From a virus: 64,000 nt of DNA. The notes under the pieces are model-generated. The model did no database searches. It had not been told where the DNA came from and saw only the letters and a program-made list of their open reading frames with translations. The stretch covers positions 61,433 to 125,432 of IMG/VR virus record IMGVR_UViG_3300036832_001166; one strand, given 5' to 3'. A program made the position numbers and the translations under genes. The first letter of the stretch is position 1. Each line of letters begins with the position of its first letter. Below are positions 1-64,000 of the stretch, one piece after another.

Positions 1-3000
1 GCTCCATTCCTGACCGGCAAGACGTTCCAGGACATGATCAAGGGCTTCGGCGGCATCTTCCGCGCGAACCTGCCGGGGGTCATGCGAGGGATCGTCAACA
101 TCATCACCGGCCTGGCCAACGCGCTGAAAGTCGTCACCCCGGAGCTGAAGAAGTTCGGGCCGTGGTTCGCGGACTTCACCGACAAGTTTGCGAAGTGGAC
201 GGAGTCGCGGCGGGGCCGCGGCCAGATGAACGACATGATCAGGGCGTTCCGGGAGTGGATGCGGCTGCTCGGCGGCATCGGGCGGTTGCTTGGCGAGATC
301 GTCTCGGGCGGCCAAAAGGGCGGGACGTCGCTCGTGACCAAGATGGCGGACTCGGTCAACAAGCTGGCCGATAACCTGGCTACGCCGCAGGGCAGGAAGG
401 GGACCGCGAACTACTTCAGCAGGGCGCTGGCCGACGCCGACAAGCTGTGGCCGATCCTGCAGAAGCTCGTGGACGCCCTCTCGGGGATCTACAAGATCCT
501 CAAGCCGGTCGGGTCGGCCACCACGTTCATCCTCAGCAAGCTGCCCGCGGGGGCGTTCACGGCGCTGGGGGCCGCATTCCTCGGGTTCAAGATGCTCTCG
601 CCCGCCATCAAGGGCTACAAGGCCGTCAGCGGCTTCTTCACTGGCCGAGACGGCTCGACGCCAACCAAGTCCCTGTGGGTGTCGCTTACTGGCGGCGGTG
701 GCGGCGAGGGCGGTGGCGGCGGCGGTAGCAGCAGGGGCAAGAAGGGCAAGCTGACCGCGGAGGAGGAGCAGCTCGCCAAGGAGGCCGAGAAGAAGCCGGG
801 CTTCTTCGGGCGGTTCTTCCGGCGGATCCCCGGCGTGTCGAAGGTCAGCGACTTCATCACCGGCGGCAAGGAGGGCGCGTCGCTGCTCTCGCGGATCCCG
901 GGCGTCGGCAAGATCACCGGCTTCGGTTCTAAGGCAGCGGGCCTGTTCGGGAAGATCCCCGGACTCTCAAAGCTCGGGAAGGTCGGGGAGATCGCCGGGA
1001 AGGTCGGCTCGCACCTCCCGCTCCTCAGCCTTCTCGCGATGGGGTACGGCGCGGCCGCGTCGCCCGAGAACGCGTCGGCCGCCGGGCGGATCTCTGGCGC
1101 GGCCGAGATGGTCGACCCGACGTCACTCCTGAGCCTCATTCCTGGTCTTGGCGGGTTCCGCGGCGTGGCGGGCTCGATCCTGCATCCGCTTGCGAGCAGC
1201 GGCGGCGCAGGCGGCGTCGCTGCTGGTGCGCTCGGCGGCGCCACGATCGGCGGGACCCTCGGCACGTTTGTCGCCCCCGGGCTCGGTACGGCGATCGGCG
1301 CCGGGATCGGCGGGGTGGCGGGCGGCCTCGGTTCGCTCCTGTTCGGTAGCGGTCCGAACCGGCAGCAGCAGCAGGCCGACCAGGGCCTGAAGAGCTTCGG
1401 GAACCGGATCAAGGGCGTGAAGGACGACCTGGCCGAGTTGACACCCAAGCAGCTCCAGGCGCTGAGGAGCTGGGCGACGCAGCTCGCCAACGACAAGCAC
1501 CTCAGCAAGTACCGGGACCAGATCCTGGATGTGCGCGATGCGCTGAAGAATCCGACCACGGGGCTGCCAAGCGCGCTGGACAAGGTCGCGCCCGCGTTCG
1601 ACTACATGAAGAGGGGCGCCGGGAAGAGCCTCGACGCGATCCAGGTCATGACGAACTTTGCTGTCCAGGAGATTCAGAAGACGCTGCCCGCGGGCTCCAA
1701 GGCCGCGACCGATGCGCTGGCGGTCAACTACTCGATCGCCGCGGACGATGTGAAGGCGTCGATGAAGGACGGTGTCGTCAAGAACACCCGGGAGGGCATC
1801 GCGGAGGTCAACCGGCTGATGGCCGAGGCGTTCAAGCAGCTCGGCATTAGCCCGGCGACCGCGAAGAAGCTCGCAGCCCAGGGCTGGTCGCTGAAGGCCA
1901 TCACCAGCGCTGGGTCAAGCGCGCAGAAGTCGGGCCTGACCGGCTCGGGGGGCGGCCTGACCGGGTCGACGGTCAGCGGGCAGTCCTACCAGTACGCGGC
2001 GGGCGGACGGATCCCCGGACGGGCACGCGGCGATCACATCCCGCTCTACGGCCGCGGCGGCGGCCTGCTCGGGATCGCTGACGGCGGCGAGCTGGTCGTC
2101 AACCGGCATACCGAGAGCCGCATCAACCGCAAGCTGGCGGCATACGGGACAACGCTCGGCAAGGAGGTCGCGAGCGAGACCAAGCCGCATTACCAGACGG
2201 GCAGCTACGCGCACGGCGGACGCGTCCAGGGCTACCAGACCGGCGGGGTCGTCGGGCAGATCAACGCGCTGGCGTCGGCCGCCGGGTTCAACCGGATCGC
2301 GATCGCCGGGCTGCTCGGCAATGCGATGCAGGAGTCGAGCCTGAACCCGAACACGCCCGGCGGCGGCCTGTGGCAGCAGATCTCCAACTTCGGTCAAGGC
2401 ACCGGCGGCTCGGTCGCGCAGCAGTGGGCGCGCATGCTCCCGCAGATCACCGGGCTGCGCGCGGCAATGAACGCGGCAGGCACGCCCGGCGCCGCCGCGA
2501 CCATCTTCGAACAGGGGTTTGAGAAGGCGGGCATCCCAGCCCTGGCCAACCGCATCCGGTACGCAAACGCGGCGTTCGCAGGCAAGCTCGGCAAGATCAC
2601 CGGCGGCGGAGGTGGCGGAGGCGGCGTCTCCATTCCGCTCCTGAGACCACCGAACGTCGGCGGCCAGGCGTTCCAGCACGCGCTTGGTCAAGCGACCGTC
2701 AACCAGTACACCGGCGCTGCGAACTACGTGCTGCAGCGGGTCGCGGCTTCGATGGGCGGCGGTGGTGGTGGCATCGGCATGGGCGGCGCGATCCCACGCG
2801 GCGCAGCGGGCACGGTCATGGACCCGTCCGGCAAGCCGGTCGCGGGATGGATCGAGCCGATCCTGGCATGGGCTCGCACGCACGGCTGGTCGGGCACGGT
2901 CACCAGCGGCTACCGCAGCTACGCGCAGCAGGCCGCGATCTACAACTCGGGCGTGCGCCCCGCCGCGGTGCCCGGCACCAGCAACCATGAGGGCACCGTC

Positions 3001-3387
3001 TACCCGCGCGGCGCGGTGGACGTCAGCAACGCGTCAGGGCTGTCCCGCGTGCTTCTGAGCGGCCCGTACGGGTCCACGCTGGTCTGGGCGGGGGCCAAGG
3101 ACCCGGTCCACTTCTCGCACCCGCACGGCGGCTCCTACGGGCTCGGCGGGCGCGTTCCGTGGTTCGCTGGGGGCGCCGACTTCATTGCGAGCCGTCCGCA
3201 GCTCATCGGCGTTGGCGACCGCCCCGGCGGCGAGCGCGTCCAGGTCACCCCGGCTGGAGGGCGCACCGGCGGCGGCGGGCATCACATCGAGATCCACAAG
3301 ATCGAGGTCAACCGCAAGGGTGACATCCAGAGGATCGTTGATGAGGAGCTGCGGCTTCTCGCTGACTCGCTGGACAGGCAGAGCTGA
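1..3387 (+). CDS. Tail tape measure protein (5' end lies outside the window) with C-terminal phage-tail-lysozyme-like and M15 peptidase domains
   Basis: Long Ala/Gly-rich helical ORF open from the window start. Contains AGLLGNAMQESSLNP (phage tail lysozyme-like) and SGYRSYAQQ...PGTSNHEG...AVDV (M15/VanY-type Zn peptidase). Lies directly upstream of the baseplate genes. Confidence 0.9.
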   Translation, partial: APFLTGKTFQDMIKGFGGIFRANLPGVMRGIVNIITGLANALKVVTPELKKFGPWFADFTDKFAKWTESRRGRGQMNDMIRAFREWMRLLGGIGRLLGEIVSGGQKGGTSLVTKMADSVNKLADNLATPQGRKGTANYFSRALADADKLWPILQKLVDALSGIYKILKPVGSATTFILSKLPAGAFTALGAAFLGFKMLSPAIKGYKAVSGFFTGRDGSTPTKSLWVSLTGGGGGEGGGGGGSSRGKKGKLTAEEEQLAKEAEKKPGFFGRFFRRIPGVSKVSDFITGGKEGASLLSRIPGVGKITGFGSKAAGLFGKIPGLSKLGKVGEIAGKVGSHLPLLSLLAMGYGAAASPENASAAGRISGAAEMVDPTSLLSLIPGLGGFRGVAGSILHPLASSGGAGGVAAGALGGATIGGTLGTFVAPGLGTAIGAGIGGVAGGLGSLLFGSGPNRQQQQADQGLKSFGNRIKGVKDDLAELTPKQLQALRSWATQLANDKHLSKYRDQILDVRDALKNPTTGLPSALDKVAPAFDYMKRGAGKSLDAIQVMTNFAVQEIQKTLPAGSKAATDALAVNYSIAADDVKASMKDGVVKNTREGIAEVNRLMAEAFKQLGISPATAKKLAAQGWSLKAITSAGSSAQKSGLTGSGGGLTGSTVSGQSYQYAAGGRIPGRARGDHIPLYGRGGGLLGIADGGELVVNRHTESRINRKLAAYGTTLGKEVASETKPHYQTGSYAHGGRVQGYQTGGVVGQINALASAAGFNRIAIAGLLGNAMQESSLNPNTPGGGLWQQISNFGQGTGGSVAQQWARMLPQITGLRAAMNAAGTPGAAATIFEQGFEKAGIPALANRIRYANAAFAGKLGKITGGGGGGGGVSIPLLRPPNVGGQAFQHALGQATVNQYTGAANYVLQRVAASMGGGGGGIGMGGAIPRGAAGTVMDPSGKPVAGWIEPILAWARTHGWSGTVTSGYRSYAQQAAIYNSGVRPAAVPGTSNHEGTVYPRGAVDVSNASGLSRVLLSGPYGSTLVWAGAKDPVHFSHPHGGSYGLGGRVPWFAGGADFIASRPQLIGVGDRPGGERVQVTPAGGRTGGGGHHIEIHKIEVNRKGDIQRIVDEELRLLADSLDRQS

Positions 3388-4280
3388 TGGCCGTCAGCAA
3401 CCAGGAGTCGAGAAGCGATGGTCTGAAGGTGACGATCTCCGCGTTCGGCAACGGGCTGACCGTCAACAAGCAGGGCCGTCCGCTGCTGCCGCGCCCGTTC
3501 GTGTTCCAGTGCCCGCCGCTGGAGCAGTTCACGATCGCGCACCAGCAGAACTTCGGCACCTACGACACCATCGACGACGACCAGTACTCGCGCCGCGGCT
3601 CGCGTCAGCTCGACACCTGGTCGTTCGACACGCTGGCCATGTACCTCGGCGTCGACGCGCAGGGCCGCTACGAGCCGAGCTGGGTGCCGTACCCGACCCG
3701 CGAGTCGCATGGCTTGCAGTACCAGGCGCCAGAGTGGTACCGCAAGCAGCTCTGGGATCTGCACGATGCCGGGTCGCCGTTCCGCTTCGTCGCCGCGTTC
3801 AAGCGGTCCACAACGATCCGCCGCACGTACGCGACGCTGACCGCCTTCAACGAGGACTACAAGCACGGCGAGGGTGACGTGATCTACTTCAGTGCGGTCA
3901 GCTTCCAGGAGTGGCGCGACCCGGGCGACGCGTCACAACCCAAGCCCCGCGGCTCGGACAAGCTGCCCGCGCACGTGCGCTTCCGCTTCACCGGCGGACG
4001 CTATCTCGCCTATGACACCGAGACGGGCCGGACCATCCCGGCGCGCGGCGGAGCGGGCACGACCATGAACGATCTCGCGCGCTTCTACTACGGCAACGCG
4101 TCAGACTGGCGGCTGATCGCCAAGGCCAACCACCTACGCGGCGGCAGCGGCCTGACGCAGATCTACAAGCACTGGTATCCGCACCGGATCTCGCGCGGCA
4201 AGCCGAACGCCACGATGACGATCCCCAAGCAGCCACACAAGCCCTCTCCGGCCCGTACTGCCCCGGCCAAGGCGAAGTGA
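3387..4280 (+). CDS. Tail tube initiator / LysM-domain baseplate protein
   Basis: LysM-like TMNDLARFYYGNASDWRLIAKAN near the C-terminus; position between tape measure and hub, as in contractile tails. Confidence 0.75.
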   Translation: MAVSNQESRSDGLKVTISAFGNGLTVNKQGRPLLPRPFVFQCPPLEQFTIAHQQNFGTYDTIDDDQYSRRGSRQLDTWSFDTLAMYLGVDAQGRYEPSWVPYPTRESHGLQYQAPEWYRKQLWDLHDAGSPFRFVAAFKRSTTIRRTYATLTAFNEDYKHGEGDVIYFSAVSFQEWRDPGDASQPKPRGSDKLPAHVRFRFTGGRYLAYDTETGRTIPARGGAGTTMNDLARFYYGNASDWRLIAKANHLRGGSGLTQIYKHWYPHRISRGKPNATMTIPKQPHKPSPARTAPAKAK

Positions 4281-4281
4281 C

Positions 4282-5829
4282 ATGGCCGCCACGATCAGCG
4301 CTGCCGAGCGCCACCAGGAGGTCCGCTTTGAGGACATGGTCGTCGATCAGCTTGAGCACACGATCACGACGCCCGACCTCTGGAAGACGCGCGTGCGAGT
4401 GGTGGCCCGCACCGTCGACGGGAACCAGGACATCTCCAAGCTGTGCGACACCCTGAACTGGCAGGACCAGTCCACCGACGATCTGCGCAACATCAACACG
4501 CAGGCGGCGATGACCGGCTCGATCACGCTGAACAAGCCCGCGCTGCGCCAGTACGCCAAGCTGCTGGCCCCAGCGTTCTCCGCGCGCATCGTCAACGGCA
4601 CCGACCGGTGGGGTGCGATGGGGATCGTGATCATCTGCCAGGTCGGCTACGGCAAGCACTACACGAACATCTGGGCGATGCGCGTTGGGCCTGGCTACGA
4701 CACGGGGATCGCGGAGACGGTGACGCTGTCGAGCGGCAGTGACACGCTGAACCTCGCCGACGATCTGTGGACGCTCGCGCAGACCGTCGCCGACTTCAAG
4801 TACACGAAGGGCAAGGTGTCACGCAAGAACGGCTGGCGTTGTCACGAGATCGCCCATGACGTGTGTCAGCGCTACCGGGTGCCGGTCCGCGCGCTGTCGC
4901 AAGGCACCGCCTACTTCTCGATGGCGGCGTCAAGCACGAAGCTGACGTCGCCGGTGCATGTGATTACCCGCGCCTACCAGGAGGAGACCAAGCGCACCGG
5001 GCGCACGTTCATCATCCGCTGGGGAGCGCCCGACAAGAAGTTCCCGTTCGGAGCGCTGGAGGTGGTCCCCATGCGCCGCAACCGCAACCTCACGAAGTTC
5101 CGCCAGCAGCTCCTCGACGCGACGCTCACCCGCAACCAGGCTGTCGGCTTCGCGACCGTGATCCTGGCGCGCGGAACGATGAAGGGGCCGAAGGGCAAGA
5201 AGACGCAGAAGGTCACCGCGACGGTCACCTCAGATGCGGCGATCCGACGGTTCGGGTTCATCCGCAAGACGATCGACTTCGGCACCGTCTCCTCCCGGCT
5301 GGAGCTGCAGATCCTGGCGCAGCGCACGCTCGCGCAGCGCCTGTCGCCGATCCGTACCGCCGAGCTGAACCATCCGGGGATCGCGACGATCCGCCGCGGC
5401 GACGCCGTCCACATTGACCTGCCCGAGGAGGGGTACTCGGACTCGTGGCTGGCCTCGCTGGCGACACCGGGCACCAAGGGCGACCACTCCAAGGCGCTGA
5501 TCGCAGCGCTGACGGCCGCGGAGAAGAGCGACCCGACGATGTTCGGCCTACCGGACCCGACGCTTGCTGCCCAGGCCGCCAGCGCGACGCCTGCCGCGAA
5601 CGCGCCCGCGTTCATGCCGGTCGCCAACCAGGGGATCGCGTTCGTCACCTCTGCCGCGCACTCGGTGTCGGCCGGGAGCTACACGATGGATCTCACGACG
5701 AGCTTCATCGACGTTCTCGACCCGCGCGAGGTGCGGGCGCAGGTGGACAAGACGGTCCGCGCCTGGAAGGCGTCGCAGGCGACGACGCCGTCCAAGACCG
5801 CGAAGGCCAAGCAGGCGAAGAAGAAGTAG
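4282..5829 (+). CDS. Baseplate hub protein (XkdQ/gp27-like)
   Basis: Size, synteny, and motifs such as EIAHDVCQRYRVPV and AIRRFGFIRK...IRRGDAVHI, typical of XkdQ-like hubs. Confidence 0.7.
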   Translation: MAATISAAERHQEVRFEDMVVDQLEHTITTPDLWKTRVRVVARTVDGNQDISKLCDTLNWQDQSTDDLRNINTQAAMTGSITLNKPALRQYAKLLAPAFSARIVNGTDRWGAMGIVIICQVGYGKHYTNIWAMRVGPGYDTGIAETVTLSSGSDTLNLADDLWTLAQTVADFKYTKGKVSRKNGWRCHEIAHDVCQRYRVPVRALSQGTAYFSMAASSTKLTSPVHVITRAYQEETKRTGRTFIIRWGAPDKKFPFGALEVVPMRRNRNLTKFRQQLLDATLTRNQAVGFATVILARGTMKGPKGKKTQKVTATVTSDAAIRRFGFIRKTIDFGTVSSRLELQILAQRTLAQRLSPIRTAELNHPGIATIRRGDAVHIDLPEEGYSDSWLASLATPGTKGDHSKALIAALTAAEKSDPTMFGLPDPTLAAQAASATPAANAPAFMPVANQGIAFVTSAAHSVSAGSYTMDLTTSFIDVLDPREVRAQVDKTVRAWKASQATTPSKTAKAKQAKKK

Positions 5830-6177
5830 ATGCTCGGACCCGAACCGCTCGTGCTTGCTGGACGTCAGGCATTCCCGGATGCGCAGCAGGACTTCCTGGG
5901 CGTGGTCGCTCCGCTCGGCTTCTTCGCTGTGAGCTGGTACGGCACCGCGGTGTCGGATGAGCGCGGCAGCTTCGGCGTCGTGGATCCAGCGATGGGGCTC
6001 GCTGCCTCCGTTGGCGATGTCGTCGAGGTCGGCTACGGCGGCCGCACCGTCCGCGTGTATGTGATCGGCTCTCAGGCGGGGCTCGGCACCGACCTTGGCA
6101 TCACCCGGCGCTGCTACCTGGCGCTGGCACTGCTCGTGGTCGAGCCGATCACCGCGACGGTGGGCACGGTCTCGTGA
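5830..6177 (+). CDS. RlpA-like double-psi beta-barrel protein (putative lytic transglycosylase)
   Basis: AVSWYG...VGDVVEVGYGGRTVRVYVI...TDLGITRRCYLAL follows the RlpA/DPBB pattern ASWYG...GRSVxVxV...IDLSxxAxxxL. Confidence 0.5.
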   Translation: MLGPEPLVLAGRQAFPDAQQDFLGVVAPLGFFAVSWYGTAVSDERGSFGVVDPAMGLAASVGDVVEVGYGGRTVRVYVIGSQAGLGTDLGITRRCYLALALLVVEPITATVGTVS

Positions 6178-6881
6178 GCGGACGGCTGGCTCTGCGCGAC
6201 GCGCTCGGCAATCACGCCAAGCGCCTCGTTGATCGTCACAGGGGCTCGCACTGGGCAACGGTGTCGGACACGAGCCCGCTGACGCTCGACATGCACGACT
6301 ACGACCATCCGCTGTTCTACGGCGACGACTTCGAGCTGTCGCAGTCGGTCACCAGCTACCGCCAGGCGGTCAGCCTGTTCGTCGGCGACCTGGTGCTGCT
6401 GCAGGAGATTGGTGATGCCTGGGTGGCGGTCGACGTCGTCTCTGAGCGAGCCGTCCCGGCGCTCGGTAGCGTGCCTCCCGCTGCGCCCAAGCCCGCCTTC
6501 ATCCCCTTCGCTCAGCAGGGGTTGTACGCCGCGAGCTGGTCGGACTACGACACGTCCGGGGGCTACCAGATCGGCAGCTTCGTGCTCGACAGGAGCTGGA
6601 TGTCGCTGCGCGGGCTGGTCAAGAAGGCCACGGCGTACGTCGCTGCCGACGTCGTCGCCACGCTAACGCCAGGGTTCCGGCCGGGGCAGACCGAGATATT
6701 CGATTGCATGGCCTACGACTCGGTGATGGGCATCTTCGTCTGCCGCGTCGATGTGGTCGGCGGCACAGGGGCCAGCGCCGGGCAGATCCAGGTCGCGGGC
6801 AACAACGTCCCGAACTTCTCTCCGGCGGGCAACATGGGCTGGCTGTCGCTCGCGAAGATCCGCTTCCTCCAGGAGCGCTGA
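6174..6881 (+). CDS. Baseplate spike-like protein with tail-fibre-type C-terminal domain
   Basis: N-terminal OB-like region after the hub; C-terminal SLRGLVK...VATLTPGFRP motif common at phage fibre C-termini; GTG start overlapping the upstream stop. Confidence 0.55.
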   Translation: MSGRLALRDALGNHAKRLVDRHRGSHWATVSDTSPLTLDMHDYDHPLFYGDDFELSQSVTSYRQAVSLFVGDLVLLQEIGDAWVAVDVVSERAVPALGSVPPAAPKPAFIPFAQQGLYAASWSDYDTSGGYQIGSFVLDRSWMSLRGLVKKATAYVAADVVATLTPGFRPGQTEIFDCMAYDSVMGIFVCRVDVVGGTGASAGQIQVAGNNVPNFSPAGNMGWLSLAKIRFLQER

Positions 6882-6886
6882 GTGCG

Positions 6887-7312
6887 TTGCCCGACATCTA
6901 CCTCGGCGGCACCCAGATGTTGCGCCACGGACTCGGGGCCAACGGCAGCTTGGTCACCGTTCCCGGCGGTGGCTGGGGCGGCACGTTGGGTCCCGGGTTC
7001 ACGCTGCTGTTCCAGTGGCCGGTCACGGTCACCTGCCCGGACGGCAGCTACATCTTCGGACGCACCGAGTTCAGCGCCTACGGCAGCGGCCTGGTTCTCG
7101 AAGGGTGCGCGCAGGAGAACGGCGCCGGGCTCGTCGGCTGGGGCAAGCAGTACACCTATGGGTGGCGGCAGCAGTTCGCCTACACCTGGTACGTGGGACG
7201 CCTCAGCCCCGGCGCGCACACGATCAACAGCGGCGTCTACGTCGAGGCTGGGACGATCTCGTTCGACGGCAACGCGGGTGGCACGTCGCTGGCGTGGGAG
7301 ATGCCAGCGTGA
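6887..7312 (+). CDS. Minor tail protein, paralog A of three (start uncertain: 6878, 6887 or 6917)
   Basis: Real part of ORF 6704..7312; shares GGWGG...GAHTINSG...FDGNAGGTSLAWE with the next two genes. Confidence 0.65.
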   Translation: MPDIYLGGTQMLRHGLGANGSLVTVPGGGWGGTLGPGFTLLFQWPVTVTCPDGSYIFGRTEFSAYGSGLVLEGCAQENGAGLVGWGKQYTYGWRQQFAYTWYVGRLSPGAHTINSGVYVEAGTISFDGNAGGTSLAWEMPA

Positions 7313-7737
7313 GTCCGAGCCAGATCATCGCGGGCGCCAGCCAGCTCAGCGAGCGGGTGCTCGGCCAGAGCATCATCAACGAGGCTGGCGGCGGCTGGGC
7401 GGGCGGGTTCACGGGCCGCGTCGGGCTCAAGCAGCATTCGCTCACCGTGACCAACCCGGCGGGCGCGACGGTCCAGGGGGTCATGGACCTGACGTGCTAC
7501 ACGGGGATCGGCGGGTCGGTCATCCAGGGCAGCCTGTCGGTCGACGGTGGCGGTCAGAGCGTCTGGGGCATTCTGTACTGGAACCTCGTCAGCACCCACT
7601 TTCACTTCTGGTGGCCCTGGTCGGTAGCGGTCGGCCCGGGCGCGCACACGTTCAACGTCGGGATCTGGGTGGCGGCCGGGAACGTCTACTTCGACTCAAA
7701 CGACGGCGGCACCTCGGTGTGCTGGGAGCGGATATGA
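7309..7737 (+). CDS. Minor tail protein, paralog B of three
   Basis: GTGA-coupled start; GGWAG...GAHTFNVG...FDSNDGGTSVCWE. Confidence 0.7.
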   Translation: MSPSQIIAGASQLSERVLGQSIINEAGGGWAGGFTGRVGLKQHSLTVTNPAGATVQGVMDLTCYTGIGGSVIQGSLSVDGGGQSVWGILYWNLVSTHFHFWWPWSVAVGPGAHTFNVGIWVAAGNVYFDSNDGGTSVCWERI

Positions 7738-8165
7738 GCAAGATCCTGCTCGGCGGCGTGGAGATGTGCGAGCACGGCCTCGGCCACGACGTTCAGAACA
7801 GTTGGGGCGGCTGGGCGGGCTCGTTCGGCGTCGGCGGCGTGGGCCTGTTCAACCACTCGATCACGATCAAGCGCGACGGTGGCGCGCCCGTCTACGGCAT
7901 CACCACGTTCACCGGCTACAGCGCCCCGAGCACGATCCCCGGGATCGGTGGCGCGATCTGGATCGACGGCGCGTTCTACGGCGTCGTCTGGGGCGGCGAG
8001 TACCCCGGCTCGGGCAGCACGCACTGGCCGCACACGTTCGAGTGGTGGACCCCGCCGCTGGCGAAGGGCGCGCACACCCTCAACGCGGGCGCCTACGTCA
8101 TCAACCCGACCTGGGTGTTCGACGCCAACGACGGCGGCGTGTCGATCTGCTGGGAGCACCCATGA
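7734..8165 (+). CDS. Minor tail protein, paralog C of three
   Basis: ATGA-coupled start; GGWAG...GAHTLNAG...FDANDGGVSICWE. Confidence 0.7.
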   Translation: MSKILLGGVEMCEHGLGHDVQNSWGGWAGSFGVGGVGLFNHSITIKRDGGAPVYGITTFTGYSAPSTIPGIGGAIWIDGAFYGVVWGGEYPGSGSTHWPHTFEWWTPPLAKGAHTLNAGAYVINPTWVFDANDGGVSICWEHP

Positions 8166-8416
8166 GCGCCCTGCCCGACGCCTACTGGCACACCGACCTC
8201 ACCACCGCCGACGTCCACTGCTGGTGGGATGCCGCGGGTGAGCCGACGCATGAGCTGAGCGCCGACTGCCCATGCGGGCCGACCGGCTACACCGTCGCCG
8301 AGCACGCCTCGGCCGCCGGGGGCACCATCCCGCAGCACGACGTCTACGTCCACCAGGCGGTCGCGACCGACCTTCCGCCAGTCCCCGTCGACCTCACCGC
8401 GGCGATCGCCATATGA
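8162..8416 (+). CDS. Small hypothetical tail-module protein (His/Cys motif HELSADCPCGP)
   Basis: ATGA coupling at both ends; N-terminus MSALPDAY resembles SALPDIY of paralog A. Confidence 0.55.
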   Translation: MSALPDAYWHTDLTTADVHCWWDAAGEPTHELSADCPCGPTGYTVAEHASAAGGTIPQHDVYVHQAVATDLPPVPVDLTAAIAI

Positions 8417-9000
8417 GCGACTACGCGATCGTCAACACCAACGCCACGCCCGGCGACGTCGTCCAGATCGTCACCCACGACCCGGGCGTGGCGAGCTTCC
8501 CCAACCCCACCAGCCCCGAACTGGAGTGGGTTGACGTCACCGACCTCGCGCCGCAGCCCGAGATCGGCTGGACCTACGACGGCACCACGTTCACGCAGTC
8601 CCAGGCCGCCCAGAACGCCGCCAGCACACTCGCCGCCAACGCGACGTTCCTCGGCCTGGCGAGCCCGAACAGCGCGCAGGTGGCCGCTCAGGTCAAGGCG
8701 CTGACATCTCAGGTCAGCGCGCTCATCGAGCAAACCTCCCTGCCTCTGCGCAAGGTCACCGCGGTCACCCCCGCGGAGGGTCCTGTTACGGGCGCGACCG
8801 CGGTCACGCTGACCGGCGTCGGCTTCACCGGCATCACCGCTGTCACGTTCGGGGGCGTGGCTGCCACCGGGCTCGCGGTGGTCGACGACGCGACGATCAC
8901 CTGCCAGACACCCGCAGGGAAGAAGGGCACGGTCGACGTGCAGGCGCTCGACGGCTCGCGGGGCAGCCCCATCCTTCCGAGCGGCTTCACGTACGTGTGA
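8413..9000 (+). CDS. Tail protein with C-terminal IPT/TIG (Ig-like) domain
   Basis: VTAVTPAEGPVTGATAVTLTGVGFTGITAVTFGG...VVDDATITCQTP...FTY is a typical IPT/TIG pattern. Confidence 0.75.
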   Translation: MSDYAIVNTNATPGDVVQIVTHDPGVASFPNPTSPELEWVDVTDLAPQPEIGWTYDGTTFTQSQAAQNAASTLAANATFLGLASPNSAQVAAQVKALTSQVSALIEQTSLPLRKVTAVTPAEGPVTGATAVTLTGVGFTGITAVTFGGVAATGLAVVDDATITCQTPAGKKGTVDVQALDGSRGSPILPSGFTYV

Positions 9001-9010
9001 GGAGACCGAG

Positions 9011-9544
9011 ATGAGCACCATCGAACCCAACGCTCTCGACTACGACCTGATCCCGCCCGACCCGGGGCTGATCAACCCGGATCTCGCGCTCGACGCTGCG
9101 CTCGCGCCCGTCGAGGATCCGGAGACGGACGCGCCGATCCCGTTCGGCAAGAGCTGGCGGTTTGACTTCATCGCCGGACAGTTCGTGCGCAACGGAACCG
9201 CGCCGCAGGAGACCTACGAGCTGGACAGCCTGATCATGTGGATCGAGAAGGCGGCGCGCACCGACCGCTACGCCCACCCGATGTACTCCGACGCGTACGG
9301 CGTCGAGGGCCCGCTGGACCTAATCGGCGTGCAGGCCGACGACGACCAACTCTCCGCCTACCAGGACGCGCTCACTGATGCGCTGCTGGTCCACGACCGG
9401 ATCACCGCCGTCGAGGACTTCAACTTCAGCCAGGATCCGTTTGACGAGGTGCTCTACGCATCCTTCACAGTGGTCGTGGATGCGGCGCCGCCGCTGGAGG
9501 CCCAGCCGCTGGAGTTCTCAAACATCCCCATCACCGGCTCATGA
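9011..9544 (+). CDS. Baseplate wedge subunit (XkdS/gp46/gp25-like)
   Basis: FGKSWRFDF...MWIEKAART.RY..PMYS..YG...DALLVHDRITAVEDF; GGAG RBS; immediately before baseplate J. Confidence 0.8.
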   Translation: MSTIEPNALDYDLIPPDPGLINPDLALDAALAPVEDPETDAPIPFGKSWRFDFIAGQFVRNGTAPQETYELDSLIMWIEKAARTDRYAHPMYSDAYGVEGPLDLIGVQADDDQLSAYQDALTDALLVHDRITAVEDFNFSQDPFDEVLYASFTVVVDAAPPLEAQPLEFSNIPITGS

Positions 9545-11043
9545 GCACCACCAGCCCCACCTCCACCGACGTCATCGACCTCACCGAGATCTTCTCCGAG
9601 ACGCTGGCGCGCGTCCGCGCTCGCATGGATCAGGACGCCAACGCGGGCCTGACCACGGACGACCCGGACTGGATCGACACCCGCGAAGGGACGTTCTACT
9701 GGGACATGACTCAGCCCGCTGCGATGGAGTGCGCGCGGCTATGGGACGCGATGACCGAGACGATCGCTGCGGCGTTCCCGTCGACCGCATGGGGCGACTA
9801 CCTCGACGAGCACGGCGCGACGTTCAACCTGTTCCGCAACCCTGCGCAGGCGGCGACCGGCTCGTTGACGTTCATCGCGTCGTCGGCGACGCTGATCGCG
9901 GCCGGGGCTCAGGCGTCGGCGGTCTCTCCGATCACCGGCGACACGCAGAGCTACCAGACGACCGCGAGCGGCACCACGAGCACGCCGCTACCCGTGCCCG
10001 GCGGCGTGACTGTCACCCCGGCCGCCTCCGGCGGCACGCTGACGGCGGGCACCCGCTACTACCACGTGACCGCGCTGAACGCGTTCGGGGAGACGACCGG
10101 CAGCGCCGACGTCGCGGGTGTCACGACGGGCACGACCGGCCAGAACACGATCGCGTGGACCGCCGTGACGGGCGCGACCTCCTACCGGGTGTACGTCACA
10201 CAGACGCCAAACTCGACCGGCCTGCTGATCGCCTCGATCACCGGCACGAGCTACGTCGACAGGGGGAGCGTCACTCCGGATCCGGCGTCGCCCGAGCCGA
10301 CGACGAACACGACGTCGGGGGTCACGCTCTCGGCGGTCGCGATGACGGCAGGCACGGCAGGCGACGCGGCCCCCAATGCCGTCACGTCGCTCGACACGGT
10401 CATGCCGACGGTGATCTCGGTCACGAACCTGGTCCCGATGGACGGCGGCGCCGAGGTCGAATCCGACGATGACTTCCGCGACCGGATCCTCGGCGAGTAT
10501 GTCGGCACCTCGGGCGGCGGCAACGTCGTGGACTACCAGCGCTGGGCAGCGTCGCAGGGCGTCGCACGCGCGGCGGTGATCCCCGCCTGGCAGGGCGCGG
10601 GCACCGTGCTGGTCATCGCCATGAACTCGAACGGCACGCCGGTCGCAAGCACGGTGGTTACGACGCTCCAGCAGTTCCTCGATCCCGTGCCGGGGCTCGG
10701 TCAGGGCCAGGCGCCGGTTGGTGCGACGGTGACCGTTGTCACGTCCTCGATCCTAGGGGTCGCGATCGTCGCCGGGGTCGACGGCGAGAACGGCTACACG
10801 CTGGACGGCACCGGCAACACCATCGCGACGCGCTCGGCGATCCTGACGGCGCTGACCACCTATCTGCAGGGCCTGCAGCCGGGCGACACCATCGTCTACA
10901 CGCACGTGCAGGCGTGCTTCTTCATCACCGGCGTCCACCAGGTGACGGGCCTGACGGTGAACGGTGGCGCAGCGAACATCACGCTCACGACTACGCCGCC
11001 GCAGGTCGCGCAGCTCGCCAGCGCAACGCTGACTGACGTCTAG
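9541..11043 (+). CDS. Baseplate J-like protein (XkdT/gp47) with inserted FN3-like domain
   Basis: DTREGTFYWD, AWGDYLDEHG, GGAEVESDDDFRDRI, GGNVVDYQRWA motifs; insert YYHVTALNAFGETTGS...IAWTAVTGATSYRVY. Confidence 0.9.
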   Translation: MSTTSPTSTDVIDLTEIFSETLARVRARMDQDANAGLTTDDPDWIDTREGTFYWDMTQPAAMECARLWDAMTETIAAAFPSTAWGDYLDEHGATFNLFRNPAQAATGSLTFIASSATLIAAGAQASAVSPITGDTQSYQTTASGTTSTPLPVPGGVTVTPAASGGTLTAGTRYYHVTALNAFGETTGSADVAGVTTGTTGQNTIAWTAVTGATSYRVYVTQTPNSTGLLIASITGTSYVDRGSVTPDPASPEPTTNTTSGVTLSAVAMTAGTAGDAAPNAVTSLDTVMPTVISVTNLVPMDGGAEVESDDDFRDRILGEYVGTSGGGNVVDYQRWAASQGVARAAVIPAWQGAGTVLVIAMNSNGTPVASTVVTTLQQFLDPVPGLGQGQAPVGATVTVVTSSILGVAIVAGVDGENGYTLDGTGNTIATRSAILTALTTYLQGLQPGDTIVYTHVQACFFITGVHQVTGLTVNGGAANITLTTTPPQVAQLASATLTDV

Positions 11044-12279
11044 ATGGCTGCCGTCCCTCTCACCGCGGGCGCGAGCGCCGTAGCGCAGGCGCTGGCAACA
11101 ACCCGCGCGGGATCCCAGCTCGTCGCTGTCGCCATCGCACGCACCGGAACGACAGCGCTCGTTCTTTGGCCCGGCGAAGCGCCGCCGGTGTCGATCGACC
11201 CTCTCGCTGTGTTCAGCACGCTGCCGGAAGTGGACCCGATTGACCTGCTCGACGAGGTGCCGCCGTACGAGCGCGAGGCCTACGAGATCCAAGCCGTGCT
11301 GCAGGTCGTCGGCAACGAGCTGCTCCGGCTTGAAACGGCACGCCAGGCGGTGGCGCTGAACTTCCTGCCCGGCAGCGCCGACGCGCTGCTGCCGATGTTC
11401 GAGCAGCTTCTCGGCCTGCCCGTCGACCCGCCCGGGCTGACGCTCGCGTCTCGTCAGCAGCTCGTGCAGGCCAGCATGCTGCGCCTGAAGGGTCAAGGCA
11501 GCGGCCTGGACTGGGAGGCAGCAATCAGCTCGCTGCTCGGCGGAAGCTGGAGTTATCAGGAGTCTGACCCGAACAAGGTGGCGACGAACTACGTCCCGAA
11601 TCCGTCGTTTGAGCGCGACACAGTCGGTCAGGCTCCGGTGGGATGGGGGAGCCATCCGGGCGGCTGGTCGCACCTTGTCACCGGGGCGACGCTGATCGTC
11701 GGCTCTGGCGGCTACGTCGGAACGCGGCGTCTGCAGGTCACCACGGCAGGCGCGACGCAGGGCATAGCCATCTCGCTCGGCGCGCTTCCCGCGGGGAACT
11801 ACACGACGCAGATTGCGGTTCGGGGGGATCAGGGCGGCGAGACGATCACCTGCGTAGCAGGTCAGGACGCAGCCTCGGTATCCACGCCGGTCATCACGCT
11901 CACCACGGCATGGCAGCTCGTCACCGTGCCGTCGTTCACCTCCGCTGGTGCGAACCCGAGCTTCGTATGCGTTCAGCAGTCGGGCGCGGGATCCGAGGTC
12001 TTCTACGTCGACGCCGTGATCACCGTACAGGGCACCTTCGTCCCCCCCTACTTCGACGGCGACACCGCCGGGGCTATCTGGAGCGGCACGCCCGGGAACA
12101 GCTCAAGCTCGTGGGCCGCCGCGGTGCCCGCTAACACCGTCTCGATCAAGATTCCCCAGGCGATGGCAGGCATCGCCTGGCCGTTCATCCGCGACCTCAC
12201 GCCCGCGCACCTCGCGATCATCGAGGGCTACTCCGACGGCTTCTTCGTCGACATCTCGACCATCGGAAGCCATCTGTGA
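11044..12279 (+). CDS. Baseplate wedge/tail protein (XkdU/gp48-like) with inserted carbohydrate-binding-module-like domain
   Basis: LPMFEQLLGLP...TLASRQQLV and IRDLTPAHL (gp48-like); NYVPNPSFE...FYVDAV resembles CBM_4_9-type modules. Confidence 0.7.
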   Translation: MAAVPLTAGASAVAQALATTRAGSQLVAVAIARTGTTALVLWPGEAPPVSIDPLAVFSTLPEVDPIDLLDEVPPYEREAYEIQAVLQVVGNELLRLETARQAVALNFLPGSADALLPMFEQLLGLPVDPPGLTLASRQQLVQASMLRLKGQGSGLDWEAAISSLLGGSWSYQESDPNKVATNYVPNPSFERDTVGQAPVGWGSHPGGWSHLVTGATLIVGSGGYVGTRRLQVTTAGATQGIAISLGALPAGNYTTQIAVRGDQGGETITCVAGQDAASVSTPVITLTTAWQLVTVPSFTSAGANPSFVCVQQSGAGSEVFYVDAVITVQGTFVPPYFDGDTAGAIWSGTPGNSSSSWAAAVPANTVSIKIPQAMAGIAWPFIRDLTPAHLAIIEGYSDGFFVDISTIGSHL

Positions 12280-12310
12280 GCGAGCCCAGACCCGAACGTA
12301 GGCTTGAGCC

Positions 12311-13462
12311 GTGAGCAAGCATCGACAGCTCAGCTACGGCCAGCCGATTCCGCAGGACTTCCTGGACGCGCTGCAGGAGTTCATCGGTAGCGCCAGCCGG
12401 AACCTGGTCCTGACACAGATCGGCACCAACCAGATCCAGATCAGCGCGGGCACCGGCAACGCGCAGGTGTCGCTCGGGATCGACGGCCTGTGGCGTTACA
12501 TCAGCTCGACCGTGCAGGCGACCGTGACCGGCGCTGCCGGGACCTACAGCATCTACGCCACCACCGGCAACAACTCATTCGCGATCAACCCGACACCGCC
12601 ACCGCCCGAGATCGACTCAACCGACTACACGTTCGCGCTGACCGCGCTGCTCAGCGGCACCCCCGGGACCGCGCACTTCCGCAAGATCGGGGAGGCGATC
12701 TTCGACGGGACGCGCATCCTGAACCTCCGCCAGCTCGTCGGCGGCATGGACGGCGCGCAGCTCTGGCAGCCGGGCGACATCAAACTGACCGGCGCGGCCG
12801 CCCCCGCCGCCGGATGGCTTGCCTGTGACGGCTCCGCGGTGAGCCGTGCTACCTACCCGGCGCTGTTCGCGGCACTCGGCGGCACCACCTCGCCGTGGGG
12901 TCAGGGCGACGGTTCGACCACGTTCAACGTGCCCGACTTTCGCAGCCGCGCTCCGATCGGAGCGGGCCAGGGCGCGGGCCTGACCAACCGCGTCCAAGGC
13001 TCCTACGGCGGCGGGACGCTTGATGTGGCCAATCCCAAGCGCGGCGAGGAGACTCACGTGCTGGCCGCGGCTGAGTCGGGCACCAACGGCAGCGGCGGTA
13101 CCGGCATCGACTCCAACGACCACTCGCACGGCGTCAACATCAACAGCGGCGGCGCGAGCGCCCGGCACAACCACTACACGGTCGGCAATGCCCAGGCGGT
13201 GCCGTCGGCAGGAAGCTGGCCGGAGGCCGCTGGCGGTGCGAGCATCTCCGCCGGGGCCTACCCGTATATGTATCCCGGCGCGAGCTTCACCGGCAGTCAG
13301 GTTGGAACCAGCAACGACCTGCAGGACCACGCGCACAACGTCAACGGCGGCACCAGCGGGGTCAGTGCCTGGCACACGCACGCGCTCACCGCGCGCAATG
13401 CCGACAGCGCGCACAACAACATGCCCCCCTGGGTGGCGGCGCTCTACATCATCAAGACGTGA
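12311..13462 (+). CDS. Tail fibre protein with phage tail-collar domain
   Basis: PGDIKLT...GWLACDGSAVSRATYPALFAAL...GDGSTTFNVPDFRSR and C-terminal HNNMPPWVAALYIIKT; His repeats (HSH, HNH, HAH, HTH) typical of metal-binding fibre needles. Confidence 0.9.
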   Translation: MSKHRQLSYGQPIPQDFLDALQEFIGSASRNLVLTQIGTNQIQISAGTGNAQVSLGIDGLWRYISSTVQATVTGAAGTYSIYATTGNNSFAINPTPPPPEIDSTDYTFALTALLSGTPGTAHFRKIGEAIFDGTRILNLRQLVGGMDGAQLWQPGDIKLTGAAAPAAGWLACDGSAVSRATYPALFAALGGTTSPWGQGDGSTTFNVPDFRSRAPIGAGQGAGLTNRVQGSYGGGTLDVANPKRGEETHVLAAAESGTNGSGGTGIDSNDHSHGVNINSGGASARHNHYTVGNAQAVPSAGSWPEAAGGASISAGAYPYMYPGASFTGSQVGTSNDLQDHAHNVNGGTSGVSAWHTHALTARNADSAHNNMPPWVAALYIIKT

Positions 13463-13541
13463 GCCACCGTGTATCCTGCGAGGCGCGAGGACGCGAACGG
13501 CCCTCACTCCTCGGTCGGGATTGAAGCGTTCGCGTCTCGCT

Positions 13542-13572
13542 GAAACGGCCGCCCCACAGAGGCGGCCGTTTC
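13542..13572. terminator. Bidirectional intrinsic terminator between convergent tail and recombination operons
   Basis: GAAACGGCCGCC-ccacaga-GGCGGCCGTTTC perfect 12-bp stem. Confidence 0.8.
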
Positions 13573-13612
13573 TGTTCCCGACCCCCAGGTAGGGAGGGGG
13601 GCCCGGAAAGGC

Positions 13613-14548
13613 TTACGCGGCGGTTGTGGGGCTCTCGGGAGCATCCTCGACGGCTTCGCCCTCGATGGGGAGCGATCCGCCGTGGCGCAGCACGAAGTCG
13701 GTGACCTCCTGCAAGATCGCGGTCCGCTGCGCCTGATCGGCTCCGGCGAGCTTGAGCCGCACCTTCTGCGGCAGGAAGCTGCCAGGCCGCAGCCGGTTGG
13801 CCTCCTTGAACGCGCCCTGTAGACGCCGCCCCAGCTCCTCGTCCGGACCCCAGTCGGGCTCCTGCTCGACCGCCTGGTCGGCCTCGACGATCCCGCCGAC
13901 CCGCTCGTCGTAGTGGGCGCCGACCTCGTCCTCGGGGATCAGGCCGGTGATCGAGAACGCCTTGCGTAGCGCCATCGACTCCGCGACCTTCAGGATCATC
14001 GCGTCCGGGTAGTTGGTCCACGCCTTGTTGCTGCGCTTGTAGCTCGCGTACTTGGCCAGGAAGAACGTCGGCTTGCGCCCGTCGCGGAACACGCGGCACC
14101 ACGAGCCGACGATGTTGGACGTCAGCCGCTCCATCGCCGCCACCGGCGCGTAGGTGTGAACGAAACCGTCAGGGCCGCGGGCGATGACGTCCTGGGCGTA
14201 GATGACGTCGCCCTCCATGCCGCCGAACGCGTCGTTGCGGTTGGCGATGGCCAGCAGCCCGTCGCGGGCGACGATCGTCTGGTAGCTCGGCGGCTCGCCG
14301 TCCTTGCCCGGCATCTTCGCCAGGTACACCTGCTTGGCGAACGGGTCGAGCTGGTAGCGCCCGACCAGCTCCAGGAACATCAGGAACGCGTTGTCGTCAG
14401 CGCCGCGGGCGACGGTCCGTTTCATCAGCGCGAGCTGCTCGTTATCGAACGCGAACCGCGCCGGATGCGTCAGCGGCGTCGGCATCGCCCTGACCGTCAG
14501 CTTGCTTCCGGGCCTCTCGGCCTCTGGCTTTACCTCGGTCTCAGCCAT
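13613..14548 (-). CDS. bet: Single-strand annealing recombinase (Bet/RecT family)
   Basis: LDPFAKQVY, IVARDGLLAIA, WTNYPDAMILKVAESMALRKAF; AGAGGAG RBS before ATG at 14548. Confidence 0.85.
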   Translation of the reverse strand: MAETEVKPEAERPGSKLTVRAMPTPLTHPARFAFDNEQLALMKRTVARGADDNAFLMFLELVGRYQLDPFAKQVYLAKMPGKDGEPPSYQTIVARDGLLAIANRNDAFGGMEGDVIYAQDVIARGPDGFVHTYAPVAAMERLTSNIVGSWCRVFRDGRKPTFFLAKYASYKRSNKAWTNYPDAMILKVAESMALRKAFSITGLIPEDEVGAHYDERVGGIVEADQAVEQEPDWGPDEELGRRLQGAFKEANRLRPGSFLPQKVRLKLAGADQAQRTAILQEVTDFVLRHGGSLPIEGEAVEDAPESPTTAA

Positions 14549-15746
14549 TCTGTCTCCTCTGTTCGGCCAGCTCCAGAGAGGCGCGGAGCTGCTCCTCCAG
14601 GTCGGGCTCTGGTTCCATCTGCGGCTTAGGGATGTGGATGTCGAAGCGCGTGCCGATCTCGTCACGGTAGAGATCCTCCGGCGACCGGCCCGTCGCCAGC
14701 GCGTTCGCGGTCTCCTCCCGCGTCGGGCGCCGGACCCGCTTCTGGACGCGGTGGCCGTACACCCGGTTGGCTTTCGCGTCACGGACCGGCACCGGCCCAT
14801 GCACCGCCGCCCACGCCTTCAGCGCCTCCTTGTTCTGAGCGATCGCCTTCTCGCCGACCAGTACCTGCTCGACGGCCAGCTCCGCCTCCTCCTCGCTGCG
14901 GATCGCACCGCGGCGCCGGGCCTTCGGGAAGATCGGGCAGGCCATCGGCCGCGGGCAGTGGCCGCAATGGTTGCCGGGGCTCGGATGCCACACGTCCTCC
15001 TGCACCGACCGGTCAAACCGCTCGATCAGCGCCGCCATGCTCTGCTCGATCTCCGGGAGCTGATCGCGGTACAGCGTCGCCTCCCGCGGCTGCGAGTACC
15101 GCGGATAGAACTCCCGCAGCGTGATCGACGTGAACGGCAGATGGTTGCGGAAGCACAGCAGCGCGTACGCCCGCTGCTGGAAGAACCCCGACTCGGAGAT
15201 CTCCGACGGCGGCGGCAGCCACCAGCCTGTTTTCCAATCCAGGACGATGCCGCGCTCCAGGTTCTCGCCCTCCGCGAACAGGGCGTCGAGCTGCCCGGAG
15301 AAGATCCGCTCGACCGAGCCGCCGTCCGGGTTGGGGTAGTACAGCGTCGCGGCTAGGCGCTCCTCGACCGACACGAGCCCGGCGATGTTCCAGTCCGTCT
15401 CGTGGCAGAACTTCTTGGTCATCCAGATCAGGTCATTGATCTCCTTCATCGGGCAGGTGACCATGTCCTCGATCGGAACGTCGGCCTGCCGCAGCGTCTC
15501 CATCAGGATCGCCAGGCCGACATCAACCTCGATCCGCTCCTCGTCGCGTGCCGCCATCTCGCGCATCATCTTCGCGGCGGCGCGGTGCCAGATGATCCCG
15601 CGTCCGGCCGCCGAGTCAGACCACGTCTTGCGGTAGCGGCGCTCAAACAGGCTGCCGAGCCCGCACTCGTCGAACGCCGACAGAGTGCTCTGGCGCACGG
15701 ACGGGAACTCCTCCAGCGCCCTGGGATACGGCGTGCGCGCGATCAT
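14541..15746 (-). CDS. PD-(D/E)XK exonuclease (RecB/RecE-like partner of Bet)
   Basis: GQLDALF...VLDWKTG...QQRAYA...CGHCP..C; adjacent to bet; preceded by CCGACCGAGGAG. Confidence 0.85.
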   Translation of the reverse strand: MIARTPYPRALEEFPSVRQSTLSAFDECGLGSLFERRYRKTWSDSAAGRGIIWHRAAAKMMREMAARDEERIEVDVGLAILMETLRQADVPIEDMVTCPMKEINDLIWMTKKFCHETDWNIAGLVSVEERLAATLYYPNPDGGSVERIFSGQLDALFAEGENLERGIVLDWKTGWWLPPPSEISESGFFQQRAYALLCFRNHLPFTSITLREFYPRYSQPREATLYRDQLPEIEQSMAALIERFDRSVQEDVWHPSPGNHCGHCPRPMACPIFPKARRRGAIRSEEEAELAVEQVLVGEKAIAQNKEALKAWAAVHGPVPVRDAKANRVYGHRVQKRVRRPTREETANALATGRSPEDLYRDEIGTRFDIHIPKPQMEPEPDLEEQLRASLELAEQRRQNG

Positions 15747-15888
15747 GCGCGGGGTCCTCCTCGGTCGGTTGAGACCATCCTGGCAGGCACGTCGGACGGT
15801 ACTCCGACATCATCCGAATCGAAGTACCGGCGCGTCCTGCATCCAGCGTAGAGTCCGAGCCCGTGTCCCGACCGAACCCGCCCGCTCC

Positions 15889-16476
15889 ATGACCGAAACA
15901 GCCGTTCGGGCTCGGGCGTGGCACCGGCAGGTAGTCGGCAGTCCGCCCAAACCGTGCGCCAAATGCAAGGGCAGGGTGCGCGTGCAAGGCCACCACATCA
16001 TCACGCAGGTGAGGCTTGAGCGCGTCGAGCGCGAGCGTCATCTGGAGCCCGGCACCCTGGTCTGGGATCCACGCTCAGGTGTCGTCCTTTGTGAGCGATG
16101 CCACGCCCGGCATACGAACGCTTTCAGCCGCATGTCACGCTCGCTGCTCACCGCGGAGAACTGGGCGTTCATCAACGAGCTGGAGCTTGACTGGTGGATT
16201 GCTCGCTACTACCCGGCGCCCCCGGCGGGACACGAACCCCACACCGAACCCCGAGGAGAGCGCAATGGCACGGCAGAACAGCAACGGCCAGGTCGTCGAC
16301 GAGCAGGGCGAGCGGGAGTCATTGGACGACATGGACGGGCCGGAGGTGCTGGGCTCCCCGATCGAGGGCACAGCGGAGCAGCTCAGCTTCGATCTCGGGT
16401 CCGAGTGGGATCTGTCGGACTCGACGCTGAAACTGGCGCCGGTGCCGCCGCTGGCGGTGCAGGGACAGTTCTCTGA
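15889..16476 (+). CDS. HNH-like Zn-binding protein (3' end overlaps the next gene)
   Basis: CAKC...QGHHII...GVVLCERCH; the C-terminal ~70 codons run into the next gene and look non-coding. Confidence 0.55.
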   Translation: MTETAVRARAWHRQVVGSPPKPCAKCKGRVRVQGHHIITQVRLERVERERHLEPGTLVWDPRSGVVLCERCHARHTNAFSRMSRSLLTAENWAFINELELDWWIARYYPAPPAGHEPHTEPRGERNGTAEQQRPGRRRAGRAGVIGRHGRAGGAGLPDRGHSGAAQLRSRVRVGSVGLDAETGAGAAAGGAGTVL

Positions 16477-16615
16477 GGGTGACCGGGTCAGGGTCGTGCT
16501 GGAGATCGAGGTGGAGTACATCGCCTTCCCGCCGATCAAGGACAAGGGGTTCAGGGTCGGCACCGAGCGCCGACACTTCGGGCAGATCTTGTCTGCCGCT
16601 CACCTGACGGACTAG
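16265..16615 (+). CDS. Hypothetical acidic protein
   Basis: GAGGAG RBS before ATG 16265; phage-like codon usage. Confidence 0.7.
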   Translation: MARQNSNGQVVDEQGERESLDDMDGPEVLGSPIEGTAEQLSFDLGSEWDLSDSTLKLAPVPPLAVQGQFSEGDRVRVVLEIEVEYIAFPPIKDKGFRVGTERRHFGQILSAAHLTD

Positions 16616-16686
16616 CCCGCAAACTGCGGGATCTTTCCGGTTGTGGGCGCCCGGGGGCGGGTGTAACGTGAATGGTCTACCGGCCA

Positions 16687-16705
16687 AAGCGCACGTCGTG
16701 TGCTC
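16687..16705 (+). promoter_or_regulatory. Palindromic operator copy downstream of a sigma70-like promoter (TTGTGG-N17-TAACGT, 16640-16668) for the primase-helicase
   Basis: AAGCGCAC-GTC-GTGTGCTC matches the genome-wide TAGCRCAC-N3-GTGTGCTA consensus. Confidence 0.55.
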
Positions 16706-16752
16706 GGCTGTCTTGTTCGCGTGGAACGGGCCCGGCGGGCCCTGGAGGTCGT

Positions 16753-18564
16753 ATGCCGTCTGAGGCTGTCACCAAGGTGCTGTCCCGTCTGTGGGCGTTG
16801 GACTGTGACGCGAAGGGCTCAGAGCAGCACGGCTGGAACGCCAAGTGCCCGGCGCACGAGGACCGCAGCCCGAGCCTGAAGCTCGACCAGGGCGACGACG
16901 GCCGCGCGCTGATCTACTGCCACGCCGGATGCACCCTGGAGGCGCTGACGGCCGCGATGGCGCTGGACCCCTCAGACCTGTTTGAGGCCGAGCCCGCGCC
17001 GATCCCCGAGCGGGTCGTGATCGAACGCTACGACTACGTCGACGAGGACGGTACGTTGCTGTTCCAGGTCGAGCGGATGCGCCCCAAGGCGTTCCGCCAG
17101 CGCCGCCCCAACGGCCACGGCGGCTGGGAGTACTCCCTCGGCGATGTGCGCCGCGTCCTGTACCGGCTGCCGAAGGTGATCGAGGCGGTCAAGGCCGGGG
17201 AGATCATCTGTGTCGTCGAGGGCGAACGCGACGTCCACACCCTGGAGGGCAAGGGCAAGGTCGCGACGACGTGCCCCGGCGGCGCCGGGAAGTGGCGCGA
17301 CCAGTACTCAGAGACGCTCCGCGGCGCGAAGGTCGCGATCATCCAGGACGCCGACCCGCTCGATCCGAAGACCGGCAAGCGCCCCGGCCAGGATCACGCC
17401 CTGCAGGTCCGCGCGGCGTTGGACGGCGTCGCTGCTGCTGTCAAGGTGTTCCAGCCCGCCGTCGGCAAGGACGTCACCGACCACGTGAAGGGTGGCCTGC
17501 CGCTGTCTGAGCTGGTCGACGTCACCGACGGGGAGCCTGCTAGACCGAAGATGGAGGTGCTGTCCGCGCGCGCCATGATGGAGCTGCCGGACCCTGACCA
17601 GGAGGGGTACCTGCTCGGCCCGCTGATCTACCGCGGGCACCGCATCGTGATCGGCGGCTGGACCGGCCACGGAAAGACCACCTTCTGCATGCACATGGTC
17701 GCCTCCGCCGTCGAGGGCCGCGAGTTCCTGCGGCCCGGCTGGACCGGCAAGGGCAAGCTCAAGGCGCTGGTCGTCGACGTCGAGCAGGGCACCAAGACCG
17801 TCAAACGCGTGCTCCGCGAGGTTGGCCTGGACCGCTCCGAGCAGGTGCAGTACCTACGCGTCGCTGACGGGCTCGCGCTCGACAACGACCCGGACGCGAT
17901 CGCGTTCATGGAGAAGACGCTGCACGAGGGCCACTTCGACATCGTCCTTGCCGACCCGCTGTACAAGCTCGGCCGCGGCGATCTCAACGACGCGCGCGCC
18001 GCCACCGACCTGATGCGCCGGTTCGATGACTGGCGTGAGCGCTACGAGTTCGCGCTGCTGCTGCCTATGCACTGCCGCAAGCCGAAGGAGACCGCCAAGC
18101 TGTCCGCGCATGACTTGTTTGGAAGCAGTGCCTATCAATGGGGTGCCGAGGCCCTGCTCGGGATCGAGCGCAAGAGCCGGTCGCTCACCTGGCTGCACTG
18201 GTGGAAAGACCGCGAGGGCGAGCTGGTCGAGGACGGCGCGCAGCTCGGCGGCCACTGGAACCTGCACTTCGACCGGCGCCGCGGGTTTGAGAAGTACCCC
18301 GAGCATGAGCAGGACAAGCTCGTCGAGGTGTCCGCCACCCCCCGCTTCGATCTCGACGAGTTCTGCCTCGACGCGATCAAGCAGCTCGGCACCGCCACCC
18401 GCGAGGACATCCACCGCCGCCTGCGCCACCAGGGCCGACTCGATGTCAGCGTCGCGAAGATCACCCGCGCCTGCGAGCGACTCGGCGGCCGCGGCGTCAT
18501 GAGCAACGGCGAACACTTCCTCAAGGACCGCGCCTACTACCTCCAGGACGAGCTGACGGTGTAG
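16753..18564 (+). CDS. DNA primase-helicase (Zn finger + TOPRIM + AAA_25/RepA-type helicase)
   Basis: CPAHEDRSPSL...YCHAGC Zn finger; VVEGERD and QDAD TOPRIM motifs; Walker A GWTGHGKTT; Walker B IVLADP; GGAGG RBS. Confidence 0.9.
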   Translation: MPSEAVTKVLSRLWALDCDAKGSEQHGWNAKCPAHEDRSPSLKLDQGDDGRALIYCHAGCTLEALTAAMALDPSDLFEAEPAPIPERVVIERYDYVDEDGTLLFQVERMRPKAFRQRRPNGHGGWEYSLGDVRRVLYRLPKVIEAVKAGEIICVVEGERDVHTLEGKGKVATTCPGGAGKWRDQYSETLRGAKVAIIQDADPLDPKTGKRPGQDHALQVRAALDGVAAAVKVFQPAVGKDVTDHVKGGLPLSELVDVTDGEPARPKMEVLSARAMMELPDPDQEGYLLGPLIYRGHRIVIGGWTGHGKTTFCMHMVASAVEGREFLRPGWTGKGKLKALVVDVEQGTKTVKRVLREVGLDRSEQVQYLRVADGLALDNDPDAIAFMEKTLHEGHFDIVLADPLYKLGRGDLNDARAATDLMRRFDDWRERYEFALLLPMHCRKPKETAKLSAHDLFGSSAYQWGAEALLGIERKSRSLTWLHWWKDREGELVEDGAQLGGHWNLHFDRRRGFEKYPEHEQDKLVEVSATPRFDLDEFCLDAIKQLGTATREDIHRRLRHQGRLDVSVAKITRACERLGGRGVMSNGEHFLKDRAYYLQDELTV

Positions 18565-18841
18565 GCGCGATCGCGATGGAGCCCCCACCCCGATAGGGCC
18601 ACCAAGGGGACCACGGTCGCTCCTCGCCTGGAGCGGAGGCCGTCCGGTAGACCATTGAAGCGCGGAGCTTGTAGCCCGGGAACGGGGTGAAGTGCGTGGC
18701 GCGCTGAGGTCGACGGAGCCCGACGAACTGTCGATGGACTCAGCGTCGGAAGCTCAGGTTTTTCTGCTCCCCAGGGGCAGTAGGCCTAAGCCCTCGCCTG
18801 CCTCGGATCTTGCATCGGAAGGGCCCGACGGTAAGGGGGGG

Positions 18842-18850
18842 TGCTAACAT
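18842..18850 (+). promoter_or_regulatory. Extended -10 promoter for the stand-alone GGY-NN array
   Basis: TGC-TAACAT (TGnTAnnnT) 12 nt upstream of the first GGCCC unit, overlapped by a partial operator. Confidence 0.5.
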
Positions 18851-18862
18851 CGTGTGCGATGC

Positions 18863-18967
18863 GGCCCGGCCAGGCTGGGCTAGGCGCGGCGAGGGAGGCC
18901 CGGCAAGGCAGGGCTCGGATGGGCTTGGCGCGGGAGGAGGGATCGGCCCGATGGTCGCTCCCTCCTC
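18863..18967 (+). ncRNA. Putative guide-like ncRNA: 14 GGY-NN units plus 3' hairpin
   Basis: GGCCC GGCCA GGCTG GGCTA GGCGC GGCGA GGGA GGCCC GGCAA GGCAG GGCTC GGATG GGCTT GGCGC, then stem GAGGAGGGATCGGCC-cgat-GGTCGCTCCCTCCTC. Intergenic. Confidence 0.7.
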
Positions 18968-19442
18968 AACTCTCCAGCCGCTGCTTGAGTCGCTCGATCG
19001 CGGCTTTGGCGGCTTCAACTTCGCCGGGCTCGGCGTTCGCGGACGGGTCGAGCACGCGTTCCATCAGCTCGATCCGGCGTTGCAGCGGGCGGCGTTTGGC
19101 CATGCTGTTGAGCACGTCGTTGACGCTGTCGCGCAGGTACTCCAGCTCTTCGACGAACCGCTCCTCGTCGTACTCGTCGATCACCTTCTCGACGGCGTTG
19201 TCGTATGTGCTGGTGTAGGTGAGGTCGGCCGCGATCAACTTCTCGATGTACCGGATCACCGCGATCAGGTCTTCGGTCTTGCGGTGGTATTGGTCGCGCA
19301 GGCCGGGCCGGTGCCGGTAGCTCGGCTTGGTCGTCCAGCCGTACCATTGCTGGAACGCGGGCTGGGTGTAGATCGACCCTTCGTTCACGTGGTACAGCTC
19401 GCCGTCGATGACCGACCGGACGTAGATCTTCTTGGGCATCAC
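18966..19442 (-). CDS. Hypothetical protein with DUF2786-like C-terminal helical hairpin
   Basis: Good codon usage; C-terminus RIELMERVLDPSANAEPGEVEAAKAAIERL; coupled to the upstream gene. Confidence 0.65.
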   Translation of the reverse strand: MMPKKIYVRSVIDGELYHVNEGSIYTQPAFQQWYGWTTKPSYRHRPGLRDQYHRKTEDLIAVIRYIEKLIAADLTYTSTYDNAVEKVIDEYDEERFVEELEYLRDSVNDVLNSMAKRRPLQRRIELMERVLDPSANAEPGEVEAAKAAIERLKQRLES

Positions 19443-20095
19443 GCCGCCTCGTCGAGTCGGTCTTCCAGCTCGGCGGCCTTGGTGTAGAAGCTGTCGGCCT
19501 CCTCAGGGTTGCCGAGCGCGAGCACGCTGTCGGCCTTGTCGCGCAGCGCCTTGATCTTGTCGCGGAGCTGCTTGTCGCCGCGCTGCGTGTCGATCCCGGC
19601 CACGAGCCGCGTGAGTGCGTCGAGCGCCGAGACGGCGCCGTCGTACACCTCTTCCAGCTCGTTGTCGGGCACCGAGTCCTTCGACCAGTAGATCATCGGC
19701 TGGATCCGCCGGGCGTGCAGCGCCAGCTCCAGCACCTTGCGGCGCTCCTGGATCCAGCGCGAGCGGCTGGACGTGCCCGCTTCCTTCTCCATCCGGCGGT
19801 AGCCGCTGATCTGCGTCGCGAGCCCGCTTAGCTCGTGCTTGGGCCCGCTGGCGGCGCGCTCCTTGTAGGCGATCACGCACCGGATCCCGAACAGGATCGT
19901 CGGCGACAGCGGCTTACGCTCGGTGCCGTCAGCCCGGCGCGCGGGCCAGTCGTCAGTCCCGGCCTTGGACGCGGCCACGATCGCGTCCCGTGGCTTGCGC
20001 CGGATCAGCATCTTCTCCACCCACTCCACCACGGCATCGTCGTGCGCGATGCTGTCGCGGCCCCCGATCAGGGAGGTCCAGTCTCTTGCCATCAT
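19439..20095 (-). CDS. Hypothetical protein with DUF2786-like C-terminal helical hairpin
   Basis: GACCGAGGAG before ATG 20095; C-terminus KIKALRDKADSVLALGNPEEADSFYTKAAEL. Confidence 0.7.
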   Translation of the reverse strand: MMARDWTSLIGGRDSIAHDDAVVEWVEKMLIRRKPRDAIVAASKAGTDDWPARRADGTERKPLSPTILFGIRCVIAYKERAASGPKHELSGLATQISGYRRMEKEAGTSSRSRWIQERRKVLELALHARRIQPMIYWSKDSVPDNELEEVYDGAVSALDALTRLVAGIDTQRGDKQLRDKIKALRDKADSVLALGNPEEADSFYTKAAELEDRLDEAA

Positions 20096-20195
20096 TGTCT
20101 CCTCGGTCTTTGATGCAGGGGGCCGGGCTGCCGGTGCTAGCGGAGCGAGGTCACCCGTCGCTGGCCTAGCAGCGCCACCCCGGCCCTTCCTGCGG

Positions 20196-20915
20196 TTACT
20201 CGTCCTCTTCGCCGTTCGCTTCGGCGCGGAGGGTGTAGGCGGCCAGGGCCTTGTCACCGGCCTGCTTGGCTGCCTTCTTCAGAGCCGAGCGGGCCCGGCC
20301 CTTGAGCGTCGGAAGCTGCCGGGTGAACAGGCCCACCTGCTCAGCGGCACCGACCAGCGCGATCTCGGCCTTGTCGGTCATCGGTCGGATGATCTCGGCC
20401 TCGACGTACTTCGCCTCGTTGGTCAGGAACAGGTAGTCGCCTGCCTTGACCAGCACGAGGTCGTCCAGCTCGTCGCGGACCCAGCGCTGCAGGGTGCCGC
20501 CGTACTTGTGGTCGACCAGCTTCCAGATGTGCTGCTCGGCCTTGTGCCACGCGGTGCGGGCAAGCGCGTCCTGCGCGTCCCACGCGTCGGCGTCGCCGTG
20601 GGGCGGCGGCACCGGCTCGTTGGTTAGCAGCGCTCCCGCGACCAGGTAGCGGTGGATCGGCACGTCGAGCCGCTCCTCCTTGGCCGCCCCGACAACATGG
20701 TCCTGAGCGATCGCGAAGATGGCCTTCTTGATCGCTTCGTTGTCGACCTTCTCCACGGGCGTGATCTTGCTGTCGTCGACGTACGTGAACTCGTACTCGC
20801 GCAGCAGCGCCCGCATCGCCAATGCCTCGGTGACCGAGACGCTGGCGCTTGACCTGACCGCCTCCTCGTAGGCCTGGACGGCCTCCGCGAGGTGGTCCTG
20901 GGATTGTGTAGCCAT
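20196..20915 (-). CDS. Hypothetical helical protein, first gene of the leftward operon divergent from the RAMP-like gene
   Basis: GGAAGGAAGG RBS before ATG 20915; coding-like composition. Confidence 0.75.
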   Translation of the reverse strand: MATQSQDHLAEAVQAYEEAVRSSASVSVTEALAMRALLREYEFTYVDDSKITPVEKVDNEAIKKAIFAIAQDHVVGAAKEERLDVPIHRYLVAGALLTNEPVPPPHGDADAWDAQDALARTAWHKAEQHIWKLVDHKYGGTLQRWVRDELDDLVLVKAGDYLFLTNEAKYVEAEIIRPMTDKAEIALVGAAEQVGLFTRQLPTLKGRARSALKKAAKQAGDKALAAYTLRAEANGEEDE

Positions 20916-21008
20916 GCCCTTCCTTCCTGCCGGTGCGAGGTTGCCCGTCGCTCGGCGGTTGACTCCGGTGCGAGGGCCTGGCTCGGCCCGTCGCTCGGCA
21001 TGGCCGGG

Positions 21009-21058
21009 ACTGTAGCACACGACTTGTTTGACGGGTCGCACGAATCGTGTGCTACAGT
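21009..21058. promoter_or_regulatory. Divergent promoter pair formed by a perfect 14-bp inverted repeat
   Basis: ACTGTAGCACACGA (21009-21022) and TCGTGTGCTACAGT (21045-21058); each arm carries TGC-TACAGT pointing outward. Confidence 0.8.
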
Positions 21059-21152
21059 TCGCCCCCTCGGCCATGCATGGCACGGTAAGGCTGGTACGGC
21101 CGGGGCACATAATGCGAACTGCCTCAATGACGAGGCAAGGGGGCAAACCCAC

Positions 21153-21869
21153 ATGATGAATGGGCCTGTCCGACGGGTGATCCCCGTCGGATACCAGGTG
21201 TACAGGCTGCGGTTGGATGGACAGTCGCCGCTTCTGATGAACTCGTCCGAGTACGACCGGGCGAGCGACACATACCGAGCGTTCAAGGCGCTCGGCAGCA
21301 AGCGCGGCAAGACGATCGAGGACGAGCTACGTCTCGGCGAGCTGGAGTTCCACCTCGGGCTGCACTACGACGAGAAGGTCGGAGTGTTCATCCCCGGGAT
21401 CAACCTCAAGGAGCTGATCCGCTCCGCCGCCACGAAGTACCGCAAGGGCGAGGAGATCCGGCGCAGCCTGATCGTGCCGGACTACCGGATCCCGCTGATC
21501 TACGACGGCCCGCGCACGCCCGCGGAGCTGTACGCGCAGGGCTATTACGACACGCGCATGGTCGCGAACGCTGGCGCCGGTTCCGGCCGCGTGCCGAGGA
21601 CACGACCCGCGTTTGAGGAGTGGGCGATCGAGACCGACATCGCGTTCGATCCGGAGGATCTCGACGACGACCTCGTCCAGAACGCCATCGACCGCAGCAC
21701 GAAGTACGGCTTCGGGGATGGGCGCTCGATCGGCTTCGGCGCGTTTGAGCCGACGTTGACATTTCTCAGGCGTCAGTCGAAGGTCAGCAAGGCGGATGCG
21801 GTCAAGGCTCCGAACGGCCGCGCGAAGACCAACCTGGCGGCGGCGACGTCGCGGATCCTGAGTTCGTAG
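21153..21869 (+). CDS. Solitary RAMP/Cas7-like RNA-binding protein (Vipr-like candidate)
   Basis: N-terminal strand YRLRLDGQSPLLMN and C-terminal glycine-rich loop YGFGDGRSIGFGAF (GxGxxRSxGxG), hallmarks of the RAMP fold. No other cas gene or CRISPR array in the window. GGY-NN arrays begin at its stop codon. Confidence 0.7.
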   Translation: MMNGPVRRVIPVGYQVYRLRLDGQSPLLMNSSEYDRASDTYRAFKALGSKRGKTIEDELRLGELEFHLGLHYDEKVGVFIPGINLKELIRSAATKYRKGEEIRRSLIVPDYRIPLIYDGPRTPAELYAQGYYDTRMVANAGAGSGRVPRTRPAFEEWAIETDIAFDPEDLDDDLVQNAIDRSTKYGFGDGRSIGFGAFEPTLTFLRRQSKVSKADAVKAPNGRAKTNLAAATSRILSS

Positions 21870-22043
21870 GCCTTGGCGCGGTAGGGCGCGGCCCGGCGGG
21901 TTCGGCACGGACGGCTCGGTTGGCCAGGCCCGGACCGGCAGGGCTCGGCCGGGCGAGGCTCGGCACGTCCGGCTAGGCGGGGCATGGCACGGCACGGGTC
22001 GTTCTATGCGGGGGCCGGTCGAATGATCGGCCTCCTGCGTAGA
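21869..22043 (+). ncRNA. GGY-NN array 1 (about 26 units) with 3' hairpin
   Basis: GGCGC GGTAG GGCGC GGCCC ... GGCAT GGCAC GGCAC GGG, then an 18-bp stem with one bulge and a GAAT loop (22003-22043). Confidence 0.75.
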
Positions 22044-22046
22044 CAC

Positions 22047-22278
22047 GGCTGGGCGCGGTTGGCAAGGCTCGGATGGCGTGGACTGGCTAGGCTCGGAACG
22101 GTTGGGCGTGGTAGGCGAGGCGGGCGAGGCGAGGCGGGCAAGGCCCGGCTTGGCGAGGTTGGTAAGGCGGGGTACGGCATGGCAGGCTTGGCACGGCGTG
22201 ACATGGCGGGGCAATGCCCGGCGTGGCACGGCAAGGCACGGCACGGGATCACCGGCAGCCTTCGGGCTGCCGGTGATC
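22047..22278 (+). ncRNA. GGY-NN array 2 (about 41 units) with perfect 3' hairpin
   Basis: GGCTG GGCGC GGTT GGCAA ... GGCAA GGCAC GGCAC GG, then GATCACCGGCAGCC-ttcg-GGCTGCCGGTGATC (22247-22278) followed by ACTTT. Confidence 0.75.
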
Positions 22279-22311
22279 ACTTTCGTCTGCGGCCGGTCGT
22301 AGACTCACGCT

Positions 22312-22836
22312 GTGATCGAGTTCGTGGTTCTCGGCAGGCCAGTCACGAAGGGTTCGACGACGTCGTTCGCTGCCAAGCGGAAGGACGGCACGCTCGTCAC
22401 GCGCGAGAACGGCAACCCGGTGGTCGTGACCCGCAACGCGTCCGGCGCCCGCGGCCGCACCTGGGAGAACGCCGTTGCGAGCTGCGCCCTGGAGGCGCGC
22501 GAGCTGGCCGGGGGCCGCATCGCCCGCGGCGAGCCGGTCGGCATCGAGGTGGTCTTCTTCCAGCCGCGGCTCGCCTCCCACTTCGGCACCGGCCGCAATG
22601 CGTGCAAGCTAAAGGACTCCGCGCCGCCGTTCCCGGCCACCCGGCCGGACGTCGATAAGTACCTGCGCGCGGTGCTCGATGCGCTCACTTCGGTGCTCTA
22701 CGCCGACGATGGACAGGTCGTGACCGTCCGCGCGGAGAAGCGGTTCGGCGATCCGGCGCGCGCGGAGATCCGCTGCTGGGTAGTGTCTGCGCTACCGGTC
22801 GACGGTCAGCTTGGCTTGGAGCTGGCGGTCGCCTAA
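22312..22836 (+). CDS. rusA: RusA-family Holliday junction resolvase
   Basis: FVVLGRPVTKGS; RPDVDKYLRAVLDALTSVLYADDGQVV. Confidence 0.85.
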   Translation: MIEFVVLGRPVTKGSTTSFAAKRKDGTLVTRENGNPVVVTRNASGARGRTWENAVASCALEARELAGGRIARGEPVGIEVVFFQPRLASHFGTGRNACKLKDSAPPFPATRPDVDKYLRAVLDALTSVLYADDGQVVTVRAEKRFGDPARAEIRCWVVSALPVDGQLGLELAVA

Positions 22837-22895
22837 AGGTTCGTACCGAGGAGACGACCGGCCTGGGTTCCACGCACCCGGGCCGGTCACCCCGG

Positions 22896-23174
22896 CTACG
22901 CCCAGCCCGCGAGCGTGTCGACCTGCTTGCGCCCCTGACGGCTCTTGTCCAGCGCCGCCTTGTGCTCGTCACCGGCGGCGCGACGCTCGTGGTAGATCGC
23001 GCTCTCAAGCTCAGCGATCGCGACGTCGCGCAGCGCCTTGATGTCAAGGTCGGCGTTGAGCTGCGCGATCACGACCGCGTGCAAGAGCGCATCAGCTCGG
23101 CGCCGGGCCTTCCGCGCCAGCGTCGCCCACCTCGGTGGCTGCATCGCCTTGAGCTGTTCGCGGGACAGGCTCAC
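22896..23174 (-). CDS. Hypothetical protein
   Basis: GTGA-coupled to the upstream gene; helical coding sequence. Confidence 0.55.
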   Translation of the reverse strand: MSLSREQLKAMQPPRWATLARKARRRADALLHAVVIAQLNADLDIKALRDVAIAELESAIYHERRAAGDEHKAALDKSRQGRKQVDTLAGWA

Positions 23175-23875
23175 AGCTCCAGCCCGTCCCGCGTGCGCTG
23201 TTCCATCTGGCTGATGATCCGGCGGCCCATCGCCCAGCAGCCGCCCGGCTGCCGCGGCGCCAGCGACCCGTACACGATCCACGGCCAGCGCTTCTGCAGG
23301 CCGTCGGCGAGGATCCGGTGAAAGCCTTCGGTGTGGGTTTGGAGTCGAACTCCCTTCGTCCTCGTCTGGTACGGCGAGGCGAGGTGCGCGGCCTCGTGGT
23401 AGATCAGCTCCAGCCCGCCCTCGTAGCTGGCGTTGCTGCCGAACGTGAACCACACGTCGAACCCGCCGAGGACGGCGCGGCCGGTGTGGTAGTGCTTGTC
23501 GCCGCGGCGGATCGTGATGTTCAGATCGTCGATCGTCGGCTTGCTCCTGGCCGACCAGCCGTCGAAGAAGCCCATGTCGGTCAGGGCGCGGCGCAGCTCA
23601 GCGCGGACGTCCAGCTCGCGCTCGCGTCCGCGCGCGTCGTTCAGCTTGACGATCCAATGCTCGCGTGCCTTCTCCCGCTTCTGACGCGCACGCGCCGCCT
23701 TCGCGACCCGGCCGCGTTCGCGCTCGCGCTCCAATGCCGGAGCGTGACGCTTGACCAGCCGACCGGTCTCAAGTGAGCACGGCCAGCAGAAGCGCCTGAC
23801 GTCGTCGGCGCGCATCCGCTCCGGCGCGAGCACGCCCGAGTGATTCGGGTTGTCGCATATCCACGTCCTGGCCAT
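23171..23875 (-). CDS. SprT-like zincin metalloprotease with N-terminal Cys/His motif
   Basis: LIYHEAAH (HExxH) followed by H..GFHRIL; CDNPNH...CWPC. Confidence 0.6.
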   Translation of the reverse strand: MARTWICDNPNHSGVLAPERMRADDVRRFCWPCSLETGRLVKRHAPALERERERGRVAKAARARQKREKAREHWIVKLNDARGRERELDVRAELRRALTDMGFFDGWSARSKPTIDDLNITIRRGDKHYHTGRAVLGGFDVWFTFGSNASYEGGLELIYHEAAHLASPYQTRTKGVRLQTHTEGFHRILADGLQKRWPWIVYGSLAPRQPGGCWAMGRRIISQMEQRTRDGLEL

Positions 23876-24075
23876 CAGTACCACCGCGGCGTCCGCCGCG
23901 TGGCGAGATGCCATCCGTCGCAGAGTGTGCAGCGGTAGGCGGTGACGTTGTAGCCGTAACGCTCGGCGTAGTGCATCGCCTCCGCGTGGCTGTCGAACCG
24001 GCGCTTGGGTTTGCCGTCAGCGGTGAAGTGCTCGCCGACGATCCGCTGGCGCGAGCGCTGACGCTTGCGCATCAT
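23875..24075 (-). CDS. Small Zn-ribbon protein
   Basis: AYRCTLCDGWHLA motif; preceded by CCGACCGAGGGAG. Confidence 0.7.
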   Translation of the reverse strand: MMRKRQRSRQRIVGEHFTADGKPKRRFDSHAEAMHYAERYGYNVTAYRCTLCDGWHLATRRTPRWY

Positions 24076-24281
24076 CCGCTCCCTCGGTCGGGGTGCTCGG
24101 GGCAGCCTCGGCAGCGCGGCAGGTGCCACTTCTCGCGGCCTGCCGCGTAGTCGAGGTAGCCGTCGTACCAGGCGTCGGGCGCGTTCGTGGCGTCGCCGTG
24201 CTCCAGTGTGGCGGCGCTGCCGCCGGAGTAGCGCCAGCCTCGGTTGTACCAGCGCTTGTACTCAGCGCTCAGGTCGATCAT
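24072..24281 (-). CDS. Small hypothetical protein
   Basis: Preceded by operator-promoter (24331) and CCGACCGAGGAG (24287-24298). Confidence 0.7.
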   Translation of the reverse strand: MIDLSAEYKRWYNRGWRYSGGSAATLEHGDATNAPDAWYDGYLDYAAGREKWHLPRCRGCPEHPDRGSG

Positions 24282-24330
24282 CAAAGCTCCTCGGTCGGAT
24301 GGTGCGGCCACGAGGACCGCACCTCCAGTG

Positions 24331-24349
24331 TAGCACACGTCGTGTGCCA
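24331..24349 (-). promoter_or_regulatory. Operator/extended -10 promoter (leftward)
   Basis: TAGCACAC-GTC-GTGTGCCA; the minus strand reads GTGTGC-TACACT. Confidence 0.75.
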
Positions 24350-24354
24350 GTCGG

Positions 24355-25011
24355 TTAGTCGATGCGCGACTGGGCCCAGGCCTCGATGCCTGCTTCGCGC
24401 AGCACCTTGGCGATGGCCGTGGCCGCCGCATCCCACCGCGCGTAGGACTGCGAGTACCGGTCCCCGCACACCTTCCAGGTGCTCATGGCCACGCCCCCGG
24501 CGTAGCTGTCGCGCCGCGCCATTCCCTCGCTGAGGAGGTAGCGCGCGAACCGTGAGCCGCCGGGTTTGACGTTGACCCAGGCGGTCCCGCAGATACCCTC
24601 GCTGACGCCGTAGATCGGCTGAGAGGGATCCGCGCCGCCGTCGTCGCCGCCGGTCAGGGAGCCCATCACATCGCGGGGCGTGTACACCACCATCGGCGTC
24701 GGCACGGCGCCGCGGAACGCGGCCTCACCGGCCTCACCGGCTCGGGCGATGAGCGCCTTCATGTCGGCCTTGCTCATCTTCACCGACCCGCCGCCCTGGA
24801 CCTTGCGCACGCAGCTCGTGCAGATCGCGTAGTCACGCATACCAGCCGTGTCCTTACGCTCGATCCGCCCGCGGGTCCAGGAGCCACGCCGGTCACCCTT
24901 GATCTCCGCGACGTCCTTACCGCATATCGTGCGTGTAGACTCGGCGTCGGCGGCGTAGTGCCAGCGGGGTTGACGGTAGGCGCCCGGATTAGTTTTCCGG
25001 ATCGCTTCCAC
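24355..25011 (-). CDS. Hypothetical protein
   Basis: GTG start 10 nt after CCGACCGAGGAG (25022-25033); coding-like. Confidence 0.65.
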   Translation of the reverse strand: MEAIRKTNPGAYRQPRWHYAADAESTRTICGKDVAEIKGDRRGSWTRGRIERKDTAGMRDYAICTSCVRKVQGGGSVKMSKADMKALIARAGEAGEAAFRGAVPTPMVVYTPRDVMGSLTGGDDGGADPSQPIYGVSEGICGTAWVNVKPGGSRFARYLLSEGMARRDSYAGGVAMSTWKVCGDRYSQSYARWDAAATAIAKVLREAGIEAWAQSRID

Positions 25012-25066
25012 TTGCTGATACCTCCTCGGTCGGGGGGAGTCGGCCATTCCGGCCGCATCTAGAGTG

Positions 25067-25085
25067 TAGCACACATCGCGTGCTA
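25067..25085. promoter_or_regulatory. Single palindrome acting as two divergent extended -10 promoters
   Basis: TAGCACAC-ATC-GCGTGCTA with TACACT leftward and TATCAT rightward; CCGACCGAGGAG on both sides, facing outward. Confidence 0.8.
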
Positions 25086-25119
25086 TCATTGTCGGCGTAA
25101 CCCGACCGAGGAGAAAACG

Positions 25120-25311
25120 ATGCACTACGGATACGACGAGCTGGACTGGGTCCCGTCGGCTGACGGGTGGGCGCGCGCTACGGTGACGCTCTGGCGGAAC
25201 GACACCGCGTGGAACCCGGCCAGCACCAAGCGCGACATCTACGGTCCGGCGCGCATTGAGTACACGCAGGGACCGGACGGGGGCGTCGACGCCGCCGTGT
25301 CGGACGCGTGA
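25120..25311 (+). CDS. Small hypothetical protein
   Basis: CCGACCGAGGAG at 25102-25113 before the ATG. Confidence 0.7.
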   Translation: MHYGYDELDWVPSADGWARATVTLWRNDTAWNPASTKRDIYGPARIEYTQGPDGGVDAAVSDA

Positions 25312-25595
25312 CGGTGGACACTGACCCGCGCGCGGAGGAGCGAGCTGCGCGCGAACAGCACCGCCAGCTCACGCGCGCTCGCAAGGAGGCCGACCGCAAG
25401 CGCGAGAAGGAGGCCGGTACGAAGCTCGCGGGGATCATCCGCGAGGAGCTGGCCCGACCTCGCGCGCGCGCCTGCCGGTGCGGGATCACCTCACGCACGA
25501 CGCGCGCCGAGCTTCAGGCGCTGGGCGCGGGCTGCACCACCGGTAGGTGGGTCTGTCCGGTGCTGGATACGATCCGGCGCCGGATGGACCGGTAA
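25308..25595 (+). CDS. Hypothetical protein with Cys motif
   Basis: GTGA coupling; CRCG...CTTGRWVC. Confidence 0.6.
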   Translation: MTVDTDPRAEERAAREQHRQLTRARKEADRKREKEAGTKLAGIIREELARPRARACRCGITSRTTRAELQALGAGCTTGRWVCPVLDTIRRRMDR

Positions 25596-25611
25596 CGCCA
25601 ATCGTGTGCTA
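25593..25611 (+). promoter_or_regulatory. Degenerate operator/extended -10 promoter upstream of the HTH gene
   Basis: TAACGCCA-ATC-GTGTGCTA followed by CCCT (TGC-TACCCT). Confidence 0.55.
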
Positions 25612-25702
25612 CCCTGAAGGAATCATGACGACCACCAGGGGGAGCGCGAAAGCGAAGTCGGATCGCGGCCAGGCTCACGTGAGTCGCTCCAGAGAGGGAA
25701 CG

Positions 25703-25966
25703 ATGAGCAAGGAGAACGGCAGCGAGCCGATGGGGCCGCCTAAGCAGCCGCGCGCGGTCAGGCAGCTCGACATCGTCGGGACGGCCGAGGCCGCGAAGCT
25801 GCTCGGCGTCGAGCGTCCGCGCATCGGCCGGTGGGTCAAGCGCGGCGTGATGCCGCCGACCGCGGCGATGCTGCAAGCGACACCGGTCTGGTACCGCCGC
25901 GACATCCTGAAGATGCAGGGCTGGGTCGAGCGCAACCGCCGCAACCGCGAGCCGGTGGCGGGCTGA
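25703..25966 (+). CDS. Helix-turn-helix DNA-binding protein (HTH_17/AlpA/excisionase-like)
   Basis: IVGTAEAAKLLGVERPRIGRWVKRGVMP...PVWYRRDI; GAGAGGG RBS. Confidence 0.8.
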   Translation: MSKENGSEPMGPPKQPRAVRQLDIVGTAEAAKLLGVERPRIGRWVKRGVMPPTAAMLQATPVWYRRDILKMQGWVERNRRNREPVAG

Positions 25967-25970
25967 CTGC

Positions 25971-26189
25971 ATGCACCGCGCCGAACGCGCCCGGCTGGCG
26001 CGCGAAGCGGCGCTGGAACGCATCCGCCGCCAGCAGGAGGAGGGGCTGCTCACGATCCGCCAGATGACCCCGGAGGAGCGGGAGCGTTGGGGGCCGCCGC
26101 GCGACCGCCCGACGGGCCGCAAGCCGGGCTACCGGGCGTCGCTGGCGCGGTTCCAGCAGCCCGCCGACGGCGTCCGCGACGACACGTAG
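25971..26189 (+). CDS. Small basic hypothetical protein
   Basis: Fills the gap in the + operon; LTIRQMTPEERERWG. Confidence 0.55.
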   Translation: MHRAERARLAREAALERIRRQQEEGLLTIRQMTPEERERWGPPRDRPTGRKPGYRASLARFQQPADGVRDDT

Positions 26190-26224
26190 GCTCCCCCGCA
26201 AAACCCGACCCGAGGAGGCCAGAG

Positions 26225-26491
26225 ATGGCAGTAGCGAAGCCCACGACCGCGACCGAGTACGTGGTGCTGGAGCAGCGCGAGCTGAAGGACCCTAAGAACG
26301 ACGAGACGGTCGTCGCATGGGTCGAGTCCGGCGTTGTCACCGGTACGACTCGCACGGGCGTGGCTCTGGAGATCGCGGGAGATCGTGAGGGCATCTGGCG
26401 TCCGGTGCCGACTCGCAACTGGGCCGACGCCATCCGGACGCGCGAGGAAGTCAGCCGGAAGATGAAGGCCGAGCCCGTGGAGGCCTTCTGA
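26225..26491 (+). CDS. Hypothetical protein
   Basis: CCGACCCGAGGAG before ATG 26225. Confidence 0.7.
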   Translation: MAVAKPTTATEYVVLEQRELKDPKNDETVVAWVESGVVTGTTRTGVALEIAGDREGIWRPVPTRNWADAIRTREEVSRKMKAEPVEAF

Positions 26492-26493
26492 CC

Positions 26494-26871
26494 GTGGCCG
26501 TAGGGCGTAAGCCAACCTGCAACTGTGGCGAGTGCCTGAAGTGCAAGCGGCGCGTCTACATGCGGACGTGGTATGGCCGCAAGACGTTTGAGGAACGGCG
26601 AGCCCACGTCGCCAGGCGCGATCCTGAGAGGGTGCGAGCTGCGGATCAGGCCCGCAGGCCTGCCAGGAAAGAGGCCAAGGACTACGCGCTCAAGAAGTAC
26701 GCGAACGGGCAGGTGGCGATTGCTCTGCGGAGCGGGAAGCTCCAGCGTGGCGCATGCGAGGTCTGCGGAGCGCCGGATGCGCAGGCGCACCACGACGACT
26801 ACGAGCGCGCGCTGGACATACGCTGGCTATGCACCGAGCATCACGCGGCGGAGCACAGGGTGTTCACGTGA
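26494..26871 (+). CDS. HNH-like endonuclease (HHxDY type)
   Basis: CEVCG...AQAHHDDYERALDIRWLCTEHH. Confidence 0.7.
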   Translation: MAVGRKPTCNCGECLKCKRRVYMRTWYGRKTFEERRAHVARRDPERVRAADQARRPARKEAKDYALKKYANGQVAIALRSGKLQRGACEVCGAPDAQAHHDDYERALDIRWLCTEHHAAEHRVFT

Positions 26872-27197
26872 CCGAGCCCGAGCCCCAGCCGCCTGCCGAG
26901 GAGAAGCAGGAGGACCCGTTCGAGGGTCTGCGCCGCGAGATTGCGGACTTCGGCGACTACGACGAGCGCGCGCTGGACGACTACCGCACGCTGTCCTACT
27001 ACTTCGCGCTGCGCAGGCAGGGCATGTCGCGCCCCGCCGCCAAGACGCAGACGTGCGCCACGTTCGGGCATGACGCGCCGCGCGGCAAGTGCGAGCGCTG
27101 CGGCATCGGCGTCGACCTCACCAGCGACGAAGGCGCCACCAAGCGCGAGCGCAAGCGGATCGCCGAGCGCGACGCGTGGCTCGCTGCCCGATGGTGA
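26868..27197 (+). CDS. Hypothetical Zn-finger protein
   Basis: GTGA coupling; CATFGH...CERCG. Confidence 0.6.
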   Translation: MTEPEPQPPAEEKQEDPFEGLRREIADFGDYDERALDDYRTLSYYFALRRQGMSRPAAKTQTCATFGHDAPRGKCERCGIGVDLTSDEGATKRERKRIAERDAWLAARW

Positions 27198-27252
27198 TGT
27201 ACAAGAACGGCACGGCGTGGCGCTTCGTCGTCTTCAGTGACGGCGCCTGGGC

Positions 27253-27864
27253 ATGGGTGAGGCAGTGGCGGGACGCCGGTACGATGGCGCCGTGGACGAG
27301 GACGGCGACCGCTCACTCGACGATCTGACCGAACGCCACCTGCGCAAGCGGGGCCGCGTCCCCGGGATGACCGAGATCGACCGCGAGGAGCGCAACGCAG
27401 AGATCGTCCGCGACCGGCTGCGCGGCCAGAGCTGGGCCTACCTCGCGGAGAAGTACAACCTCACCGTCCGCCAGGTCCGGGACATCTACCGGGCGTGGCG
27501 CGCCGACAACCAGCCGACTTACCAGGGCCGCGACCCGATCGAGATCGTCCACTCGATGCTCGACCGGCTCGATAGCTGGGTCGAGCAGCTCGCGGAGGTC
27601 GCCGACTCCGCGACCGTCGACGCGACGCGGATCGCCGCGATCAACGCGCAGCTCAACGCGCTGACGCGCACCGCCGAGCTGATGCAGGCCACCGGCATCC
27701 TCCCGCACGACCTCGGCACCCTGCGCCTGGAGCTGGACGTCCAGACGCTCGCGGTCAAGCTCGTCACCGTCCTGACCGAGCAGGGCGCCACGCCGGAGAT
27801 GAAACGCGCGATCCTGGACACGCTGAGAGCCGATGCGGTGCAGCAGCCCGCGCTGTCCGCTTGA
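27253..27864 (+). CDS. Terminase small subunit-like HTH protein (start uncertain)
   Basis: RNAEIVRDRLRGQSWAYLAEKYNLTVRQVRDIY HTH followed by helical oligomerisation-like region; upstream of terL. Confidence 0.6.
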   Translation: MGEAVAGRRYDGAVDEDGDRSLDDLTERHLRKRGRVPGMTEIDREERNAEIVRDRLRGQSWAYLAEKYNLTVRQVRDIYRAWRADNQPTYQGRDPIEIVHSMLDRLDSWVEQLAEVADSATVDATRIAAINAQLNALTRTAELMQATGILPHDLGTLRLELDVQTLAVKLVTVLTEQGATPEMKRAILDTLRADAVQQPALSA

Positions 27865-28087
27865 CCGCGTCGACGGCTCCCGCTTCTGCGCGAGTCACCA
27901 GGAGCTGTTCGCCTCCATCGCGACCGAGATCGACGATGGCCGAGACGCGCGCCGCCGCTCGCCCGATCGCCGCCGCCGCACGCTGTTCAAGGCCTGTGAC
28001 TGGGCGGGCTGCCCCGAGTGCGCCGCGCCGCGCGAGTCCTACTGCGAGTACCACGTCAGGGTGCTGAGCCATTCCCCTACGGCTTGA
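27833..28087 (+). CDS. Small protein with two C-x4-C-x9-C-x2-H Zn fingers
   Basis: CSSPRC...FCASH and CDWAGC...YCEYH. Confidence 0.5.
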   Translation: MRCSSPRCPLDRVDGSRFCASHQELFASIATEIDDGRDARRRSPDRRRRTLFKACDWAGCPECAAPRESYCEYHVRVLSHSPTA

Positions 28088-28106
28088 TCCGCGCGACCAC
28101 TTCGGG

Positions 28107-29834
28107 ATGACCGTCTCCGACGCGTTCCTGGACGCGCTGGAGTCAGACATCGCCGCGCACGAGCAGCGTCGCGCCAGCTTCCTGGAATGGGCGGTCAAGG
28201 TCCCCGAGACTCGCGGCCCGCTGAACTTCACCCGCTGGCCGTTCCAACGCGAGCTGTACGAACAGGGCTTCGACGACAAGGAGGTCGTCGTCATGAAGGC
28301 CACGCAGCTCGGGATCTCCGCGTGGCTCGTTCGCTGGGCGCTGTGCTGGGCCGACATGCACGCCGCCCGCGTCCTGTACATCTTCCCTCGCGAGCGGCAG
28401 CTCCTGGACTTCTCCGACGGCCGGATCAAGCCGCTTATCTTGGGTGAGTACCTGAGGACTCGCGTGCCGCCCGCGTCGGTGCAGAACAAGACCCTGAAGT
28501 CGGTCGGCCTGGGGATCATCTACTTCCGCGGCTCCGAGGCCGAGGCCGGACTGGAGTCCATCGACGCTGATGCGCTGTGCCTCGACGAGCACGACCTGCT
28601 GGTGCAGGCGCACATCCCGGTCGCTGAGCGCCGCGTCGGCGGCCAGGACTCGCTCGGCATGATCCGCCGGATCGGCTTCCCGACCATCAGCGACCACGGG
28701 ATCCACAAGGAGTACAAGAAGACCGACCAGCGCGAGTGGACGGTCCGCTGCGAGTTCTGCGGCGAGTGGCAGGCGCTGACGTGGGCGGAGAACGTCGACC
28801 TGGAGCGCGCGATCCGGGTCTGCCGCAAGTGCCGCAAGGGCCCGCTCGACGTCGCCACCGGCGAGTGGGTCGCGACGCACCCGAGCCGGACCCGGCGCGG
28901 CTACCACGTGACGAAGCTGCTGCTCCCCCGCCCCGAGATCGTCGGCTCGCTGATCGAGGCCAGCCACGAGCAGGTCGCCTACCAGCGCCAGATCTTCTTC
29001 AACCGCGATCTCGGCGAGCCGTGGGAGGCCGAGGGCGCCCGGCTAACCCCGGCGATGATCGCCGCGGCGCAGCGCGGCTACACGCAGCTCACCGCCTACA
29101 CCGGCACCAACCCGGTGGTCATGGGCGTCGACGTCGCGTCGGTCCGCGCGCTGAACGTGTGGATCACCGAGCAGCTCTCCGAGACGCAGGGCCGTGTGCT
29201 GTGTCTCGGCCTGGTCGACAGCTTCGATGAGCTGGCCAAGCTCATGGACCGCTACCGGGTGGTCATGGCCGGGATCGACCATCTGCCTGAGAACCGGCTG
29301 GCGCAGGCGTTCGCGAACCGGTTTGCCGGGCGGGTGTACATCATCAGCTACGGCACCGAGACGCAGCGTGACGTGCTCTCCGTCGACGATCAGCAGCGCC
29401 GCGCGTCAGTCCGGCGCACCGAGGCGATCGACGCTGCTCAGGAGCGCGTCCGCGCGCAGCACGAGTACCTGCCGCAGGATCTGCCGACGGCGTTCGTGGA
29501 GCAGATGTGCTCCAATGTCCGCTCGGTCGAGCGCGACGACGTCGGCCGGGTGCGGGTGCGCTATCGCGCCGACGGCCCGGACGACTGGATGCAGGCGCTT
29601 ACGTACGCCATCGTCGCGAACGAGTGCTGGTGGATCCGCCAGCAGGTCGACCACGAGGAGATCACCTCCATCGACGAGATGACCGAGCTGGGGTTCGAGC
29701 GTTCGACGCTGCGCGACCCGGAGTCGATGGAGTACAGCCCGGGGCGCTCCGACGGCGACTACCAGCTTCACGACGGGCACGTCAACGGCAGCACGAACGG
29801 GTACGACGACGAGTTCGACGCCTGGGGCGAATAG
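28107..29834 (+). CDS. terL: Terminase large subunit (lambda GpA-like)
   Basis: VVMKATQLGIS (Walker A variant), LCLDEHD (Walker B), CEFC...CRKC Zn motif, VVMGVDV and DDWMQA nuclease motifs. Confidence 0.9.
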   Translation: MTVSDAFLDALESDIAAHEQRRASFLEWAVKVPETRGPLNFTRWPFQRELYEQGFDDKEVVVMKATQLGISAWLVRWALCWADMHAARVLYIFPRERQLLDFSDGRIKPLILGEYLRTRVPPASVQNKTLKSVGLGIIYFRGSEAEAGLESIDADALCLDEHDLLVQAHIPVAERRVGGQDSLGMIRRIGFPTISDHGIHKEYKKTDQREWTVRCEFCGEWQALTWAENVDLERAIRVCRKCRKGPLDVATGEWVATHPSRTRRGYHVTKLLLPRPEIVGSLIEASHEQVAYQRQIFFNRDLGEPWEAEGARLTPAMIAAAQRGYTQLTAYTGTNPVVMGVDVASVRALNVWITEQLSETQGRVLCLGLVDSFDELAKLMDRYRVVMAGIDHLPENRLAQAFANRFAGRVYIISYGTETQRDVLSVDDQQRRASVRRTEAIDAAQERVRAQHEYLPQDLPTAFVEQMCSNVRSVERDDVGRVRVRYRADGPDDWMQALTYAIVANECWWIRQQVDHEEITSIDEMTELGFERSTLRDPESMEYSPGRSDGDYQLHDGHVNGSTNGYDDEFDAWGE

Positions 29835-29847
29835 GGTTGGCGCCATC

Positions 29848-30297
29848 GTGGACCGGCTCTGGGCAAAGATCGACAAGCGCGGGCCTGACGAGTGCTGGCC
29901 CTGGACGGCATACCGGCTCCCCAAGCCGTGGGACTACGGTCACATCATGGTGGCCGGGAGGCCACGACCAGCGCATAGGGTGGTCTATGAGCTGACGGTC
30001 GGGCCGATCCCCGAGGGTCTGTTCGTCCTGCATTCCTGCGACAACCCGCCCTGCTGCAACCCGGCACACCTGCGGGCTGGCACTCAGAAGGAGAACATCG
30101 AGGACGCTGTCGAGCGAGACCGGTTGGCGCGCGGTCGGGCGTTGCCGCAGGCGAAGCTCACAGAGGCCGCTGTACGCGAGATCCGGCGTCGGTCTGGTGA
30201 GGGCAGGTCGCAGCGCGCAGTGGCGGCCGAGTTCGGCGTGTCGCATGACACGGTAGGCAAGATTCTTCGCGGCAAGCGCTGGACTCACGTGACCTAG
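29848..30297 (+). CDS. HNH homing endonuclease with C-terminal HTH
   Basis: AHRVVYELTVGPIPEGLFVLHSCDNPPCCNPAHLRAGTQKEN; KLTEAAVREIR...VAAEFGVS. Confidence 0.9.
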   Translation: MDRLWAKIDKRGPDECWPWTAYRLPKPWDYGHIMVAGRPRPAHRVVYELTVGPIPEGLFVLHSCDNPPCCNPAHLRAGTQKENIEDAVERDRLARGRALPQAKLTEAAVREIRRRSGEGRSQRAVAAEFGVSHDTVGKILRGKRWTHVT

Positions 30298-30300
30298 ATT

Positions 30301-30319
30301 TAGCGCACGATGTGTGCTA
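30301..30319 (+). promoter_or_regulatory. Operator/extended -10 promoter
   Basis: TAGCGCAC-GAT-GTGTGCTA + TCCT. Confidence 0.8.
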
Positions 30320-31062
30320 TCCTCTAGGTGGGCCCAGAGAGGGCCCTCCCCCGACCGAGGAGGACGCGATGGAGTGGACCACGCTGTATCTGGCCAACGG
30401 TCAGGTCCGGACGGTGAAGGGCCGCGCCGAGGACATCGGCATCGCCCTGAAGCGCCGGACGATGAGCGAGGACGACCGGATCCGTCAGTTCACCACCATC
30501 GACGGCGACACGCTGACGATCAACGCGGACGCTGTCGCCATGACCGAGACCGCCGCTGTGCGGACCGACCGAGCGTTCGGCTTTAGCCGAGCCCTGGAGG
30601 CCTGATGAGCGACTGGACCACCAAGTACTACCCGGTCGGATCGCGCTACTGGGTCCTGCCCGGCACCGAGTACACCATCGACACGACCGGCTACAACGCT
30701 ACGAGCTGGAAGTCCGGCGCCGAGAAGGGCCGCCGCATCGGTGGCGGCTACACCCCGAGCCGAGGACGGCAGCGCCTGGGCAGCTACCCCACGCTGCAGC
30801 AGGCCAAGGACCGGGCCGCCCGCGACATCGCCAGCAAGGCGCAGGAGGAGGCAGCGTGAGATCTGCGAGCGAACGGTTCCCGATCGGGACGCGCATCGAG
30901 CACGCCACCGACGGCGAGACCGGCACGGTGATCGGCCACCCCTCCTTCGGCATTCGCGTCGCGGTAGACGTCAACCCCGACGAGTGGCGCGCGAGCATCA
31001 TTGGCCCGCCGTCGAACGTCACCGCGGTGTGGGAGTCCTGGACCTGCGCACGAACGTAGGTA

Positions 31063-31081
31063 GAGCACACGACGTGTGCTA
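31063..31081 (+). promoter_or_regulatory. Operator/extended -10 promoter
   Basis: GAGCACAC-GAC-GTGTGCTA + CAAT (TGC-TACAAT). Confidence 0.8.
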
Positions 31082-32476
31082 CAATGAAGTTGTGGTCAGA
31101 GAGGCCACACGATCCGACCGAGGAGCTGAGATGGCCAGACGACAGATCATGGACGGCACCGAGCAGGTCGCCGTCGAGGGCTACACCGGCCGCGTCAAGG
31201 TGATCGTCGAGGGCGACGACATCGTCGCCATCGCCTGCGCCTGGTTCGCGCGCTGCGAGAACGAGGCCACCACCACCCGGTCGCACCCGATCCTGGGTGA
31301 GGCCCCCATCTGCGGCCGCTGCGACGCGCGGGTCGAGGAGCTGTCGTGACCTACTCCGCCCGGGAGCTGCGCGTCGTGGACAACAACACGCGCGACTACG
31401 AGGGCGGCTACACCGTCGAGCGCGGCAACGTGATCGTTGCCGGGCCGTACGCCAGCAAGACCGACGCCAAGCAGGCCAAGGCCGATCTCGTTGCCGGACG
31501 CACCGTCCGAGCGGCGGGCTAACACCACCGACCGAGGAGACCACGTGACCACCACCACCGAGAAGATCCTGGACGCCGAGGCGGCCGACGCCGCCACGAT
31601 GAACTCCTGGAGCGACCGCAACCCGGCGACGATCGTCAAGCGAACCGCGAAGACGATCTGGGTCCAGGAGGACCGCGTCGCGAACCTGAGCAGCGAGGAG
31701 AGCCGCGAGAGCGGGCTCACCTTCGCCCGCGGGCACGGCGACGTCGTCATCTTCGTTCGCGACTACGACTCGCCGATCCGGAAGTACTCGCTGCGCAAGA
31801 ACGGGCGCTGGATTCAGCAGGGCGCCCCGGCCAACGCGCGGGGCGGCTCCCTGACCGTCGGGCGCCGCGACTACTACCGGGATCCCTCGTTCTGATGAAC
31901 CGCTACCAGACCGGCTACGGTGCCGGGAAGGTCCACCTTGGTGAGGCCGCCCGGCGCCATCGCTTCTACACGATCCTGTACTGCACAGGCCGCGCCGTGA
32001 GCGGCGCGTACACCACCGGCGCCGCCGTGGACTGCAAGGCGTGTCTCAAGCGCGCCAAGGCCAACGGCATCGACCCGACCGAGGAGACCTGATGACAAGC
32101 ACACGACCCCTGGGCAGCATCCAGCGCCACGTCCTGACGTCACTGGAGCGCGAACCGTGGCCCGGCGGCTGGATCTGGGAGAACGCTTCCACGACCGCCC
32201 GCGTTCTCGACTCGTTGGTCAAGCGCGGGCTCGCCTCGCACACGGACGGTGGCCCGTACCGTCGTGGCCGCTACCGCATCACCGAGGCGGGCAAGGAGGC
32301 GCTGACGGCGTGACCGAGCCGGTTCTCCGCCGTCGCTGCCGCATCTACGTCGATGGCGTCTACGTCGGCTGGGTGGTCAAGCGCGAGGGCCGGTTCCGCG
32401 CGTACGTCACGCACCCGCAGGGCGGCTTCATGAGCGTCGAGGGCAGCTCGCGCCGCGCCGCCGCACAGAACGCCTG

Positions 32477-32495
32477 GAGCGCACGATGTGTGCTA
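32477..32495 (+). promoter_or_regulatory. Operator/extended -10 promoter inside the 3' end of the preceding gene
   Basis: GAGCGCAC-GAT-GTGTGCTA + GACT. Confidence 0.75.
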
Positions 32496-33719
32496 GACTC
32501 ACTGTACAAGGAGCAATCGACCGAGGAGCCGAAATGAGCGTGAAGATCCGCGCCGTGTACCGCCTTGAGCCCGCCGGGCTCATAGACCGCACCGATGCGC
32601 GCGTGACGGCGTACGCCGGACGCGAGGTGCAGATGATCCAGCCGTGGGGCTGTCCCCGCAACGGGACGATGGGGATGGTGTACGTCCAGCTCGCCGAGGA
32701 GGGCGAGTTCATCGGGCTCGTCAGCAAGGCGTCGCTGGTCAAGACCGGCCGCACCGCACCGGTGCGCGACCTGGCCGCCGAGGCCCGCGACGCGCGCAGC
32801 CGCGCTCTGCTGGGGCGCTGACGTGAAAATCACCGACGAGCTGGTGCAGCAGGCGTGCCTCGCCTACGGCGGGGACGCCTTCCCCGGGCGCATGCGCCGC
32901 GCGCTGGAGGTGGCGCTCGCCGACGCGCAGCCCGGCCTGCGCGCACCGATGCTGGAGCTGGAGAAGCTCCAGAAGCTCGCGCGCGAGGCCGTTGAGATCT
33001 GGCAGGCCGGATCCGCCATGTACTCCGCCCACGAGTATGAGACCGCGATGGGCGACCTTGCCCGCGCGCTCCCGCCCAAGCCGCATGCACCGATCGAGAG
33101 CCAGCCAGGAGACCCATTCTGATGAGGCACGTCGCAGGTGACATCGTGTTCCAGGTGAGGGGAGTGAAGGTGCGCTACTCGCCGTCGCAGGGCACGTCGA
33201 CGCGCTACCGCACCTTCTGCCCGCACGAAGTCGGGGTCAACTCCCGCACGCGGGCAGACGCCGTTGACGCTGCCCGCCACGCGGGCGACTGGTGCGCCGA
33301 GTGCGCGGCCGAGGGCCAGCCCGGGTACGACGATGCCTGAGCTGGTGACCTGCACCGTCTGCGGCGACGAGGACACGCTCACGTTCTCGGGCGACATCGG
33401 CGCGCGGATGCGCGAGCGCCGCGAATGCTTCCGCTGCGCGTTCTGGCTGACGCTGGCTGAGCTGGACAAGGCGGCGCCCGAGAACGTCGCGATCATCGGC
33501 GGCTGCCACTACATCATCGCGCCGGACCGCACCACCGGTCCCCCCTCGCTGGCGGGCATGGGTGGCGCGCGGTGCGTCATCGCCTTCCACGACGGCCGCG
33601 AGCGGGTCACGCACAACCTGTGGCACCAGGGCACTATCCCTGACCGCTTCCGCGACCTGTTCCCGGACAACGCATCCTGGGGCGAGACGGGGCGACTCAC
33701 GACCCGCCAGAGAACACCG

Positions 33720-33738
33720 TAGCGCACGATGTGTGCTA
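33720..33738 (+). promoter_or_regulatory. Operator/extended -10 promoter
   Basis: TAGCGCAC-GAT-GTGTGCTA + CAAT. Confidence 0.8.
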
Positions 33739-34439
33739 CAATGAACTTGTGACCAGAGAAGAACAGACCGCCCGTTACACCGTCGTCGACCGGTACGCCA
33801 CCACGGCGTCCGCGCTGCGCCCCAAGTCGACCGCCATCAACCCTCGCTACTGGGTGTGGGACACGGTCGAGCACACGATCGTCGACGAGTTCACCACCAA
33901 GCGCCCGGCAACGATGGCCGCGCGCGACCTCAACAAGGAGGCACGCCAGTGACCGGCGCACCGACCTGGAGCCGCGGCCGCGACGACTATGGCCGCAGCG
34001 TCCACTACCTCACCAGCGGGATGACGTTCCGCACCCTCGGCGTCGTCGTCCGCCTCCCGAAGGCGGCGATCGAGACGCACGACGGGTGCAAGTACCTCGT
34101 CAACAACTGGAGCCTGGCGGACCGCGACGCCGCCGTGAGCTACGCGCGCACGCTGTCTGAGGCCAAGCGGCGCTTGATCGAGGCGACCCGATGATCGCGG
34201 CGATCCAAGGCAACTGGTGGCTGGACGAGGGGCGAGACTCCGGCGTCTGGCCGTGCGAGGTGCTCGACGTGAGCATCTTCGGCGTCCGCGTGCGGACCAC
34301 GCACGACGCCAGCCTGTACTACGGCGAGACGATCATCGTGGACCACAACCGCGTCTACGACAGCGGCTTCAACCGCGTCCGCGAGGCGCTGGTCCGTGCC
34401 GAAGACAGGCCGTCAGACCAGCCCGCGACAAGCTGGCTG

Positions 34440-34458
34440 TAGCGCACAACGTGCGCTA
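34440..34458 (+). promoter_or_regulatory. Operator/extended -10 promoter
   Basis: TAGCGCAC-AAC-GTGCGCTA (perfect arms) + GAAT. Confidence 0.8.
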
Positions 34459-35648
34459 GAATGAACAGGGCGGCATGAGCCGCCACCCGACCGAGGAGAC
34501 CCCATGAAACCGACACTGGCAGACGCAACCGCGCGCCTGTCCACCCTGGTGCGCGAGAGCCTGTCCGGCGCCGAGCTGATCGAGTTCAAGCCGCTGGACG
34601 AGACGGCCAACGAGAACCGCTACGTCGTGCGCTGGAAGCGAGCGACGCGCGCCTACGTTCAAGAGGGCACGCACGTCGCCTGCCTGCACATCGACGGCCG
34701 CTCGATGCTGGTCTGGGGCCACTACACCCAAGACGAGGCCGACGCCCGTCGCGACTACCAGGAGCGCGCATGAACACCATCGAGGCCATTATCGACCGCG
34801 CCAGTGACGGCGACGGCTACACCGTCCTGACGCGTGTCGACGGCAACAACCCCTGGGGTGTGGGCGTGAACTTCCCGACATGGGCGGGCGCGCGCACCGT
34901 GGCGGTGACCATCCTGAACGCCACCAACACGACACGTATCGCTGTCAGAACCAAGCTGACCGACCGGACAGCCCGACCGACCGAGGAGACCCCATGACCA
35001 CCACTATCGAGCCGCGCGTCACCTTCAACAAGGCCGCGCGCACGATCAAGGCCGACTACCTGATCGCCACCGACAACGAGGGCCTCGGCGGGCGCGAGCG
35101 CCGCGTCTACGCCAGCTTCCGCGTCGGCTACGACAAGGGAGGCATGAACTACTTCAGCGGCAACCAGACGCCGCGGAGCTACACCGCATCCATCAGCCGC
35201 GTGACCGAGGAGGAGATCTTCGACCGTGACGGCAACCGGATCGGCATGTCGCAGAGCTTCACCCTGTTCAAGGGGCTCGGCCTGGCTCGCTCCGAGCCGG
35301 TGGGGCGCTACTCGGAGAAGGGGCTGCGCGCCTACTACGACGAGATCCAGCCCCGCTTCGACGAGCTGCGGCTGGAGGACGACCGGATCAGCCGGTTCTT
35401 CGACCCGGACGCCGACGCATGACGAGCGAGTTCCCGATCAACCACGAGATGCCCAACGGCGCGTCCATTGCCGACTGGCTCGGCACGGCAGCATCCGCCG
35501 CCCGAGTGGCGGCGGATCACATCGAGGATGTTCGCGGCGGCGTATCGACCCGCATCTCGCGCGCGAAGCTTCGCAAGGCCGTCGAGCAGCTTCAGCAGGC
35601 GCTCAGCGAGATCCAGACCGTCACCCTGTACACCAGGGGGGAGGAGGA

Positions 35649-36203
35649 GTGAGCAAGGGCAACCCGCGCACCTGGGATCCGCTGGTCATCGGGCCAGCGT
35701 CCCGCGGGGACGGCCGCCCGAGCATGGCGCAGGCGTTCTACGAGAGCGGCGGCCGCAAGCACTTCTTCGTCTACCGCACGCCGATGCCCGCGACGAAGTG
35801 CCTCGGCTTCCGCAACCGTCTGTACAACGGGTTCGCGCTCGTGTTTGAGGACGGCTCGATGCACCTGAGCTTCAAGCGCAACGACCGCGCCGCTGTCCGT
35901 GACTGGCGCCACTTCCAGGCGATCAAGAACGAGGTGGCCGGGCCCGAGCGCGAGGCGATCGAGATCTTCCCGCCGGAGTCGATGCTGGTCGACGCCGCCA
36001 ACGAGTACCACCTCTTCGTGCTGCCGGAGAGCCAGATGAGCCCGCTCGGCTTCATCGAGCGAGCGGTGGCGGAGCAGGTGCAGGACAGCACCGTCCACCA
36101 TGACCACGCGCTGTACCGCCAGACCGGCCAGTCCGGCTACCGGCAGCGGCCCTGGGAGCCCGGCCTGCCGACCGGCCCGGCCACCGGCGACGTCGTCACC
36201 TAG
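35649..36203 (+). CDS. Conserved phage protein (DUF7694-like)
   Basis: HLSFKRNDRAAVRDWRHFQAIKNEVAGPEREAIEIFPPESMLVDAANEYHLFV, a motif I recognise from a widespread phage family. Confidence 0.6.
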   Translation: MSKGNPRTWDPLVIGPASRGDGRPSMAQAFYESGGRKHFFVYRTPMPATKCLGFRNRLYNGFALVFEDGSMHLSFKRNDRAAVRDWRHFQAIKNEVAGPEREAIEIFPPESMLVDAANEYHLFVLPESQMSPLGFIERAVAEQVQDSTVHHDHALYRQTGQSGYRQRPWEPGLPTGPATGDVVT

Positions 36204-36219
36204 CGCACGATATGTGCTA
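36201..36219 (+). promoter_or_regulatory. Operator/extended -10 promoter
   Basis: TAGCGCAC-GAT-ATGTGCTA + CACT. Confidence 0.8.
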
Positions 36220-36271
36220 CACTCTAGGTGCGGTCAGAAGAGCCGCGAATCCCCCCGACCGAGGAGACCAA

Positions 36272-36977
36272 GTGACCGAGACCGAGACCTTCCGTCCCTG
36301 CGATACGCAACAGACCGTGGAGCAGATCGGCCGCATGAACGTGTTCGCCATCAGCGGCGGCCGGATCATGCGGCGCGAGACCGGGATCACCCTCCCCGTC
36401 GGATCCGGCTACAGCGTGACCGTCGACCTGGACTGGAACGACACCTACGTCGTTCGCCGGGTCTTCAAGCGCGGCGCCAAGATCTGGATCAAGGGCGAGC
36501 AGCGCGACGTCTACTGCGACGAGGTGGGCGAGGTGGCCTACCGCGCGTCCTGCTTCCGCAACGGCGCATGGGGGGAGGCGGCGGCATGACGGACGAACGA
36601 GCAATCCTGCAGGCGCGTCTGCGCGCGCTGGCGACCCGTCTCAACTCCTACTACCCGCGCCCGGCGGGCTCGCCCATGCCGTTTGGCGAGGAGGCCGCAA
36701 GAGCGGAAGCGCGCGAGGTCGAAGCTCGCTTGCGCGAACTGAGGGAGGAGCGATGACCGTGACCCAGCCCGACATCGTGGCGGTGGAGATCGCCGCCCGC
36801 CGCGGGATCACCGTGGAGCAGGCCGAGGCCATCGTGGCAGCGGCCAGGCCGCTGTGGAACGCGTTGGAGCCGCTGGTAGACGCCTACGGCGGCGCGGAGT
36901 TCGACCGGATCTTTCCGGAGACCATCGACGCGATCCACAAGCTCGCCAACCCGCTGGCGTACGAGGAGACGACGTGA
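36272..36977 (+). other. Three small hypothetical genes (36272-36589, 36586-36756, 36753-36977)
   Basis: CCGACCGAGGAG at 36255-36266; ATGA coupling. Confidence 0.7.
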
Positions 36978-37576
36978 TCACCGTGACCGACACACCACGC
37001 ATCTGGATCGCCGATCTCGCCGCCTACAACAACGGCGTGCTGCACGGCCGGTGGGTTGATGCGACCGACGCCGACGAGCTGAACGAGGCCAAGGACGCGA
37101 TTATCGCCTCCAGCCCCATCGAGGGCGCGGAGGAGTGGGCCATCCACGACTACGACGGCTTCGGCGACTTGACCTACAAGCTCGGCGAGTACGCCAGCTT
37201 CGACACCGTCGCGAAGATCGGCGCGCTGATCGAGGAGTACGGCGACGAGTTCATCGCTTGGGTCGACGCCGTCGAGCCCGACCTGGAGGACATCGACGAG
37301 CGCAGCTTCCAGGAGGCCCGCCGCGGCGCCTGGGACAGCGAGGCCGACTGGGCCCGCGACCGCGTCGAGAGCCTCGGCTACGAGGGTGTCCAGCCCGGCG
37401 AGTACGTCCCGAAGGAGCGCGGTGGCTGGAGCAGCAGCGAGGGCGCGATCGACGTCATCGACCTGCTGCTGAACCACCTCGATCTGGACATGGTCGCGCG
37501 TGACTGCAGCGCCAACGGCGAGGTGGACTTCGCGACCGTCAACGGACAGCTTTACGCGTTTGATCCGAACGCGTGA
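36974..37576 (+). CDS. ardA: ArdA antirestriction protein (acidic DNA mimic)
   Basis: RIWIADLAAYNNGVLHGRWVD...EEWAIHDYDGF...LGEY..F; very Asp/Glu-rich. Confidence 0.9.
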   Translation: MITVTDTPRIWIADLAAYNNGVLHGRWVDATDADELNEAKDAIIASSPIEGAEEWAIHDYDGFGDLTYKLGEYASFDTVAKIGALIEEYGDEFIAWVDAVEPDLEDIDERSFQEARRGAWDSEADWARDRVESLGYEGVQPGEYVPKERGGWSSSEGAIDVIDLLLNHLDLDMVARDCSANGEVDFATVNGQLYAFDPNA

Positions 37577-37596
37577 CCAACTGCGGATGGGGGCAC

Positions 37597-37668
37597 CGGG
37601 TGAGCGGGGCGGCTCACCCGGACGCAGACCAAGCGGGAGGGCCGCGCATCCCCGTGCGCGGCCCTCAC
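37597..37668 (+). terminator. Twin hairpins after ardA
   Basis: CCGGGTGAGC...GCTCACCCGG and GAGGGCCGCGCA...TGCGCGGGCCCTC inverted repeats. Confidence 0.45.
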
Positions 37669-37686
37669 CTCACCCAACCAGGAGAC

Positions 37687-40600
37687 ATGATGATCAGAGA
37701 TGAGCTGAGGGACGCCGCCGTGGCGGTCGTCCAGGAACGCGCCGCCGCGGCGCTCGCAGACGCGGAGGAGCGTCACGTCCGCACCGAGTACATCGAGGCG
37801 TACCAGGTGGCGCACGTCCTCCAAGGGCGCGGGCTGCTCACACACCCCGACCAGGACAGCAAGAGCTGGACCCACAAGGAGGCTGCGCACCGGTCGATCG
37901 ACGGCAAGGCCAAGCGCCTGCTCGACGAGGCGGCCGCCGACGGGCGGATCCTGCGCTTCTCCTCCCGCGACGTCAAGGCGCTGCCCTGGCTGGACGGCTA
38001 CCCCCGGTCGCTGAGCGGCAACTCGGTTGGCTACACCACCCCCGAGCTGTATGAGGCCGCGCAGGCCGCCGTGGCCGCCCGCGAGGAGCGTGAGCGCCTG
38101 GAGCTGGAAGTCCTGACCGACCTGCTCGACCATGCCGACAGGCTCGGCATGCCCAAGCCGGTCAAGGCCAATCGGACGACCGTGACCTACGACGTCCACG
38201 GCCTGCACGACATCGTCCGGCTCCTGGAACCTGACCAGGCCTAACACAAGATTTGCGCTACACTGAGCGCACCACTACGCACCGACCGAGGAGGAAGCAA
38301 TGAGCAAGGTCATGGGCGCCGACACCGTCATCGCCCTCAACAAGACAGCCGTCCGCAAGAAGTACAACCGCACGCTGAGCAGCAAGTTCATCGAGCGGCT
38401 CGCCGACGACGGCGTCAACATCGTCGTCACGCACCTGCTACACGGCGACGGCGAGTATGTCCGCACGCTGACGATGTTCAAGCTCGCCGACCGCGACGAG
38501 CCCGTCGAGGGCTGGCTCGACGTCAGCCTGGAGGACTTCAACCGGCTCGCTGACGTCGAGCGCCAGCCCGACGGCCAGTACACCGTCAAGGCGGCGACGT
38601 GACCCCCGACGAGGATCTGATCCGCGCCGAGATCGACGCCTACCGCGCCGAGGCACGCGCGTTCCGCGCCGAGACAGCAGCCCACCGCGCCGAGGTTCGC
38701 GCCTTGGCCGGGGAGATGGTCGCGTGGCGCGAGCGGTTGGAAGCGCACCTCAACCGTCAGGACGAGGACATCGCCACGATCATCCGCACCCTCATGGAGA
38801 TGCGAGGCGACGGCGGCGGTGCGCAGTGAGGGTCGTGACGCACATCCGCCACGACGGCGGCATCCGCTACGGCAACAGTCAGGGCACGCACGCGTGGTGC
38901 GGGCTGCGGATCGACATCCGCCCCTGGATCACCGTCGAGGACGCCCACGTGCGCAGCGGCCGCGGGCTCGACAGGAACGTGTGCGGCAACTGCAAGGCGG
39001 CGCTGAAGAGGGGCACCGCGAGGGCGGTGACCGGCCAATGACGGCGAGCCCTGCCGCGGCCGCAGGAGTCTCCCGGGCGCTCGACCGCGCAGGCCTGAAG
39101 CGCGCTCGCGAGATCCAGAAGGGCGTCGAGCTTCAGGGCTACTACGCCAGCCCGGCGGGCGACCACGTGCGCGTCGAGTACGTGCCCGGACCGCTTGTTG
39201 ACGAGGACGCAGCACCTGGCGTTACCGCAGACGGCCTTCAGCGCTGCCAGGCAGCGCTGACCGAGAAATACGACGTGCAGCAGAGCACAGCGATGCTCGC
39301 CTATCCCGGCGAGATGCGTGCGGGACAGGTACTTGAGGTCCGCAGCTCGCGTTGGGAGCAGCGCGGCGAGGACGGTGCGTCGTGAGGATCGCCCTGGGCA
39401 CCGTCGAGCTGAGCCTCCGCCAACGCGCGGCGATCGGGTTCTACTACGGCACCGCGATCGCCTCCCGCGACACCTGCCGCCACTTCATCATCGGCAACGG
39501 GCTGGGAGCCATCGACGACCAGATGGCGACGCTCGACGCCTGGGAGGAGCAGTACGGCCCCTGGCGCGGAGACGCCACGCACCCCCGAGGAGGAGGAGAA
39601 CAACCATGCTGACCGATGACCAGCGCGCTGCCCGTGAGCTGGGCGTAGAGCGTGTCGCCGGGCCGTACTTTCTCGATGCGAGATCCGTCGAGCTGAAGCG
39701 GGCGAAGGCTCTGCTTGATCGCGCGGGCGTTCCCTACGTAGATCTGGGGTGGGAGAAGGGCACCCGCGCGCTCTACGTGCCTGAGGGCTCGGACCTGTCC
39801 GGAGTGTTCGCATGAGCGTCAGGATCCTGACCGGTCACGAGCAGGGCGACAGCGGCTACGAGACCGCGCTCGCGTGTCTGTTTGACAGCGTGACCGGCTG
39901 GGCGTTCGGCCCGGTGTTCCGCCGCGGCGAGGACGGCGAGTCGCCCGAGGACGCAGCGCAGGCGTTCCTTGACTGGTTGCCTGAGGACGCCCGCACAATC
40001 CCCGCGCGCGAGCTGGAGGAGCTGTACGGCCGCTGGCTGAACGAGCGCTGAAGCCCGTTTGACCCGGCCGACCCGGCCGGATTTACGCTGGCCTTATGTG
40101 GCGGATCCTTGCGGATCCTTTGTGTGGGCGCCGCGGAGGGCGGCAGTAAGGTTGGCGCGTGAGCGACTACTTCGAACGCGTCGTCATCCCCGACCCCGTC
40201 GAGCCGCCATGCCCCGCCGCTGCCCTGGTGTCGGAAGCGGCTGGGGGCACCGGCTGCGTCTGCCGCATCACTCGGAACCTGATCGACAGCCGACGGAACC
40301 CTTCGACACTGCGGGCCTACTGCTTCAGCTCGGACGGCTATCGGACGTGCCCCACGTGGCGCGCCGACCGCGAGGAGCTGTGGCGCAGCAAGACGATCCG
40401 CGACCTGCTGAACCGGAAGGGCGATCTGGTCTCCGGACACCCGGAGGATCTTCAGCGGACGCAGGGACTGGCGCTGGCGACCGAGGCACAGGAGCGCGAG
40501 GCATGGCTACTGCAACGCGAGCGCGAGCGCTAGCCACGCACGTGTACGTGACCGACGAGGTTGCCTTGCTGTACGTCCTGGAGATCGGCGCGCCGGACGC

Positions 40601-40697
40601 CGCCGTAGTCGAGAACGCCCTCACCGGCGACGTCACCCGGATGAGAGCGTCCGCCTTGCGCGAGTGGCGCGTCGTCACCCCGCGGGAGGGCGACTGA
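37687..40697 (+). other. About ten small hypothetical genes (37687-38244, 38300-38602, 38599-38829, 38826-39041, 39038-39385, 39382-39612, 39606-39815, 39812-40051, 40159-40533, ~40548-40697)
   Basis: Coupled starts and stops; RBS motifs; no recognisable family. Confidence 0.7.
38242..38260 (+). promoter_or_regulatory. Degenerate operator/extended -10 promoter
   Basis: TAACACAA-GAT-TTGCGCTA + CACT, then CCGACCGAGGAG at 38282. Confidence 0.6.
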
Positions 40698-41223
40698 CGT
40701 GCGGGCAGACGCCGAGCATCGCGATGGCGGCGTTGCAGTTCCAGCACAGCAACCGGTACTCCTGTGGCCAGCCCTGACGCTTGAGCAGGGCACAGAGCTT
40801 GTCTGGGGACAGGCGCCCGCTGCGGTGTCTGGCGTTCCGGTGCTCGTCCGGCACTCCGTTCGGATGGTCGAGGCAGAGGAACACCGGCTCGCTCTCGCCG
40901 CAGCAGGCGCACCGGCCACCGTACGCGGCGATCATCTCCGCGCGGAACCGCTGCCGATGCTCGCGCCCGTGCCGCGCTCCGTGGATCGCTGCGGAAGCAT
41001 TGACGGCGGCGCGCTGGTGATCTCGACAGTAGGTCTGCTTGCCGTCCTTGCGCTTCTCATTGGGACCGAAGTCAGCGAGCGGCCGCTCCGCGCCACACCG
41101 CGCGCACCACTTGTAGCCAGGCTGCGCAGGATGGCGACGGCCGTGACCGCGCAGGTACTTGCCGGTGCGCGTCGTCCCGCCGCATCCGCAGGCGCATGGA
41201 AGCTCAACGATTGGAAGAGGCAT
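40675..41223 (-). CDS. HNH endonuclease
   Basis: CACGCG, KWCARC...FG...KDGKQTYC, YGGRCACCGE...LCLDH...LLCWNCN. Confidence 0.8.
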   Translation of the reverse strand: MPLPIVELPCACGCGGTTRTGKYLRGHGRRHPAQPGYKWCARCGAERPLADFGPNEKRKDGKQTYCRDHQRAAVNASAAIHGARHGREHRQRFRAEMIAAYGGRCACCGESEPVFLCLDHPNGVPDEHRNARHRSGRLSPDKLCALLKRQGWPQEYRLLCWNCNAAIAMLGVCPHVSRPPAG

Positions 41224-41248
41224 AGTCTGAATCGTACAGGGGTGAGCC

Positions 41249-43315
41249 GTGGCACGTGAATGGGTGACCCGGCTGCAAGAGGCCGCCGAGGTGCGGACAG
41301 GCAAGAAAGTCGTGGATACCGACTACATCGAGCTGCTTGAGGCAAGCGATGTGGAACGGAGGTCCATGCAGAAAGAGCTGGACCTCTTAGGGTGGTATGT
41401 ATTAGACTATATTGGAGGCCAGCCTCAGGAGGTCAAGCCCCAGGAGCGGCGCCGGATGGCCGCTCAAGCCCGGATGGTGTGGGTGCAGGATCCGGTCGCC
41501 GGGGCGAACGTCGAGCTGTCCTGCAACTTCATCTTCGGCCGCGGCGTCCCCAAGCCGAAGGCCGCCGACGAGAAGGTGCAGGAGGTCATCGACGAGGCGT
41601 GGGATGACCCGGACAACAAGGCGGTCCTGACCACCTATCCGGCGCAGGTGGCGCTCTGCACCGACCTGGTGCTGCAGTCCAACCTGTTCCTGCTGTTCTT
41701 CCAGGGCGACGACGGCAAGGTCAAGCTCGGCCTGCTCGACCACGACTCCGTCGAGGACGTCGTCCGCGACTCCAACAACCGGCTGCGCGTCCTGTACTAC
41801 GTCGCCCGGCGCCGCGTCTACGGCTGGGACTTCGAGAATGACCGCCCGTCGATCAAATCTCAGATGGACCAGCAGGACCCCAGCAAGCCGCGCGTCCAGT
41901 ACTACCAGGCGCTCGCCGCCACCGACACCGAGACCGGCGAGCTGGACACCGAGGATGACCCGTGCCCGCCTAACAAGCTCGCCGAGGGGCTCGTCTACCA
42001 CATTGCGATCAACCGCGGCTCCGAGCAGGTGTTCGGCGTCCCGGCGATGCGCCGACTCGTGAAGTGGATGGCGGCCCTGAACGATTTCATGGCGGCGCGC
42101 GTGGACCTGACGCAGGCCGCGGCCGCGTTCATCATGCGCCGGTCGGTGAAGGGCTCGCCGCAGCAGGTGGCGAACATCGCGGCCAAGGCCATCTCCCGCC
42201 GCTCCAACCTGGCCGCCACCTCGGTCGACGATCCGACGATGGGGCTCGTCCAGGCGGGCCCGCGGCCCGGCTCGATCCTGAACGACTCCGACTCGGTCAC
42301 GACGCAGCCGTTCACCGTCCCGACGCAGGCGCCGCAGGCGGCGCAGGACGCGCAGATGATCCGCTCTCAGATCAGCGCTGCGACGTGGCCGCAGCACTAT
42401 CTCGGCGACCAGTCCAACGCGAACCTGGCGACAGCGACCGCGCTGGAGCTGCCGGTCGTCAAGAAGGTCGAGGCGTTCCAGGAACTCTTCGAGGGCCTGT
42501 TCCGCACGTTCATCGACCGGTCCATCCAGCAGGCCGTCGACAACGGCAAGCTGCCGACGTCGCTGACGCCGGAGGAGCGCGCCCGGCTGAAGTCCAAGAA
42601 GCCGGAGAACCAGGTGCCGGGCGCGCCGGGGATCACGCCGCCCGCCGCGCCGATCCAGACCGAGCCGCCGGAGTCACAGACCGAGCCGAGCACCAACGGT
42701 GCCGGGCCGACCGCGTTGAGCGCGGGCTACGAGGGTCAGACCGAGGACGAGGAGGACACGGAGCGGGATCTCTCGTACGAGTTCTCGATGCCGAGCGCGC
42801 TGAAGCGTCAGATGGCCGATTTGATCAACTCGATCGCGAACATTGCTCGCACCTTCGATCCGAACAACACCAACGTCGAACTCTCCCGCACCTTGCTGGG
42901 CGTCGCGCTCGGCCAGGGCCTGGAGCTGGCCGACCCGGCGGCCGCCGTCGAGCGGATCCTGCCCGAGGGCTACGTCGACCCGATGCTCGCCGCGCAGATG
43001 CAGGCTGCTGGTGGCGCGGCGCCGCCTGGCGCTCCGCCCGGTGGACCGCCGCCGCTGCTGCCGGATCAGCCGAATATGTTCGGGCCCGGCGGCCCGGCGC
43101 CCGGTGAGGGTCCAACGCCTGGTCAGGGCCCTGACGGTGAGCAGAACCCCTACGGCGCTCAAGGCTTCTCCAGCGAGTACCAGGGCAGCCAGGGCCAGAT
43201 GAATCAGGCGTCCGAGCGCCAGGGGACGCTGGAGGCCTTGCTGGAGCAGGAGCTGGGCGAGATCGTCGACGGGCTGCTGGCCGACCCAGCCGTGAACGGC
43301 GACGGCGGCGGATAG
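41249..43315 (+). CDS. Portal protein with Pro/Gly/Gln-rich C-terminal extension
   Basis: About 690 aa between terminase and MuF-like gene; DPVAGANV...FIFGRG, NRGSEQVFGVPAMRRLVKW, PQHYLGD.SNANLATA. Confidence 0.75.
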   Translation: MAREWVTRLQEAAEVRTGKKVVDTDYIELLEASDVERRSMQKELDLLGWYVLDYIGGQPQEVKPQERRRMAAQARMVWVQDPVAGANVELSCNFIFGRGVPKPKAADEKVQEVIDEAWDDPDNKAVLTTYPAQVALCTDLVLQSNLFLLFFQGDDGKVKLGLLDHDSVEDVVRDSNNRLRVLYYVARRRVYGWDFENDRPSIKSQMDQQDPSKPRVQYYQALAATDTETGELDTEDDPCPPNKLAEGLVYHIAINRGSEQVFGVPAMRRLVKWMAALNDFMAARVDLTQAAAAFIMRRSVKGSPQQVANIAAKAISRRSNLAATSVDDPTMGLVQAGPRPGSILNDSDSVTTQPFTVPTQAPQAAQDAQMIRSQISAATWPQHYLGDQSNANLATATALELPVVKKVEAFQELFEGLFRTFIDRSIQQAVDNGKLPTSLTPEERARLKSKKPENQVPGAPGITPPAAPIQTEPPESQTEPSTNGAGPTALSAGYEGQTEDEEDTERDLSYEFSMPSALKRQMADLINSIANIARTFDPNNTNVELSRTLLGVALGQGLELADPAAAVERILPEGYVDPMLAAQMQAAGGAAPPGAPPGGPPPLLPDQPNMFGPGGPAPGEGPTPGQGPDGEQNPYGAQGFSSEYQGSQGQMNQASERQGTLEALLEQELGEIVDGLLADPAVNGDGGG

Positions 43316-43325
43316 TCCGCCCGAG

Positions 43326-43351
43326 GGGCCGCCCCCGCGTGGGGGACGGCC
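43326..43351. terminator. Hairpin between the convergent portal and moron genes
   Basis: GGGCCGCCCCC-gcgt-GGGGGACGGCCC inverted repeat. Confidence 0.65.
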
Positions 43352-43367
43352 CTGTGGGGACAGGCGG

Positions 43368-45068
43368 TTAGCGAACGACGCTGGCCCGCACGCGCACCAC
43401 GCGGCGGTTGAGCATCACACGCAGGACGTGCCCGCGATGCACCTGGCGCGTCGCCCGAGCGACGATCACGCCGTGAGCGGACAGCTCACGCAGCGCGACC
43501 CGGCACACCTCGGCGTTGCCGCGGATCCGGAGCAGCAGCTCCGGGCGCAGCACGCCGTTGACGCGCACCAGGATCACGCGAGCGATCACGACGCACTTGT
43601 TGCCGTGAGCGATCGGCTCAACGACCGGCGTTGGCGTCACCGTGATCGGCGGCGTTGACGTCGGCAGCGTGGTCGGCGCCGTGGTGGTGGCACCGGTGCC
43701 CGACCCGATCACCGGAGCGGTCGTGGCCGTGCCGGTGGTGGCGTTGGTGAACGACGCCTCGGTCACGCCCGTGCCGACGAGAACCTTGAGCAGTCGCCCG
43801 CCCAGGTCGGCTGAGACCAGATCGGCCGCCGGGTCAGACGCCTCGGCGATCACGGACAGCCCGGCGGTCGCGGCCTCCTGGACCGACACTGTCGAGTTGA
43901 ACGCGAACTTGCCCGCGATGGCGCAGTAGCCCGCTGGCACGTCGAGGTTCTGGGTGCCGTTGATCACGAAGTGGAACACCTGGCCCACCGTGACACCGAC
44001 GCCCGCGTTCTTGCAGACCTTCAGGAGCTGGTCAGAGACCACCTGATCGGTGTAGGACACGACCGTCTCGCCCGAGCCGAGGATGACCGACACCTTGCGG
44101 TTGGGCAGGTCGATCGAGCCCGGCACCTGGCGGTTGTTTGACACGTCGATGGCGGACACGTCGGTCCCGGGGGTGATGCCCTCCTGGATGTCGACGCGCG
44201 TCCCGCCGGAGAACGGCGTCTGCACCAGCGCGCAGCCGCCCGGAGCGGCCTGCGCGACGGCCGAGACCGTCTGGCCGTTGGCGGTGAAGCTGAACACCGT
44301 CCCGACCAGCGACGGGGTTCCGGCGATCTTGCAGATCTTCAGCCGCGACGTCGAGTTCACGAACGTCTCGATCGTCTCGTTGTTGACGTCTGCGCCCGGC
44401 GCGATCCGCACCTGGCTGGTACCGGCGGACAGGTTGTCGGTGATCAGATCGCCTGCGTTGACCGTGGACACGCTGACCACGTCGGTGTCGTTGGCGCCGA
44501 TCTCATCGACCTCGATGTTCCCGGCGGGCACGCGAAGCGAGTTGGTGCATGCTCCCACGGGAACGCTGACCGTCTGGCTGAAGCCAAACGGCCCGGTGAT
44601 CTTGAACGAGAACGAGCCGGTCAGGCCCGACCCGGTCTGCGCCGACTTGCAGATCTCCAGATGGCCGAACTGCGCCTGGTTGGTGACCTCAAGCGTGGTG
44701 GTGTTGCTCACATCCCCCGCCGGGACGCTCACGACCGCCGAACGGTTCGCCAGGCTCGACGAGATAAGCCGGTCAGCCGGGATCGTGTCCACCGCGGTCT
44801 GGGCCGAGGCGGCCGTCCCGGACTCGACGATGCTGTGGTTGCCCGCCGCCACCTGCAGCGGCGCCGAACACCCGCCCGAGTTGACACTGACCGACGGCCC
44901 GTTATCGACCGAGAACGCAAACGGGCCCGACACCGGGTCCACCGACGTCGACTTCTTACAGATCTCCAGGTAGCCCGTCTGGGCCACCGTGGCCGAGGCG
45001 AGCGCGGGAAATACCGCGAATGCCAGCGCGATCAATGTCGCGCAGCCCAACAGTGCTGCTTTCTTCAT
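43368..45068 (-). CDS. Secreted protein with four Cys-bridged Ig/prealbumin-like repeats (moron)
   Basis: Signal peptide MKKAALLGCATLIALAFAVFPALA; repeats GYLEICK, GHLEICK, SRLKICK, QLLKVCK, each with a second Cys (SGGCS, VGACT, PGGCA, AGYCA); Thr/Pro linker; opposite strand to the structural genes. Confidence 0.8.
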   Translation of the reverse strand: MKKAALLGCATLIALAFAVFPALASATVAQTGYLEICKKSTSVDPVSGPFAFSVDNGPSVSVNSGGCSAPLQVAAGNHSIVESGTAASAQTAVDTIPADRLISSSLANRSAVVSVPAGDVSNTTTLEVTNQAQFGHLEICKSAQTGSGLTGSFSFKITGPFGFSQTVSVPVGACTNSLRVPAGNIEVDEIGANDTDVVSVSTVNAGDLITDNLSAGTSQVRIAPGADVNNETIETFVNSTSRLKICKIAGTPSLVGTVFSFTANGQTVSAVAQAAPGGCALVQTPFSGGTRVDIQEGITPGTDVSAIDVSNNRQVPGSIDLPNRKVSVILGSGETVVSYTDQVVSDQLLKVCKNAGVGVTVGQVFHFVINGTQNLDVPAGYCAIAGKFAFNSTVSVQEAATAGLSVIAEASDPAADLVSADLGGRLLKVLVGTGVTEASFTNATTGTATTAPVIGSGTGATTTAPTTLPTSTPPITVTPTPVVEPIAHGNKCVVIARVILVRVNGVLRPELLLRIRGNAEVCRVALRELSAHGVIVARATRQVHRGHVLRVMLNRRVVRVRASVVR

Positions 45069-45349
45069 GGTTCCCTCTCGGGTTGACGTAGGAAATGTGC
45101 TGCTCTGACAGCGGTTCTGCTAACGACCCAGACTGCCCCCTTTCCCCATTGCGACCCTGTCTCACCCCCTTGTAACGCCCGGCCCCACCGAAAGATGGTC
45201 TTTCTGGCGCGAGCAGCGCGAAAAGAGTCGCAATTTCCGCCGTTTCTCTGACGCCTGATCTGCCGCAGCGCGATTATCGTCCGTCCTCTTTCGTTGCTGT
45301 CAGGTCTGGTTTGCGCTAGCCGCTTGGTTCGCCCGTAGGCTGGGTTGCG

Positions 45350-48300
45350 ATGGCCGTCGCAGACCCGCAGCCGCCGGAACAGCAGCTTCATCCGGACGCG
45401 CAGCGGATCATCACCGCGGCGCAGACCGGCGCGGCGATCAGCACTGGCGGACAGGTTGCGAAGGCGGCGACCGTAGGTCCGGCGATCGCGGCGTCAGCAC
45501 CCGCGGTCGCCGCGGGCAAGATCGTATCGGCGGGCGTCGAGACCGCGGAGTTCGGCATCAAGGTCGCGCTCGCGCTCCGGATCCTGCGCAAGCTGTTCAA
45601 AGGCCACAAGATGGAGTCGGCGACGTGGCTGGAGAACGAGCTGCGCCGACGCTTCCCGAACGCTGACCCGGCCGTGATCCGCGCGGCGGTGCAGCGCGAG
45701 ATGCAGTTTGAGCAGGCGTTCCAGCGCAAGGCGCTGGCGCGGACCGAGCGTGACATGCACGCCGCCGGGCAGCTCCCGACGCCGCAGGCGCGCGCCAAGC
45801 GTGCCGGGGAGATCATCGCCCGCGAGAAGCACTACAACGCGCTGCGCGAGCAGGCGCTGCTGAACCGGGCGATCGCGCACGTGGAGAACGCCGGGGTCAA
45901 GGCCGTCTCGCCGGACGGCGCGAGGTGGGTGCTGGGCCAGCGCAAGAATCACACGCTCGGCTGCCTGGCGCTGGCCGGGAAGAACTGGCCGTGGGAGGTG
46001 CTCGACACGATCCCGCCGCCGCTGCACACCGGCTGCGGCTGCAGCCTTCAGCCACTGAAGCCCGGCGACACGGTGCCGCCGGTGGCGGACGCGATACGCG
46101 CCGCACGCGCGGCGATGGCGCTGGAGGAGGCCGTCCGCAGCGTCGCTGACGCCGGGGAGATCGACGCCTACCTAGCGGGCCAACCCGCCCGGCCGAGCGT
46201 CTCCAGGGCCCTGGAAATGCTCCAGGAGGCCCGCTACGACGAGGTACTCCACCCACGCGGCCGCGGCGGCCGATGGATCGAGAAGCTCGGCAAGGCGAAG
46301 CTGAAGGTCAAGCCGACCTACGAGGAGCAGGGCGGGTTCACCGGCAAGCGGCTGACCAAGCCTCAGGTGCAGTCGGTCGTGCGCCGCGTGGCGGAGGGAG
46401 TGGTCGACTTCTACGGCGGCGACAAGAAGGCGGTCAACGCCAACTACGACCAGGAGTACACGGCGACCAAGGGCGTCGACGCGCAGTTCCGCCACCCAGA
46501 GGAGGTCTTCCCCGGGATCGCCTACGGCCAGAACGTGGCCGACAAGATCCGCGAGCCCGACATGGGGCTGATCGGCCTGCGGCAGATCGCGCATGAGGCG
46601 GCGCACTCGCTGTCGGGCAACCGGCCTGGACCGCTGCCCGGATTCGCGCAGCATTTTGAGGAGGGCGGCGCGGAGATCCTGTCGATCTGGTTCTGGCATC
46701 ACCGGATGCAGGAGCTTGACCATCGCGACGCGGTCCGCGCGGGCAGCAAGTGGACGGCGCCGGGCGCCGAGACGCTGGCGCACAGCGTGGTCTACCGCAA
46801 CTGGACCGAGGAGTTGATGCGCCGGGCGGCGAGCAAGGTCGGCTGGGACCGCATCGCGATCGTGGATGAGGTGGAGCGCGTGATGCGCGGCGACCACACC
46901 GTCCGGCTGCACTTCCGTGACGAGACCGACCCGAGCTTCGACCTGCCGAAGGATCTGCCCGACGTCGCGAAGGGTGATCACCGCGGCGATGAGGAGGGCG
47001 ACAACGCCGTCGCGCTGATGAAGTGGCTGGTCGACGATGCGGGCGAGCTGCGGGAAGCGGAGTTCACCGAGCGGCTGCATCCGCGCGACCGGCTCGGCAA
47101 GTTCAGCGAGACGCTGCACCGGCTGCACACGATCACGCGCCAGGACGTCGAGGCGGGCCGCGCTCCCGGTCTGAGCGTGTCCGGTGATCTCAGCCCCGGC
47201 GTCGCCGGTCACGCTGGGATTGGCGGGAAGGGGATCCGGCTCAGCCCAAGCTCGTTCGACAAGGAGGGCCGCGTCAGCTCGGCGCTCGTCGCTCACGAGG
47301 CGGGGCACTATCTCGTCAACGACATCATCAAGGACGGCAAGGTCCCCGACGCGCTGGAGCATTACCGCGCCGGATACGGTTACGCCGGTGGCCGCTACCG
47401 GGGCGCTGGGCAGACGATCCTGTTCCGCAACCCGTGGAAGGCGGACGAGGGCGACCGGCCCGAGGAGATGCTCGCGGACGCCTACAGCGCGCTGTTGCAC
47501 GGCGAGAACGAGTTCAGTTACACGCCTGGGCTCGACGGGCCCGACGACCCCGAGTCGCGCGAGCAGGCACGCCAGGAGTTCGAGGCCAGTCCGAAGCACA
47601 AGCTGCTGGACGTCGTAGCGAAGGCGGCGCGCGACGCGGGCTGGCCGGACAAGGCCTTGTACCGGTGGGAGGCCAGCGGCCCGATGTCCAACCGCCAGTA
47701 CCAGCTCAAACTCCGCGAGGCGCACTGGACCGAGTGGCTGCATCCACGCGGCCGCGGCGGAGCGTGGGTCGACGCGATCCACCACGAGATCAAGGAGCCC
47801 AAGGCCGAGGAGCCGCACGAGGGCTTCACCGGCGAGGACTTCGCCCGGGCGATGGACGGCTTTGAGCACGGCGGGATCGTGGCGGTCCGCGCCAACCGCA
47901 CGCAGGTTCAAAACCTGTACGGCGAGGTGTGGCTGAACCTGCAGCGGCCGAGCGAGCCGCGGCCGGTCGGGCTGGCGCGCGTGATCGTCAAGCCGCCGAA
48001 CCACCGTGGCGAGCGCGTCGCGGAGCTGGCGAACATCTACCTGCACGAGGATCAGCAGAGCCAGGGGTTTGGCCGGGCGTTCACCGACCATCTGCTCAGC
48101 ACGCTGCGCGACGGCGGCGTGGACCGCATCAACGTCGAGGCGGTGTCCGTCGGCGGCTACGCGTGGGCGCGCCGCGGGTTCGTGTGGACGGCCGACAAGA
48201 AGGCCGAGCAGCAGCGGATCGTTGCCGACGCGAAGACCGACGGCCGCTGGTCAGAGATCGCCCGGCACACGCTACCGGCGGCGCTGGCCGAGTTTGAGCG

Positions 48301-48490
48301 CAAGATCGACGCCGGGGAGTTCTCGTCGGAGGCGGAGCTGGCCGCCTACGGCATCGACCGGCCGTGGCGCGAGCACGACCTGGAGACCGGCGCGCAGATC
48401 GGCCCGCTGACGTGGCTCGGCAAGCAGCTCATGCTCGGCTCGCGCTGGAAGGGATCACGCCCCGTTGTCGTAGCTCAAGACGTGCGCTAG
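45350..48490 (+). CDS. MuF-like head morphogenesis protein fused to two zincin peptidase modules and a GNAT acetyltransferase
   Basis: CLAL...PPPLHTGCGC (MuF PPxHxxCxC); IAHEAAH...FEEG; VAHEAGH...EEMLADAY; LHEDQQSQGFG...GGYAWARRGF; three LHPR linkers. Confidence 0.8.
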   Translation: MAVADPQPPEQQLHPDAQRIITAAQTGAAISTGGQVAKAATVGPAIAASAPAVAAGKIVSAGVETAEFGIKVALALRILRKLFKGHKMESATWLENELRRRFPNADPAVIRAAVQREMQFEQAFQRKALARTERDMHAAGQLPTPQARAKRAGEIIAREKHYNALREQALLNRAIAHVENAGVKAVSPDGARWVLGQRKNHTLGCLALAGKNWPWEVLDTIPPPLHTGCGCSLQPLKPGDTVPPVADAIRAARAAMALEEAVRSVADAGEIDAYLAGQPARPSVSRALEMLQEARYDEVLHPRGRGGRWIEKLGKAKLKVKPTYEEQGGFTGKRLTKPQVQSVVRRVAEGVVDFYGGDKKAVNANYDQEYTATKGVDAQFRHPEEVFPGIAYGQNVADKIREPDMGLIGLRQIAHEAAHSLSGNRPGPLPGFAQHFEEGGAEILSIWFWHHRMQELDHRDAVRAGSKWTAPGAETLAHSVVYRNWTEELMRRAASKVGWDRIAIVDEVERVMRGDHTVRLHFRDETDPSFDLPKDLPDVAKGDHRGDEEGDNAVALMKWLVDDAGELREAEFTERLHPRDRLGKFSETLHRLHTITRQDVEAGRAPGLSVSGDLSPGVAGHAGIGGKGIRLSPSSFDKEGRVSSALVAHEAGHYLVNDIIKDGKVPDALEHYRAGYGYAGGRYRGAGQTILFRNPWKADEGDRPEEMLADAYSALLHGENEFSYTPGLDGPDDPESREQARQEFEASPKHKLLDVVAKAARDAGWPDKALYRWEASGPMSNRQYQLKLREAHWTEWLHPRGRGGAWVDAIHHEIKEPKAEEPHEGFTGEDFARAMDGFEHGGIVAVRANRTQVQNLYGEVWLNLQRPSEPRPVGLARVIVKPPNHRGERVAELANIYLHEDQQSQGFGRAFTDHLLSTLRDGGVDRINVEAVSVGGYAWARRGFVWTADKKAEQQRIVADAKTDGRWSEIARHTLPAALAEFERKIDAGEFSSEAELAAYGIDRPWREHDLETGAQIGPLTWLGKQLMLGSRWKGSRPVVVAQDVR
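48471..48489 (+). promoter_or_regulatory. Operator/extended -10 promoter for the CCA polyprotein gene
   Basis: TAGCTCAA-GAC-GTGCGCTA + GAAT, overlapping the upstream stop codon. Confidence 0.65.
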
Positions 48491-48502
48491 AATAGGGGGC
48501 AT

Positions 48503-51500
48503 ATGGATTGGGCGACAGCAGCGGCGATCGTGGCGGACAGGACACCGAGCCTGTCCGATCCACCCGACGCGCCAGGGGATGACCATGAGTTCTGGCAGCG
48601 GGTCAAGACGCTCGTCGACGGCGACGGCGACAGCATCGCGCTGAGCGAAGCCGAGCGCTACGACGAGATCCTGCACCCGCGCGACCGCAGCGGCAAGTGG
48701 ATGGCGAAGCTGGGGCTCTCGCATCTCCGCGAGGTCGGCGGAGCGCCGCGCGACGAGCTGCTCGGCAAGATCCCCAAGGACATCGACTACGTCGCCGCCG
48801 AGACCCCGGAGCGGATCAAGCAGGCGGTCGAGCAGGCAGGCGGGAAGACCGAGGAGCTGATGGTCCGCGACCGGCTGGTCGGCGTCCGCGCTACGCACCC
48901 GGCGTTGCCCGTCGGTGGCGTCGAGATCGTTCCCCCACGCGTGGAGGCGAGCACCGGGCCGGGGCGACACGACTTCGAGATCGTGCCGCACCCGGACCTG
49001 TATAGCCACGCCGAGCCGGGCCACGCTATGCCTCGCCACGCCCCACCCCGCCGAGCCGGGCCAGACCTCGCCGGGCCAAGCCCAGAGCAGGTTAGCCGGA
49101 TGCTGGCCGACGACGCGCAGCGTCGCGACTTCACGATCAACACTCTGCTGAGAGATCCCGCGACCGGCCAGCTCACCGACCCGACCGGCCACGGCGAGCA
49201 GGATGCGCGCAACCGGGTGTTGCGCATGGTTCACGACACGAGCTTCCAGGAGGACCCGCTGCGCATGCTGCGCGGTGCGCGCTTCGTCGCCCAGCACGGG
49301 CTGGAGCCCGACGCCGGGACGCTGGCAGCGATGCGCCGCGACTCCGGCGGGATGACCGCGCTGACCAAGAAGGGCGTCTCCGGGACCGTCCAGGACGAGC
49401 TGCGCAAGCTGCTGATGGGCGAGCACCCGGGCAAGGGTCTGCGGCTGATGCGCGACACCGGCATGTTCCAGACGCTGCTGCCCGAGCTGGCGCCGATGGT
49501 CGGATTTGATCAACGTTCGATCTACCACGAGCACGTGCTGGACGAGCACACGTTCAACGTGATCGACGAGCTGGCGCGGATGGGCGCGAGCCACGACGCG
49601 CGGCTGGCGGCCCTGTTTCACGACAGCGGCAAGCCGCTGACCGCCAACCTCAAGCCTGACGGCACGTACCGCTTCCACTCTCACCCCGAGCACGGCGACC
49701 ACGCCGACGTCGGCGCTGACATCGCGCGCCGCACGCTGAACCGCCTGAACTACCCGGCGGACACGATCAGCCACGTCACCGGGCTCGTCCGCGAGCACAT
49801 GCTCACCGCCGTCGAGAAGCCGACGCCGGTCAAGGCCCGCCGTCTGCGCGCCGCTCACTCCGACCGGTTCCTGACCGACCTGCTGGACCACAAGCAGGCC
49901 GACATGGAGGGCCACGGCGAAACGATCGCCAAGAGCCTGGAGGGCGTCCACAAGCTGCGCGACCTGCTGGCTGAGAACGCGCAGGCGCCGCGGTCGCTGA
50001 AGGATCTGAAGATCGACGGCCGCGACCTGATCGCGCAGGGCGTCGAGCCCGGGCCGCGGCTGGGCGCCATCCTGCGCCAGCTCCTGACCGAGGTGGTGCT
50101 CAACCCGGACCTGAACCGCCGCGAATGGCTGCTGCAGCGCGCCGAGCGCCTGGCCGTCACGCCGATGCAGGAGAGCGTCTACTCCGAGCTGCTGCATCCG
50201 CGTGACCGCGCGGGGAAGTGGATCGCGGGACGCCGGAAGCTTGTCGACCTGGACGCTATCGCCAGCCGCGCGCACGCCGGGCAGGTCGACAAGTCGGGGC
50301 GCCCGTACATGGAGCATGTGCGCGCCGTCGCCGACTCGGTCAAGCCCGAGGCGCGGCCGGTCGCGTTCATGCACGACGCGCTGGAGGACACGCAGATGGC
50401 CCCGCAGGATCTGGAGGGGGTCCTGGAGCCGCACGAGATCGAGGCGGTCAAGCTGCTGACCCGGCCGAAGGGCGACGGGATGAGCTACGACGCCTACATC
50501 GAGAAGATCGCGACGGCGCCCGGCCCGGCTGGGGAGCTGGCGCGCGAGGTCAAGGCCGCTGACCTGAACCACAACCTCGGCCGGATGAGCAACCTCGACG
50601 CGAAGACGCAGGCGCGGCTGCGTCCGCGCTACGAGGCGGCTATCGCGCGGCTGTCACCGGCGCCGCACCCGTTTCAGCAGGCGGGCGACCCGGAGAACTT
50701 CGCGGGCGTCACCCGCGAGCAGGCCGAGGCGCACCTCCGGCGGCTGTATGAGATCAGCCTGCGCTCACCCGAGCATGCCGCCAATCTTGCGTGGTACGAC
50801 ACGCAGCATGCGCTGATCCAGGATGTGGCCGCAGAGCACGGCGTCGACCCGGTCACGATGGCAGCAGCGATCTCGGCGACGTCGCCCCAACTCGCGTGGG
50901 ATCACACGTCGAAGGCTGGTGTGTTCACCCGCCCGAACCTGAGCCTGGCGCTCAACGCCCTGCGGCTCGCGCGCGCCTTCCCGGACGAGCCCGCGCCGCT
51001 GCTGGTCGAGCGGCTGCTGGCGGCGGCGGAGGGCCAGAAGGGCCCGAGCGAGGTTCAAGGTCTCGGCAGCTCGGTGGAGAAGGCGATCAGGATCTTTCGC
51101 GGCGAGGATCCCGACAAGGTGCTGACCGCACCGAAGACCCGGTCGTTCTACAACAACCTCGTCTGGCCCGAGCTGAGCACAACGGTCACCGTCGACGCGC
51201 ACATGGCGCGCGCCGGGCTGGGGATCCTGGAGAAGAAGGGCTACGCGCAAGCGGACAAGGCCATCGAGGAGAAGGCCAAGGGATCCGGCTACACGTGGAT
51301 GGCGAACCGCATCGAGGCGATCGCGCGCGAGTTCGGCGTGCTCCCCCACCAGGCCCAGGCCGCGATCTGGGTCGAACGCAAGCGCGAGTCAGACGAGGTC
51401 GAGCGGCTGGCCAAGGAGGCCGAGAAGAAGCGGTGGGCGAGCCTGACGAAGGAGGAGCAGGCGGCGGAGCGCGCGGCGAAGAAGGCCGAGCGCGAGCGCA

Positions 51501-51586
51501 AGAACGCCGAGAAGGCAGCCAAGAAGGAGGCGCGCCAGGCCGCCGGTCTCAAGGTCGCCAAGCGCGAGCACTACAAAGGCTCATGA
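48503..51586 (+). CDS. Polyprotein: CCA tRNA nucleotidyltransferase with HD domain + (p)ppGpp-hydrolase-like HD domain + HhH-GPD glycosylase-like domain
   Basis: VGGAPRDELLG..PKDIDY, DDAQRRDFTIN, FQEDPLRMLRGARF, ALFHDSGK, LKIDGRDL..G..PGP; AHAGQVDKSGRPYMEH...MHDALEDT...VKAADLNHN; AWYD...SATSPQ..W...KTRSFY.N...VTVDAHM...QAAIW. Confidence 0.85.
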   Translation: MDWATAAAIVADRTPSLSDPPDAPGDDHEFWQRVKTLVDGDGDSIALSEAERYDEILHPRDRSGKWMAKLGLSHLREVGGAPRDELLGKIPKDIDYVAAETPERIKQAVEQAGGKTEELMVRDRLVGVRATHPALPVGGVEIVPPRVEASTGPGRHDFEIVPHPDLYSHAEPGHAMPRHAPPRRAGPDLAGPSPEQVSRMLADDAQRRDFTINTLLRDPATGQLTDPTGHGEQDARNRVLRMVHDTSFQEDPLRMLRGARFVAQHGLEPDAGTLAAMRRDSGGMTALTKKGVSGTVQDELRKLLMGEHPGKGLRLMRDTGMFQTLLPELAPMVGFDQRSIYHEHVLDEHTFNVIDELARMGASHDARLAALFHDSGKPLTANLKPDGTYRFHSHPEHGDHADVGADIARRTLNRLNYPADTISHVTGLVREHMLTAVEKPTPVKARRLRAAHSDRFLTDLLDHKQADMEGHGETIAKSLEGVHKLRDLLAENAQAPRSLKDLKIDGRDLIAQGVEPGPRLGAILRQLLTEVVLNPDLNRREWLLQRAERLAVTPMQESVYSELLHPRDRAGKWIAGRRKLVDLDAIASRAHAGQVDKSGRPYMEHVRAVADSVKPEARPVAFMHDALEDTQMAPQDLEGVLEPHEIEAVKLLTRPKGDGMSYDAYIEKIATAPGPAGELAREVKAADLNHNLGRMSNLDAKTQARLRPRYEAAIARLSPAPHPFQQAGDPENFAGVTREQAEAHLRRLYEISLRSPEHAANLAWYDTQHALIQDVAAEHGVDPVTMAAAISATSPQLAWDHTSKAGVFTRPNLSLALNALRLARAFPDEPAPLLVERLLAAAEGQKGPSEVQGLGSSVEKAIRIFRGEDPDKVLTAPKTRSFYNNLVWPELSTTVTVDAHMARAGLGILEKKGYAQADKAIEEKAKGSGYTWMANRIEAIAREFGVLPHQAQAAIWVERKRESDEVERLAKEAEKKRWASLTKEEQAAERAAKKAERERKNAEKAAKKEARQAAGLKVAKREHYKGS
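48959..49082 (-). ncRNA. Antisense GGY-NN array (16 perfectly phased pentamers) plus 3' hairpin, inside the CCA-enzyme coding sequence
   Basis: Minus strand GGCTT GGCCC GGCGA GGTCT GGCCC GGCTC GGCGG GGTGG GGCGT GGCGA GGCAT AGCGT GGCCC GGCTC GGCGT GGCTA (49082-49003); 14-bp stem with one bulge at 48995-48959. Confidence 0.65.
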
Positions 51587-51595
51587 TGTGTGCTA
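51577..51595 (+). promoter_or_regulatory. Degenerate operator/extended -10 promoter
   Basis: AGGCTCAT-GAT-GTGTGCTA + CGAT. Confidence 0.6.
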
Positions 51596-51607
51596 CGATG
51601 GAGTCAT

Positions 51608-53272
51608 ATGATCAGTGACGACCCGCAGCCACTCGACGTCTACGACGGGCCGCTGGACCTGGAGTTGCCCGAGTACGACCTGCAGGAGTGGGCGGGCGGC
51701 GGGGATCTCGACGCGCTGGTCGACAACCTGACCAGCGAGCCGCTGCAGGAGGCGTTCGATCCGACACAGCCGCGCTTCCCGAAGGGCCACGCCCGCGCCG
51801 GGCAGTGGCGCCCCAAGCTCGCGCCCGAGCTGGCCGACGTGCTGGAGAAAGACCTGAAGCCGATCCGCGACAAGATCGACCGGATACACGCCGTCACCGA
51901 CAACGACGACGAGCCCGGCTGGGTCGGCCGCGCCGACGCGCAGAACCTGCAGGCGCTCGGCGACATGCTCGGCACGCTCGCCGCCAAGCACTCGACGTTC
52001 ACCGCCTACCACGACCGCCGCAAGGCGCAGGAAGCCAAGTGGGCGGACCTTGACGAGGAGCGCTACCGCACCCTGAAGCAGCTCGACTCGTACCTGATCG
52101 ACCCGCAGTCCAAGGGGAACGTCATCAGCGACTGGACGGACCGCGCCGGACGCCTGATCGACAGCCCCGAGCGCCAGGCCGAGCGCCAGAAGCTGCTGGA
52201 CCGCGTCGACGAGCTGAACCAGCAGCAGACCGACATCCAAGCCGAGGTGACCCGGCTGGGGGAGGCCGAGAAGCGCGCGCGCCGCGACGCCATCGTCGGC
52301 GTGATCGCGAAGATCCGGCCGATGGGCGGCAAGATCGACACCAGCGTGGGGACCGTCGCGGGCGTGGGGCTGCCGTCGGTGATGACCGAGCACGCACAGG
52401 AGCACGTGCGCGAGATCCAGCGGCTCATTCCAACCGACTGGATCGACGACATGAACCGCGCTGGGACGCTCAAGATCCAGATCCACCAGCCGCCGTTCCG
52501 CGCCTACCACCAGAGCCAGACGCACACCGTCCGCGCCCGGCCAACGAAGGGCGGCGCGCCACCGATCACCCCCGAGCAGCTCGACAGCATCGACTGGGCG
52601 CACAAGGAGGGCGGCGAGTACGTCGGCATGTACGACAACCGCTGGCCGGTGATCCGGCGGCCCGGTACGACGGAGGGCGGCATCGGCCCGAACGCCGCGA
52701 TCTACGACTGGGTCAACGACAACGGCGCGATGCGCAACCTCACGTTCGGTATCCCCGCCGCGGAGGGCCGCGCCGCGGAGGCATACCACCCGGACAAGCT
52801 GAACCGCGAGGCGCCGCTGCCGCCGGTGTCCGAGCAGACGACCGTCGACTCCACCATCCACATGACGTCGGACTCGCCTGCGGCGATCTTCCTGCACGAG
52901 ACGCTGCACCGCGTCCAGGCTGTCCCCGGCTCGCGCACGCTGTCACAACTGGACCCGACCAAGGCGACGAGCACCGTCCGCCACCGTGCCGAGTACAACT
53001 ACCTCACGTGGCGCAGCGGCGGCAGCAACGCGCAGCCCGAGAAGCTCACCGACCTGCAGCCCAACAGCGGCTACGAGGAGCACGAGATGTCGATCCCCGA
53101 CCGGTGGCCCTCGCCGTACTACGGCAAGGTGTACAGCGGCGGCTACGGCGCCACCGAGTACAACGAGCTGCTGACGATGGCGATCCAAGATCTCTACTAC
53201 GACCCGGCGACGCTGTGGGCCACCGACCAGGAGACCTACCAGTGGGCGCTTGGCCTGCTGGCGGCCACATGA
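51608..53272 (+). CDS. Linker-led coiled-coil plus zincin metallopeptidase protein
   Basis: Acidic leader, LQEAFDPTQPRFPKGHARAGQW linker variant, coiled coil, FLHETLHRVQ...YYGKVY...YNELLTMAIQDLY. Confidence 0.75.
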   Translation: MISDDPQPLDVYDGPLDLELPEYDLQEWAGGGDLDALVDNLTSEPLQEAFDPTQPRFPKGHARAGQWRPKLAPELADVLEKDLKPIRDKIDRIHAVTDNDDEPGWVGRADAQNLQALGDMLGTLAAKHSTFTAYHDRRKAQEAKWADLDEERYRTLKQLDSYLIDPQSKGNVISDWTDRAGRLIDSPERQAERQKLLDRVDELNQQQTDIQAEVTRLGEAEKRARRDAIVGVIAKIRPMGGKIDTSVGTVAGVGLPSVMTEHAQEHVREIQRLIPTDWIDDMNRAGTLKIQIHQPPFRAYHQSQTHTVRARPTKGGAPPITPEQLDSIDWAHKEGGEYVGMYDNRWPVIRRPGTTEGGIGPNAAIYDWVNDNGAMRNLTFGIPAAEGRAAEAYHPDKLNREAPLPPVSEQTTVDSTIHMTSDSPAAIFLHETLHRVQAVPGSRTLSQLDPTKATSTVRHRAEYNYLTWRSGGSNAQPEKLTDLQPNSGYEEHEMSIPDRWPSPYYGKVYSGGYGATEYNELLTMAIQDLYYDPATLWATDQETYQWALGLLAAT

Positions 53273-53571
53273 GCCTCACCACCACCATCGACGGCAGCTT
53301 CCGCGGCCGCCCGGTCCGGCTCGTGATCGAGGACGGCAAGATCACTCAAGGCCAGCACGAGAGCGCCGCGAGCTGGGCGATCGGCACCGTCGAAGGCGGC
53401 GGTGAAGTGTCGATCCCGGGCGTGTGGGCGGGTCCCGCCAGCCTCACCGACCCGTGGGCGATCCGCGCGCTGTTTCTCAAGGGCATGGACCCCGACGGGC
53501 TGACGATCACGCAGACGCCACCGGCGCCGTCGCTGACCGAGCCCGAAGCGATGGCCGACACCGTCTACTGA
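53269..53571 (+). CDS. Small protein coupled to the zincin gene (possible partner or immunity protein)
   Basis: ATGA overlap; 100 aa. Confidence 0.6.
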   Translation: MSLTTTIDGSFRGRPVRLVIEDGKITQGQHESAASWAIGTVEGGGEVSIPGVWAGPASLTDPWAIRALFLKGMDPDGLTITQTPPAPSLTEPEAMADTVY

Positions 53572-53867
53572 TGGCCCGGCGCCGCCGGTACGTCATCGCC
53601 TACCAGGAGATCGCCGCCGTCAACGAGCGGCTGTTCCTCAGCGCCACCTCCGGCCAGCTCGTACCCCGGATCATCCCGCATGCGCATTGGTGGTGCGCGG
53701 CCGACAAGCCCGAGATCCAGCAGACCGACCGAGACCGCTTCGCGATCCGCCCGGTCTACAACCGCTCGCCCGTCCCCGAAGACGCCAGATGCGAGACATG
53801 CGCCATAGGCATCCGCGAGCTACAGCAGCTACTAGAAGGCTCTGAGCGCCTCACACGGCCCGCCTGA
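53571..53867 (+). CDS. Hypothetical protein
   Basis: TGATG coupling; CETC motif. Confidence 0.55.
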   Translation: MARRRRYVIAYQEIAAVNERLFLSATSGQLVPRIIPHAHWWCAADKPEIQQTDRDRFAIRPVYNRSPVPEDARCETCAIGIRELQQLLEGSERLTRPA

Positions 53868-53937
53868 GCCCCTCCGCGCCGGAGGCCGGACCCCCGGGTC
53901 AAGTCCGGATCCCGCACCGTCAGCGCCCGCGCGTACA

Positions 53938-54573
53938 GTGCCAGGCGTGAGCCTGAACGGGCGCCTGACCGCCAGTGAGCTGTCCCCCATCGCGGGTGGC
54001 GTGCTCGCTCACGATGCCGCCGCCGCGTGGAACGCCATGAACGTCGAATGTCGCCGCCGTGGTGTCGAGCTGCGACCCAACGGCAGCAAGTCCAGCTACC
54101 GCACCTACGCGCAGCAGGTCGAGCTGTGGGAGCTGTACACGTCGGGCCGCGGCAGCCTTGCCGCGCACCCCGGCACCTCGAACCACGGCTGGGGGCTCGC
54201 CGTCGATCTCGCCACGCGCGAGATGCGCGCCATGCTCGACCAGGTCGGCAACCCGTACGGCTGGAGCAAGGCGACGTCCGACGCTCAATCGGAGTGGTGG
54301 CATATCGCCTGGCGCACCGGATCATGGCGCGGCCCTGACCCCGGGCCCTACGGTCAGACGACACCACCCCCCACACCCCTACCTCAAGGAGCCAAGATGG
54401 CGGATCTCGTCGCCGTCCTCAAAGACAACAAGGCCATCGAACTGTTCGTGCTCGACGACAAGGGCACCGTCTGGCACGCCTGGCAGACCGCCCCCAACGG
54501 CGGCTGGGCGGGCGCCGAAGCAGGCAAACGCAACGCCGCCTGGTACTCGTTGGGCGCGCCCGGCAAGCCATGA
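53938..54573 (+). CDS. Endolysin: M15/VanY-type peptidase with a C-terminal lectin-like repeat
   Basis: SSYRTYAQQ...AAHPGTSNHGWGLAVDL...SEWWHI; IELFVLDDKGTVWHAWQTAPNGGW...WYSLG resembles a beta-propeller lectin repeat. Confidence 0.85.
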   Translation: MPGVSLNGRLTASELSPIAGGVLAHDAAAAWNAMNVECRRRGVELRPNGSKSSYRTYAQQVELWELYTSGRGSLAAHPGTSNHGWGLAVDLATREMRAMLDQVGNPYGWSKATSDAQSEWWHIAWRTGSWRGPDPGPYGQTTPPPTPLPQGAKMADLVAVLKDNKAIELFVLDDKGTVWHAWQTAPNGGWAGAEAGKRNAAWYSLGAPGKP

Positions 54574-54953
54574 AGCTCGACGTCTCCAAGATCGCCAGCG
54601 ACAAGCCGGTCGTGACGATCCTGACCCTCGTCGCGGCGACCGTCGCGATCGTCGTCGGCGGGATCGTCACCATCACCAACCCGCAGTCGCTGAGCTTCCA
54701 CCAGTACGTGCAGGACATCGCGTTCATGGCCGGAGCGCTCGGGCTCGGCTCCGGCATCGGCCGCGGCATCGACAGCTACGGCGGCCGGATCGCGCAGGCT
54801 ACGCAGGCTACGCAGGCGCCGCCACCCGCGCCGCCACCCATACCGCCGCCCGTGACGGCGCCCGCCGCCGACCTGGCGCCCGGACCGCCGCTGCCAGCCG
54901 CGCCCGGCATGCCGCCACCACCACCCGAGCCGCCGCCCGCCCGCCATGCCTGA
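54570..54953 (+). CDS. Holin-like membrane protein with Pro-rich tail
   Basis: Two hydrophobic segments; coupled to the endolysin. Confidence 0.6.
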   Translation: MKLDVSKIASDKPVVTILTLVAATVAIVVGGIVTITNPQSLSFHQYVQDIAFMAGALGLGSGIGRGIDSYGGRIAQATQATQAPPPAPPPIPPPVTAPAADLAPGPPLPAAPGMPPPPPEPPPARHA

Positions 54954-54973
54954 CCAACACGAGGAGAGCTGAA

Positions 54974-55210
54974 ATGGCCATCACCGTCGGAACCAGCGCC
55001 ACAAAGATCTACCCCGCATCCGCCGTCGAGCACGAGGTCCAGGTACGCAACAACGGCGCCGCGATCATCTCCGTCGGCAAGAGTTCGACCGTCACCGTCG
55101 CATCCGGCATGACGATCGCCAGCGGCGCCACGCAAGAGGTCGATCTCGCGCCCGGCGAAGAGCTGTACGCCATCGTCCCGTCCGGCACCGCCACCGTCGA
55201 CGTCCTCTGA
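54974..55210 (+). CDS. Small beta-rich protein (possible virion decoration protein)
   Basis: GAGGAG RBS; VRNNG...G...VT...G..IASG...LAPGEELYAIV...GTATVDV pattern seen in actinophage small structural proteins. Confidence 0.6.
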   Translation: MAITVGTSATKIYPASAVEHEVQVRNNGAAIISVGKSSTVTVASGMTIASGATQEVDLAPGEELYAIVPSGTATVDVL

Positions 55211-58200
55211 TGGACGAACCGAAAGACCAGCTCGCCGTCATGCGCGCCCAGCTTGACCAGATGATCGCGCTCATGCCCGAGATCGCGCACACCGCGCAAG
55301 CCTGGTACGCCGCGTTCCTGGCCGAAGGGTTCGCCGACCGCCAAGCGCTCTACCTCACCGCCGCGGAGATCCTCCAGAACCCCGGCTCTGCGCCCTGATG
55401 GCCGACGTCGCCGCTCTCTCCGACGTCGAGTTCGACCGCTACGTCCAAGAGAAGGCCCACGCGCACCTGGAGGCCTGCCTGGAAGCCGAAGACGACCCGG
55501 GCGCTGTCAGCCCCGCGTACGGCCCGTTTGACGGCTGCTACACCTGCATCGTCCGCGAAGTGCTGATGGTCGTCTGGGACGAGATGTGGGCGCGCGCCCA
55601 GGCCGACGCCCGCCGGGCACTCGACACGAGCTAACCGAAAAGCTCGCAACGTGCGGTAAGACGCCGCGGCGCCGTCTCAACCGATGGCGTACGATGCGCG
55701 CGATGCCGCTGGCAAGGATGATCGACAAGTCCGAGGGTGAGCCCACCGACCGGCTCGGCCGGATCGCGGCGGCGATGCTCAAGGCGGGCGAGGATCACGT
55801 CGAGTCCCGAGTGGACGACAAGGCGATCATCATGCTCGACGACAGCGACGACCACGGCATGGTCGCTCACGGCGGCTACACCGAGGACGAGAGCGCCGCC
55901 GCGTTCGTGAACATGCTCGCGCACCTCACCATGCTCGCGCAGGCGAACGGCATGCAGCTCGACGTCATCCCGATGGCCGAACCACCCGGACAGGGATGAC
56001 CGAGCCCGAGATCGACGTGACCGAATGGGAAGCATTCCTCGATGAGGCGCTCCGGATCCCCGAGTCCGCCGCCGACAAGGACCGCCGCCTGCGCCAGCTC
56101 CAACGCGACATGCTCACCGCCAACCTCCCGCCCGGCGGCGACGCGCTGATCGCCCGCACCGAAACCGCGATCATGGCCCTGGAGCAGACGCAGTGACCGC
56201 CTGCGAACACTGCGGCGTCGACGACGCGCTCGGCCGCCACGACCCCGCCTGCCCGCACGCGCTCGCCATCGACCTGCCCCGACTCGCCGAAGGCGAAGAG
56301 CCGATCGCGCCGCACGAAGACGACGACCCGCTCGCCGAATCCGGCTACGACGGCCCACCCTCCGACGAGGTGTCACCCAACCATCCCGCCTACCTGATCC
56401 GCGACGAGCCCGGCAACATCCAACGCGCACCCAACCCCGACGCCGGGCTGTACACCGGCCTGTGGATCTCCTACCGCGGCGAACGCGACGACGGCAAGTT
56501 CGACGCCGTCATCTTCGCGTCCGAGCTGGACGCGCTCCGCCACGCCGTCCGCGAGGGCTACAACGTCCACCCGCTGGAACTCGGCCGCAGCCTCCGCCAG
56601 CAACTCCAAGCCGCCGAATGACCAACCACGCATGCCCGCACTGCAAAGACACCGGCATCGAACCCGGAACCATCGTCATCTCACCCGGGAAGGGATACGG
56701 CTTCAACTCGCTCGACCCCGACCCGCTGAACCGCGGCAGCTATGTGCCATGCAAACAGTGCGGCGGCGGCGTCAACGCCGACCAGACGATCCGCGAGCGA
56801 AACGCCGAATGAGCCGAACCCCCGACAGCCCGCGCTGGTGCGACAAATGCCAAGCATGGGGCGACCATCACACCGACCGTCACCCCGACGCGCGGCAAGC
56901 CATGACCGTCGCCGTCCGCATCGAACAGCACCCGCGCGTCACCGTCGCCGTCCGCATCGACCCGCGCCTGGTAGACCGCGCCAACGCCTACGGTGCCGAG
57001 CACGGACTGAAGCTCCGCCAAGTCATCGAACTCGCCCTGGCCGAAAAGTTCGCTGTTCCGCCCGCGCTCGAAGGCCACGAGATCGGCCTGACCCTCTGCC
57101 CCGCTTGTGAGCAGGCGATCATCGCCCAAGGCCGCTGCGAAGCGTGCAACTGGCACGTCTATCCGCGCCCGTGGAAGCCGAAACGCGGCACGCGCGCGCG
57201 ACAAAGCATGAGCACACAACAAAAGGCCAGCAAACTGCGATGAGCACCCTCGTCATAGCACTCATCTGGAGCCTAGCCTTCCTCGCTGTGATCATGCTCG
57301 TCCGCCGCATCCGCCGCAACAAACGCCGCCGCCCCGTCTGCATCACCGAATGGCAAGCCCGCCAAAACGCCGCGCCGCTCACCAACGCGTTCATCGCCCG
57401 CCACACCCGCACCGACTACCCGCCACCCGAACCATGATGACCCCCGCCGCCCGCAAGAAACCCGCCAAGACCGAACCCGCCAAACCCCAACCACCACGCC
57501 CCGACAGCACCGACAACTACCCCGGCGCGCCCACCAACCCCACCGCCCGCCTCGCCTACATCCGCCGCCGCAACGCGCTCATCCAAGGCGTCGACCCCGA
57601 CACCTACATGGACCTCATCCAAGACCAAGACCGACGCCGCGCCACCATCGCCCAACGAGACCCGACCGGAGCCCGCAACCACACATGACCCCACCGTTCA
57701 AAGTCATCTGCACCGTCAGCATCGCCTTCGACACCCCGAGCTACCAGAACGCAGGCGAGAAGCTCGACCAGATCGACCGCAAGCTCACCAAGATCCTCGA
57801 CGGCCACGGCCACCACGAGATCACCAGCTTCCAGACCCGCCCATGCAACGCCGTCAAGTTCGACCGCTACGTCAACGACAGCCAGGAGGCGATGGCCATG
57901 CCCGAGCCCGAGCCGATGACGTCCCTGGCCGAGCCCTACCCCCGATGAGCCACCCCAACGACCCGATCCACCGGCTGATCGGCAACAACAGCGCGCAGGA
58001 CTGGGCCCGAGCGTTCATCGACATGCTCACCGAACAGGAAGGCGAAGGCGCGCAGCTCCCCGTCGACGAAGGCACCATGATCGGCTGGTTCGCGAACGCG
58101 ATCATGACCGGCTACGACGCAGGCGCCGAACACGAACGCAAACGCCCGATCGACGACAAGATCCGCGAGATCGCGTTCATGGCTGCAGGCGCCGCCACCG

Positions 58201-60135
58201 TCCCGTTCATGGAAGACCACCCCCACGACGTCATGCCCTCCCAACGCGTCAGCGAAGGCGTCGACCGAGTCCTCGCCGAGTTCGGGATCGCACCCGACCC
58301 GCCCGAAGTCATACCCCCACCCGCCGAACCGCTCGCCCGCGCCGTGCATGATGAGATGGCGCCACCCGACCCCAAGCACTCCGCCTACCACAACCCCGCC
58401 GCATGACCGCCCTCCGCCACGGCGCCGTCGACCCGCACGAACACCGGTGGACCATCGCCGTCCACCTCGACGGCTGCCACTACTACACCAGCACCTACAC
58501 CTGCCCGTGCGGAGCCACCGCATCCAGCACCCGCGAACGCGACCCCACCGAAGACCCGTACTCGCTCGTCTGGATGGAACCGCCCGTCATCCGCGTCAAC
58601 CGCGACGAACGAGGCCGGTACTGCACGCCCCGCTGGGTTGAACGCCCGTGTGAACGTTGCCAGGCGTTGCAGAAAGGCGCCCAACCCAAGTTCGATCTTG
58701 TCATCACCGACAACCGCGGCAACGTGCTCAAGGAAGAGCGCCGGTGACGCTCGCGATCATGGCCGTCTTCACCACCATCATCGCCACGCAATCGCTGATC
58801 ATCGCGCGCCGCCACCGCCGGATCCGCCGGACGCTCGACCACATCGACCACACCCTCGACCAGATCGAAGCATGACCACCAACCCGGTCACCCTGACCAT
58901 CGGCGAACCCGGCCACTCCGACCTCGTCCTCTACGAGCTGGAGCACGCCGCCCGCACGCTCGGCCTCACCACCCAAGACGCCGCCGTCTGGCTGATCGGC
59001 ATGGGGCTCGGCGTCGCGTACGAGACCGGCATGCTCACGCGTCTCAGCCCCTCCGGCGTCGGGCTCGACCCTGACTGGCGGCCACCCCGCGAACCGAACC
59101 GAGGCTGATGACCATGACTGTGGGGCGCACAGGGGGTGCGGGCGGCGTCACCGAAGACGCCGCCCGCTACGACACCCGGCCGTGTGCTCCCAGCCGGGCA
59201 CCCGAAGTATCACCCCGCCCGAGCCGGTACCCGCAATGGAAGATCGACCTGTTCCGCGCCTGGCAGGCCGAACGCCAACGCAACTATCAGCGCATCCGAG
59301 ACCCGGGCGCATGAGCGCAGGCCGGATCTGCCCGTGCGGAGCCACGCTCCTGACCCGCGCCGAGTGTCTCGCCAGCGACGACGAACTTCTCCGGCACGTC
59401 GGCGAGGCGTACCTGGGTGACGAGGACGGCTTCTGCGTCGAGGAGGACGACGTTGTGCCGCTCGCATGGTCGTTCGGGACCGAGGCCGAGCGCCAGCAAC
59501 GGATGCGGCCAAGCGAGGGATTCTGATTGCGCCACCTCCAGCGGCGCACATCCGAGTTCAACTCGACTCCGCTGGCGGCGCGCGTCATCGCGGTCCTGCT
59601 GGTGACCGCCGCGATTCTCGCCGTTGCTGTCGTCGTCATCACCGCCACTCGATGACCCCGCATCCACCGCCATCACCCGGACCGCCGCCGCCGCGCATGC
59701 CGCCCGGCGGACTGCCGAGGTCACCCGCGGAGGAGCGCGACAGGGCGTACCGCGACTGCGCGCTCGCCGCCGCTGACCTCGCCAATGCGCTCACCGACGT
59801 GCTCCGCGGCGAGCTGCCCGAAGCGATCGCCGAAGCGCTGCGAGTGTGGACGTCCAACCACGACCGACGAACGAATGGCTGACGCCTGCACCGCCTGCGG
59901 CTGCAGGCTCGTGTGGGCGCTCACCCCGACCGGCGCTCGCGCACCGATCGAACGCGACCCGAGCCCGGCCGGGAACGTGCTGATCCTCGACGTCTCCCAC
60001 ATCGGGCTGATGGCCGTCACGCTCAGTAAGGAAGGGCTGCAGCTCGTGCGCGACCACGGGCTCCCGCTCCGCCTCAATCACTTCGCTTCCTGCCCGGAGA
60101 AGGAGCAGTTCCGCCGCCAGAAAGCTCCGGCGTGA
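55210..60135 (+). other. About 18 small hypothetical genes (e.g. 55210-55398, 55398-55634, ~55703-55999, 55996-56196, 56193-56621, 56618-56812, 57240-57437, 57434-57688, 57685-57948, 57945-58406, 58403-58747, 58744-58875, 58872-59108, 59108-59314, 59311-59526, 59652-59882, 59875-60135)
   Basis: Chain of coupled ORFs on +; the long minus-strand ORFs here are shadows. Confidence 0.65.
56809..57243 (+). CDS. Ribbon-helix-helix-like DNA-binding protein with Zn motifs
   Basis: TVAVRIDPRLVDRANAYGAEHGLKLRQVIELAL (RHH pattern); WCDKC and CPAC...CEAC. Confidence 0.5.
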   Translation: MSRTPDSPRWCDKCQAWGDHHTDRHPDARQAMTVAVRIEQHPRVTVAVRIDPRLVDRANAYGAEHGLKLRQVIELALAEKFAVPPALEGHEIGLTLCPACEQAIIAQGRCEACNWHVYPRPWKPKRGTRARQSMSTQQKASKLR

Positions 60136-60212
60136 ACTGGCAGGGCTGGGCGTTCCTGGCGCTGCTGGCAGCGCTGCTGGGGCTCGGCTATTGGTACTGG
60201 TACAACAGCCGC

Positions 60213-60231
60213 TAGCGCGCATCTTGTGGTA
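60213..60231 (+). promoter_or_regulatory. Degenerate operator/-10 promoter
   Basis: TAGCGCGC-ATC-TTGTGGTA + CCCT; CGACCGAGGAG at 60358. Confidence 0.4.
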
Positions 60232-60373
60232 CCCTGAGCGGGACCAGAGGCGGCGGCCGTTGTGGCGCGCGGACGGACCAGGACAGCTCGGCTGCCCCAC
60301 CGGCCGGGCTCGACCGTCCGCGACCCCCGCCGATCCCGCGGCCGCCGCTCTGGCAATCGACCGAGGAGACCGC

Positions 60374-62898
60374 ATGACCGACCCGTTGAGCCGCGAGAAG
60401 CTGTACCTGTGGGCGCTGCTACGCATCGCCAGAGGCGACGCGACCGGCGACCCGGAGCTGGACGCGGCCGGGTTCAGCAAGCCGGTCACCGCTCCTGTAG
60501 CGCTGGCTGAGGCGGCGCTCCACGGCGAGGAGGAGATCGTCACCGAGACCTGTCCCGTAGGCCTTGACCGCGCGATGATCGTCTACTCGCCATGAAGGGC
60601 TCACGGCTCGGCGCTCCGCAAGCCAGCCTCAAACGCGGGCAGCGCGTGACCGTTACTGCTGACTGCTACGTGCGGCTGCCGCGAGACAGCACCGGCACCG
60701 TGACCGACGCATGGCCGGGAGAGTCGATCGTCCGCTTCGACGTCGACGGCTCCCGGCGGCTGATCATCAACCGCAACCTGAGGCATGCGCGATGACCGAC
60801 GAGCCGCTACTGCGCGAGGCGCTGGAGCGCATCGTGCGCGAGGACCACGAGGGTGGAGCGGGCTGGATGGCGGAGATCGCGCAGGCGGCGCTTGACGCAG
60901 GCGGACGCATGACCGACCGCGAGCAGATCGCCGCGATCCTCGACCGCGCGGGCGTCGTGTTCACCACCGACGAGGAGAGCGGCGAGGTGTCCTACGGCTA
61001 CGACAAGGCTCACGCCTACGCGTCGACGCTGACCGTGGAGGAGTCGCATCTCGACCGGACACGGCAGCCACTCCTCCGCGAGCACACGCGCAACATCGGC
61101 TACACCGGTTTCATGACGATCTTCTACTTCGACCCGGCCGGGATGCTCGTCTGCATGGGAGCGTGGGAGTGACCGCCCGCGAGCTGATCGCACGGCTCCA
61201 ACAGGGGGATCTCGACGTGGCGGTGAACTTCGGCTACGAGGGCGTGTTCGAGGAGGTGGCCCGCGTCGAGCGGATCTCTGACACGAGCGCGTGGGCGGGC
61301 GAGATCCTGCTGCTGGGCGATGACGGGTCGGGGCTGACCGAACGGGAGCGCCTGGTGCTCGCCTGGAACAAGGGCCCGGAGGAGTGGTATGCCGAGTACG
61401 GCGGCCAGTACGGCGCGGAGCTGGTCGACGCCCAGCGCAAGCGCGCCGCTCACAAGGACGGCCCGTGAGCCCGGTCCTGCCGGTCACCATCGGCACCGCC
61501 AGCGGCGACTGGGCGCCCCCGAAGCTGGTGGCGTTTGAGCTGACCGACAACCTGAACATCGTCAACGCCGACGAGATCCGCTGGACGATCCAGAAGGCGA
61601 CACGGATTCGCTACGCCGCCATCTTTGTCCGCGGCGGCTGGTACGTGGCGTGGTCCGTTGACGTGCCCGTCGGGCGCGGCCAGGATGTCGTGCTCGCCGC
61701 CCGGGAGATGAGCATCGACGTCGAGATGCCGCCGGAGCGCGTCTCGCCTCCCGAGCGGCCGTCCCTGAATCCGGGGCAGGAACAGCTCCAGCGGGGCGCG
61801 GCATGATCGAGACCGTCATCCCCGTCATCGTCGCGACCGTCATCGGCTACCTGGCGGGCGTCCGCGCTGCCCGCCGCGCGATCCGCGACGCGTTCCGCCA
61901 GCTCGACGAGCATCAACGCGAACGCGCGCATGAGCGGATGCGTCCGTACCCGTTCACCGAGCCGCGGATCGTTGCTGCGCACGGCAACCCGTTCGCGCCG
62001 GTCGGGACGATCGCTGCGAAGGAGGTGATCGGCGACACCGCGCTGACCCTGCCCGTTGATGGGTCGTCGTTTGACCCGGACCGGTACCCCGACCTGGCTG
62101 TCGCGCTGGAGCCGCTCGGCCTGCCGCGCGGGCAGCTCCCGGATCTCCGCGGCCGCGCAGTCCGACCGATGAACAACCACGCGAGGAGACGGCGATGACC
62201 ACCGACGCTGAGAGCATCGACCCGGACGAGCACATCGACCCGGATGACCCGCGCTACGACGGCTTCCGGATCCGGGAGATCTGGGCCGCGACCGCGATCG
62301 CCCCGGATAACCAGGAGGCGATGCTGTGGGTCGACCACCACGACGCTGTCAAGCATCACGTCGCGGTCGGGCCCGCGTTCGCGGCGGATCGGCGGCGCCT
62401 GAATCATCTCCGCGCGTACGCGCAGGAGCAGGCGACCCTCCATGAGATCGAGGTGCGGATCCGGCATTTCGGGCCGCTGGCGGATGACGGTGAGGTGATC
62501 TCGCCGTGACTGGCGGCGAGCTGCTGGAAAGCATCGACCAGGCCGTCCGGATGATCGTCGAGCTGGACATGCCCGACCTGCCTGAGGACACGCGCGAGAT
62601 GCTGATCGGGCACTTGACCGGCGCCGTGTTCGTGACCGTCGACCCGGACTTGAACAGCGGGCCGCGCCGCGATACCGAGCTGTGGCTGCAGAGCTTCAGC
62701 CCGAACATGCGCGCGTGGGTTCTCGCGAGCTTCCCGGATGAGCTGGTCGGCAGTCCGCTGCTGGCAGCGCTGATCGAGCGGGAGGGCGGCCGGATGCAGA
62801 CGCCGGAGGTGGCCGCGGCGATCATCGCGGCGATCCTGCAGGCGGACGCGGAGACGGGGGCGTCGCCGCTGCCCGGCGATCCCGACCAGCCGTTCTGA
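60374..62898 (+). other. Small hypothetical genes (60374-60595, 60592-60795, 60792-61172, 61169-61468, 61465-61806, 61803-62198, 62195-62509, 62506-62898)
   Basis: ATGA/GTGA coupling throughout. Confidence 0.7.
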
Positions 62899-63171
62899 GG
62901 CCGCGTCGTTGGGGGGCTGAGAGGACTCCGCCGTGGGTCAGATGGGTGATTGTGACGAGGCACCCGTCTTTATTGTGGGCTCGCGGCGGGGTCCTCTGAG
63001 TCTCTCAAGGCTTGACGCTGGGTCTACGATTCGGCGCGAGATCGCCGCAAGGCTGGCGCGAGATCCCCGCCCGCAGCTCTGTTCGCTGGTACGAGGCCGG
63101 TTCATCTGAAGCGAAGGCCCTCCCACCCGCCGAGCGAAGGTCTCCCATCACGAATAGACCCCTCTCGCGGA

Positions 63172-63190
63172 TAGCGCATGACGTGTGCTA
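63172..63190 (+). promoter_or_regulatory. Operator/extended -10 promoter
   Basis: TAGCGCAT-GAC-GTGTGCTA + GACT; CCGACCGAGGAG at 63224-63235. Confidence 0.75.
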
Positions 63191-63321
63191 GACTGTGGGT
63201 GTGAGGCGATTGCCTCGCGATTCCCGACCGAGAGGAGCGCTGTGCCACCGAGACCGACGTCGCCTGCGCCGTCCGGCAGCAACCAGCCGAACCCGCACAC
63301 GTGGGACGGGAGCTGGGCGCG

Positions 63322-64000
63322 ATGACGAGATACGAGCGGGTCACCTACCGGCCTGCGGGCGCGACGCGCTCACAGACGGTCATTCTCCGCGACGTGCGCG
63401 AGCTGGACGCGATCCCTGCGATCACCGGCATCGAGGTCGACCGCCACGGCGATGACGTCGCTCCGCGCGGCGTTGACGAGCGGCGGCACATCATCGCGAT
63501 GGAGCTGATCTCCCGGCGCCGAGAGCTGCGCTGGGACCTGCACTACGGGGTGCTGGCATGACCCTGGAGACGATGACGTTCACGGCGTGGGAGCTGATCG
63601 GCTTCGACGGCACCACCGAGGTGATCGACCGGCTGTGGCTCCGCAACTCAAGCTACGCCGAGCCGGGCTACGAGGCCGAGGGCGCGAGCGTCCGGATCCG
63701 CGGCGGCCGCGCCTTGTATGAGGCGGTCGGCAACGACGGCGGCGAGCTGGTCCGGCTGACCAGACTGGCGATCGGCGGGCCGGAGGGCCTGCGCGTGGTC
63801 GTGCGCTACGTCGACCCGGACACTGAGCTTGAGGTGATCGTCGATGAGCATTGAGATTCGTCCCGGACCGGACGGCGGCTGGAGCTGGTCCGTGATCGAC
63901 GACGGAGACTTTGAGCTGGCTCGTGGCTGGGCGCGGACCTGGGCCCGGGCTCAAAGCGAGGCGATTGACGCTCGCGCCGATCTCATCGCTCACGCTCCGA
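63322..64000 (+). other. Small hypothetical genes (63322-63561, 63558-63854, 63844 to the window end, partial)
   Basis: Coupled ORFs downstream of the operator-promoter. Confidence 0.65.

Follow-up and report, generated by a model that had tools for sequence, protein, structure and literature searches.

The question raised by this locus is whether a single phage protein could counter host attacks on the 3′ ends of tRNAs. Defence toxins that make such attacks (MenT/AbiEii, CapRel, PhRel and FaRel2) are common, notably in Actinobacteria. To our knowledge, few phage countermeasures exist besides escape mutations and substitute tRNAs. The window analysed here is a stretch of 64,000 nucleotides from a complete 125-kb soil phage genome (IMG/VR record IMGVR_UViG_3300036832_001166, positions 61,433 to 125,432). 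An earlier note on it proposed that a CCA-adding enzyme and a SpoT/Mesh1-type HD module, separated by a linker, form a pair that reverses attacks on tRNA ends and the stringent response from the moment of injection.

The motifs on which that proposal was built (GGAPRD...DID, RRDFTIN, EDPLRMLR, FHDSGK, HDALED and KAAD) are all real and fall in one ORF on the + strand, 48503-51586. The interval first marked, 48641-50660, holds them, but spans only residues 47-720 of the 1027, omitting the domain DUF7178 and a charged tail. From N- to C-terminus the protein comprises a leader, a first LHPRDRxGKW junction motif, a class II tRNA nucleotidyltransferase carrying an HD phosphoesterase of its own, a second LHPRDRxGKW, an RSH-type HD hydrolase, DUF7178 and a Lys/Glu tail (Table 1). 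The coding signal, measured as third-position GC, is clear. The ORF begins 13 nt beyond where the preceding one stops, and 4 nt from its end the following one starts; it is the second of three tightly packed, co-oriented multi-domain genes 3′ of the portal gene. A reverse-strand gene separates this block from the portal gene; that gene and the upstream sister polyprotein are all that lies in the 5.2 kb between the portal gene and the 1027-aa gene. No tRNA gene is present in the complete genome, so that host tRNAs would be the sole substrates.

Table 1. Features of the 1027-aa protein gene and its surroundings, in window positions
Feature	Residues	Position	Strand	Evidence or remarks
Portal protein gene		41249..43315	+	phrog_10963, 5.4e-30; sets head-gene context
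Upstream sister polyprotein, 1046 aa		45350..48490	+	three LHPR motifs, two HExxH modules, C-terminal GNAT
Polyvalent multi-enzyme protein, whole ORF	1-1027	48503..51586	+	1027 aa; third-position GC 0.91
N-terminal leader	1-56	48503..48670	+	conserved in relatives; predicted disordered
Junction motif 1, LHPRDRSGKW	57-66	48671..48700	+	motif scan and relatives
Class II nucleotidyltransferase head domain	78-241	48734..49225	+	GGAPRD...DID, RRDFTIN
In-frame insert of ~25 aa in head-domain loop		49003..49082	.	16 phased pentamers
PolyA_pol RNA-binding (neck/body) region		49388..49495	+	Pfam and alignment
HD phosphoesterase domain of CCA enzyme	347-447	49541..49843	+	H349, H373, D374 invariant
tRNA_NucTran2_2 C-terminal domain	497-545	49991..50137	+	Pfam
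Junction motif 2, LHPRDRAGKW	564-573	50192..50221	+	in disordered linker
Aph1-like RSH-type HD hydrolase	576-722	50228..50668	+	profile and structure matches to 7SMG
DUF7178	734-958	50702..51376	+	2.9e-19 (Pfam); putative HhH-GPD glycosylase-like fold; PKTRSF, VDxHM
Lys/Glu/Ala-rich helical tail	966-1027	51398..51583	+	translation and predicted structure
Downstream sister protein, 560 aa		51590..53272	+	degenerate motif near N-terminus; C-terminal HExxH

Assignment of the first unit to the class II nucleotidyltransferases is supported by its motifs, Pfam and PHROG matches and fold. Its Pfam matches exceed the curated cut-offs: PolyA_pol head (2.6e-16; 60.6 bits against a cut-off of 23), PolyA_pol_RNAbd (7e-10; 39.0 against 22), HD (2.5e-8) and tRNA_NucTran2_2 (8.8e-8; 32.7 against 27). 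The ORF matches the PHROG family of tRNA nucleotidyltransferases at 1.9e-51, and Foldseek aligns the nucleotidyltransferase fold with the class II enzyme of A. aeolicus (3WFP/3WFR, E 1e-16) and also with 6QY6, 1MIV and 4X4W; the predicted folds are confident (pLDDT 82-85). Motifs A (GGxxRD...DxD), C (RRDFTINA) and D (EDxxRxLR) are all present, with residues invariant across 11 homologues; motif D, EDPLRMLR, occupies residues 250-257, just 5′ of the RNA-binding region. Invariant in the head domain are G79, G80, R83, D84, D95, R207, R208, D209, T211 and N213 (alignment A2). Among homologues of 45-86% identity, no catalytic residue of the nucleotidyltransferase or the hydrolase varies.

The unit resembles the HD-containing class II CCA enzymes (E. 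coli Cca, actinobacterial PcnA, A. aeolicus 3WFO-3WFS) in these motifs, in the body that binds RNA, in having the HD domain and in overall fold. Unlike them, it falls far under the NCBIfam equivalog cut-offs (TIGR02692, 146 bits against 438.8; NF008137, 125 against 451), has extra head loops, and lies within a polyprotein of a phage without tRNA genes. By these scores it is a divergent class II member and not an orthologue of the cellular CCA enzyme; CCA, CC and A therefore all remain candidate specificities. Among the extra loops is the ~25-aa insert of Table 1, which is missing from every relative in alignment A2 and unique to this phage. It is predicted to be a disordered loop (residues 171-188), and 15 of its 16 pentamers follow the pattern NNRCC when read on the + strand, or GGYNN on the - strand.

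The second unit is an RSH-type HD hydrolase, as had been proposed; its nearest relative proved to be the (p)ppApp-specific hydrolase Aph1 rather than SpoT or Mesh1. The translation has the signature AHAGQVDKSGRPYMEH...HDALED...KAAD, and the catalytic set of the HD fold (H, H, HD, ED, N, D) is complete, with H32, H46, H65, D66, E69, D70, D128 and N132 invariant (alignment A1). Aph1 (PDB 7SMG) is the closest solved relative at E 2.2e-10, followed by Rel (5.4e-6) and PaSAH (1.2e-4 for 6yvc, 1.8e-4 for 6z3n). Structure comparison gave Z 19.9 for Aph1 (rmsd 1.8 over 138 aligned residues; TM 0.82), 18.0 for Mesh1 and 17.4 for PaSAH. The whole ORF as query also matches phrog_990, a metal-dependent phosphohydrolase family, at 1.1e-27. 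Pfam HD_4 scores 13.4 bits, under its gathering cut-off of 27.2; as a control, the gene at the published Aph1 position in pneumophage phiARI0462 reaches only 28.6 bits with the same model.

Specificity was judged by the published Aph1 signature, D24, R96, D116, R119, K133 and Y134 (PMC10083569). Equivalents of D24 and R119 are present, R119 in alignment and D24 also invariant in the relatives; that of Y134 needs a one-residue shift in the 7SMG alignment, and its column does not vary in alignment A3. The module has K in place of R96 and R in place of K133, conservative changes found likewise in the validated pneumophage Aph1, and D116 is lost through a 2-residue deletion common to the clade. 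From its residues the module looks adenosine-specific and Aph1-like, which disfavours the proposed reversal of a ppGpp-based stringent response. Aph1 is its best match in sequence and structure, shares its HD/ED residues and the equivalents of D24, R119 and Y134, and is likewise phage-borne, near portal or MuF-type genes (PDB 7SMG; PMC10083569). Aph1 is, however, a free ~140-aa tetramer giving immunity to a neighbouring Apk toxin, whereas the module here lies inside a 1027-aa protein and is joined to DUF7178; D116 is absent from it, and we detected no partner toxin.

This kinship suggests another account of the module: immunity to a (p)ppApp synthetase toxin of this phage, of rival phages or of prophages, with the CCA enzyme an unrelated booster of translation. 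The nearest phage relatives, pneumophage Aph1 genes of ~40% identity, hold the same relative position, in the order terL-portal-MuF(Apk2)-small gene-Aph1 (PMC10083569, PMC12226406); Aph1-type immunity is effective against any (p)ppApp synthetase, and the adenosine-specific signature is largely kept. Against this, the genome gives no match to the RelA_SpoT synthetase model PF04607, and tblastn with the pneumophage MuF-Apk2 found nothing significant. The validated Apk2 toxin escapes PF04607 as well, so that absence of a synthetase from the genome is unproven and immunity to an own toxin is only downgraded. The module also sits in a large protein of the structural locus, fused to DUF7178, instead of forming a small free immunity gene. 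We regard this account as rather unlikely. The idea that the locus includes a MuF carrier was rejected: a search of the whole genome with PF04233 gave nothing at E <= 1, and this model does find MuF in the pneumophage control.

DUF7178 supplies the material for a different alternative. Its best structure matches are 3n0u (Z 10.4 over 182 residues) and AGOG (Z 8.0), followed by MagIII, Mag1, OGG1, EndoIII and MutY (Z 6-7.4), all of them too low to be relied on for all-helical folds, where arrangement alone can produce a match. The K of its PKTRSF is invariant and the D of VDxHM near-invariant, and this Lys...Asp pair is spaced as in endonuclease III. Our search of the literature returned nothing relevant on the domain. 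Hydrolase and DUF7178 could then be a DNA-directed unit with no link to CCA, the glycosylase/lyase-like domain removing modified bases and the HD domain cleaning up 3′-phosphates. Every relative that has the HD module has it fused to DUF7178 with no junction motif between them; the matches to many HhH-GPD glycosylases (Z 6-10.4) run over the whole length of DUF7178, and RSH hydrolases have been likened to 3′-phosphatases in the literature. The fusion is, however, confined to this phage clade (two of 147 DUF7178 representatives), the Z values lie in the range where helical folds match by arrangement, and the nearest relatives of the HD module are all alarmone hydrolases, with no DNA-end enzymes among them. 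We hold a DNA-directed role to be very unlikely.

What the earlier note took for a plain linker between the modules carries a conserved motif, LHPRDRxGKW, of which the protein has copies at residues 57-66 and 564-573. Both copies fall in predicted disordered linkers. Eight copies occur in the phage genome, all in multi-domain or short-leader proteins. In relatives the modules are shuffled around the motif, which is kept to the residue despite differing module content and order, and it also stands near the N-terminus of single-module proteins. The leader ahead of the first copy is 48-80% identical in most relatives that retain it (44% in P0023), with pLDDT <50 at residues 1-26 and 40-58. Short-peptide tblastn for the motif gave marginal matches only, and the motif was not found in the literature searched. 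In a Gordonia phage unrelated to this one, the giant portal-adjacent protein gp67 likewise has it near the N-terminus. A relationship to Gordonia phage GodonK, hinted at by the shared motif and a genome of similar size, was rejected; neither its portal nor its terminase is related to that of this phage, which leaves the motif alone in common.

The setting is that of the polyvalent proteins (Iyer, Burroughs, Anand, de Souza, Aravind 2017, PMC5512222), which combine several unrelated catalytic domains in one polypeptide, are encoded close to the portal, in the midst of the virion genes, and have their domains shuffled between related phages. Zincin, GNAT and ParB domains are hallmark partners in that class (PMC5512222), and the sister or LHPR-tagged proteins of this phage contain zincin-like HExxH, GNAT and ParB-like domains; the HExxH motifs of the sister proteins are candidates read from the translation, and the GNAT was found by Pfam. 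The N-terminus of the upstream sister polyprotein has no match in the annotated phage collection. A CCA-adding enzyme, present here, goes unmentioned in PMC5512222 (0 occurrences of ‘CCA’), which lists the RelA/SpoT synthetase domain as a partner, and pol-beta NTases for conjugative elements only. CCA enzyme, Aph1-like hydrolase and DUF7178 are a new domain combination within a known class.

Gene position and the motif are what point to packaging of the 1027-aa protein in the virion, and delivery from the moment of injection, as first proposed, is suggested by position and analogy only. The protein could instead be an ordinary cytoplasmic late product, neither packaged nor injected, in which the LHPR motif is a mere flexible linker or oligomerisation element. 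The lack of a detected MuF domain in the genome fits this, as does the major capsid gene, which was not located near the locus. It does not sit easily with a motif whose every residue is kept while module content and order vary, and which is found N-terminally in single-module proteins and in Gordonia phage gp67, a pattern typical of a targeting or processing tag. A purely cytoplasmic protein seems to us distinctly unlikely.

Whether the two enzymes belong together was judged from their distribution, and the claim that they form a conserved functional pair did not survive. Some relatives have the CCA or the Aph module without the other, and some have both on different proteins. A CCA gene lies within 10 kb at one of 80 IMG/VR Aph-like loci, that one being the close relative, in a sample dominated by pneumophage-type prophages. 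Likewise, PF01743 (CCA) occurs in one of five other Aph-bearing phage genomes, and there far from the Aph gene. On these two counts a conserved CCA-Aph gene pair was rejected as a general rule, and neither module obligately accompanies the other. When other long proteins were sought that have an Aph-like module, a word-based search returned the same clade only. The Aeromonas T4-like phages are an exception: large lytic phages (Aeromonas phage AS-szw; jumbo phages, PMC7824862) can have a tRNA nucleotidyltransferase and an HD phosphohydrolase in one phage, two genes apart in AS-szw. There, unlike here, the two are separate small genes of early or metabolic regions, neither fused nor in a head-gene locus.

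A counter-defence reading is well grounded in published work on each activity. Overexpressed actinobacterial CCA enzyme PcnA counteracts MenT3 and rescues cells (PMC11541572), and MESH1, ATfaRel and PaSpo of Salmonella phage SSU5 strip the toxSAS pyrophosphate from tRNA (10.1101/2021.04.30.441581; PMC11559606). PaSpo, like the module here a phage RSH-type hydrolase, is a functional precedent in removing a toxSAS modification from tRNA; it differs in being a free protein of another hydrolase subfamily (PMC11559606). By analogy with these cases, the 1027-aa protein is a plausible tool against host attacks on tRNA ends.

The explanation we favour overall, and to which we give about an even chance, is a phage-type polyvalent protein, packaged, with two units countering tRNA 3′-end and adenosine-pyrophosphate threats. 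The region first noted is the front two-thirds of this protein, whose units are parted by short disordered LHPRDRxGKW junctions: the class II tRNA nucleotidyltransferase, which includes an HD phosphoesterase domain, and a putative Aph1-like adenosine 3′-pyrophosphohydrolase joined directly to the HhH-GPD-like DUF7178. Late in infection the protein would be synthesised and taken up into the capsid, to enter the cell along with the DNA; zincin modules in the proteins encoded next to it might also cut it at its junctions. The first unit would rebuild or trim damaged host tRNA 3′ ends, whether bearing MenT/AbiEii-type additions, shortened by exonucleolytic loss or ending in cyclic phosphates. The Aph1-like module would clear adenosine 3′-pyrophosphates, either free (p)ppApp or the mark that toxSAS of the CapRel/PhRel/FaRel2 type place on tRNA A76. 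The units would work in parallel on related threats, with no obligate two-step pathway.

If the protein is carried in the capsid, a CCA-repair enzyme and an adenosine 3′-pyrophosphohydrolase would enter the cell with the phage DNA, a concrete case of enzymatic counter-defence at time zero, and the role of Aph1-type enzymes would widen from toxin immunity to anti-defence. A bolder version, which we consider unlikely, would make LHPRDRxGKW an undescribed tag for capsid loading or processing in actinobacterial phages, and the protein a virion-delivered kit. Its Aph1-like module would then be a dedicated tRNA A76 3′-pyrophosphatase beside CCA repair, disarming CapRel/PhRel/MenT-type abortive infection before phage gene expression. 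The motif also offers a simple handle for finding further cargo proteins in high-GC phages; another of the tagged proteins of this phage bears two PG_binding_1 domains and a ParB-like nuclease domain (ParBc_2, weak at E 0.003).

The interval 48641-50660, read in an earlier note as a CCA-adding enzyme paired with an HD domain, is real but covers about two-thirds of a larger protein: a single ORF of 1027 aa (third-position GC 0.91) encloses it and continues into a DUF7178 domain that the note had missed. Every motif quoted there was found in the translation, which contains GGAPRD...DID, RRDFTIN, EDPLRMLR and FHDSGK and, in a second HD module, AHAGQVDKSGRPYMEH...HDALED...KAAD. PHROGs matches are to tRNA nucleotidyltransferase (1.9e-51) and, for residues 581-720, to the metal-dependent phosphohydrolase phrog_990 (1.1e-27). 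From homologue alignments AlphaFold gave confident models, with a mean pLDDT of 81.8 over residues 1-566 and of 85.1 over residues 560-1027. The domain-level description of the protein is solid.

Features of the phage genome and Pfam domains of the 1027-aa protein (nucleotide positions in the window unless residues or another stretch are stated)
Feature	Position	Strand	Remarks
130-aa ORF with LHPR motif	about 669-1061 (genome stretch L084)		close to genome start
602-aa LHPR protein	genome G000:C1 31167-32975 (L086:3168-4976)		
Terminase	28107-29834		
Block of small genes	between terminase and portal		includes ArdA
Portal	41249-43315		
Secreted protein, 566 aa	43368-45068	-	signal-peptide-like N-terminus, internal repeats; no Pfam match
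Multi-domain gene 1	45350-48490		three motifs, two HExxH modules, GNAT
Multi-domain gene 2 (1027-aa ORF)	48503-51586	+	tightly packed with genes 1 and 3
PolyA_pol head	residues 78-241		above curated cut-off
PolyA_pol_RNAbd	residues 296-331		above curated cut-off
HD	residues 347-447		above curated cut-off
tRNA_NucTran2_2	residues 497-545		above curated cut-off
DUF7178	residues 734-958		above curated cut-off
Multi-domain gene 3	51590-53272		C-terminal HExxH
VanY-type D-Ala-D-Ala carboxypeptidase domain protein	53938-54573		directly after the three multi-domain genes; in PHROGs it best matches a tape-measure family, over an internal segment of that family

Along its whole length the modelled CCA unit matches class II tRNA nucleotidyltransferases; A. 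aeolicus 3WFP/3WFR heads the Foldseek matches (E 1e-16), ahead of many CCA-adding enzymes. Its nucleotidyltransferase motifs and HD metal ligands are invariant in homologues down to 34% identity. Membership of class II is secure. The same cannot be said of orthology or of the exact nucleotide specificity, since the nearest NCBIfam model, the actinobacterial CCA TIGR02692, scores 146 bits, far under its equivalog cut-off of 439. Within the unit, 49003-49082 holds 16 phased pentamers, 15 of which read NNRCC on the + strand, or GGYNN on the - strand. Together the pentamers make up an in-frame insert of ~25 aa in a head-domain loop predicted to be disordered, missing in all relatives of the CCA-unit alignment, even at 74-86% identity.

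The second HD module, described earlier as SpoT/Mesh1-type, is a hydrolase module with the expected motifs, but it matches Aph1 best, a Bacteroides prophage hydrolase specific for (p)ppApp (phmmer E 2.2e-10, versus 5e-6 for Rel and ~1e-4 for PaSAH). Structure comparison with Aph1 gave TM 0.82 in Foldseek and Z 19.9 in VIA-align (rmsd 1.8, 138/141 residues). Aph specificity is reportedly defined by six residues (PMC10083569): equivalents of D24, R119 and Y134 are present, R96 and K133 are conservatively replaced, and D116 is missing through a two-residue deletion. The catalytic H, HD, ED, N and D are invariant across 15 homologues. The module looks to be of the adenosine-specific Aph type, and its signature argues against a main role in ppGpp breakdown, and thus against the proposed reversal of the stringent response.

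The tRNA-targeting toxSAS enzymes modify the 3'-OH of the terminal adenosine, and the product chemically resembles the 3'-pyrophosphate of ppApp. Because of that resemblance, an adenosine-specific Aph1-type module is a reasonable candidate to act on either ppApp or toxSAS-modified tRNA. A rival reading, immunity to (p)ppApp, would have a precedent in a pneumophage locus (terL-portal-MuF(Apk2)-IapK-Aph1), but no synthetase toxin was found in the phage genome, either by tblastn with the pneumophage MuF-Apk2 or by a Pfam model that also misses the validated toxin.

For action on tRNA ends, the earlier proposal fits published precedents module by module. Overexpressed PcnA, an actinobacterial class II CCA enzyme, counters MenT3, a toxin that extends tRNAs, and brings back their CCA ends (PMC11541572). 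With MESH1 or ATfaRel, tRNA pyrophosphorylated by FaRel2 can be aminoacylated again (10.1101/2021.04.30.441581), and the PaSpo hydrolase of Salmonella phage SSU5 strips the same modification (PMC11559606). The genome is complete (125,432 bp, with a 127-bp terminal repeat, the window being half of it) and contains no tRNA genes, so the predicted nucleotidyltransferase would have to work on host tRNAs. Counter-defence by the 1027-aa protein is plausible, and unproven.

The CCA enzyme and HD module do not hold up as a conserved functional pair, the pairing being rare across phages. A CCA ORF lies within 10 kb of one of 80 IMG/VR Aph-like loci, that one a close relative, and PF01743 occurs in one of five other Aph-bearing genomes. 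Gene placement in some phages hints at a connection with tRNA biology, without amounting to a rule. In Aeromonas T4-like phages CCA and Aph-like genes stand two genes apart, and in Rhodococcus phage Trina an Aph-like HD phosphohydrolase gene (L003:3992-4453) lies within a tRNA gene cluster; PF01743 was not found in Trina. The Trina cluster comprises three tRNA-Lys and a tRNA-Arg, with a gene for a Ro-type RNA-binding protein nearby.

Among the relatives compared, the Aph-like module always comes with DUF7178 but not always with the CCA enzyme, which raises the alternative that HD and DUF7178 form a DNA-directed unit. The DUF7178 fold (50702-51376) resembles HhH-GPD DNA glycosylases, best Tm1821 Ogg (Z 10.4, 182 residues), with whole-length matches to Ogg2, AGOG, MagIII, Mag1, OGG1, EndoIII and MutY at Z 6-10.4, values not decisive for an all-helical fold. 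It keeps a Lys (PKTRSFxNN) and an Asp (VDxHMxRA) spaced as in endonuclease III. With 1418 representatives at E<=1e-3, DUF7178 is a large family, and many of its members are free proteins of ~200 aa. Fusion to HD is clade-specific (2/147 representatives).

The hallmark of phage-type polyvalent proteins is zincin, GNAT and ParB modules encoded beside virion genes; Iyer et al. argue that these proteins are packaged and injected, and that in many cases zincin domains of their own process them (PMC5512222). A MuF domain could not be detected in the phage genome, so virion packaging of the 1027-aa protein is something we infer; a rival reading is that it is not packaged at all. CCA-adding enzymes and alarmone-type HD hydrolases are each known from phages (PMC7824862), and polyvalent proteins are a known class too. 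CCA enzymes are unmentioned in the polyvalent-protein survey (PMC5512222), and the literature searched held no description of this domain chain, of its junction motif LHPRDRxGKW, or of such a chain within the head-gene block of a tRNA-less phage.

The ten-residue motif occurs at residues 57 and 564, both in predicted disordered segments, and flanks modules in every relative despite differing module order and content. The contigs that encode these relatives belong to uncultured phages, and many are ~120 kb long. Their commonest layout is leader, motif, CCA unit, motif, an extra module of ~100 aa, Aph-like HD and DUF7178; some combine the CCA unit with other cargo (cytidylate kinase, HicA, GNAT), and others have Aph-HD and DUF7178 without it. 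The extra module, conserved in relatives P0002-P0011 (consensus including DTGQDF..MAHEAARL), is missing from the 1027-aa protein. Relatives P0013 and P0024 may lie on one contig, with CCA and Aph units on separate proteins, since both list a longest contig of 28442 bp.

The genome holds eight copies of the motif, all in frame. Those outside the locus include one in the 602-aa protein, which has two PG_binding_1 domains, then the motif and a ParB-like nuclease domain. Together with the copy in the 130-aa ORF, this suggests a wider set of LHPR-tagged proteins. The motif (ALHPRGADGRWIDKLG, at residue 27) also opens gp67 of Gordonia phage GodonK (L085:8935-13374), a 1479-aa hypothetical protein encoded directly after the portal. 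GodonK's portal and terminase have no detectable similarity to those of our phage, and this occurrence in an unrelated phage suggests that the motif is a portable tag on cargo proteins of the head locus. In the 122-kb GodonK genome a head maturation protease gene lies 3 kb downstream of gp67.
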